A stretch of DNA of 56,713 nucleotides, filler included, from Fonticula-like sp. SCN 57-25 (taxonomy: Eukaryota), in assembly GCA_001724245.1 (NCBI GenBank). It is 3 parts of 3 records of this genome, joined end to end, with 100 filler letters (N's around TTAATTAATTAA, not from the genome) between each part and the next. Parts side by side here need not be neighbours in the genome. Positions count along the whole stretch, not along the records: positions 38,589 to 56,713 come from MEDX01000110.1; 2 more parts are not named here. One strand, written 5' to 3'. The translations under genes and the position numbers were made by a program. The notes below the pieces were generated by a model that was not told where the DNA came from, searched no databases, and was given only the letters and a program-made list of their open reading frames with translations. Below, in pieces: positions 1 through 56,713 of the stretch (within the stretch, counting starts at the first letter, position 1; every line of letters begins with the position of its first letter).

Positions 1-465
1 CTCGCTGAGATATGAGCACCTGCTCTGCTATACGCGATTTTCAGGAATTACCAACGGAATCGTGATTTCTGACACACCCTTCACGGTCGACCATCGGACT
101 CAACGAGGGCCCTCGAGCGAGTCAACGCCGTCGCCGACCCACACACGCGCACACATGTGCTGCGCTTATCAGGAGTTTCACACGCAGGAGAAATAGCGCG
201 CACTCTAGCTGGCTGGCTGGACGTCCACGCCAATAGGCACACGCCTCGCAGCTTATCTCCGACTGTGGAGCCTTTTTGTACAAATAGTGAGTGAGTGGTG
301 GTTGATTGAATGGATACCCCATCGCCATGTGTCATAGCGCGTCAAAGTCAATTACGACCAGTTGTCTATACTTGCGAAGCAAAACGTAGCGTCACACCAT
401 TTCACTTTGTTTATTGTTGATCGAATGAATGCGGCGGTATATAGATAATTATGAGCAAAATAAGA

Positions 466-2197
466 TCAGTTGTCTAGTGAATCATCCGTGTGGCGACCCG
501 CCGTATTCTTCTCCAGCCAGTCACCATACTGCTTTAACCGCTCCCGCTCCTCTTGCTCCGACGGCTGCTGCTGCGCCTGATCGTACCTCTCCTTCCCGTC
601 GTATAGCACCGCCTCAACAGCCTTCCCACCAAAGAAGCGCCCGTTCATAACCTACGAAGAGTCGTCAGGATTCTATGCCAGGCAGGCGATCGGAGAAAGC
701 GCACCTTGACGCAAGCCGCCGCCGATATTTCCGACTTGAATTTGACCGAGAAAACGCCCTGCGGATGGCGCTAAACGCGGTGTTAACATCGCAACAGCCA
801 TTGCACGCACGCGCACATCATATACGACGACATTCGACACGTCGCCCATCTTGGAGCATTCCTCCCGAATGTCCTCTTTCAAGTCGAGCAGCAGCCCAGG
901 GTCCGCCTAACCAGAAAAATTAGTCACAAAAAATGAGCGCAAAGACATCCGTCGTACGTCAACCTCCTGCGGAGTGAACATATTCTTCAGAATCACTGTG
1001 CGAATGTGCTTGGCGCTCGCTTCGGACTCGTCAAACCAGCCCAGCTTCCTATCATCCAGCGCGGCGTTAGTAATCAAGACGAGACAACCAAATAGAGGCG
1101 CACTTTTCAATGCGATTAAGCTGCGCAAGGTATTGCTGCTTGTCCAGCTTTCTCTTCTTCTTCTGGGCGCCGCCTTTCTCGGACGAACCGCCATCAGCAC
1201 CGCGGTGATTGTACGTGGCCTGCAATACTAATAAATATCACAGAAAGCAAGCGCAAAAACGCACCTCGGCAACAAACACTCTGTTCCCCGGTCTCAACTC
1301 GCTATCGTCGAGAAGCTGGAGAGCGAGCTCGACACTTGCGCGCTTTAGGTACGTGACGGAGCCGTCGCCCTTTGGCCTTCCGTCCTTGTCCTTGTACACC
1401 TTGACCTTTGGCTGCCGTGTCGCAAAGTCCTCGGCAAGAAAACCACACTTGCTAAAGTACGCCGCGAGCTCTTCCTCTGTCACGTCGGCAGGCAGTCCCG
1501 TCACGTACACCGCGGTGTTCTCCTTTGCGGTGACCTCCTTGGCCTCCTTTCTGATCTGAAGTGCCTTGGCCTTTGCCTCCTCGCGCTTCTGCCGCTTAAG
1601 TTGACTCGCAGTAAGAACGGTTGGAAACGCGGCACTCGAGCTTCCCGGCGCCGCAGCGGTGCCCTCCGTCTCGGGAGGTTGCTGACCGGATGCTGCCGAT
1701 GGTGCACCGTCCGCGTCAGGACCGCGGCCGTACGCCGACTGTTGCGAATCGACAAGGTTTTGTTCCCAAGCCGGAAACCACGCGCGCTTATCAGAGTCAT
1801 ACTCGTACAACACCTTGTCCGACGGGTCCCTCACAAGGAACCGCTCGCCACCCTCCAGCCACACGCCCGCAGAGCTGCCGTTGAAGAGCGGCGCCGACGA
1901 TGATGGCGCACTCGAGAGTGTCGACCCCACCGTTCCCACAGGCGCCTTAGAAGGAGCAGCGCTCACAGCGACATTACCGCTGTCGCTCTCATCATCGTCC
2001 TCGTTCTCCTCTTCAAAGGCAGCAGGGGCGTCACGGTTCGTGTACGCGGCATACCGCGCCGTCATCTGGTCTTTACGCTCGGCAGCCCACGCCTCTTCGT
2101 CATTGAAATCTTCCTCCTCGTCGTCATCCTCCTCTTCGTCAAGTCTCCGCTTGTCATCTCCCACTTCGTTCATAAAGCGAGCATACTCGTCGTCCAT
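466..2197 (-). CDS. HTATSF1: U2 snRNP-associated RRM protein, Tat-SF1/Cus2/Uap2 family (5 exons)
   Basis: RRM1 NTAVYVTGLP...KVKVYKDKDGRPKGDG; UHM/RRM2 RTVILKNMF..DIREECSKMGDVSNVVVYD..MNGRFFGG. GT-AG introns join the frames; ATG at 2197. Confidence 0.88.
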
Positions 2198-2490
2198 GGT
2201 TGTCACCGTACAATGATGCAGAGCACAGGCAGAGCGGCGAAAACGGAAGAAACAGGCGATTTATTTCCCGCCACTCGGCAGCCAATCAAACCGTGACATC
2301 GACACCCATTTGTTGGGTAGAGAGGCGGACAGAGGCGGACTGTGGGGCGTGTTGCTTGCGTGCTTTCGCGCATCTTGCCGTCACTTTCTGCCCTCACTCG
2401 CCAGCAAGTGCCTCTCGTTTATTTGTCCTTTTTGTGGGGTTTCTTGCGTTTGCGACCGGTTAAGAGCGGCCCAACGGTCCGTCCGCTTTC

Positions 2491-5400
2491 ATGACGAGCC
2501 ATGGCGGATCCCTAGCGCTTTCGTCGACCCCTGCTGCGTGTGCGTCGTCGCCCGGCTGTTTTTTGTAATTGTTGCTCACGTAATGCTTGGTTCCATTTTT
2601 ATAGCAGCAGCAAAATCTACAGCATCCTTGCAGGTGGTCACTATCGATGACACTCCCGTCGAGATCCACGGCTACCGCACGGTTCCTGGCCGTCTACTAC
2701 TTTACCGTGTTCTGTGCTTCTTGACGCTGGGCGTTCTTCCGCTTGTGTGCCGCTGGTTTCCGTCGAAGCGTCTCCGCCTTACCGGCGTTAGCACATCGCT
2801 TTCCGACGCCACACTCCTGCTTGTCGTTGTGAACGAGTGGGAGGACGTTGTCTCAGTAGTAACTGTGGATCAGCAGCCTGCAGCCGAGGAATCTCCAAGC
2901 CGCTCTTCCCGTCGTCGAACTGGCGACAGTGATAGTGTCCCTCTTCAATCTGCGGCGAGCAACCTTGATATAGATTCCGAGGTGGCGGCAGCCAGCGCCG
3001 ACCCCGCACCAGTGCTGCGCATGGCTTGTTTTCGCCACGCTCGCTTTTTCTGGAGCGAAAAGCGCGAGGCGTTCGTGGACGCGATAGAATGGAGCAACGT
3101 TGTTTTGCTTCCAGTGGCCGAGCGGACGACGGGCCTGGACGGCACGACTCGCGCCTACCAGGAGCGCGTGTTTGGATCCAATATCGTGGATGTTCCAATG
3201 AAGCCCATTAGCCAGCTCATGATGGACGAGGTGCTGCACCCCTTTTACATCTTTCAAGTTGCCAGCATGATCATCTGGCTGCTGGACGACTACTTTTTCT
3301 ACGCCGCGTGCATCGGGCTGCTCTCAATCATTGGCGTCATCACCAGTCTTGTCGAGACCCGTCGCGTACGCCTCCGATCCTTTCACTTTCGTCATTTCTA
3401 ACATGCCTTTTTTTTTAGAACATGACGCGTTTGCGCGAAATGGCGCATTTTGAATGTCAAGTGGAGCTTCTTCGCGATGGCGCATGGGAAACGGTCGCGT
3501 CGTCGGCACTCGTGCCAGGTGATGTGTTTGCGCTTCCGTCGGACGGCAGTCTTCCTTGCGACGGCGTACTTCTTGAAGGCGAGTGCATTGTCAACGAGAG
3601 CATGCTGACCGGCGAGGCAATCCCGGTGCAAAAGACACCAGTTTCGCTCATCGAAACGGACCACGGCGTGCGTCTGCCGTCCAACGTGCGACAGGCCAAG
3701 AAGCATATTTTTTTCTGTGGGACAAAGGTGATTCGCGCTCGTGCGCCACCCGGGGCGAATGGTAGGGTTCGGTGTCTTGTCATCAATACAGGCACGCCCG
3801 CTGCAGCTCTGCGCGCGTTTTGTGACTAACCACGTGGATAGGCTTTGACACGTCCAAGGGCAACTTGGTTCGTTCCATCCTGTTCCCCAAGCCAAACAAA
3901 TTTTCTTTTTACCGCGACTCGTTTTTGTTTGTCGGCTTCATGGCGATCATTGCGCTCGTTGGTTTTATTTACTCACTCGTTAACTTTCTCCGCCTTGGCG
4001 TGCACTGGCAAAAGATTGCGCTTCGTGCGCTCGACATCATCACGGTGGCAGTACCACCGGCGTTGCCCGTCGCAATGACAATGGGCACGGCCTTTTCGAT
4101 TCAGCGCCTTCGCACGATGCGCCGCATTTTTTGCATCAGCCCGCCTCGAATTAACGTGGCAGGCAAGGTTAACATTGCCGTCTTTGACAAGACTGGGACG
4201 CTTACCGAGGAGGGTCTCGACGTGGTGGGCGCGTGCGTGGTAGTCCACCCGGCTGGCGACAGCAGCAGTGCCGCTCGCCCCGTCTTGAGCGGTCTCCACA
4301 AGGAGTACGAGGCGCTCGTAGAGCACGTCGAGCTGCAGGCGCGCGAGGGCAGCGCAACGTCGCCGCTGCCGCAAGTGCTTGCCACGTGCCACTCGCTTGC
4401 CAAGGTGGATGGCACGATCGTGGGCGACCCGGTGGACGTAAAGATGTTTATGTTTTCGCAGTGGCAGCTTGCCGACCCGCCGGAAGACGAGCAGCACTGC
4501 ACCGGTATCATTCGGCCGCCCGCCGTCGACCGCTTTCCCGTGCGCCAACCACCGTTAATGGCAGCTCTAACATATTGCATACAGAAATCTTGGCAGAATG
4601 ACAAGTGGGTCGCTCGCCAGTTTGAGTTTGACTCTGCCCTTCAGCGCGCCAGCGTGATTGTCCACTCCAAGGGCCCGAACGACGACACGGCCTACGAGCT
4701 GCACGTCAAAGGCTCGCCGGAGATGATCCGCTCACTTTCAAATCCCGCGACGGGTGCGATTTTGTTTTATCGCTCTCTACCTACTCATATTGCGAATAGT
4801 CCCGGCCAACTTTGACGAGGTGCTGAAAGGCTACACAATGAACGGGTACCGTGTGCTCGCCCTCGGGTCCAAGCCGATGCCGCACATCCACTCTTTTGAT
4901 CAGATCCCCCGCGTTCTTCGGTACGTTTTGCATCATCTTTCATCTAAGAGCACTGACTCGGTCTGCTAGCCACGAGGCCGAGCGCGATCTCCAGTTTGAC
5001 GGCCTACTCGTGCTCGAGAACCGTCTAAAGCCAGAGACGACGGGTGCGATCCTTGAGCTCTCGACGGCGAATATCCGCTGTGTGATGGCCACGGGTGACA
5101 ACGACCTGACTGCGGTGAGCGTTGCGCGGCAATGCGGCATCCTTCCCGGCGAGTGCCCCACCTACCGGCCCCTCTGCGAAACGGACGAGCACGGAAACCG
5201 ATCATGGACCTGGGAGAACTGCGACAACCCTGCACAACTGCTCAGCACCGACGACCTCTTGGTTCGCTTTTGCATTGCTTTTTTGCATTGCTTGTTCAAT
5301 TGATTAACGTGTTCTTGTCACTTTAGGGTGACAGTGCAGGAGCGTCATCCGTGGGATCTCTTCTCCTATCATCCATGTCGTCTGTACGCACCCACTTTTA

Positions 5401-6660
5401 CGCTCTCTCACTCGCCTCTCACACATACTGCGTCAGTCGCTGTCGCCCGACTCGCCGTCTGCTGCTCCTCGCGTGGTGCTCACTGGCGCCGACTATGCAC
5501 TGCTGTGCCGCGACCTGCCTTCCGCGCTGCAGCGCCGCCGCCTGCTGCTCATGTGCCCCGTGTTTGCGCGGATGAGCCCCGACCTGAAGCAGACGCTGGT
5601 CGAGGACCTCCAGGCAATAGGTTTTACCGTATCCATGTGCGGTGACGGAGCGAACGACTGCGGCGCGCTGCGGGCGGCAGACGTGGGCGTTTCGCTGTCG
5701 AGCGCCGAGGCCAGCGTCGCGGCGCCGTTCAGCAGCAACATGGAGCATATCGGGAGCGTATTGTGCGTCATCAAGGAAGGAAGAGCGGCGCTCACTACTA
5801 GCCTGAGCTGTTTCAAGTACATGGCGCTCTACGCCATGATCCAGACCGTCACCGTCACGCTTTTATACTCAATCGACAGCAACCTGTCCGACTTTATGTT
5901 CCTCTACATCGATCTATTTTTAATCATGCCTCTCGCTGTCTCAAGTGCGTTATTTGGGCTGTTTTGGCTCTTTTTTACGAAGAATTTCGTGGATTTTAAC
6001 CGCTGTGCTCTTATAGTGGCACTGACGCACGCGTCGGACACGCTCGCACGTAAGAGCCCGACGTCCAAGTTGATTAGCAAGTCAGTTCTGATTTCGATTC
6101 TTGGCCACATTGCTGTCCAGCTCGTGTTCCAGGTTGCTGTGTTCGAGTCGGTGACGCTACAGTCGTGGTTCATGCCCGTGGAGCACGGCGACGGCGAGGA
6201 GGACAACTACGATACCGACCAGACGACGTCACTCTTCTTGCTATCTTCTTTCCAGTACATCTTTGCGACCATCGTGTTCAGCAGGGGGCGCCCGTACCGC
6301 AAGTCAATGTTTAGCAACCGTACGCCGCCCCTCCTTGACCCCGCTTGTGCTGACTGCACTTTAGGGTGGTACATTGCGACGCTCGTGGTGCTCACCGCCT
6401 GGATGATGTACATGCTGTGGGCCCCCGCGCCGGGCGTGTCCTCCCTCTTTGAGCTCGTCGAACTGCCGTACGCGTGGTGCGGCGCACTGCTGGGGACCGC
6501 GGTCGTGTACCTTGTGGTGTCGATAGCGCTAGAGCAGGTCGTCTTTCCGTGGGCTGCGCGCATGGTCGGCAAGGCCAGGAGGAGGTTTAACGGGAACAAG
6601 AAGAAGGGGAGGAAGCTGTACAAGCAGCTCGCCCAGGAGGATGAGGACGAGCTGCGGTGA
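2491..6660 (+). CDS. P5B-type P-type ATPase (ATP13A2/Ypk9 family)
   Basis: LTGE actuator motif, PPALP (P5B signature), DKTGTLT phosphorylation site, KGSPE, TGDN and GDGANDCGAL. Multi-exon; the start at 2491 is inferred from splicing. Confidence 0.93.
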
Positions 6661-6853
6661 TTCTGTCAAACAGGGAGCAAGCGGCGAGCGTCAATAGAAA
6701 TGTATTACAATGCCGCTTGTGCAAACTTTTGCAACTTTTGAATGTTATTACGCGAGTGTAATGAATAACAAATAGAATGTCATTGAATCAGGTATTATTT
6801 TGTCACAAACGCGATTAATGTACACCGAAAAAAGGAGTCTTACACTTTTGATT

Positions 6854-9154
6854 CTATTTCCTTCCTCCGCGTCCTCCTCCGCGTCCTCCGCGCCCCCCGC
6901 CGCGCCCTCCGCCGCGCCCTCCTCCTCCCGCGCCCATTCCTCCGCCGAGCCTCTTGAGCCCGAGCGTCTGTACGCCTCTCCTGACCCTGCTCGCGTCGTA
7001 CGGCTTCTTTGCCATTTCAGAGGCCTCCCTCTTCTTCCCGCCCTTGTTGACGGTGAACCTCATCTCCATTCCTCCCATCACTTGCCGCGAGCTGGCGGCG
7101 TTATCGTTGGGCGCGTCCCTGATGCGCTCGGCAAACGATTTGCGCGTCACGGCGGCGTCGCGCCTCACCTGGTCGCCCGTCGCCGTCGCCGCGCGCATCA
7201 CGTCCGTGACCGTGTGGCTCTCCTTGAGCTCGTACATGCCCGGCTGCCCCGCCGCCTTCTTCTGCTCGAGCAGCTGCTGCTTGGTGCGCTTCTTGATCTG
7301 CGTGCGCAGGTCGTCGTCGCTGTCCTCGTCCGTCGACACGTCGCTCTCCTTGCCCTCGCGCTCGTCGTCCTCTTCCACGCGCGCAAACTTGCCGCGAACT
7401 GCGTCCGACGCACCGGCCGCTGCCGCTGCTGCCGCCGCAGCCTGCGGGTGCAGCAGCTTGAACTCGTTCGACTCAGTGTCGATCTCAAAGTCACCGTCCT
7501 CAAACATTTGCGCAAAGCGCGAGTCGCGCAGCGGGTTCGCGGCGGTCTTTGCAATCTTGTCGAGCGCCGCGTCGTCGTCGGCAGCAGCCTCGTCGGCGCC
7601 GTCGGCCGTGTCCAGCAGCCGCTTGGCAAAGTCCTTGTTGACCTTGGGAAGGCGGCGGGCGAGAGAGATGCGCGACTTGCGCTGCGCTTCGATCTTCTCC
7701 TGTAGGCGCTTCTGGTGGTACTCTTCATACGAGAACGGATTGGCAATCGCCTTGGCCTTGTTGTACAGACGCGCGTCAATAAAGTAGCCGTGCATGTACG
7801 CGCGCAAAAGGGGAGTGCCGATAAGGTGGTCGAGCGCAAGCGTCTCGAGGCCCTTACGGGTGACAAACTTGTAATCGTCGTAGATGGTCGGCGCCGCCGT
7901 CTCCTCGAGCTCCTCAGTGAGGCTGTCAAGGAAGCCGCACCAGCGGGGCGCAGGGCCAAGCTGAGGGACATAATAAGCGTGCATCCGCGGCTCCTCGAGC
8001 GCAAACAAAATCAGGCCGCTGTCGGGCGCGCACTCCACATCATTCACATCAGACGGAGGCTCAATCGACGTGAACAGACCGCCCTGCAAGAAAGATCAGA
8101 AACCGACGCAAAAACATACAAACAGCAAACCCGTACCGAGGTCTTGTCCCAGATCTTGACGATCTTTTTGTCGGACGAGATGATGCGGCCAGAGTCATGC
8201 TCGTGCAGCGTCTTGATAGGGAAGCCGTACTGGTGGTCCTTGACAAGCAGAGGACTGGCACAGAACACAGTCAGCAGATACCACAAGGCGGCAACGAACA
8301 AAAATGAACGTACGCGCGAGTGCGGAGATCATACATGAGGACGTGGCCGCTCGACGTGCCGACCGCGTACCCAAGACCGTCCTTGAAAAAGTTCATTGCC
8401 GTCACCTCGGGCGTCCCGCCATCAATACTGCTGCGCGTTAGAACACAACGAAAAGAGAGGGCGCGGCGGCGTACTCTGTGTACTGCCGAAGGAGATCGGC
8501 GGCGATGGGCGCCGAAGTGATCTTTGACCGCATGCGCGCATCCCAAAACTCGATAATGCCGTCCTGGGCGCCGAATGCGGCAAGGTTGTGCACGGGGCTG
8601 ATCTTGACGACGTTGATGCCCGAGCACCCGGTGGTGAACGGGGTGAGGTAGCGGCCCTGGTCGAGGTTGAGACGCCAAACGTCAGAGCCCTGGCCGGCGA
8701 GGAGCAGATCGGCCGACTCGCGATGCAGCGCCATGTCGCGACCCATACGCGGCACGCGCGTCTTGTAGTAAAGGCCGCCCTGAGCGTGGAGCTCGAGCGT
8801 GCGGTCCGCCTGAAGGAACGCCAGCTTGGTCCAGTCCTCAGAGAGGATCTCCATCTGAACGGGCTCGGAATCCATGTGGCGCTCAAACTTGAGACTCAAC
8901 TGGGAAAGGTCATACGCGCGAACTTGCGGCTTGTACAGCCCGGCGGCCATCAAATGGGTGCCGTCGGGCGTCAGGCGAAGACGCAGCGCCGCCTCGGGGA
9001 ACTCAAAGTCCTGCAGGAGTTCGATGCGGCTCCGAAAGTCAGCATCGTACTTTAGCGAGCGCTTCTTTTGAATCGCGACCCACTCGGGAATCGACTTGCC
9101 CGCCGTTACGTGGTACACCTTGACATCATTCAAGGTCGTCACTTGAAGCACCAT
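6854..9154 (-). CDS. NOL10: Nucleolar protein 10 / Enp2 (WD40, SSU processome)
   Basis: RIELLQDFEFP, LSLKFERHMDSE, LGPAPRWCGFLDSLTEELEE, IYDDYKFVT, LRAYMHGYF, NUC153-like DSRFAQMFEDGDFEID; RGG tail. Confidence 0.95.
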
Positions 9155-9342
9155 GTTGCGTCGTTGTTCGAGCTCGGGCGCAAGCAGATCGCGAGCCTCG
9201 CTGACCCGGTCACCCTCTCGACTCCGCACGTGGCGTATCAATTGTATGCAGGACTGGAATCCGCTCCAAACTGCCGTATCACCCACGAGTCCACCCCAAA
9301 CTGAACCTGCAAATCAGTTTGCGTCCCGTTCAAGCCGCCACG

Positions 9343-12300
9343 ATGCCGCGCGATGATGAGGACGAAGCGCCTGTCGTCGTCGATGCCGCCGAGGTGGAGG
9401 CGTCTCTGTCCCGTTCGGACAAGCGCAAGAAGCGCAGTCGCGATATTCCTGCTGACGTCGACGAAGCCACTGCCGCCCAAATGTCTGCTGAAGATGCCGA
9501 AAAGGCCGAGCGCAAGCGTAAGCGCAAGGAGGAGCGCCGCGCCGCTGCTGCAGCCTCTGCTTCTGGCGACGCCGCTGCCGCCGCTGCTCCCGCGGACGGC
9601 TCCTCTGCGACTGCATCGCTTCTTTTGGACGCTTCGGCGGCCGTCCGCGGCCCTGTCGCCGTCGTGACTGACGAGGAGATCGCGGCTGCCAACCCCAAGC
9701 AGGTGCGCCATGAGGTGAGCATCCCCGCGGGGTACCCCTACGTCCCTCTCGTCGACGCGACTCTGCCGTCCGCCCCCGCCCGCGAGTACCCTTTTGTGCT
9801 TGATCCCTTCCAGCGGTGGTCGATTGCGGCGATTGAGCGCAACGAGAGCGTCCTTGTCAGCGCCCACACGTCCGCCGGCAAGACTGTCATTGCCGAGTAC
9901 GCGATCGCAGTGTCGCTTCGCAACAAGCAGCGCGTTATCTACACGTCACCCATTAAGGCGCTTAGTAATCAAAAGTACCGCGAGCTGCAGGCAGAGTTCT
10001 CCGACGTCGGCCTGATGACCGGCGACGTGTCGATCAACCCCAGCGCCAGTTGCCTCGTCATGACAACAGAGATTCTCAGGAACATGCTCTACAGGGGGTC
10101 AGAGGTTATGCGAGAGGTTGCGTGGGTTGTTTTCGACGAGATCCACTACATGAGAGACAAGGGTGCGACATGCGATCGTTTTTTTCGTTTGTGGCACATT
10201 TACTCACGTTTTCTACCTTTCAGAGCGCGGTGTTGTTTGGGAAGAGTCCATCATCATGCTGCCCAAGACGGTTCACCACGTCTTCCTCTCTGCCACCATC
10301 CCTAACGCTAAAGAGTTTGCCGACTGGATTTGCCGCGTTCACGGCCAGCCCTGCCACGTCGTGTACACGGACTACCGCCCGACGCCGCTGCAGCACTACC
10401 TGTTCCCGTCCGGCAGCGACGGCATCTACCTCGCGGTCGACGAAAAGAGCCGCCTGCGCGAGGACAACTTTGCCAAGGCGATGGCGCTCGTCGCCGACGC
10501 GCCGGCCAAGGGCCAGCGCGGCAAGGGCGGCCAAAAGGGAGGCAATAAGGGCGGCGCGGGAGGCAGCGACATTTACAAGATCATCAAGATGACGCTCGAG
10601 AGGCAGTACCAGCCCGTCATTGTCTTTGCGTTCAGCAAGAGGGAATGCGAGGGGCTCGGGCTGCAGATGGCAAAGCTCGACTTTAATACCGACAGCGAGA
10701 AGGCGATGGTTGAGCAGGTGTTCCAGAATGCCGTTGACTCGCTCAGCGATGACGACAAGGCGCTCCCGCAGATCGAGCACATCCTCCCGGTACGAACACA
10801 TGTGAACTGCTTTAGCGGTGATATTTTGTTATTTTGATGCGTTTTTTGATTGTTTGCGGTGTGAATTTGGTCAATTTTGGTTTGGTATCAGCGTGCGGTG
10901 CTGCCCATTTTTGGCTTTATCATTCTTCACTTTCCCCCAATTTCCTCCTTTGCTGACTTTTTTCCAGATTCTGAAGCGCGGCATTGGAATCCACCACGGC
11001 GGTCTTTTGCCCATTCTAAAGGAAGTGATTGAGATTCTTTTCCAGGAAGGTCTCTTGAAGGTCCTCTTTGCGACAGAGACCTTTTCGATGGGTCTCAACA
11101 TGCCCGCGCGTACTGTCGTCTTCACGAGCGTGCGCAAGTTTGACGGCAAGGACTTTCGCTGGGTGTCGTCGGGCGAATACACTCAGATGGCCGGCCGCGC
11201 TGGCCGTCGTGGCCTCGACGACCGCGGTATCGTCATCCAGATGCTCGACGAAAAGATTGAACCCGACGTGTGTCGTGCAATGCTCACTGGCGGAGCGGAC
11301 AACCTCACAAGCGCGTTCCACCTCTCGTACAATATGATTCTCAACTTGCTCAGGGTGGAGGACGTGTCGCCAGAGTACCTTCTCGATAGGAGTTTCTTTC
11401 AGTTCCAGAATAATGCCTCGGTGCCGGCACTCGAGAAGCGTACGCCATGCGGGTAGCGGAACGGGGTATATAGGGGATACTGTTTTGATATTTGTATGGG
11501 GTTGTTTTCGCTAGTGTTGTCATTCTGCTTGAAGGCAATTCACTGTTTTTGATGCTTTCCCCCATCATTTTGTGTCCTTTTCATTACTTTTTCGCCACTT
11601 TCTCGCTTTCTAACCCACTTTCCAGAGCTTCTTGACGCCGAATCGCGTCGCGACGCACTTGTCATCCGCGAAGAGGAGAGCATCTCTGACTACTACCTCG
11701 CCAAGCAGCAGCTTGACCGCTACCAGGACGACGTTCGCGCCGTGCTTCGCCACCCCTCCTTCAGCCTCCCCTTCATGCAGCCCGGCCGCCTCGTTCGCAT
11801 CCGCGACGGCCCCTCGCGCGACTTTGGCTGGGGCGTCGTGGTCAACTTTCAGAAGCGCGTCCCGGCGGCCGACAAGCGCCAGCAGCGCCAGCAGCGCGAC
11901 AGTGGCAAGGACGGCAAGGACGACGACGCGGAGCCGCTAAAGTACATCCTCGATGTGCTGCTGTACTGCAAGGCGCCGGCAACCGGCAGCGGCAGCGCAG
12001 GTGCCAACAGCAGCGTCGAGCCGTGCACGGACGCGACGGGCGAGATGGTCGTTGTGCCCGTGGCGCTCACGACGCTCATGAGCATCAGCTCGGTGCGCAT
12101 TCACGTGGGCAAGGATTTGGTGCCGAAGGAGGCGCGCGCGGCCGTGCACAAGACGGTCAAGGAGGTCGAGAGGAGGTTCCCGGAAGGGCTCCCGACGCTC
12201 GACCCTATCGAGGACATGGGTGTGCAGGACGAGGCGTTTGCAAAGCTCATGGAGGTGCGACAAAGTTGCATGTTGTTTATGGCATGGTATTGCGTATTTT

Positions 12301-13156
12301 TGCATGTTTCTGTCTGTTTTTGATGTTTTTGTTCAAGTTGTTGTCACTTTTGTGCTACTTTTGCGCAACGATACGTTATTTTTCTGGTCGCTTAACTCTG
12401 CTTCCTCAACAGAAAGTGACGAATCTTGAGCGTCGCCTTGCCGAGAACCGCCTTTCATCGCACCCCGACCTGTCCTCCCTCTACGAGGCGTACGCCGCCA
12501 AGGCGCAGCTGCACGACACCGTCAAGGCGATCAAGAAGAGCATCAAGGCCGCCACGTCGATCATGCACATGGACGAGCTCAAGTCGCGCAAGCGCGTTCT
12601 GCGCCGCCTCGGCTACACCACCTCGAATGACGTCATCGAGATGAAGGGCCGCGTGGCGTGCGAGATCTCGACGGGCGACGAGCTCATGCTGACCGAGATG
12701 ATCTTTAACGGCGTTTTCAACGACCTCACTGTTGAGCAGACGACGGCGCTTTTGTCGTGCTTTGTGTTTGACGAAAAGGCCGACGAGAACTTGCGGCTGC
12801 GCGAGGAGCTCGACACGCCGTTCCAGGCGCTCCGCGAGACGGCGCGGCGCATCGCAAAGATTGCCAATGAGTGCAAACTGCAATACGACGAGGAGGCGTA
12901 CGTCAAGAGCTTCAAGGGAGAGATGATGGAGGTCGTGTACCAGTGGACGCTCGGCGCCAAGTTTGCGCAGGTGCTCAAGATGACGGACGTGTTTGAGGGC
13001 AGTATCATTCGGTGCATTAAGCGGCTGGAGGAGCTCCTCAGGCAGATGGCGGACGCGGCAAAGGCCATCGGAAATACAGAGCTCGAGAAAAAGTTTAACG
13101 AGGGTGTCACAAAGATCAAGAGAGATATCGTCTTTGCGGCTAGCTTGTACCTCTAG
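9343..13156 (+). CDS. MTR4: Exosome RNA helicase Mtr4 (Ski2-like)
   Basis: [44 protein letters not shown]/arch insert and C-terminal [11 protein letters not shown]; 4 introns. Confidence 0.97.
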
Positions 13157-13473
13157 GCTCGTGTTTTTTGTACCTCTATTACGCCTGCAATACATCATTT
13201 CAATTATCAATGGTGTAGTTTTGAAGGCATATGACGCTATTGCAAAGAATTGCAATATTTATTGGATTGCATTTCAAATACTAGCGGGATTGTGGGAGTA
13301 AGTGTTCAATTCTCTACCAGTTTGCACCCCATTGTGCATCTAATTATGCCCTTTGCCTCCTAACAATATTCATCTGTTCCATAGAGTGCAATACAGTTAT
13401 ATTTTACTTTTTTCCTTGGTATCACCAACACGTGCATACAAACCAACAAAATGCTGCTGCAGCCGTCAAAGCT

Positions 13474-15431
13474 TTACTTCTTCTTGGGCGCCGTGACGTT
13501 GAACTTGAAGTAGATGATGTCGCCGTCCTCGACGACGTACTCCTTGCCCTTCTGCTTGTACTTGCCGGCGGCCTTGACGCCAGCCTCATCACCGGCCTCC
13601 TTAAGGTCGGCAAAGTTCATCGTCTCGGCCATGATGAAACCGCGCTCAAAGTCGGTGTGGATGACGCCAGCAGCGCCAGGGGCCTTCGTGCCTTTCTGCA
13701 AACAGCAACAAGCGCGTTAGAACAAAAGAGCCAATCAGAATAAAGGATAAATATACACCAACATCGTATCAATATGGTAATTTACAATTGACCATCCGCC
13801 AACCATTACCAAGTAATCGGTAATGCAACAACACCATTTCCCGCCATAAAAGTTCCTTTCGCCGCTCAAGATGCGTACCCGGATGGTCCACGCGCGGACC
13901 TCGTCGTGACCGGCGGTGAAGTAGTAGATGAGCTGGAGGGTCTTGTAACCGGTGACGATGATGCGGGGGAGGATCGACGTCGTCTCAAGGTCCTTGAGGT
14001 ACGACGTGCGAGCGGCCTCGTCCATTTGCGTCAGCTGCAAAGCGCGGTTAGTAAAAGGAAATAAAATCATGCCACAAATCAGTGTCCAAACATGCCACCA
14101 ATCACACAATGTTTTTGGCATCCAAATGCCATCAATTCATGTTGCCACCACAGATACTGAGCGTACCTTCATCTCCATGTCGACGCAGACGGGGATGATC
14201 GGGGCCGGGGACGGGCTGTCCTTCTCGCGGGCGTCGATCCACGTCTTGATCTTGAGGAGGAACTTGTTCTTGCGGCGAAGGTAGTCCTCCTGCGTCACGT
14301 TGCAGAGGTACACAATCGGCTTGGCCGTCAGCAGCTGCATCGTGTTCAGCTCCTCAACCTGTCGCTCGCATTAGTCATCAATTATGAAAAGGAAAACATC
14401 CACGTGGATTCAATTCAATCCTATCTTGTCTACAAGAGACCTGCACAAACACAAACGCCGACTCTAACAGCATCGCACCTCGCGGGCGTTCCAGTCGCCA
14501 AAGCGGGCCTCCTTCTTCTGGACGACGACCCAGTCGTGGATCTTGCAGACAATGTCGTACTCGATCTTGAGCTCCTTGCTGGCGCCGCGGTTGGCACCCT
14601 TGCGCTCGAGCTCAACCTTCTTCTTGTCGAGGAACTCCTCGTCCTTGAGGCGAAGCTCGTTGTGGATGATCTCCATGTCGCGAACGGGATCAACATCACC
14701 CTCAACGTGCGTGATCTCGGTCGAGTCAAAAGCGCCTGTGGATAGAGTCAAGGGGAAAAACAGAAAGAATAATGCAAAATGCACACTGCAAAGGTATACA
14801 CACACAAAGCATCACGAATAATTCACGGCACGAACGATGCACCACACAGACATAAAAATGAAATATTGCGTATATTGCGTATGAGCGGATACGGACCATG
14901 TGGAAAATGGCATCCACAGCCTTGATGTGCGACAGGAAAGCGTTTCCGAGACCCTGGCCCTCGGCGGCGCCCTTGACGAGACCGGCAATGTCCATGACGG
15001 TCAGGTACGCGGGCACCTTGGAGGCGGGCTTGTACAGGTTGCACAGCCAGTCAAAACGCTCATCGGGGACGGCAACGCGCGCCTCAGAGGGATCTAGCGG
15101 TCCAGTCCTATGAGTCAAGAGGCGCTCACACCGCCAGGACGCGTACCGATCGTGCAGAAGGGGTAGTTCTCGGCAGCGACGGCGCTGGCAGTCAGGGCAT
15201 TGAAGAAGGTGGACTTGCTAAAAAACGAATAGTAATGAGAAAACGAGACAAATTTGACAAATCAAGACATATAAAATGCGTAATTAAACAACAGACTATA
15301 CGGGTATTGCCACAACAACAGAGAGAGTGGAAAACGCACCCGACGTTGGGCATGCCGACAATACCAATCTTGAGGTTGTTGCTCGGGCGACCGAGCATGA
15401 TCTTCTCCTTGGGAGCTTCCTTGGGCGGCAT
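13474..15431 (-). CDS. OLA1: Obg-like ATPase 1 (YchF)
   Basis: [42 protein letters not shown] domain [22 protein letters not shown]. Confidence 0.97.
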
Positions 15432-15586
15432 GGCGGAAGAACGCTTTGCGGGCGACGCGAAAAGAAGGGAAGGTGTGGTGGAGAGTGCGCGACCACAATA
15501 CGGAAGCACAAACGAGAGACGTACGCGGATGACGGCCACGCTGCCACCCAACATGAACACCAATAAAAAGGGAAAAAATCGCGTAG

Positions 15587-15695
15587 ATTACCGAAATGAC
15601 GGTATCGTTTCCATCCAGTTTGCAGTTTGTATTGTAAGATGACGGAAATTACCGAAAAATACTGTATCGATACGAACCAGTTTGCAGTTTGCGTC
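15587..15695. repeat. Imperfect tandem duplication in the OLA1/EMC1 divergent promoter
   Basis: ATTACCGAAA...GTATCG...CCAGTTTGCAGTTTG occurs twice, about 61 bp apart. Confidence 0.7.
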
Positions 15696-15710
15696 AAGGA
15701 AAGTGCAGTG

Positions 15711-18332
15711 ATGGCGGCGGCGGGATGGCCGAGGGCGCGGTTCGCCGCGCTTTCGGTGCTGCTGCTCCTCCTGTCGGTTTTCGGTCAGACCAGCGCTGTC
15801 TACGAAGACCAGTTTGGCGTAGAGGACTGGTGCGGTTTCTTTGTATTATTATGCTACGTATTGACGTTGGTTTTGCAGGACTGTTGAGAACGTCGGCCTT
15901 GTACGTCATGCCGCGCTCCGTTCCTCGCACGTGCTTGTTGGAAGCGATGACGGCGTCATTGCACGCCTCGATGTCTCTACCGGCGATATTCTCTGGCGTC
16001 AGGTCCTCTCGCCTCGCGAGCAGCTCTTTGTCCTCTCCGTGTCGTCCTCTGGCACGGGCCCCGCCGTGTCGATCTCGTCGCTCCCCGGCGATGCCAAGTC
16101 GGTCGTCCGCCGCGCGTGGAACATGAAGGACGGCCGCCTGATGTCTGAGTCTGTTCTCCAGTTTGATCTCGGCGACGCGACCCTTTTTGCGCACGTCGAC
16201 GGGACGCCCGTGTCGCAAGCCGCGGCCCTCCCGTCGCTCCCTTATGATCTGCTCGTGCTCGCGGACCATCGCGTGGCCCTGATCGACCGCGCGAGCGGAT
16301 CGTTCAAGCTGACATCATCGAAAGTGGCCTTCCCGTCGGACCCCTTCTCCTTTGCGGCGCTCCCGTCGGCCTCTTCGTCGGCCGTCGATCTCATCGCCGC
16401 CGCCGATCACACTGGCGCCGCCATCGCGCACATTCGCGTGGCCGAAGCAGACGGCGCCGTCAGCGCATCCGCCGTTCCTGCCAAGGCGGTCTGCGGCCGC
16501 GGACCAATTGTGGCGCTTCACTCGATTGGCGCCGCCGCGCTCATTGCCTGCGACGGCCAGCCCACGCTCATCAACGTTGCGACCGGCAGCGCTTCGGCGG
16601 CCGGCGGCGCCGCCCGCGGCGACCGTATCGCGCAGATCGACCGCAACTCGTTTGCCGTCCTTCGCGGCGACCATGTGGACGTGATTGACGCGCGCGAGCC
16701 TCACGTGGCCACCCCCTTCGTCGGCGCCGTTCCGCAGGGCGTGTTTGCCTGCTCCTCGTGCGACACCCACCTGGCCGTCGGCAGCGATGGGCGCCTCTCC
16801 TACAAGAGCAAGTCGTTCACGTGGTCACGCGAGGAGGCGCTTGCCCACGTGGTCCATGTGATTACGGTCGACGCCGTATCCAATGCGGGCCTGCTGAGCG
16901 AGGACGCGCACCTCGAGGCGCTTTACGGCGTTGACGCGGGCGTCATGGGCGCGACCTTTGCCCGGTGGAAGGCCCACCTGGTCCACGGTCCGCGTCGCGT
17001 GTCTGCGTGGGTCGAGGCGGTGATCAAGGGCTGGTTTGCGGACGGCGAGTCATCGGTACGAACTAGGGAGAAACAAGTCTAGTTTGTGCAGTGTATTATG
17101 CTTTGTATTGTTGAGAATTGGTGTAGTTATATTGTACAGTAGTTTGCGGATTTCCGTACATTGCCGTATTGTTTAACGCAATGTTTGATTTTATTTTTTA
17201 TGTTCGCTCACACTTTTTCCAGCCTCTGTCGCGCCACCCTATCCTTGTCGTGTCCACTGAATCCGGCAGCCTCTTTGGCCTCTCCTCGCGCGACGGCTCG
17301 ATCACGTGGGCGCTCCGCCACGCGTGCCCTTCCTCTGCCCCTCACCCCCACACCCTTTCGCTGCTTCGCTCGGCCGCCGGTCACGCTCCAATCGCCGCCG
17401 TCGTCTGCCAGGGCATCGAGGAGGCCGCCATCCAGGCCTTTGACCCGATCACTGGCGAGGTGACACTGCCCATCGAGAGAATCGGCGGTCAGGTTGTTCA
17501 CGTGGCCAAGTTGCCTGTTGAGGGTGGCGGTGTGCACCCGCTGGCGGTGGCGGACGCGAGGGGGATCGTGAGCGTGTGGCCCAAGGAGAGCTATGGTCAC
17601 GTGGCTGGGAGGGAGGAGGAGGTGAGGGGCGCGATTGTGAATGCGACGGCTGGGGTCGTCGCCGGATTCGTCGTCAGATGGGTACGAAAGGGGATGGAAA
17701 ATGCATGATAATGTGTTGTATATTACATGCATGGAATGTGTTATATATTTGTGTTGCACTGTGCATTCGGTATATTTTCTGCTAGTGCGAAATGCATATG
17801 ATATTTTGCTTCTAATTGTCGATCGTATAGGACGAGTCCTTTGGCCAGATGGAGACCACGTGGTCCTTCACCCTGGAGCCCTCCGAGGTCGTCGCTGCGG
17901 TCGCCCAGCGCCCCGTTGGCGAGCCGATCAACCTGATTGGTCGCCCGCTCGCTTCGCGCCAGGTGATGTACAAGTACCTCAACCCCAACATGGTTGCCGT
18001 GGCAACGCAGGTGAACGATGTCCTCCGCCTGCGATTGGTCGACACGGTCACTGGTGCAATCTTGCATTCCAGTTTGCAGCCTCACGCCCCGTACGCATCC
18101 TTGTTCATTTGGTACCTTCTTTTTACTCACTTTGCCCCCAATTTGAAGTGGCGGCCAAGTCAAAATGGTGCAAAGTGAAAACTGGATTGTCGTGCACCGC
18201 CACGACGCCGCCCAGCACCGCTTCTCGCTGGACGTGTACGAGCTGTACGAGGGCGCGCGCCCCGACGAGCGCGTCGACTCTGAGACATTTAGCGCGTATG
18301 ACGGCACGCTTCCCCACGTGGACGCTCAGTCG
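15711..18332 (+). CDS. EMC1: ER membrane protein complex subunit 1 (3'-truncated by the gap)
   Basis: Signal peptide then AVYEDQFGVEDW; PQQ-like propeller; VMYKYLNPN and QSENWIV motifs. Confidence 0.88.
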
Positions 18333-18432
18333 NNNNNNNNNNNNNNNNNNNNNNNNNNNNNNNNNNNNNNNNNNNNTTAATTAATTAANNNNNNNNNNNN
18401 NNNNNNNNNNNNNNNNNNNNNNNNNNNNNNNN
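18333..18432. other. Artificial contig linker
   Basis: 44 N + TTAATTAATTAA (stops in all six frames) + 44 N; the genes on both sides are truncated. Confidence 0.98.
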
Positions 18433-19450
18433 GACCTTTACCATCGGCCGCGTTGTCATCACGCTCAACCTGGTGGACCCCAGCAACGACATCTTCCGTC
18501 TCTCGGACCTGACGCGCTCGACGGGCGGCATTGTGACGCTTGCGGTGATTTGCGGTCTGCTGGCCCTGTACATTGGCCTGCTTGTGTTCACGATTCTGGC
18601 GGACCGGCGTGACCAGAGGGAGGACGAGCTCCCGCCGCTCGCCGACATTGGCAGGTTCGTGAACCGCTTTGCCGAGACGTACGGGCGCGCGGTCGACATT
18701 TCCATCATCGAGACGCGCTCGCTGAGGGAGTGGAACTCCATCTTCCAGATTCACCGGTACAAGGAGGACGAGAGCGTTCGCCCGTCGCACCTGCGCAACC
18801 TGCTGTGCACGCTGTTTTTGATGTTCCGCAAGCACCACTCGTGGGTGTCGCTGTGGTTCCCGTCGCTCAACAACTACTCGCGCACGGGCCGCCTCTCCGT
18901 CACCTTTGGCATCATGTTTGGCTCGATGGCCGCCAACGCGCTCTTCTACCAGTTTGGCACGCCGCCGCTGGACGCCGACATCCTCGCCACGCGTTTCGTG
19001 AACGCCATGCTCTCCGCCCTCATCATCATGGTGCCGACCACGTGCGTCAGCTTCACCATGAAGCGCACGCGCCGCCGCAACGTGCCCTGCCGCGAGGTCC
19101 TGACCTTCACCGACCTCGACGAGCTGAACCTGAACAACCCCAAGTACATCTCGAAGCACAGCAAGCTTGCCGGCCTCGTTTCGGACTGGCGCGCCCCGTG
19201 GTGGATGTCCATCCTGCTCTACGCCGGCCTCGGCGCGGGCGCGGTCCTCAGCATCTACATCACGCTCCTGTACGGTGTCACCTTTTCGGATGTGCAGGCC
19301 CTCGCATGGATCGAGTCGTTCTTCATTTCGGTCGCGCTCTCGGCGTTTGCGATCCAGGTGGCCCAGGTCCTTGCTTTCACCGGGCTCGAGTTCCTTGCCA
19401 ACAGGATTTCATTTGTCACCGCGAGCACAGCACCGAAATGCTCAACATGA
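18433..19450 (+). CDS. Polycystin-1/REJ-like 5-TM membrane protein, C-terminal part (5'-truncated)
   Basis: Post-GPS-like TFTIG...TM1..ADRRD; HHSWVSLW..NYSRTGRL..MAANALFY and YGVTF..AWIESFFIS resemble PKD1-family TM2-TM5. Confidence 0.65.
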
Positions 19451-19654
19451 AGTCGATGGATTAGGCTCTTCATTCGCAGCGTTGCTTATATATATTTATT
19501 TTATTTTTATCATTTCATTATTGCAAGTGGTAGTAGGTCTTTCTTGTATCGTTTATCGAGTTGGATCAGGCATGCCGCTCTTCATCTCTCTGATCAATGT
19601 TGTCAATACAGACAATCTGGGTCTTTTTTATTTTTTTGACTATGATGTACAACA

Positions 19655-22600
19655 TTACTCACTGGCGTACACCAGTCGGAATGAGCGAAGATCGCCGGCA
19701 GTGAGCGTCACGTTAAAGAAAACATTATCATTCACCAGGTCCAAAAAAGACGCGGAAATTTCGTCCGCCCGCGTTAAATTGGCCGTCCGTTGAAACATAT
19801 CTAGATAAACGGTCGCTGGCTGCGACCACCAGTCGTCCGCGTCGCCGTCTTCTCTGGACGCTGTGTGATGAGCAAGACGAACGACGGCTTCGTGCGGCTG
19901 CATCCAAGCGAGGGAGACAATATGCACTCGTGGGTCCCACGCCGCATCATCAAACGCCGCCCACTCATTGAGGTAACCCTCGTTAAACTGCTCCCGCGTC
20001 CCGTTCGTCCTCTGGCTCCTGTTCTTGCCTGTGCGCGAGCTCGCCGCTAGCAGGACTGGCGGGTTTTGTAGCACATCCCTCTGGTTCCGCAGCGCGGGGC
20101 ATGCCTCCACGGCGAGCACAAAGTCGGCACGATATCGGCTTGTGTCATTGAGCGGGTCGNCGCCATTGTCATCGGCCGTTGGGTTCCGGTGGAGCATGAT
20201 GTCCAGCTCCCCCTGTTCCATGCTGCCTGCGCCGTGCGCAGAGGCGCTCCATATCGTCACCACGGACGCGCAACCCTGCTGCCGCATGCCAGCCCAGGCA
20301 GTCATTGGCGCGTAGCTCGCCGGAATTGTGAGCGGTCCCCCCGGCCCCCCGGTCCCGCCGTGGGCGCGCACCACCGATCGCCACCCCTGCGCGTCTGTGA
20401 ACCACTCGCCGCCGTCATTGACATCCGCCCGCAGACGCATGATAATCTCCGTGTCATTGGCGAGGCCGCCCAGAGTGACGCGCACCCGCGGCCGCAAAGC
20501 AGCAATTTCATCGCCACTGCGAGCAAGCTGGATAGACACGGCGATACCAGCCTCGTCGCCGCTTGGTGGCGGATAGTAGCGCAGTTCTTGTGTAACGGAC
20601 CCGTTCACCAGCTCCACGCGTGACGGCGCCCCGATCGGGTTCGCGGGAAGGTCTCCGGCCGAGCGGAATAGATACCATCCAGAAGACGTGCCGGCCGTTG
20701 AGTTGATCCAGCTCGCGTACACCCAAAAACCGAGGTCGATATTTGTCTCAGCCACTTCGTCGCCGTCCGAGAAAGATACGGAAGCAAGCGATCCAGTGGT
20801 GTCGGTGACCAAACGGTACGCCGAGTTAGAGAGCGCGACTGACGACGTTACAGGGACGGGAAGCACAAGTTCACAGCCGCTGTCGCCGCGCTCCATAAAG
20901 ACAACAAGCGCGCCAAGTGGCGGGATCGGCGGCGAGGTGAACGTCACAGTGTACGCGGCGGGAGCAGCGGGCTGTACGCCGCGAGAGACGTGCGTCGCAT
21001 GAAGATTAGCAAATGTCGGAGACACTTGACACGCAATATGCAACCCGTCAGGAGTCACGACGCGTACATCCGCTAGAGCACAGCCGCCGCCAAGTGGTCA
21101 GCGGCGTGATCGAGAAAAGATATAGGATTAGCAAATAGAACGCACCGTAATCCACAAAGAGTTCCATCAGCGGAGACCTCCATGTGTGAAGGGAGTTGAC
21201 AAAGACAAATGGAACACTATCGCTATCGTTTGCCAAAGACGACTGTGTGTCCCGGACCACCTTAAAGTCCCACTCGGAGCCCTCGGGTGCCCCCGGGCGG
21301 CGTAGCAGAGCGGCGGTCGAGTCCGCGATGAGCGCGTACGACGCGTCCAGCGCTTCATCCAGCTGATCTGCGTAGCGTTGGGACACGTGCGGCTGATGCG
21401 TCCCTGTAATTGCATCATGGTGCTGAAAGACGGCGACGAGCTTGCTTGCTACCTCCTCCTCAGGGAAGCGCGCCTCGCCACGCCGCGAGACCAGCGCGGC
21501 CTGTACGGATAGGCACCTCGCGGCACGAAGCGCAGCCTCGGCGCGGCGCCCAAGCTCCTTGAGCGACGGTCGTGTCGAGTAAAAGCCCGTCCATACACTT
21601 TCATTCCGGCTGGAATATGGGAAAAAGTCTGCCGCCCCACGCACCGGCCACGCGGTAGCATTGGCTTGTACGTCGGCAAAGTAGTCGTCGAGGCCGGTGA
21701 AGCGAATATCGAGGTCACCATATACGTCGGGCAGCGAGTGCATGTGCGCAAGCACTTTCTCCATGTTTTCAAACATTACGCGCGCGCCGTGAAACTGAAA
21801 GTCGCAGCCCCAGGGGTACAACAAGGAGTCACCCTCGAAAAACGCGGCTCGTTCGCGCATATTCTCAGCGAGCGAGTCGGCGATTTCGCCCACATTAGAC
21901 GCATTGACCGGCGGCATTATCCAAGGGTTATTAAAATAGACGCCCGGCGTAAACCACGGCGTGCAGTAGCTGTACCGGTCCATTGTGTGCGTAAACATGG
22001 CTGGCCGGCCGACATCTGACAGCCACTCAAACTGGAGTGTTCGGTCGTCCTGCATGCGCGCAAGCTCACGATAGTCAATGCGCGATATGAGATGCGCTGT
22101 AAGCACACGTCATTATTGTTGCACGAGCGTATTACAAGAGCGCGCGTACTTTCAAATCCCATGGCTCGAAGAAGCGAAGGCGTCGCCAGCCCCGCGCCGA
22201 ACGGGTCCACTTGCCATGCGCGGCGGGGCCTCGCGCCGAGCGTGTCGCGCGCAAACAAATGCCCCTCTGCAAACTGATCAAGTGTAGCCTCGAACGTCGT
22301 GCATGCTTCGTCGTGCATCACCCAGCCGCCCGACACGATCTCAAGCCGGCCCTCGGCAATTAACGATCGCACCACATCTCGCGTCGCAGCGCTGGCGGCC
22401 TCGTGCCACCACAAGGAGAAGAAGACCATCTCAACCTGGGCATGCCATTAGACAACTTGAATTGATCACGCGTGGCCACAACATACCACTATGAAACGCC
22501 GCGCAGGATTCTCGGCGAGCATCTCGATGACGCCGTCCCAAATGTCGCGGACGCCTCCGATAAGGTGCCCCTCGCCATCATCGTAAGGGTTGTAGTATTC

Positions 22601-22714
22601 CCACATAGTAAGAAGCCATCCTGCATCTTGGTGACTGTGGGGTACCATGTAGACGCGGACTGCTGCGCAGCCAAGCACTAGCGCGCACAATACGAGTACC
22701 CCACGGCCCACCAT
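19655..22714 (-). CDS. Secreted/lysosomal alpha-mannosidase, GH38
   Basis: Signal peptide, PHSHQDAGW, GGWVMHDEA, WQVDPFG (nucleophile Asp), WGCDF, WTGFYSTRP, QHHDAITGT; 3 introns; one N at 20160. Confidence 0.93.
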
Positions 22715-22882
22715 CCTTTCGACCCCTGACAGGTCATGCAAGGATGATCAAAGAGGTGCAAACTGCAATCTTGAGAGCGAGTGAACACCACATGTGGAAC
22801 TGATGTGGAAAGGAAAGCACGATGAAGCATGATATATTACTGAATAGTGCTTAATAAATTTATACAGACATGGAAAATATTT

Positions 22883-24942
22883 CTATTGCGCGAGCTTCTC
22901 GACCTCTTCCGGGATTGTTTGAGGGAAGAGCACAGCAAAGTCATCCATCTCGCCCCACTCAAAGTAGTCAGACTTGTTGCTGGATACGCTGTCCATACCA
23001 GTGCTGCTTCCCCTCGCCCAAGGGTTGTTCCACCAGTCCCGCAGGCCCCTTGGCAATGCCTTAACAAAACGCTCGTGCTTGATCAGCTCCAAGAAGATGC
23101 ACAAAAGAACTAGGATGGCAAAGTAGGCCGAGTAGACGCCAACGATCGCTGCGGACGCGTGCGCTTTGTACAGGCCGGTAAACATGTTGACCTGCGACAA
23201 GATAATGGCCGCAAACCCGAGCAGCACGTGTACCCAGTCGGGGAAGATGGGGCGTCGCGACGCGTCTTCGCTTGGCTTGCACGGGCACATCATGACGAGC
23301 CCAAGCACCAGCTGCAAAAACATCAAAAGGAACAGGAAGAGACCAGCGCCTTCATGATAGCCAACAAAGTGAGGGCGGTTCAGCTGCGCCACGTGAGCGA
23401 CCGCCACCGCAAACCCAATCAAATTGAATGCCACGGAAATCGTCTGGAGCGCGATGTGCGCCTTGAGCCATCCAAAGCCCCAGTGCCTAAAGTAGCGAGC
23501 GCTCATCGTGCCGCCGATGCCAAACACTGCCCATGCCAGGAACATCATTGATCCGTGGGCGGCGCGGTACCGCTCGGCGCGAGACACCTCGTTATTCACA
23601 CTAGCGCGGCATCATCGTGAGCACACAGCGCAGCAACAAACGAAAACCATACTCTTCAAATAGGTCAACCGACATTACGTTTTGCGGATACAAATCATGA
23701 TTCTGCGCAAAGTTACTATCTACCGTTCGAATCGCCCAAATTAAATAGGGAATATTCTCAGGGGTAATGTCAAAGTCATCTTCGCTACTGGCCGCAAGCG
23801 GTCGCGAAAAGGCCACGCGCAGCACCGGGCCGCTGGAAATCAAATCACCACCGCTCTCTGAAAAGGATCCTTCGATATCAAACACATCTTGGATCTCGTC
23901 GTTGTACACGTTGTACTCGTCGTATGGCACATGCCCATCAATAACAACAGGCTTGTCGTCGATGTACGCAACTTGATAAACGTCGGATGCTATGTCGCAA
24001 TGTGTTAGATACATGCTACGCACAATGGCAGTGGTATTAAAGTCGTACAGGACATGAAGGATGTATGACCAAGCCCGACTGCTGCCCATCCTCTTGTCTG
24101 TGCCTGAATCTCGAAGCGGATGTCGCTGCCGAGCAGCCACCAGCGGACGCAGAAAACGCGCGCAACAAACCATTGATTGTCGTCGTTGCAATACTGGCCC
24201 AATCCGCCAACCAGCCCGCCGATGCAGGTGTCTGTTTCGACGCACTCGAGCTTCTCGGCCACGATTGCGCGGGAAAACGACCCTGCCGGCGTCGCCAGCA
24301 CGCCGTCGTTCCAGATGGCCATCTCAATTCCCATGGGGACCGACGAATTGAGCCACAGCGCCGGTTCTTGTGAACTATGCGTGTAGTCTGCGAGCGTCTT
24401 GCCACCCGTGATGGTAATGTCTGCGCAGGAGTAGAAGGAGAGCCAGTGCTCAGGCTTGGTGCCGTCGCATGAATACTGCCGATACGTGTCCGACTGAGTC
24501 AACTGCAGCACACAAGCAGGACAGTCGATATCCGGCACGGTGATGTTCAACTTGTACGTCGTCGAAGGGCTGCAGAATTCGTCCGCTGGAATGTGAGACA
24601 CGAGGACGTACTCATTGAAGCACCCCTCATTATCTGCTGTGCCAGCAGCAAAGGCCAAGCGAAACGGACCGCCATAGGTGCATTTAGTCTCCTCCCATAC
24701 GATCGTAACATTCTGACCCGCCGTCAAAGTCGCCGTGGGTTTGCCCGGAGTTCTTAGTCCGCAAGCAGGCTACCGCAAGACCGTCAGTGGCGCTCGAAGA
24801 GAATCGCTAGACTACGAACCACCATAAGCGCCGCGTCCTGCGTCCGCGGTGCGGGATAAACCAATCTCATATCTCCGCTCGCCACACCTACCGCGACGGC
24901 TAGGATCCATGCCGCTAGCAGCCGTATCCGCGGCCTCGCCAT
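22883..24942 (-). CDS. Signal peptide + LPMO-like domain + DOMON + cytochrome b561 fusion
   Basis: Spliced reconstruction MARPRIRLLAAWILAVAVGVASG|DMRLVYPAPR..CG..AGQNVTIVWEET..PDIDCPACVLQL..FYSCADITI. DOMON GWAAVG..FMSSSD..FSRPL..LIWA..NH. b561 with four His (AHG, AHI, YHE, VHV). Confidence 0.8.
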
Positions 24943-25158
24943 TGATCCCTGTCGCCTGCGGTCGTCGACGCCCCGTCACAAGTTGATGGTCATCAAAAAC
25001 AAAGCACTCACCTGGCACTCACCTGCATTAAAATCGACCAATCAGGGACGAGTGCCGTGTGCTTCTGAGGACCACCACTTGCCGCGGGTCGTTGTCGCAG
25101 TCGGCGCTGCTCCCTCCTGCTCAAAGCGCATCTGGACCTTCACGCGTCACTCACAACC

Positions 25159-27225
25159 ATGGCTGACGCTCCTGAGGCTGAGAAGCCCAACACCAAAGGG
25201 CGCGTCGTTCAAAGTGCGTTCGTGCGAGCGTGTAAATCTCTTGAACTCAACCCCTCGTGTCTTTTTCTTCAACAACAGGCGTTCCTCTTCCGCCCAAGCC
25301 ACTCACGGATGACGAGTTCTTTATCTCGCGCGCACCGCACCAGGTCAATTTGGAGAAGCTAAAGGCACACTTTTTGCTCGAAGGGCGCCTCACCCTTGAC
25401 CAGGCGTTCTTCATCGTGGAGACGGCGACGGACATCATGAAGGAGGAACCCACGCTCCTGGAGCTTGACGCGCCACTAACCGGTATGAACCCCGGACGGT
25501 TGAAAGACCTGTATAAACTGACTATTGTTTTGGTAGTATGTGGCGATGTCCATGGCCAGTTTTACGATCTCCTTAAGCTCTTTGATGTGGGCGGATCGCC
25601 AGAAAACACCCGCTACCTGTTCATGGGAGACTATGTTGACCGTGGTTACTTTTCCATGGAGGTGCGCTGCGCTATTACGATAAATCTTTGTGTTGACCGC
25701 TGTTCTTTGCTGCAGTGCGTATTCTACTTGTTTGCGCTGAAAATTGCGTACCCCACGACAGTCAACCTGCTACGTGGCAACCACGAATGCCGCCACCTCA
25801 CGGACTATTTCACTTTTAAAATGGAGTGTACGTGCCGCGTTCCCGTTTTTTTTCTTAGTTTTATTTTTCCTAACGTTTCCTTTTTACCAGGCGTGCACAA
25901 GTACGAGGAGGAGCTTTACGAGGCGATCATGGTCGCTTTTGACGCGCTTCCTCTCGCCGCTGTGATGAACAAGCAGTTCCTCTGCGTGCACGGTGGCCTC
26001 TCGCCCGATATCCACACACTCGACGACATCAGGAAGATTGACCGCTTCCGCGAACCGCCGAGCTCGGGGCCCATGTGCGACCTCTTGTGGGCTGACCCGC
26101 TCGAGGAATTTGGTACCGAGACAACAAAGGAGACCTTTTTGCCCAACGCCACGCGCGGTTGCTCATACTTTTACACGTACGACGCTGTCTGCAATTTCTT
26201 GGAGAACAACAACCTGCTGTCGGTTGTGCGCGCTCACGAGGCTCAAGATATTGGGTGCGTATTCCCCGCGCGTTCTTTCTCGCTGGACGAATCTAATTTC
26301 CTTGTGATTCAGCTACCGGATGTACCGCAAGAGCCGCAAAACTGGATTCCCGTCCCTTATCACCATTTTCAGCGCGCCCAACTACCTTGACATTTACCAA
26401 AACAAGGGTGCGCCGCCCCCCGCTCTTGGCATAGTTACCCGTCGCTAACCGAGCGACCGACGTAGCCGCGATTCTCAAGTACGAAAACAACGTTCTCAAT
26501 ATTCGCCAGTTTAGCGCCTCGCCGCACCCGTACTGGTTGCCAAACTTTATGGATGCGTTCACGTGGTCGCTGCCGTTTGTCGGCGAAAAGGGTGCGTTGC
26601 GATTTTCTTTTCACAGCGGAATGCTTACGACCGATGATGTGCGCAGTGGCCGACATGCTTGCCAGCGTGCTTTCCATCGTAACCGATGATGAGATCGAGC
26701 AGCACCTGGCCGAGAACGGGGGTGCGCCTGCTTCTTGAGTGCAAAAAGGACCCGTGTAATCTAACCGCGTTTCATTCTTTTCAGTTGAGGTTGACCGCGA
26801 GAAGGAGACTCGCCGCGAGGCAGTGCGTAACAAAATTCGCGCGGTTGGCAAGATGGCGCGCTACTTCACCGTATTGCGGTGCGCCCTTTACGTCAGTCAT
26901 ATTTTTCGCGATTCTAACTAGTGTCAATCGTAGAGAGGAGCGTGAGAGCATTATGCAGCTGAAGGGTCTGATGGGGTCTGCATCGCTTCCGCCAGGTATC
27001 CTATCTGCCGGTAGCAAGGGCATCGAGGAGGGTGCGGCGCTCTTTTGCTGTATTGAAGTGGATTTACTGACTCTTCCCACTTTAGCTCTTCACGACTTTG
27101 ATAGCGCCAAGCGAGCGGACCGCGTCAACGAGGCCATGCCACCTCGCCGCGATGCGCTCGAAGTGACATCTGATCAGACTATGCTTCTCTTTAAGCGCCG
27201 TACTTCGAAGGATATGATGTCCTAG
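25159..27225 (+). CDS. CNA1: Calcineurin catalytic subunit A (PP2B)
   Basis: [33 protein letters not shown] (CnB-binding), [15 protein letters not shown] (CaM-binding), DRVNEAMPP (autoinhibitory). Confidence 0.96.
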
Positions 27226-27508
27226 ACGGGCGTTTGTTCGCTGTGCTTGAACGAACGCCGGCGTTGTTGTTTTTTCTGGTTTGTTCTCTTTCTCTAAAAT
27301 ATAGCAAATATGACTACATTATATTAAATAATTAATTCTAGGGGGCTGCAGACACCTGCACAAACAAATCTGATACACGTATACACTGCTGCGGGCCGGT
27401 TCGAATCGCGCGACCACACGAACTTGCAAATGGGCGTGGAGCGGCCCGACACATAAAACTACAAACAAGGCAAAACACAAAGTAGAAGGCAATCATAACA
27501 TCAAATAC

Positions 27509-28545
27509 CTAATGGAAAACGGTATTCTTTTGCGAAAGCAAATGTATCGGCATTTCCCGCTGCTTGAATTCATTTAACTCGCGGCAAATTTCCCGCTTGA
27601 CGTTGTTGTTCAGATGAAGAAAAGTGGCAGAGGGGTCGGATGACCGCGACTCTGCGTCCTCAAACGTGTCCATGATCTCCACCTCCTCCACAAACATGAT
27701 TCTCTTCTTGATATAACGTTGGCAAGCTGAGGGCTCGCCCACCTGATCAGACCCAGCGGCGGGCGCCTCGGTTGGGGTGTTGAGTGGGACATGCAGCGAC
27801 GGCGAAAGCGTAAGGTCACTGAGAGACATGCGGCGCTGCTCGTCGACTTCTAGCGTTGCCTTGACTCGCTGAACAACTTCGCAGTAGACGGGATCCACAG
27901 AACCTCCTATTTAGCCACGAGTGAATTAGCTCGAAGACGGCGCGCGAAGGAAACACGAACCAACAAGAATTTGGCTATTCTCGAGCCAAGTGCGGTCGTG
28001 CTTTTTCAGGATAGACCGTCGCGGTGAGTTGGGCGAGCCCAATTCTGACTGGCTGCCATACGGGCTCCTGGGAGACTCTGTGCTCGCCCTACTAGTTAGG
28101 GACGCGCTACACGGGGCATATTACTACGCACCTGTCGAAGACATCAACATTCGAGTCTCCACAGATAGATCCACGCGTCGGGCAGCGGCTATATCTAAAG
28201 CGCTTTTATGTTAAATATCGCTGACACACAGGCGGGCCTCGCACTTGGTTCGGGAGCGGACACACCATCCGTGCGCGCTGGTATAGAACCAGGCGCGGGA
28301 GAGTTCATCTCCACGTCCTCATCTGCTTCACAGATTTGGACCTCGCGCTGCAGGCTCGACGACACAACAAGGCGATGTGAGGATATTTTCCTCGACATAG
28401 GTACTCTGCTTCTCTCTAGAGTAAGGAGCCCAAGTGAGGTGAGCGAGCGCGCTCCTCTGGAACCCGTCGGCGTACCGGGCTGCTCTCCCACGGCATGTGC
28501 CTGCTGCCACGACATCTGCACGTTTGCAGACGCCTGATGATACAT
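27509..28545 (-). CDS. Bni4/Phactr-like PP1-targeting protein
   Basis: C-terminus KRIMFVEEVEIMDTF..REICRELNEFKQREMPIH..KNTVFH matches the Bni4/Phactr C-terminal module with an RVxF-like motif. N-terminus is disordered; start uncertain. Confidence 0.6.
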
Positions 28546-29219
28546 ACTTCCTCCTCCTCGGCTCGGCCTCCCTGCAATGCTGCTCGGCTGGCCCACTAAC
28601 GACTCGGCTCGTCCAGCTCTCCGTCTTAACACGCCACTGCTGGTTTCCCAGTTCCCACCAAAGCCTGGCCAATGCCCCTTCCTGCCAACAACCTGATTTG
28701 GGATCGCGGTGACCCGTTTTGGAAACAATCCATTTATGGCAAGCAATCGTCCATTAATGCGAAAGAGCTCCCTCGCATACGGGGGAGGAGACAGAGGACT
28801 GACCCAGACAGGGGAGCAGAGGTCCCAAGCAGGCAGAGGCCCCAAGAAGCCGAGGAAAAACGTAAAGCCCAGATATTAAACATCTTTGAATCGGTTCTTC
28901 AGAAGATACGAGGCTACTTAAGGAATCTAACGAATAGGTTGTCGATTTGCGACGCAGTTGACCGTGTGCTTTTTATACTGGTAGTGCAGTCGCTTCCGCC
29001 TCAAGATATCTTTTAAATATACAATAAAACAAACTGCGCGAGTGTTGCTGGCGGCATTCGCCGTGAAACCCTTCCTAAATATTTGACACAGTGTGCAAGA
29101 CAGATGGAATGTGTAATCTGCTCCTGCCTTTCATATGTCAATAATCTTTCCGTATCAATGGGCACTCCAAGAACAGGGACGGGAAATAAGATGGATTGTC
29201 CATTCAGCTTTGTACATGC

Positions 29220-30223
29220 TTAACGGCTTGTAGCAGTGGGCTTGGCAGCCTTGGGCTGCTTGACGGCCTTCTGCTGGACCTTCTGCGCGCGGGCGGCGGG
29301 GGCCTGAACATAGAAAGGTGAGCAATTAAATAAATAAAGACGTAAAGTAACGCACCTTGGCCTTCTCGGCCTTGCGGGTGGCCTGGGCAGCCTTAGACTT
29401 CTCCTTAGCCTCACTGATGTCCGCAGATCGGTTAGAAACAAATCACATCGCCACAAGTGTATCGTACAGAACGGCAGCCTTGCGCTGAGCCTCACGGACC
29501 TCCGGCTTCTGGTTGCGCTTGGCGCGGATGATCTCGAGCGAGGCACCAACAACGGGGCGCATGAACTTCTTGGTCTTGCGGGTGCGCTTCTTGACCGACT
29601 CCTCAGAGATACCCTGACAAAACGACGTAAGCAAACAAATTGAATATCTAAATAAAAAAGTTTACCTTGCGGTGAACGCGGCGGTAGATGGCAGTCCAGC
29701 GGGTCTCGCGGGGGTTGCGCTTCATCAAGTGCGAGGCAGCAGTCTTGCTGCCGCCAAAGATGAAGACCTGATCATCGAATGAAAATGATTAGTTCGGCGA
29801 ATGGCAGCAAGATGAGTCAAATATTCAATAGAAACATACCTTGCTGTCCACGCGCACATAGCGCTTGCCGTGGCCGGGGTGGATCTTGAAACCACTGAAG
29901 GCGCAGAGCTCGATACTGCGCATCAACTATGTTAGGCAACATTGCCACCGACGACATCGATTCAAGCCCAACCCCACACGAAAACCGCAATGAAAGGCGA
30001 TACAGCATCCAGTAACGGCACCCAACGGCGCGTGGATGCAGCACAGAAGCCGATGGATACGCATCGACGCGACAGGATGCCGGATGCGGCTCGCGCGCAT
30101 CCGGCCATCTCCACCGCCGCCTAAGCATAATCCGCCGGCCCCAAGCTCTGTCCGCGGCCTCTATTGAACATCTCCTTCCCTACGCTACCCGCCTCTGACC
30201 GCAATGTCGTTCACGTACCGCAT
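29220..30223 (-). CDS. RPL24: 60S ribosomal protein eL24
   Basis: ATGCG|gtacgt first exon at 30223; [60 protein letters not shown]. Confidence 0.95.
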
Positions 30224-30599
30224 TGTGGCTGTAAGCTCCGGTGGTGGATGGGATGCTAGCCTGGAAGAGAACGACCCGCGGATACACTCGCTCGACAAAG
30301 TAGCAGATGCGACTCGCATGCGATTTTCCCACACGCATGCCACAAGTCCTACAACATGTCACAATGCTGTGATCAAAATACCAGTAAAGTGTTGTGTCGT
30401 TATCAAACGGGGTGTTTTTTCCGGTGTGGTGCTCCTTTGTGTAGTACGACCCGAAGGGCCGCATCGGTGTGTGGAGAATCTGCGGCTGAAAATCCCTCGT
30501 GTACTCGTGGACGTTGGTAAAGTGTTTGATATATCGGCCAGGTTTCTTTGAGCTCTTGCCACACTTTCCTCTTTGTTTCTTAATTTTGTTGTCGACCTG

Positions 30600-31953
30600 A
30601 TGGCAAAGTCTCAAGCGGCGCCGTCCCTGAGCGCGTATATTGCGTCCTGGAACGTGAACGGCAAACTTTGCAAGGACGACCTCGCGGCGTGGTTGACACC
30701 CAAAGACCAGAATAGTACGTTGCTACTACCATTTTGCCCGCCTTTCCGTCTTTGTGGTGCTAATCGGGTTCCTCGTGTCTTTTTTCTTTTTCGTAGGTCG
30801 CCCTGATGTCTATGCGATTGGATTTCAAGAATTCGACCTCACGAAAGAGTCTTTTGCAAAGAATGACGAGAGCAGGCTAGCAGACTGGACAAGCAAAATT
30901 GAGCATGTTTTGGCTCTGCAGGGGTCGTACAAGCGCGTTGCGTCGTCCCAGCTCGTGGGGATGCTCGTGATTGTGTACGCAACGGAAGAGCTGTCCCGTC
31001 AGATCAGCGATGTTGGCACGTCAATGGTGGGCTGCGGCTACGTGAACATTATGGGCAACAAGGTATATGCTTTGTCCATGTGCGGCAATAGTATGCTAAC
31101 GTTGGTCGTTTGAAGGGTGGTGTTGCGGTTCGCTTTGTGTACAAGGGCACGTCATTTTGCTTCGTCAACTCGCACCTGAATGCGCACGTGCACAATGTAC
31201 GGCGACGCCAGGCCGACTACGAGAGCATCTGTAGCCGGCTTGTCTTTTTCTCGGATGAGCCGGTGGATGTAGGCATGTCGCACTACCCGCAAGTTCTCTC
31301 GTCGTCAGTAGAGGACGACGAGGGCAGCGAGCAATCCAAGGCTACCTTCGAGCTCGAAAATAGGGTGCGTGCTCGCAACGTTTGGATTCGCTGTGCTAAC
31401 GCGGGTTGCCCTGGAAAACAGCCCGATAGCAGTGTGGATCTTGTTGGCCCGCCCGTTAATGTACCCGGCCCGAGCACGGATGGCGCCGTTCGCATTCTGG
31501 ATCACGATGTCGTTGTATGGTTTGGCGACCTGAACTACCGCCTCGAGCTGTCGCGTGATTCGCTGTACTCGGCGATTGGCTCTGAGAGTTGGCCGTTGCT
31601 GATGAAAGCGGACCAGTTGGAGCGCGAGCGCCACGCCGGCCGCGTTTTCCAGCAGTTTGACGAAGCGCCCGTTGCCTTCTACCCCACCTACAAGTTTGAT
31701 GCTGGGACAGACAGCTACGACTCGTCGGCAAAGCAGCGCTTGCCCTCGTACTGCGACCGCGTCCTCTGGCGTGTCAACGCTGCCGGCGTATCGGTCTCGC
31801 CAAAGTCGTATAACATGTTCATGTCTCTTCGTTCGTCAGACCACAAGCCAATTGCCGCGCTTCTTGGCATCCAGGTGCCCGCAGGTACGCCCCTTGCTAC
31901 CCTTTTTCATTGATGCTCAATTCTCGTAAGACAAGGACGGGGCTTCAAGGTGA
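30600..31953 (+). CDS. Inositol polyphosphate 5-phosphatase
   Basis: SWNVNG, IGFQE, GNKGGV, FVNSHL, WFGDLNYR, PTYKFD, PSYCDRVL, SDHKPI. The last short exon is inferred. Confidence 0.92.
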
Positions 31954-32751
31954 TGAACCCGACCATGTCGTCGCCCGTTGTGCGAGCGCCAAAGTATGGT
32001 TATCTGACGGGCATTTCTATTCGCTTCATTCGAAAATATTCAGCACTCATTGCTCTTGCCGGGTTCGCCGCGCTTCTGCTTCATTATGGATGGGCGCGTT
32101 GATGCTGGCGCTATTACGAACACATGTTTTATTTCCTTTGCCATTTGTTTTCTATCCGTTCTTTGGTGTGTACGCACAATGCCTGAACTCTTTCGCTCTT
32201 TTGTTCCTGCTTATCTTTCCTCACCTTGACCGCGCTATCCCGTTTTCCCGTCGTATGCTGTTTTTTTTTGCATGAACCTGCACCATTTTGCCCGCTGTCT
32301 TTTCTTTATTTTCACATTGTCATTCTACTTTCATATTTATGGCCTGTTTACCGCCGCGGATAGTATGGCTCCGACTCCGTCCAATACAGTATTCGTTCGT
32401 ATCTTCATGGTCCATCATGTGCATAAATGCGCGCAATTTCTACATAAATTTGAGTTTACTTCATAAATTTGCATAAATTTGAGTTTAAGCTTACTAAATC
32501 GAATGGATCGTCCAAGAGTAGGCCGGGTGCATTCGCAGAATGTTTATCATTATCGTTCCATTGCACGGCATCGCGGCTCTATGGGTGAGGGGCACCCCAC
32601 CCATACAAACTCGAGAACGTGCTGAGAACTTGTGCCCCGTAGAAGTTTTCGTCTCAAGGACAAATCGTCTCTCCACGTGGACTGTCGGCTGGTCATAAGA
32701 TCAGCTCACCAGTTCACTGCCTTATCACACGCACGCCCTTGTTTCGCAATC

Positions 32752-34654
32752 ATGGCGGGTGGGGTGATGAAGGCGCTCCTGCTGAGTGCCGTCGTCATGT
32801 GCGCGGTGGCGTCTACTATGGAGGTTTCCTCTGCTTTCAAGCCGAAGGGTGACTGCGGCTTCGTTGACGAGACTGTGGACTCTCCTCGTCTTCGGTACGC
32901 GCGCCCGTCAGGCGGCCCTCCTGGAATACTAATTTGTGCCGTTGTACCAGTCGCTACTTCAACCTTATTGATCAAGACCGCGACGGCCGCGTTTCGGTCG
33001 ACGACCTGTACAATTTTGTTTCGTACCTCGGCGATGAGTACATTGACCCGAACGGCCTCGTTGCTGCCATTGGCGCAGTGGACAAGGATGGCGATGAGCA
33101 GATGTCGTGGGGCGAGTTCACGTCGTCCTTTTGCCGCCTGATGGATGCGCGCCTCGATGAGGAGCACGCTGCTGCCGTGCCCGAGCAGGTCCATCTTTCG
33201 CTCACCACTGACACCTCGTGCGTCGTCGCCATCTGGGTCACCTTTGAGTCGACCAACTCGTCGGTGGTTCAGATCGGCACCGCGCCCGGAGAGTACTCGA
33301 GCTCCGCTTCGGGCATCGAGTACACGTACAACTCGGGCGTCACCGGATGGGAGGGCTTCCTCCACAAGGTGGAGATTTGCTCGCTGGCCCCTGAAACCTA
33401 CTACTACTACCGCGTCGGTGACGAGTCGCTCGACATCTGGAGCAAGGAGTTCAACTTCCACACCGCCCCCGTGCCTGGGTACCTTGCTCTCATGTTTTTA
33501 TGCGGTTTTTTTAAGCTTTTTGTATTAGCAACCCGTCGCGCCCCATGCGCTACCTTCTCTTTGGCGATATGGGTACGCGCCGCCCCCAACTCGGCCAAGC
33601 GCCCCCTGTCAGATTTTAACCGTTCATATACTCGTGTAGGTACCTTCATGCCGTTTGGTATGTTTGTGACCGAGGGCATTGCCGCGTGGCACGAGCACAC
33701 TCCGTTTGACATGACGCTTCATCTCGGCGACATTTCATGTACGGACCGAGCCATGTTGTACCATGTTCTCTTTTCTCACACTTGCTCTCTCCTGCGCAGA
33801 CGCAGGAACCGGTTCGGATCGCGAATGGCAGGTCGTCTGGGACATCTACGGCCGCCAGACCGAGGTGTTTGCGGCCTACTACCCGTACATGACCACCATG
33901 GGCAACCACGAAAAGGTGCGTGCTTATTGTCTGACCCATCCTCTCTTTCTCTCCGCTAACGCTGCACCCAGTACGACAACTTCACCGCCTACAAGGCCCG
34001 CTTTGATATGCCTGGCGACGAGGAAGGCGGCGTCGACAACTTTTACTTTTCGTTTGACTATGGCCTCGTGCACTTTGTCTCGCTCTGCAGCGAGGACTAT
34101 GCGTACCAGTACGCCGAGGGCAGCCCGCAGTGGAACTGGGCCCGCGCCGATCTCGAGAAGGCCGTCGCCAACCGCCACAACGTTCCGTGGATCGTCGTCT
34201 CGGGCCACCGCCCGATGTACGGCACCTCCAACACCGGCTGGTGGGAGGGCATTCGCCTCGGTACGCCGCCGCTTTGATGTTCTTTTATGTGCTAACCGCT
34301 GCGGTACGCATAGCCTGGGAGCCCTTCCTGAAGGAGTTTAACGTTGATCTCTTCCTCGCCGGCCACGTACACGTGTACGAGCGCACGCTTCCCGTGTATG
34401 ACAACGTGGTCTACAACGACTACGAGGACCGCAGCGTGTACGTCAACCCCTCCGCCCCTGTCCACGTTACCATCGGAACAGCCGGTGCTGCGATCGTTGA
34501 CCTGTGGGAAATCGAGCCCGACTGGCTTGCCTTCCGCCAGCGCTCGTACGGCTTTGGGTACATGGACGTCCACAACGCGACCGCGCTCACGATGCACTTT
34601 GTCTGCAACGCCGCGTCCGGTATCTCGGACACGTTCACCATCATCAAGGAGTAA
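32752..34654 (+). CDS. Secreted purple acid phosphatase with N-terminal EF-hand pair
   Basis: Signal peptide; EF loops DQDRDGRVSVDD and DKDGDEQMSWGE; FN3-like PEQVHLS domain; GDMG, GDISY, GNHE, VSGHRP and GHVH metal motifs. Confidence 0.9.
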
Positions 34655-34834
34655 AGCGCGCGCAAGCTGGCGCTGCTTGCGTTGTTGGTTGTTTGCACGC
34701 CCTTTCAATAGAGTTGATTCCATTCAAATCTGCTTGTCAACGCGGCTGAATTTAACCCATACTAGAAATGTATTGAAGAGGAATCGCTACAAAAATGACG
34801 ATGAATCCGCCACAACAATGTGAGGCATGCACTT

Positions 34835-37178
<2,344 letters not shown>

Positions 37179-37574
37179 ACCCGTCTAACTCAACGCTCTT
37201 GGCTTGGAAAGCAGAGAAAAAAAGAAGAGCGCCAGAACGTTCCCGCTTCCACCGCTGCACTTCAGTGTTGTGGCCCCAGCAGGATAATGCCAGGATTCAA
37301 ACTCCACGACCTGACTCGGGACTTTCGGTGACCGCGCTCCTCTGCTCTGATTGCTGTGATTCGACATGCGTTGGGCAAGATTTCACCCCAGATTTTATTG
37401 TTTATTTTGGTCCGATCATCGAAGGAACAAAGAGAACACCACAGAACACGGACCGTGTGCGAAAATCGAAAAGAGCCCATGTCCGGAAGGTTCGGTCAAG
37501 GTTGCCATTAGATTCTATTAAATGACTGGCATATCTGTCCATATTCATCTGCCCATATTAAAAAGTATTTAAAG

Positions 37575-38488
37575 CTACTGCACTACCTGAGAGAGCCGCT
37601 TGATTTGATCGAGGACACTGCCCACGACGGTGGTTACTATCTCTGGCGACTCGACTTTGCCGAGGCAGAAGGCGTCACGGAGCCCCGAAAGCTTCGGGAG
37701 CAGCTTGTTGAGCTTGTCAATGATGTCCTGGGCGTCGGGCTGCTTGGCGGATACAATGGTGTGAAGGGAAACGGACATCATGTTCCTAGACGACGCGACG
37801 GCGGCGGAGAATGCATCGATGGCATCCTTTGCCGCGCTCGTGTCCACTTGCGGCTGACGTACTGTGAGTAGAAGCGTTTGTACGGAAGAAACAATAGTCT
37901 CCCTTTGCTCTTGAAGGAAGGAGCGGAGCTCGTCGGCGTCAATGATTGCCGCGCGCTTGCGGAGATATTCCTGCAGTTGAAGGACGCTGCGCGCCAGGGT
38001 CGTTGCCGCCGCCTCGACAGCAGCGACGGAGGAAATACTGTACGCTATTGAGACAGATATTTGTCAGAAAAGCAACGCAATGAATACGCGCCGCACCCTT
38101 TGCAACCGCGAGAAGCTGGGCGAGGCTCTCTGTGAGCGCGTTCTGTAGCTTCTCGAGAATAGCAAAGTCCTCCTCCGTCAAGCTGCCTGCATAGTCCAGT
38201 TCAAACTCCTCCGCGTCATCCAGATGCTTGCGCGTCGTCATCACTGCACACACAAGGTTACCAACCAAAATCCAAAAATGGGGCAAACACACCGAGAACT
38301 CTCACGGCGTGCAAGACCTGCGCCTGGCTCCCGTCTCGCGCCGCTGCAAGCACGTTTCGAATGCCGCCAGAGATATCCACTACGTTCTTCCCCTCGTCAA
38401 AGACCATCTCCTGTGTGATAGACATGGACGGCGCGGACGTCAAAACGCGCCTGCCTGTCGATAGCATTGTGGAGCCTCCGTGTTGGGC
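37575..38488 (-). CDS. Spa2/GIT-like C-terminal helical region (5'-truncated)
   Basis: Spliced: IRNVLAAARDG..SLAQLLAVAK..VEAAATTLARSVLQL..ELRSFLQEQRETIVSSVQTLLLTVR, resembling fungal Spa2 GIT1_C plus terminal bundle. Confidence 0.55.
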
Positions 38489-38588
38489 NNNNNNNNNNNN
38501 NNNNNNNNNNNNNNNNNNNNNNNNNNNNNNNNTTAATTAATTAANNNNNNNNNNNNNNNNNNNNNNNNNNNNNNNNNNNNNNNNNNNN
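38489..38588. other. Artificial contig linker
   Basis: Identical 44N-TTAATTAATTAA-44N spacer. Confidence 0.98.
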
Positions 38589-38732
38589 CCCCTGACAAAC
38601 ACACTGAATGGGCGATACGCATTCCTGATTGGTGCGTCCATTTCCATAATTGGAAATTTTCGTCCTGACAACATGCGTCCTTTTCAATCCTTCTGCACCT
38701 AAGCCGTCGGCACAGCTAACCAGCTAACCACC

Positions 38733-40503
<1,771 letters not shown>

Positions 40504-40694
40504 GCGACCCGAAAGAGGCGCACAGCTACAACACTCAATCCCAGTACCAATGATTTCAATGTATTCTCGACTTATAGGTGGTTTGCCATTCAATAGGATA
40601 AAACGTATAATATATTATACAACAAAATGATACAAAAGGGCAAGGAAAACACGTTCTATATACAATTTTTTAAATACGTTTGTCTTGGGCTTTT

Positions 40695-41454
40695 CTAAGC
40701 GCCATAGTCGGTTTCGACGCGCTGAAGCTGACGCGCCGCCTTGGCCTGGTACGCGTGCAGGTCGGCGCCCGCAGGCGCCGCACTCGTCGCGTCGCCCCAC
40801 TGCGTTGGCGCCGTCCCGTCCTGGCTCGCCGCACTGCAATGCGTTAGTCAAAACCCTTTGCTGCATACGTGGCCGTACCGGTATGGGTTGGACGGCGGCG
40901 TCCTTGCGAGTGTTGAGAGCGTCGGATCGACCCCGAGCGATGCCGATGTCGCGTCTCGGCCGCTCAGCAAGTCACTCGCTATCAGCACTGTCAATAAGCA
41001 GCGACAGGTTCATGCGGTGACGTACGGTTAATTAGCTTTCCGGTTTTCGGCTTTTCCGCCACGTAGCTCAGGACCTTGTTCCTATGCGGCGGTCAGATAA
41101 GGAAATGACGAAGAGATGCGCGTACCTTGTTTCCAGGACACTGAATATATCGGACACCGACTGGTCCCCAGAGGGCTTCCATGTGCTTCGTGACGTTCCC
41201 TGGATCTCGAGTCTGACGTCGCCGGTGGCAGAATCGCGCACGGTGGCGGCCGCAATCGGCTGAAAGTCGGCCGACCGCGACATGACGGCGGACACCTGGT
41301 AGGTCGTGTCGAGATCGACCACAAGCGCCTCATTCATGGGTACATGCTCGGGAACCGACTCGCCCTCGTAGATAATGTGTAATGAAGCGGCTGGGAGACG
41401 CGCGTGCGTCTCGGCATCGTAGATGAACGCCGCCACAGGCACGTCCGACGGCAT
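40695..41454 (-). CDS. Atg31-like protein (4 exons)
   Basis: Three GTACG..AG introns give a continuous frame. LHIIYEGE..EALVVDLD..VSAVMSRSADFQ..RLEIQG..SVSDIFSVLETRNKVL parallels fungal Atg31 blocks. Confidence 0.55.
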
Positions 41455-41527
41455 CGCGGCAGTGATTCGTCACGTTCTGATTCACTTCTGATTCACATCT
41501 GATTTATCTGATTGCGGGCTGGCGGGC

Positions 41528-42148
41528 ATGGCGACCATCACCTTTGTGACGGGCAATGAGAACAAGCGCCTCGAGGTGGCGGCGATCCTCGGCGACTCCG
41601 TCCCGGTGGTGAGCCGCAAGATTGACCTCCCCGAGCTGCAGGGCGATCCGGCCGAGATCAGCAAGGAAAAGTGTCGCCTCGCCTTTGAGGAGGTCAAGGG
41701 TCCTGTGCTCGTCGAGGACACTAGCCTCTGCTTCAATGCCATGAACGGCCTTCCTGGCCCCTACATGTACGTCATTGGTGTTTCTTGGTTTATTTTTGCG
41801 TATATTATCCTCTTTTTTGTCTAACAATCTCACAGCAAGTGGTTCCTTGAGGGCGTCGGCCACGAGGGCCTGAACAAGATGCTGCAGGGCTTTGGCGACT
41901 ACTCGGCCAAGGCCGTGTGCACGTTTGCGTACAAGGCGTCGGCCGACAGCCCCGTGCTGCTCTTTGTGGGCGAGACGCCCGGCCGCATCGTGATGCCGCG
42001 CGGGCCAAAGGACTTTGGCTGGGATCCGATCTTTGAGGTCGACGGGTTCGGCCAGACGTACGCCGAGATGGACAAGGCCGTCAAGAACGGCATCTCGCAC
42101 CGCGCGCGCGCCCTCGCCGCCTTGAAGGCGCATTTTGAAAAGTCATAA
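41528..42148 (+). CDS. ITPA: Inosine triphosphate pyrophosphatase (Ham1)
   Basis: [45 protein letters not shown]; 1 intron. Confidence 0.97.
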
Positions 42149-42310
42149 GCATATAATATCAATATAAAGCAAAAAGTTTTTTAAAGGCCAAAAAGGTGGT
42201 CATTGGCAATCTGACAGATACGTTTCATCTATCAATGGTAAAATGCACGACATGGCCAAAATATAAAGTGTATCTATGATTGTATTGAAAACAGTCAACA
42301 AAGCAACCGC

Positions 42311-44333
42311 CTAGTGGTGGAAGAGGCGGAGATCGGTGTGGATGTACGTCATGCCGTACGCATCCGCAGTCTCGATCACCTGCTTGTCCTGCACCGATCC
42401 CGACGGCGCAAGGATAAACTGCACGCCGCTCTTGTTGGCGCGGTGCACATTGTCGCTGAAGGGGAAGAACGCGTCCGAGCTGAGCGCGACACCCTTGAGC
42501 TGCGCGCTCCACGCTGCGCGCTCCTCCTTGGAGAGCGGCTCCGGCACGACGGCAAAGAGCGCCTCCCACGCGGCGCGCTCGGCGCCCTCGCCGACCTGGT
42601 CGGTCACAAAGAGGTCGATCGCGTTGGAGCGATCGGCGCGCTTGACGCCCTCCTTAAAGGCGAGGCCAACGACGCGCGGGTGGTGGCGGAACCACCAGTT
42701 GTCGGCCTTTTCGCCGGCGAGGCGCGTGCAGTGGATGCGCGACTGCTGACCGGCACCGAGGCCGACCGTCTGGCCGTTCTTGGCGTAGCAGACCGAGTTG
42801 GACTGGGTGAACTTGAGCGCGATCGTCGCGACGATGAGGTCGCGCGCGGCGTCGGCCGGCAGCGTCTTGCTGGCCGACACGACATTGGCGAGCAGCGACG
42901 AGTCGACGCGGCGGTTGTTGCGGAGCTGCTGGAGCGACACGCCAAACACCTCGCGCGTCTCGATGGCCGGCGGCTCATAGGCAGCGTCCACCTGCAGCAC
43001 AGTGTACTTGCCGCCCTTCTTGGCGGCGAGCAGGGCGAGCGCGGCGGCGTCAAAGCCGGGGGCGATGACACCGTCAGATACCTCGCGGGCAATGATGCGG
43101 GCAGTGGCCTCGTCGCAGACCTCGCTGAGGGCGATCCAGTCGCCAAAGGACGACATGCGGTCGGCGCCGCGGGCGCGCGCGTAGGCGGTCGCGAGCGGGG
43201 TGAGCTCGCCGAGGTCCTCAACAAAGTAGACCTTCTTCTCCTCGGCGGTGAGCGGGACGGCGATGGCGGCGCCGGCGGGCGAGACGTGCTTGAAGGAGGC
43301 GGCGGCGGCGAGGCCAGTGGCTTCCTTGAGCTCGCGGACGAGCTGCCACGAGTTGAGAGCGTCGAGCATGTTGATGAAGCCGGGGGCGCCGTTCAGAACT
43401 GAGGGAAATGGTTAGAAATGAAGGAGAAGTGAGAATAGAATACGAGTGCAAAGTATAACATCATGCACACAATGATATTACATGGACAACATTACACGAA
43501 CAAGATATTACAACAACACTGCAACTAAAACAATAAATGTACCCTTGATGGGGAGGTCGCCGTTGCGGACAAACATCTGGGCGGGCTTCTGGTGAGGGTT
43601 CATGCCGTAGCGGACGGTGAGCTGGCTCTTGCCGGCGCTGTACTGCTTGCGGAAGTAGTCCGAGATGGCCTCGTCGTAGCCGGCAGTGTGCACAAAGGCC
43701 TTGAGGGCAAGCTCCTGGCGGAGCGCGGGCGTCGTGGCGCCGTTGGCGGCGACCTCGGCGGCGACGCGCGCATAGTCGGAGGGATCGCACACGATCGTCA
43801 CGCGCTCGTGGTTCTTGGCGGCGGCGCGGAGAAGCGTAACACCACCAATGTCGACCTCCTCGACGGCCTGGGCAATCGTCACGTCGGGCTGGGCGACCGT
43901 CTTCTGGAAGGGGTACAGGTTGCAGACGACATAGTCGATCATGTCGTACTTGCGCGCGGCCATGTCGGCGTTGTCGGACGGGATGTCGCGGGCAAGGATG
44001 CCGCCATGGACAGCGGGGTGGAGCGTCTTGACGCGGCCACCGAGCATCTCGGGCGCGTTCGTGATATCAGCAACATCACTAGAATGGGGCGAGTTAGAAG
44101 GCGCAATGCAAGCGAGAAGCATGCGCACCGGACGGGGAGGCCGGCATCGCGGAGCTGCTTTGCAGTGCCACCGCTGGCAACGATGCCAACACCAGCCGCA
44201 TGCAGCGACTTGGCAAAGTCAATAAGACCGGACTTGTCCGAAACGGACAAAAGGGCTACATAGCGTCTCGTTAGCGCACAAATAAGGGAATGAAGCGCGC
44301 GGAGGCGGCGGCATGCGTACCGAGCTTCGTCAT
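42311..44333 (-). CDS. ATIC: AICAR transformylase/IMP cyclohydrolase (PurH; Ade16/17)
   Basis: [74 protein letters not shown]; 3 introns. Confidence 0.98.
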
Positions 44334-44354
44334 GGCGACCAGGGCGTGGGGCGG

Positions 44355-44360
44355 CACGTG
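44355..44360. promoter_or_regulatory. CACGTG E-box in the ATIC/COMMD5 divergent promoter
   Basis: Exact CACGTG in a 108-bp intergenic region; function inferred. Confidence 0.35.
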
Positions 44361-44441
44361 GAACTGTGGCAGGCCTGTAGCGATCCACAGGGATGTTACA
44401 GTGCTGTTGATTGCTGTTGCCTGGCCTGTGTGTGTTGCAGG

Positions 44442-45122
44442 ATGGACCGCGTCCTGTATTTCGGGTCGCGCATGCCGCACGAGGTTGCGCGCGCGCTCCC
44501 GCTTCTACACAGCGCGGACAAGCAGGCCACCCGCACGCTTCTTCAGTATGTTTTGTCGCATCTCCAGGTCGAGATCGAGGACGATCAGGCGCTCCAGGCG
44601 ACGCGGCCGGCCGACATCTCGGCCGAGACATGGAGCACAATGTTTAGCGGCCTTCTCGTGCTGCTCGTGTCGGCATTCCGCCAGCCGGGCCTCAAGACGA
44701 CCGTGCTCCAGGAGGACTTGAAAGAGCTCAAGCTCAGCCCCGAATTTATCTCTGACTTTGTCAAGGCATGGGACCCAATGTGCGTCTTTCGCGTCTTTTA
44801 CCGGCAGCAACCCCTCAACTGACCATCTCGTTTCTTTCTTTTTCATAGGCGTGAGCGCTTGACGGCTGTGCTTGCGAGCGACGTCGTTGCGCTCCCTCGC
44901 CTGGAGGACTTTCGCTGGCGCGTGGATGTCGGCATCTCGACATCTGCCGTATCGCAGGTCCTCAAGCCGACAGTGCACTTTCAGTTCACGACATCGGACG
45001 GCAACATTGTGCAGTTTGAGGTCCCGCTCGCCCAGTTCCACCGCCTGCGCTACAGCGTTGCGCACCTGCTCAAGGACTCGGACGCCATCAAGCACAAGAA
45101 CATTTTCAAGATCAAGGACTAG
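44442..45122 (+). CDS. COMMD5: COMM domain protein 5
   Basis: [10 protein letters not shown]-terminus; [39 protein letters not shown]; 1 intron. Confidence 0.85.
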
Positions 45123-45678
45123 AGATGGCGAGGTCGCAATGTATTAGACTTTTTTTTTTCTCGCTTCCTTTTCCTGTTTCTATTATCTTGTTGTTATCTT
45201 CTTAATCCAATGCCGTGCGAGAATGTGATATTCACCGTGTGAAGGGGGGCGGGGTAGCGGACACGAATTTCTTGATTGAAGTGGACTGTGGTTACACTCG
45301 GCGCATGGGTGGACTACGTAAAGACATACATCACCAAATATCTACATTGTGCTTTTAAAGTACTGCTGTATGTTGTAATAGGGATAGTGATAGACTACGC
45401 TGTAAGACTGTCTGGTGTACCGTACATAAAAGGTCTATTTTACACATTTTGTAAGTTTGTGTTGACCAATCAAATGCGTTGTTAGGACCAATCAAAATTG
45501 CGATGTACGCACTTGCTGGACAAATCGGTTGTGGCCTGGTGGTGGGTACACGATGTCTTAACCAGCGGCTGGTCCGGAGCCGGAACCAACACTTAAGGAT
45601 GTGCTAAATGTTGCGAGACGTGAGATGAGGGAGCTTCGAGGCGCGTCTTACGCTCGAGTTTTCTCTGTGCATGATTAA

Positions 45679-46330
45679 TTGGAGTGGCTCGCCTGGCCAA
45701 AAGCAGTTGACATGAACGGAAACTCGCTGATAGGCAGCTACGTGCATACCGGCGCCGAAGAACGTGCTGTCAAGCTCGCAACGGAGGCAATGGATGGCAT
45801 CGATTCCCTGAATGTCTTGTCAGCCCTAGTCTTACCAGTTTTAAAACTACTTTTATCCGCGAAGACATTCAACGAGACACTGAAGGACCTTGGCAGATTA
45901 CGATGATGTTAGCGCTGGCGGTCGCCGTCGTCATCTCATGACAGCTCCTTTGGGGCTTATTGGCTTCACTCACAACCAGTTTGTTGGGGACGCTTTGGTT
46001 GGTACCTACTTGCTTCCCTTTTCCCGTGAGCTAGAACTGGACCTCCGTGGCGAAGTCAGGGTGAGTCGGTCCTCCTTGGAAATGGTTCTTGATATTGTTG
46101 CCCGCCAGCAACCGGGAGGCGGAAAAAATAATATGGAGACGCAGAATGAGCTGCTCCAGAGCGTGCCCGCGCTGCAGTGAAGACTTAATTTCACCGAGGC
46201 ATATTTCCTCGACGGTGCTATATACACCTCGCATCGCAACAGGTCGTGGTAAGCATACACATTTGATGAAAAAGGTCTGTGTTGGGGAGCTATGCAGACC
46301 GACATGAAGATTCAAAGCTACAGATTGCAA
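45679..46330 (+). pseudogene. Possible degraded coding relic of unknown family
   Basis: Chain of overlapping + ORFs in shifting frames with stops, lower GC and no canonical introns joining them. Confidence 0.25.
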
Positions 46331-46848
46331 TGAATGCTTATCCGATACTCGACCCCATTCTCCAGGTCAGGCAACAGAAGACGTCGTTCAAGTTGTGCCT
46401 TTTCGGAATGACTCAAGACGAAACTCCTTGCTACTGAAAAAACTGTCGGTTGTAACAACTTCGTAGGTCAGCGCGCTCAATTGGCGCGCATTTTCTCGAC
46501 CTTATTGTTGTTTCTCCAATAAGTCGACGATCTATTGTTTTCTTGTCGCCGTTTTTCTTCATTTTTTTCCCCTCTCCAATATACTTTTCATATGTCATTA
46601 TGCGTTCAGAAGAAGTTGCACAAATTACAGAATGAGAAATTTGGGACTCTTCCGGTTTGAATTCCTATTGTAGACTCCAACATTCGTGTATTTCCCGCCA
46701 TCCGTAATTTAGTTTATTTCCCGCCAAATTTGTTTCGACCGGCCTCGCAGTAACGCTGCTTTGGAAGAATGGCACCGGGCATGGCGACGAAAGGACCCTT
46801 GTTTCATGATGTCCGCGCTTGAACCTGCTTGACTTGTCTTCTTTTATT

Positions 46849-47883
46849 ATGACGTCAAGATTGCCTCATCGACCTCTGCCGTCACCTTTGGCTCACTACT
46901 CCTACCAACCTCCCATCATGAGCAGCGGGCCGATTCGCTCTTCCGAGATGAGCGACCTTACGAGCATCATGAATCCTCAGCCCTCCACCGCCGCCGTCAT
47001 GGACTCTCTCATGTCTGAAGGCAGCAGTGGCGTGTACGCCAACGGCTTTGACTCGCGCGAAAACATCATTGACCACCCGCCGCGTCGACTCGCCCCGACG
47101 CCGCCGCCGACCCGCGTGACCGCCGACGTTCCTGCTGCTGCCGCTGCCGCCGCTACTGCGCCACCGCTCGCCGACTCTGTCTTGCTTGAACCGTCCGACC
47201 CGCTGTCAGAGCCCGTGCGCGGTCTTGCGGCGCTGGCGCTTCCCGAAGAAAATTTGGCGTCGATTCACGTCGGCGTCCCCTCGATCCCCGCTCTGCCACC
47301 CACGACAAGCCGCGTCCGCCACGCATCGACACTCGCCGCCAATACTGCCATTGACACGCGCACTGCCGTGGAAGTACAGGAACTCGAGAACGATCGCGCG
47401 CGCATCACGGCAAAGATCGCGCAGCTCCAGTACGAGTGGGACGTCGACCGCGTTGTCGAGCTCCAGAGCAGCGTTTCGGTGATCCTCCTGACCGTCCTCG
47501 GCATCGCGCAGGGCCCGCTCGAGACGGGCCGTTGGCTGTACCTCACGCTGCTCGTGAGCGTCATGCTGCTCATGCACGCGCTCCACGGCTGGTCGCCCGT
47601 GCTCGACGTCCTGCGCTGGTTCGGCGTCCGAACCGCCGCCGAGATCCACGAGGAGGTCGTCGCGCTAAAGGCAATGCGCGGCGACTTTGGCAATATAAAC
47701 ACGCTGTCGACGCCGAATGTGATGCGGCACAGCAGGATCGTGCCGCCGGCGCAGGCAAAGCTGCCGATCCCGGAGGAGAAAGGAAGGGAGCCGGAAATCG
47801 TGCAGGTGCCGCAGAGGGGGTCGTATGCGGAGCGCGTGCGGCCGCCTCTCGTCGAGCGCAGAGGACACGCCAAGGGATTTTAG
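46849..47883 (+). CDS. DUF2892/YgaP-like membrane protein with disordered N-terminus, no visible intron
   Basis: LPPTTSRV..EWDVDRV..HALHGWSP..GVRTAAEIHEE..ALKAMRGDF (47293-47697) matches a bacterial DUF2892-type family; start uncertain. Confidence 0.75.
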   Translation: MTSRLPHRPLPSPLAHYSYQPPIMSSGPIRSSEMSDLTSIMNPQPSTAAVMDSLMSEGSSGVYANGFDSRENIIDHPPRRLAPTPPPTRVTADVPAAAAAAATAPPLADSVLLEPSDPLSEPVRGLAALALPEENLASIHVGVPSIPALPPTTSRVRHASTLAANTAIDTRTAVEVQELENDRARITAKIAQLQYEWDVDRVVELQSSVSVILLTVLGIAQGPLETGRWLYLTLLVSVMLLMHALHGWSPVLDVLRWFGVRTAAEIHEEVVALKAMRGDFGNINTLSTPNVMRHSRIVPPAQAKLPIPEEKGREPEIVQVPQRGSYAERVRPPLVERRGHAKGF

Positions 47884-48157
47884 TGAGATCTTTGTTGAAG
47901 AAGCGCGTTTTTATGCGCAGTTTGAAATTGTATTTTCGGAATGGATTATTAGATACAAATGTGGAAGGAGCGGCTTGAATCCCTCAAGGACGCGGCCAAT
48001 ACTACTACACGAACAAATGTCGGGCCCCAGGCCACAATCGACACGCGCTACACATACACAACACATATTACACACAACACAAAGTGGTCAAGGGTAAGAC
48101 CGGCATCGACAAGAACCAACATCATCTCGAGCATCGCCGACGACATCGTTGACTCGC

Positions 48158-48510
48158 TCAATGCTGCTCGCCGTCGGAGTGCGAGGACGCGGGGAGCTCG
48201 ACCGTGGAGACGGACGCGAGCGACCCAAAGGATCCAAAGTCCATCGGCTTGGGCAGGTCGTCGTACATGAGCGCACGCGTCTTGCTCGCATCGCTGCCGC
48301 GGTGCAGATGGCCGCTCTCCTTCATCTTGCGGCTGTGCGCGTCGTCAGCAGTCGCAGCGGGCTTGACGCGCTCGCCGACGAGAACAATGTAACTCGACGC
48401 GATCGCCTCGGCTTCCTCCTCTTCCTGGCGCGAAGGGCGGCGGCTGCGGGCGGCGTCAGTTTTTGGCGGGAAAAGGCAGATGCAGCGTACCGGAAGATGT
48501 TAAACTTCAT
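48158..48510 (-). CDS. Small orphan protein, 101 aa, 2 exons
   Basis: 20-nt exon 1, 47-nt intron 48444-48490 (GTACGC..CTGAC..CAG), 286-nt exon 2: MKFNIFRRRPSRQEEEEAEAIASSYIVLVGERVK..YDDLPKPMDFGSF..GEQH*. Confidence 0.6.
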
Positions 48511-49252
48511 CTTGAAAGTGGGTCAAAGGAAAGGAAAGGGACAAGTGGGCAAAGTAGACCCGTCTGCTCTTGCTCGTGATCCCCGTGCGAGCGGAGCGGT
48601 AAAGCAATGTATGACGGGGCACTCAAAAACGCAAAGCATTCAATGCACCCCCGCCATCGCGTTCCAATGATCTGATTGGTCGAGCATGACGAAATCCATC
48701 CACGTGGCCGAATGTTGCCGCCAAGAATGCAAAACGGGTAGGGAGCGCTGGCGGGTCAGCGGGTACAAAACATACACAACAACAAACATGAGGAAAACAG
48801 GGCGAACGGGTGGCTCGAGGCGCGTGTTTATGCCGATCGGTGGGTGGTATTGGGTGCCCCTGAGTGGGGCTGTGTGTTTGGTAGGAATCATGATGAGGAA
48901 TCATGATACGTCACTCGGCATACATCCCGACAGCTCGAGGTAGGTAAGACATGGGAGTTTGGTAGTCTATGCACTTGAAGTACTGTAATTCTCCGACAAA
49001 GAGTTGCGAAATGCACTCATTGAGTTCTGATTGCTGGCTGATTCTCCACCATACGCTGTGTCATTTTTGATTTTGAGGCACCTGATGGGTGGCGATGGTC
49101 CTGCAGCCATCTTTAAACAAACATACTTCCAAAGATTTACATGAATACCCAGCACATTACACTTATGTTGCTACATATTAAAGCGTCTTTTTATCTGTCC
49201 ATCTTTCTAGTGCAAGTGAGTTCGTCGTCGTCACTTTCCCTCCAACCACGAC

Positions 49253-49307
49253 CACGTGGATACGCCTATGTAAAATAGTTGGATCCAACTCTGGGCCTGC
49301 ACACGTG
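49253..49307. promoter_or_regulatory. ADE6 promoter module: CACGTG - 14-bp palindrome - CACGTG
   Basis: CACGTG 49253-49258, AGTTGGATCCAACT 49277-49290, CACGTG 49302-49307. Confidence 0.4.
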
Positions 49308-49319
49308 TGCGAATCGACC

Positions 49320-52300
49320 ATGGTGGCGGGGCCGTCCATGTCGGTGCTGCTCGGCGGGGTCGCCCTGTCCGATGCCAAGACTGCTCAGCTGCTCTCGCGT
49401 ATCCAGACGGCTGCGCCCGGGCTGACTGGCATCGCGTCGCAGCAGGTCTTTCTGCTTCTCCAGGCGCAGCCTGGTGCCCTCGATGCCGAGAGCGTCAGCC
49501 GCCTCGAGGCCATCCTGAGCGCAAAGCTCATGGCCGAGGGCGCTTCCGAGAAGCCGGCGGGCAAGAACGAGGCGCGTCTCGTTGTTCTCCCGCGCCCCGG
49601 TACCATTTCGCCGTGGTCGTCCAAGGCGACGGACATTCTCAAGATGTGCGGCCTTAGCGGTGCCGTCCAGCGCGTCGAGCACGGTGTGCGCTTCACCCTG
49701 ACCGGCACCGTCTCGAGCACCGAGCTCGGTGCTGTTGCCGCGCTCCTGCACGACCGCATGACACAGTCGGTTTCCACTTCGTTCCCGCCGACCGCCGCGT
49801 CCGTCTTTGGCGTCAGCCCGCGCGGCAGCGTCCGCACGGTGCCCGTCATCGCTGGCGGCCGCGACGCCCTCGTCAAGGCCAACAGCGAGTGGGGCCTTGC
49901 TCTCGCCAACGACGAGATTGACTATCTGCTCGAGGCGTACCGCGACACGCTCAAGCGCGACCCCACCGACGTCGAGCTCATGATGTTTGCCCAGGTGCGC
50001 ACATGTTATTATCTTTTTCTTTTTGCTGACGAACTTTCAGGTCAACTCTGAGCACTGCCGCCACAAGGTGTTCCGCGCGACGTGGACCATTGACGGCGAG
50101 GACCGCACGACGTCCCTTTTCGACATGATTAAGAACACGTACCGCCACAACCCCGAGGGCGTCCTCTCTGCCTACTCTGACAACGGCGCTGTTCTCGCCG
50201 CGTCGCGCGCCGGCCCTGAGGGCCCGGGCACGTGGTTCATGCCCGACCCGGCGCTCGGCGCCGAGTACACCTCGGTGCCCGACCAGGCCGAGATTGTCAT
50301 CAAGGTGGAGACGCACAACCACCCGACCGCCGTCTGCCCCTTCCCCGGCGCTGCCACCGGCTCTGGTGGCGAGATCCGCGATGAGGGTGCCGTCGGCATT
50401 GGCGCCAAGCCCAAGGCCGGTCTGTGCGGCTTTATGACTTCTCACCTTCACCTGCCCGGCCGCGCGCGCCCGTGGGAGGCCGGCGACGCCGCTTACGGCC
50501 GCCCCGCCCGCATTGCTTCTGCGCTCGATATCATGATTGACGGCCCGCTCGGTGCCGCCGCCTTCAACAACGAGTTTGGTCGCCCGAACCTGACCGGCTT
50601 TTTCCGTACCTTCTGGGAGACCGTCCCCGCTGCGTCGGCCGAGCCCGAGAACGCTGCCAGCGAGGCGCGCGGCTACCACAAGCCGATCATGCTTGCCGGT
50701 GGCCTCGGCAACATCCGCCCCAACCACGTTGCTAAGAAGGGCGCTCGCCCCGGCTCGCTTCTCTGCGTGCTCGGTGGCCCGTGCCTCCTGATTGGTCTTG
50801 GCGGCGGTGCCGCCTCGTCCGTGTCGGCGGGCGCGAGCTCTGAGGAGCTTGACTTTGCCTCTGTGCAGCGCGACAATGCCGAGATGCAGCGCCGCGCACA
50901 GGAGGTGATCAGCGCGTGCGTGCAGCTCGGCGACGCGAACCCGATCCAGATCATTCACGATGTCGGCGCCGGCGGTCTCTCGAACGCCTTCCCCGAGCTT
51001 GTCGACGATGCTCAGCTCGGCGCCACCTTTGACATTACGGCGATCCCGTGCGACGACCCGTCGCTTTCGCCGCTGCAGCTTTGGTGCAATGAGGCGCAGG
51101 AGCGCTATGTGCTCGCCGTCGCGCCCGAGGACTGGGAGCGCATCCACGCCATTGCGCAGCGCGAGCGTTGCCCGCTGACCGCTGTCGGCCGCGCGACGAC
51201 CGAGGCTCGCCTCATTCTCGCCGACCCCGCCGCGTCAGAGCGCGCCCCGATCGACGTGCCCATGTCGGTTCTGTTTGGCAAGGCGCCGCGCATGCACCGC
51301 ACGACGCAGCACCTGCCGCGCGCCGTCGTCCCCCGCCCCACCATTGACGTGTCGGTGCAGGACGCCCTTTTGCGCGTGCTCAGCTTCCCCACCGTCGCCT
51401 CAAAGTCGTTTTTGATCAGCATTGGCGACCGCTCCGTCGGCGGCCTCACTGCGCGCGACCAGATGGTCGGCCCGTGGCAGGTCCCCGTCGCCGACGTGGC
51501 CGTCACCTTTGCCGGCCACTTTGCCCACACTGGCGAGGCCATGGCCACCGGCGAGCGCACTCCGCTTGCCCTGCTGAACGCCGCCGCCTCGTCGCGCATG
51601 GCCGTCGCCGAGGCGCTGACCAACATTGCCGCGGCCGATATTGAGGGCGGCGACACCAAGACGGTGCGCCTGTCCGCCAACTGGATGGTCGCCGCGAGCC
51701 ACCCCGGCGAGGACGCGCTCCTTTACGACGCCGTGCAGGCCATCGGCATGGAAATGTGCCCCGCGCTCGACGTGGCCATCCCCGTCGGCAAGGACTCGAT
51801 GTCGATGCAGACGCGCTGGGCCGACGACGCGACCGCCAAGCCGCACGCCGTTACTGCCCCGCTTTCGCTCGTCATTACTGCCTTTGCGCCGGTCCGCGAC
51901 GCGCGCCGCACGCTCACGCCGCAGCTCCTGCGCGAGTCGTCCACCGTGCTCGTTCTTGTCGAGCCGCGCACTGCCCGCCAGTACCGCCTTTCCGGCTCGT
52001 GCCTTCTGCAGGCCTTTGGCGGCGTCGGCCCCGCTTCCGACTGCCCCGACGCCGACGACGTTGCCGGCCTCCGCGCGCTCTTCCGCGGCGTGCGCTCGCT
52101 TGCCGCCGACGGCCACATTCTCGCCTACCACGACCGCTCTGACGGCGGCCTCGCCGTGACCGTCGCCGAGATGATTTTCGCCGGCCGCGCTGGCGTTGAA
52201 ATGGACACGACCGTGCTCGGCGACGACCCCCTCGCCGTCCTCTTTGCCGAGGAAGTTGGCGCCGTTCTCCAGGTTCGCGCGTCCGACATGCCGAGCGTCG

Positions 52301-53588
52301 AGCGCGCCTTTGCCGACGTCAACATGTCTGTGATCGGCCGCGTCGTCCCCGCCCACCAGCGCCTCATTGTCACCCACAAGGGCGCCACCGTGATTGACCT
52401 GGCGCGCGCGACGATGCAGCGCTCCTGGGCCGACGTCAGCTTTGCCATCCAAGAGATGCGCGACAATGCCGCGTGCGCCGCCGAAGAGCTCGCGCTCATC
52501 GACAATGACGACGACGCCGGCATCCAGTGCGAGGTCACCTTTGACCTTTCCGCCCAAATGAGCGCCGCCAAGCTGCTCGGCGGCCGCCCGCGCGTCGCCG
52601 TCCTCCGCGAGCAGGGCGTCAACAGCCACACTGAGATGGCCGTCGCCTTCCACCGCGCCGGTTTCGCCGCCGTCGACGTCCACATGAGCGACATTCTCGC
52701 CAACCGCGTCTCGCTCGGCGACTTTAGGGGGCTCGTCGCGTGCGGCGGCTTTTCGTACGGTGACGTGCTCGGCGCGGGTGAGGGCTGGGCGCGGTCGATC
52801 CTCTTTAATGGGGGGGCGCGCAAGATGTTTAGCGAGTTTTTCAACAGGAAGGATACGTTTGCGCTGGGTGTTTGTAACGGGTGCCAGATGCTGGCGGCGC
52901 TCAAGGAGATCATTCCGGGGGCGGAGAGGTGGCCGCGCTTTGTCAAGAACAGGTGCGAGATTGGGTTGAAATTAGAGGGGTTATTGTAAGGGGTTTTTGG
53001 TGAAATTTTGATGATTTTGTGGTACTTTTTGTGTCATTTCGTGTCATTTTGTGTATCATTTTTGAACTTTTTGCATCATTTTCTGTCTCTTTTCCTCCAC
53101 TTTTCCGCCCTTTTTCTTCACTTTTCGCACTTTTTCTCACCCATTTCCACAGGAGCGACCAGTTTGAAGCGCGCTTTGTGACGCTCCGCCTCGAGTCCCA
53201 GCCCTCCGCGCACGCCTCCGTCTTCTTCTCCTCCATGGCCGGCTCGCGCATCCCCATCGCCGCCTCCCACGGCGAAGGCCGCGCCCTCTTTGCCTCCCCC
53301 GAAGACGAGGCAGCCTGCCAGGACCACGTGGCCGCTCGCTTTGTTGACAATTCCGGCGCCGTCACGCAGCACTTTCCGCTCAACTCGAACGGGTCGCCGC
53401 GCGGCGTCGCTTCGGTTACGGCGGCGGGCGGTCGCGTGACGGCCATCATGCCGCACCCGGAGCGCGTGCTGCGGATGGGCAATATGCCGTACAGGCCAGA
53501 GGTCAAGGGGGGGGTCTTGGCGGAGGACGGCAGCGATGAGAGCCCGTGGATGGCAATGTTTTACAGTGCCCGTAGGTGGGTCGGCTAA
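49320..53588 (+). CDS. ADE6: Phosphoribosylformylglycinamidine synthase (large PurL/PFAS)
   Basis: PRPGTISPWSSKATDI, NSEHCRHK, KVETHNHPTA, GGEIRDE, HDVGAGG, GKDSMSM, YHDRSDGG, GVCNGCQ, SHGEG, MPHPER; 2 introns. Confidence 0.98.
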
Positions 53589-53670
53589 GTCGAAGAAGAA
53601 GAAAAATTGTTTGAAGCAGTGTTTGAAAAACATCAATAGAAAGAGAATCATTTGATATGTGTGAATCATG

Positions 53671-53805
53671 CAAAAGTGTCATTTTGAATTAAGTACAATA
53701 GGCAAAAGTACCAGTTTGCGTCCAATAAGCATATATTTCATTTTGATATGCGTCGAATGATCAAATATTTTCATTTTGATACGCGTCCAATGGTCAAAAG
53801 TGTAC
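53671..53805. repeat. Degenerate ~32-bp minisatellite in the ADE6/ADE5,7 convergent spacer
   Basis: TTCATTTTGATAYGCGTCSAATGRTCAAA occurs twice, plus partial copies. Confidence 0.6.
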
Positions 53806-53924
53806 AATTTACAGTCTATACTATTCATCTACTTTTCCTACTATACTTTCTACTTGTGTTCACATGGATAATTATTCTATTTTCCTACTATATTACCCTC
53901 AAGACAGAGACCGTACAATCCACT

Positions 53925-56713
53925 CTAGTACTTCCACGCCGTCTCCATGTTGACAATCTCCACCTGCCTCTCCCCCTCCCCCCTCTTCACCACCTCACCA
54001 ATCACATACGCCGTCTCATTCACCTCCCGCAGCGCCGCCTGCACCGCCGCCACCTTTTCCGGCGCCGCAATCAGCACCATACCAATGCCGCAGTTGAGCG
54101 TCCGCGCCAGCTCGGCGTGAGCAACATTCCCAAGCCGACCCAGCCACGTAAACATCTCTGGCATCGGCCACGTGGCCGCATCCAGCTTCACACCCACGCT
54201 GTCATCGAGCACGCGCGGGATGTTTTCATAGAGGCCGCCGCCGGTGATGTGCGCCATGCCCTTGATGAGGCGCTGGCGCGCGAGCGGCACGAGGCTCTTT
54301 GCGTACAGCTTTGTCGGCACAAGCAGACACTCGCCAATCGTCGGCAGGCAGTTATCATTCTTTCCAAAAGTGGCGGCGTAGCCGGGCGGCGGCACAAACG
54401 GCGCGCGCGAGTGGTAGTCGAGGCCGTGCAGGTTGATAATGTGCCTCGCGAGCGAAAACCCGTTCGAGTGCAGCCCCGACGACGGCACGCCAAGCACGAC
54501 ATCCCCCACAAGTGACGGCCGCGGCAAAACATCGCCGCGCTCGACAACACCGACGGCAAACCCAGCCAAGTCATAGTCTTCGCCAGAGTACATTCCGGGC
54601 ATTTCGGCAGTTTCGCCGCCGAGAAGCGCACATCCGCTGTCGACGCAGCCCTTTGCAATGCCTTCAACGACCTTTACGGCTTGAGCGACATCAATGTGGG
54701 ACGTCGCAAAGTAGTCGAGGAAGAAGAGCGGCTCGGCGCCCTGGACGACAAGGTCGTTGACGGACATGGCGACGAGGTCGATGCCGACGGTGTGGTGAAT
54801 GTTCATGATCTGGGCGACGCGAAGTTTGGTGCCGACGCCGTCAGTGCCAGAGACGAGGATGGGGTCCTTGAAGCCGAGAGAGGGGAGGTCAAACAGACCG
54901 CCAAAGCCTAGAAAGTGGGTTAGTATATGAGGAAGACATAAAGGAAAGGTATCATGAACATATACGATAGCATACAGTAATACTGATTAGGTCATCATGA
55001 ACAGTATATGACTACAAGTACAGCATACCAATAACATATGATGACCACAAGTACAGTATAATATGAACAACTACGTCATCATCATCATCACACTCATACT
55101 CATACTCATGTTCATTTTCATACCATACTCATACTCGCACTCATACTCATATTCATGATCATATACTCATGTTCATATTCATGTTCACATCCATACTCAT
55201 ACTCATACTCATACTCATACTCACGTTCATATACTCATACTCATACTCATGTTCATGTTCATACTCATACTCATACTCATACTCATGTTCATACTCATAC
55301 TCATACTCATGTTCATGTTCATGTTCATGTTCATACTCATTATCATACTCATACTCATACCCATACTCAAACGCATACCCATACTCATGTTCATATACTC
55401 ATACTCATGATCAACATCATCAACAAATTCAACAACACCTATTCTTTTCCTACTTCCTTTCCCACTTCATCCCAAATCGTACCCCCGAGCTCCGTGTTGC
55501 TTCCCGGCCTTGCCGTCATCTTTGCCAGCGGCTTGATCAGATCCACAAAGTGGTCCCCCCTATCAACATCCACACCCGAATCGGCGTACGTGACACCCCT
55601 AACCGCCGCCGGCCGCAGCGCCCTGTGCGCAATGTCCTTGCGGAACTGCGCGCCCTCAATCGTGACCGCCGCGACGCCCTTGTACGCGTCGTCGACGGCC
55701 TCCTTGAGCGTCGCCGCGACGGCCGTGACGGCGAGCACGCGCCCGCCCGACGTCACGAGGCCCGACTCGCCCGCGGCGGTGCCCGCGTGGAAGACGGTCG
55801 CGTTGCGCGGCACCGATCCCGATTCGATCGCGATCGGCGTTCCCTTTGCGTAGTCGCCGGGGTATCCCTTTGCGGCGACGACGACGGTGACGGCGTGCAT
55901 GTCCTTGAACGCGACCTTGACAGAGTCGAGGCGGCGGTCGACGCAGGCGAGCATGATCTGCGCGAGGTCGCAGTCGTCGGCGAGCAGCGGGAGGACGACC
56001 TGCGTCTCGGGGTCGCCGAGGCGGCAGTTGAACTCGAGGACCTTGGGGCCGGCGGCGGTCACCATGATGCCGGCGTAGAGGACGCCGACGTACGGCATGC
56101 CGTCGCGGCGCAGGCCGGCGACGGTCGGCTCGAGGACGCGCGACTGGACCTGCGCGAGGAGGGCGGGCGTCGCGAGGGGGGCGGGGGCGTACGCGCCCAT
56201 GCCGCCAGTGTTGGGGCCGGCGTCGCCGTCAAAGATGCGCTTGTGGTCCTGCGCGGCGGGGAGGGGGACGACAGTGTAGCCGTCGCAAAAGGCGAGCACG
56301 CTCACTTCCTCGCCTTCGAGGAACTCTTCAATGACAACCTCGGAGCCGGCGGCGCCAAAGATCTTCTTCTCCATGATGTCGCGGAGGGCAGCCTCGGCCT
56401 CGGCGACAGAGGTCGGGAGGATCACGCCCTTGCCGGCGGCGAGGCCGCTCGCCTTGATGACGATGCGGAAGGGGGCGCTCTGGACGTAGGCGAGGGCCTG
56501 GGAAAGATCGTCAAAGACGGCGTACGCGGCGGTGGGGATCTCGTGGCGGGCCATAAAGGCCTTGGAAAAGGCCTTGGATCCCTCAAGCTGAGAGGCGCGC
56601 GCAGAGGGGCCAAAGCAAGGGATGCCCTGCTTGGCGAGATGATCAGAGATGCCATCGACCAGGGGCTGCTCGGGGCCAACAACAACAAGATCAATGCTCT
56701 GCTCGCGGCAGAA
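53925..56713 (-). CDS. ADE5,7: Bifunctional GAR synthetase/AIR synthetase (PurD-PurM); 5' end lies beyond the window
   Basis: GPEQPL, QLEGSK, KASGLAAGKGV, QDHKR, GPNTGGMG, EFNCRLGDPE, then YADSGVD, GGFGGLF, TDGVGTK, GGETAEMPG, HITGGG; stop after PurM (no PurN). Confidence 0.97.
55092..55409. repeat. Hexamer microsatellite (CATACT/CATGTT)n inside the 575-nt ADE5,7 intron (54908-55482)
   Basis: Directly visible array of roughly 50 imperfect hexamer units. Confidence 0.95.

Follow-up and report, generated by a model that had tools for sequence, protein, structure and literature searches.

Do genes of one biosynthetic pathway that lie together in a eukaryotic nucleus form a functional cluster, or are they merely neighbours? 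We addressed this question for a metagenomic locus that a preliminary description, made from the sequence, had presented as a de novo purine cluster consisting of ITPA, ATIC, ADE6 and ADE5,7. To our knowledge, clusters of anabolic housekeeping (primary) pathways are rare in eukaryotes. The forces behind such clusters are debated, and include co-regulation, co-inheritance and the avoidance of harmful intermediates. In a search of the literature, we found no de novo purine gene neighbourhood described beyond the vertebrate PPAT-PAICS pair.

Gene content and layout of the locus

The window, i.e. the whole stretch of 56,713 nt that was analyzed, consists of three contigs chained by artificial spacers. 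To annotate it, we ran Pfam profiles on stop-to-stop open reading frames (ORFs), and then built spliced models for the four purine genes. The following features were identified:

18333-18432: artificial spacer, identical to the one at 38489-38588
38489-38588, no strand: artificial spacer (44 N + TTAATTAATTAA + 44 N), left end of the purine-gene contig
41528-42148, + strand: ITPA/HAM1 inosine triphosphate pyrophosphatase (Pfam Ham1p_like, spliced model)
42311-44333, - strand: ATIC (ADE16/17 type), AICAR transformylase/IMP cyclohydrolase (Pfam, tblastn, spliced model)
44442-45122, + strand: COMMD-family gene (Pfam COMM_HN 2.8e-6, COMM_domain 5.4e-17)
45150-46800, no strand: lower-GC stretch without a recognisable gene (Pfam, Rfam and tRNA searches)
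46849-47883, + strand: 344-aa protein with a putative two-helix YgaP-like/DUF2892 membrane domain (weak Pfam match)
48158-48510, - strand: small 101-aa gene with one intron (model from sequence)
49320-53588, + strand: ADE6, large-type FGAM synthase (five Pfam domains, model without internal stop, tree)
53925-56713, - strand: ADE5,7, bifunctional GARS-AIRS, truncated at the contig end (Pfam, spliced model)
54908-55482, - strand: 575-nt intron of ADE5,7, inside the AIRS N-domain

Because the window is a chain of three contigs, proven linkage is limited to 38589-56713, which is one physical contig. The earlier statement that the genes lie on one gap-free contig therefore holds for the last 18.1 kb (with no N letters in 41528-56713) and fails for the remainder, which is interrupted by the spacers. 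Within this contig, Pfam hits and open spliced frames placed all four purine-nucleotide genes where they had been described, intact and intron-bearing, within at most 15.2 kb. The spliced models also bore out the two convergent pairs, ITPA (+) with ATIC (-), whose stop codons are 162 nt apart, and ADE6 (+) with ADE5,7 (-), whose stop codons are 336 nt apart. The pathway roles of the genes differ: ADE5,7 catalyzes de novo steps 2 and 5, ADE6 step 4 and ATIC steps 9-10, while ITPA cleans up ITP, dITP and XTP to the monophosphate and thus acts in nucleotide-pool sanitising, outside the de novo pathway.

ITPA encodes 183 aa in two exons (41528-41766 and 41836-42148) separated by a single 69-nt intron. 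Ham1p_like matches at 41492-42145 (+) cover profile positions 1-82 and 81-185 of 186 (E = 7.5e-18 and 2.5e-27), in other words nearly the full profile spread over the two exons. ATIC encodes 587 aa in four exons (44333-44321, 44255-44129, 44078-43543 and 43398-42311), with three introns of 65, 50 and 144 nt. Its Pfam matches at 42314-44643 (-), to MGS and AICARFT_IMPCHas (E = 3.2e-53 and 1.4e-25), give the MGS-like IMPCH plus AICARFT arrangement and the length of about 590 aa of a eukaryote-type ATIC, and tblastn aligned it to P0122 at 66% identity over residues 50-592. ADE6 encodes 1340 aa in exons 49320-49994, 50041-52952 and 53153-53588, with introns of 46 and 200 nt. Its five Pfam families at 49182-53585 (+), FGAR-AT_N, linker, PurM_N-like, AIRS_C and GATase_5 (E down to 3.3e-78), correspond at the level of domains to a large-type FGAM synthase (ADE6/lgPurL), taken here as an N-terminal domain, a linker, a duplicated PurM-like synthetase core and a C-terminal glutaminase on a single chain. 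For ADE5,7, 737 aa are seen, in exons >56713-55483 and 54907-53925. The GARS_N match begins only at profile position 57 of 100, so that about 55 N-terminal residues lie off the contig. The Pfam matches at 53928-56713 (-) run from GARS_N/A/C to AIRS/AIRS_C (E down to 6.2e-85) in one gene, the order of a fungal-type bifunctional GARS-AIRS; no GART domain was detected by Pfam in the 737 aa seen, and there is no room for one, because the stop codon lies only 336 nt from ADE6. The 575-nt intron holds a hexanucleotide microsatellite at approximately 55063-55425, a segment passed over as a repeat in the comparison with Logan contigs described below. Across the purine region, introns follow the consensus GTRCG...CTRAC...YAG.

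At least three non-purine genes, absent from the preliminary account, lie between the two pairs. The COMMD-family gene and ATIC point away from each other, and about 108 nt separate their start codons (the start and intron of the COMMD-family gene were read from the sequence, the start being a prediction). In the stretch at 45150-46800, we found no Pfam match on ORFs of at least 45 aa, no Rfam family and no tRNA. The 344-aa protein matches PF11127 at 23.6 bits, under the curated cut-off of 25.3, and its top ESM Atlas match of 0.88 serves as a lead only. The 101-aa gene, which is divergent from ADE6, has its intron at 48490-48444 (GTACGC...CTGAC...CAG); it has no Pfam match, and its Atlas scores do not exceed 0.81. 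Overall, gene density is about 2.4 kb per gene, consistent with a compact genome.

Assembly integrity and descent of the genes

Before asking why these genes are linked, two explanations that would remove the question have to be weighed. One is that assembly or binning joined pieces from different organisms or loci. The source is indeed a metagenome, the window is demonstrably three contigs chained with artificial spacers, and the Logan graph is interrupted at 51453-51481 and 54231-54260, positions crossed by bacterial k-mers of high depth. However, none of the spacers falls within the purine region, and both graph breaks sit in uninterrupted, homology-supported reading frames. A 13,734-nt Logan contig (run X1, the probable source sample) matches 40000-51481 with 0 mismatches, and a second covers 51453-54260, across the gap between ADE6 and ADE5,7. 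Single contigs thus reach from ITPA into the middle of ADE6 and from there to the middle of ADE5,7, every junction is bridged, both contig joins lie within frames that read through without interruption, and depth is an even 12-21 throughout, with a uniform intron style. These contigs are not independent of the assembly, because they come from its probable source sample; nevertheless, we consider an artefact very improbable. The other explanation, that the locus is what remains of a bacterial pur operon acquired by horizontal transfer, with introns gained later, draws on ADE6. The named proteins among the best 120 matches to its exon 2 are all bacterial (56-60% identity), Salmonella PurL reaches 1122 bits, compared with 585 for the one other large-type chain in the PDB, and approximately unbiased (AU) tests on quick trees of exon 2 alone did not reject a placement with the gammaproteobacterial/myxobacterial clade (p = 0.41 and 0.63). 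Yet fungal ADE6 proteins overall are equally close to those bacteria (52-58% identity), and a careful search with the full 1340-aa model placed the window sequence in a clade with P0252 and seven fungi (UFBoot 98/SH-aLRT 99). The other genes are clearly eukaryote-type, which already contradicts transfer for three genes. ATIC scores 538 bits to chain 7mgq, approximately 510 to the chains from chicken and human and <90 to bacterial PurH; ITPA scores 115 bits to human ITPA chains against about 40 to bacterial RdgB; and GARS, AIRS and ITPA all score highest against eukaryotic chains. The bacterial-type sequence, single strand and lack of introns of a pur operon are not found here: strands are mixed, the four genes carry seven introns, and gene order is unlike that of the bacterial operons fetched for comparison. 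A transferred operon is thus, if anything, the least credible reading of all.

The closest matches agree with this. Those of ATIC are Holomycota (65-74% identity) and those of ADE5,7 are fungal proteins of the bifunctional type, about 790 aa long (56-63% identity). In trees, ATIC falls with Lithocolla and environmental sequences, outside a Fungi clade supported at 95, while ADE5,7 groups with Amoeboaphelidium (support 94), which puts the two genes at the base of Fungi, beside a nucleariid and an aphelid. Judged by their sequences, the four purine genes are of eukaryotic (holomycotan) descent, and therefore represent no transferred operon. Scores, trees and the seven introns thus upheld the preliminary reading of the genes as eukaryote-type, with spliceosomal introns, mixed orientation and no operon transfer.

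Linkage, conservation and regulation

The 15.2 kb that hold ADE5,7, ADE6 and ATIC (and ITPA) comprise 7-8 consecutive genes, so that at least three non-homologous genes of one pathway are grouped; they are not contiguous, as the COMMD, 344-aa and 101-aa genes and 1.6 kb of DNA separate the pairs. A comparison of linkage with chance had been proposed earlier. In Monte Carlo runs with random gene placement in a single genome, at least three of eight core de novo loci fell within 8 consecutive genes with P = 2.6e-4, 1.0e-4 and 4.9e-5 for an assumed 6000, 10000 and 15000 genes, respectively, that is, about 5e-5 to 3e-4 per genome. As for conservation, ATIC and ADE5,7, the only genes compared in this way, were on different contigs in 25 of 25 name-matched fungi, with both contigs at least 100 kb long in 17; contigs were distinguished here by size, several assemblies per species may confound the count, and the comparison concerns crown Fungi rather than close relatives. 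In Smittium angustum, the one species in which ADE6 and ADE5,7 were compared, these genes lie on contigs of 125,280 and 26,250 nt, respectively. On a further eukaryotic contig (L001), a fused GARS-AIRS gene is followed by genes for a GHMP kinase, a proteasome subunit, Vps55 and Fes1, with ADE6, ATIC and ITPA absent within 7 kb. As for regulation, the window contains 21 copies of TGACTC against 27 expected, none of them in the three available promoters; these promoters have no 9-mer in common and share four 7-mers, near the approximately one expected by chance. Both purine pairs being convergent, no bidirectional promoter of the PPAT-PAICS type joins two purine genes: they share 3' ends, and each gene that diverges from one of them is a non-purine gene.

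These results bear on the alternative of a selected primary-metabolism cluster, in which linkage would be favoured by co-regulation in one chromatin domain or by co-inheritance of consecutive steps. Selection for linkage is a live alternative, because random placement is improbable and ADE6 and ADE5,7 are immediate neighbours that serve consecutive steps (4 then 5). Four purine-nucleotide genes among so few consecutive genes also speak for it, as do precedents for eukaryotic clusters of nucleotide-pathway genes, namely the trypanosomatid pyrimidine (PMC5803862) and yeast DAL (PMC2776167) clusters. Against it stand the interspersed unrelated genes, the lack of a common promoter or motif among the three promoters and the absence of the linkage from L001 and from the fungi checked indirectly. 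In addition, the finding was selected from a very large scan in which any pathway would have counted (a look-elsewhere effect), and ITPA was added to the pathway post hoc. For scale, fungal genomes hold a mean of 16.7 metabolic "clusters" under a permissive definition, according to PMC4256263. Altogether, we regard a selected cluster as doubtful. This alternative includes a possible continuation past the contig end, and since the contig ends inside ADE5,7, further ADE genes may indeed follow. A more far-reaching version, with the contig as the edge of an adaptively assembled purine supercluster that holds more ADE genes past 56713 in a chromatin domain co-regulated despite mixed orientation, appears more unlikely still. 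If true, this would be the first cluster for an anabolic purine pathway to have formed in a eukaryote nucleus from genes inherited vertically.

The explanation that we favour, and hold to be probable, is that four vertically inherited, separately transcribed purine genes were united by nuclear rearrangement into a loose, lineage-specific neighbourhood, without forming a co-regulated cluster. The locus would lie in the nuclear genome of an uncultured nucleariid- or aphelid-like organism that branches deep in Holomycota and was sampled in a bioreactor metagenome. Each gene encodes an ordinary intact enzyme and has introns of its own, and each would have its own promoter and probably be transcribed separately; after vertical inheritance, rearrangement in a compact nuclear genome may have brought the genes together. 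The result would be neither an operon nor a tight co-regulated cluster, and any functional gain, such as a common chromatin domain, would be at most weak and is unproven. The earlier proposal of a primary-metabolism cluster assembled in the nucleus is thus upheld as to eukaryotic, non-transferred genes and stays a conjecture as to a functional cluster, given the interspersed genes and the lack of a common motif.

Comparison with known gene groupings

The vertebrate PPAT-PAICS (GPAT-AIRC) de novo purine pair, reportedly described by Brayton in 1994 and by Gavalas and Zalkin in 1995, likewise has two de novo purine genes directly adjacent in a eukaryotic nuclear genome. However, that pair is divergent, with a bidirectional promoter, whereas the pairs described here are convergent and have only 3' intergenic DNA in common; bidirectional promoters would here serve ATIC with COMMD and ADE6 with the 101-aa gene. 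The trypanosomatid de novo pyrimidine cluster (pyr1-pyr3-pyr6/5-pyr2-pyr4; PMC5803862) is likewise a grouping of anabolic nucleotide-pathway genes in a protist nucleus, but comprises the whole pathway, conserved across genera and in polycistronic units, compared to three of about eight loci here, on mixed strands and with unrelated genes interspersed. The yeast DAL genes for allantoin (purine) catabolism (PMC2776167) are also a primary-metabolism grouping that arose by nuclear relocation without transfer; they are, however, six contiguous, co-regulated catabolic genes whose assembly can be traced across species, while the genes here are anabolic and non-contiguous.

Bacterial pur operons group the same enzyme families, but bacterial pur loci are co-directional, intron-less and of bacterial sequence type, with purM..purH-purD in many of 80 metagenome loci, and by scores and trees the window genes do not derive from them. 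Pathway fusions (fungal ADE5,7, animal trifunctional GART, ATIC) take the linkage of purine steps to its extreme; among the four genes here, two are fused in this way. Fusion gives stoichiometric co-expression, which the proximity of ADE6 and ADE5,7 alone does not.

The neighbourhood is loose, lineage-specific and real, with its function unproven. Because unrelated genes lie between the pairs and conservation and co-regulation are so far conjectural, it is for now a curiosity rather than a proven metabolic cluster. It comes from a single contig of a single metagenome, and its use lies in directing attention to nucleariid and aphelid genomes. Should the linkage turn out to be conserved or co-regulated, it would offer a clear example of genes brought together within the nucleus, without transfer, in a lineage that neighbours Fungi.

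Gene models in the purine region

The features used in this analysis are listed below, with domains called by a Pfam scan of stop-to-stop ORFs.

Purine genes, neighboring features and spacers in the window
18333-18432 and 38489-38588: artificial spacers, each 44 N + TTAATTAATTAA + 44 N, a six-frame-stop linker
41528-41766, 41836-42148, + strand: ITPA, 183 aa; Ham1p_like in ORF 41492-42145
44333-44321, 44255-44129, 44078-43543, 43398-42311, - strand: ATIC, 587 aa; MGS and AICARFT_IMPCHas in ORF 42314-44643
44286-45122, + strand: ORF of a COMMD gene with COMM_HN and COMM_domain, divergent from ATIC, start codons about 108 nt apart
45150-46800: 1.6-kb stretch without a recognizable gene, of lower GC, in an otherwise compact contig
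between the purine pairs: gene for a 344-aa protein whose YgaP-like membrane domain scored below threshold
between the purine pairs: 101-aa gene with one intron, divergent from ADE6; family not found
49320-49994, 50041-52952, 53153-53588, + strand: ADE6 (FGAM synthase), 1340 aa; five large-type FGAM synthase domains in 49182-53585
>56713-55483, 54907-53925, - strand: ADE5,7 (GARS-AIRS), 737 aa seen; GARS_N/A/C and AIRS/AIRS_C in 53928-56713

All four purine gene models have open frames, with the N-terminus of ADE5,7 lying off the contig. Since ADE5,7 lacks a GART domain and leaves no space for one, it is of the bifunctional fungal type. Seven introns start with GTRCG or GTACA, with CTRAC branch sites ahead of YAG, and the intron style of the purine genes is fungal-like. 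The ADE5,7 intron (54908-55482, 575 nt) splits the AIRS N-domain and contains a hexanucleotide microsatellite (55063-55425, ATGAGT/ATGAAC-like units on the coding strand), which was skipped as a repeat in contig mapping. The preliminary description had proposed convergent pairs, spliceosomal introns and mixed orientation, all of which hold: stop codons lie 162 nt apart in ITPA/ATIC and 336 nt apart in ADE6/ADE5,7, and the seven introns belong to purine genes on both strands. Its four purine genes are all present and intact, but only three act in the de novo pathway, ITPA being a nucleotide-pool-sanitising enzyme. Purine-nucleotide genes thus make up 4 of 7 or 8 consecutive genes, 3 of these from the de novo pathway.

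The stretch at 45150-46800 gave no Rfam or tRNA match, and none of its ORFs fell into a family; GACCAATCAAA (CCAAT-like) words are repeated twice within it, near 45460-45500. ESM Atlas searches with the 344-aa and 101-aa proteins gave sub-threshold leads only, and scanning the entire window for Rfam families and for tRNAs gave 0 matches each. Elsewhere, a Pfam scan of 257 further ORFs in 1-40,600 found no other purine family; the families there include an RRM protein, P5-ATPase, NOL10, MTR4, YchF, EMC1, GH38 mannosidase, cytochrome b561, phosphatases, a kinase and UDP-glucose pyrophosphorylase. At 32868-34651 (+ strand) lies a purple acid phosphatase (Pur_ac_phosph_N, Metallophos_C) whose ORF also appears to hold an N-terminal EF-hand pair, a domain combination that looks unusual.

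Physical linkage of the four genes

The six-frame-stop spacers at two points show that the window is a chain of three contigs from one bin, so that gene order across both points is meaningless. The claim that the four genes share one gap-free contig therefore stands for 38589-56713 (18,125 nt), the right end of which falls inside ADE5,7, and not for the window as a whole; of the 177 N in the window, none lies in 41528-56713. The source DNA is metagenomic, and the fraction of sampled words was 0.97 in sequencing run X1 (bioreactor), 0.54 in runs X2 and X3, and 0.28 in run X4 (aquatic). Run X1 is probably the source sample, and its Logan contigs are therefore a second assembler's view rather than independent data. 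One of them, of 13,734 nt, matches 40000-51481 with 0 mismatches, a second covers 51453-54260, and further contigs cover 54231-55062, 55426-56335 and 56393-56713, at depths of 12-21 throughout. Both joins fall within continuous, homology-supported reading frames, and the microsatellite is the only hole. A strain about 95% identical over most of 40000-56713 is present in X4, from another study, in contigs all shorter than 900 nt and hence too short to bear on linkage; its presence shows that the organism also occurs outside the bioreactor. A 45-nt pattern taken from the window end had no exact match (0 stretches) in the genome contig collection searched. The ATIC exon protein of the window (P0121) is recorded on a contig of 73,760 nt.

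Descent of the purine genes

Against PDB chains, the purine enzymes other than ADE6 scored highest with eukaryotic structures: GARS gave 452 bits with 7lvo, 405 with human and at most 341 with bacterial chains; AIRS, in the same order, 366, 355 and at most 322 bits; ATIC 538 bits with 7mgq, about 510 with chicken and human, and below 90 with bacterial chains; and ITPA 115 bits with human versus about 40 with RdgB. We take 7lvo, 7lvp and 7mgq to be Cryptococcus structures. The best matches of ATIC exon 3 were holomycotan (65-74% identity), and its tree places it outside a Fungi clade with support of 95, grouped with environmental sequences and the nucleariid Lithocolla globosa (SH-aLRT 89). ADE5,7 matched fungal bifunctional proteins best (56-63% identity) and in its tree is paired, near the root of Fungi, with Amoeboaphelidium (support 94). 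In metagenome contigs, the best match of the GARS exon had 57% identity, and the contig that carries the purine genes was not itself recovered; of 598 matched stretches, 576 encode relatives, mostly bacterial. Among the loci listed for ATIC in genome contigs, 80/80 were bacterial and none eukaryotic. The AICARFT half of this “eukaryote-type” ATIC has 56-62% identical homologs in Oscillospiraceae/Clostridia and Chloroflexota MAGs (L081-L160, 80/80 loci listed).

Similarity scores for ADE6 suggested a bacterial transfer. All named proteins among the best 120 matches of a plain search were bacterial (56-60% identity), and in PDB the Salmonella PurL scored 1122 bits versus 585 for the other chain of the large type. 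When 50%-identity representatives were searched exhaustively, a fungal ADE6 ranked first (Zopfochytrium, 58% identity, 1118 bits), with Mycena at 58%, Smittium at 55%, Sporothrix at 54% and Ogataea at 52% identity. Quick trees of exon 2 placed the window protein beside the fungal clade with 89-90 support; AU tests on them (p 0.41, 0.63 and 0.80) were uninformative because the constrained trees outscored the free search. In a careful IQ-TREE analysis of the full 1340-aa protein, the window ADE6, its nearest non-fungal relative P0252 (encoded on an ENA contig of 598,566 nt) and seven fungi formed a clade (UFBoot 98, SH-aLRT 99), with the window protein as its first branch, and we rejected the transfer on this basis. 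Fungal ADE6 as a clade adjoins short-branched gammaproteobacterial and myxobacterial large PurL, which explains why bacterial proteins top the plain search (1207 versus 1118 bits).

From score and tree placements together, all four are vertically inherited holomycotan genes. The earlier designation as eukaryote-type is borne out by the PDB scores, the ATIC and ADE5,7 trees and the ADE6 clade, and the gene trees it had called for each group ATIC, ADE5,7 and ADE6 with Holomycota. Based on these single-gene trees, we provisionally place the organism near the base of Fungi.

Chance and conservation of the grouping

Lee and Sonnhammer reportedly treated pathway clustering in eukaryotes in 2003. We modeled random gene placement for gene numbers of 6000, 10000 and 15000 per genome. 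The probability that 8 consecutive genes include 3 or more of the 8 core loci was 2.6e-4, 1.0e-4 and 4.9e-5, respectively; for any adjacent pair among the 8 loci it was 1.4e-2, 8.4e-3 and 5.6e-3; and for 4 or more of 20 purine-nucleotide genes within 8 genes it was 3.3e-5, 9.8e-6 and 1e-6. The grouping, for which the preliminary description had asked for a permutation test, is thus unlikely for a single genome, but it was chosen out of a scan of very large size, where a grouping in any pathway would have counted. One survey gives fungal genomes a mean of 16.7 metabolic “clusters” under a permissive definition, with nucleotide metabolism enriched among the genes in clusters in some lineages (PMC4256263).

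Conservation was addressed indirectly. In name-matched fungal species, ATIC and ADE5,7 lay on contigs that differed in length in 25/25 cases, both contigs reaching at least 100 kb in 17/25, a comparison that several assemblies per species could confound. The same confounding could apply to Smittium angustum, with ADE6 on a 125,280-nt and ADE5,7 on a 26,250-nt contig. GARS was directly followed by AIRS in 4 of 80 metagenome loci (L001, L004, L009 and L016), only the first (9192 nt in all) with a long flank. L001 is eukaryotic; its fused GARS-AIRS gene has no intron and is 55% identical, and the genes after it encode GHMP kinase, a proteasome subunit, Vps55 and Fes1; there was no ADE6, ATIC or ITPA within 7 kb, and no purine neighbor.

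In the literature searched, linkage of de novo purine genes is not described for fungi or their relatives; coverage was incomplete, and this is not proof of novelty. The four EC numbers had 0 matches in 12 of the 14 supplementary files of PMC4256263; any cluster list placed in another repository might still include pairs of purine genes.

Interpretation of the grouping

The purine genes lie tail to tail on mixed strands, all four with introns, and their promoters are common with non-purine genes. TGACTC (the yeast purine-regulon, Bas1/Gcn4-type site) is absent from all three available promoters, which share no k-mers beyond chance and no longer word common to all three. As far as the sequence can indicate, nothing points to joint transcription. 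We therefore lean toward four independent Pol II genes that rearrangement within a compact genome would have brought close to one another, with a benefit of proximity that may be at most weak and chromatin-level. A selected cluster, possibly continuing beyond the contig end, seems to us doubtful: the random-placement figures speak for it, and the unrelated genes in between and the lack of a common promoter word speak against it. The proposal of a primary-metabolism cluster rather than a transferred operon is accordingly supported in part: it keeps its second half, the genes being holomycotan, and its first half, a functional cluster, is a less likely candidate.

Two further explanations are poorly supported. 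Misassembly, for which the chained contigs and the metagenomic source speak, is very improbable given Logan X1 contigs across the region with joins in continuous frames. Transfer of a bacterial operon, which the plain ADE6 scores might have suggested, is scarcely credible, as all four genes are holomycotan by scores and trees.

The nearest known systems are a divergent pair of purine genes reported for vertebrates (PPAT-PAICS, in works cited by PMC2871058), a conserved de novo pyrimidine cluster in trypanosomatids (PMC5803862) and the DAL cluster of yeast, which arose by relocation of its genes (PMC2776167). The purine locus is the same kind of neighborhood as these, but does not match them in contiguity, promoter sharing, completeness or documented conservation.
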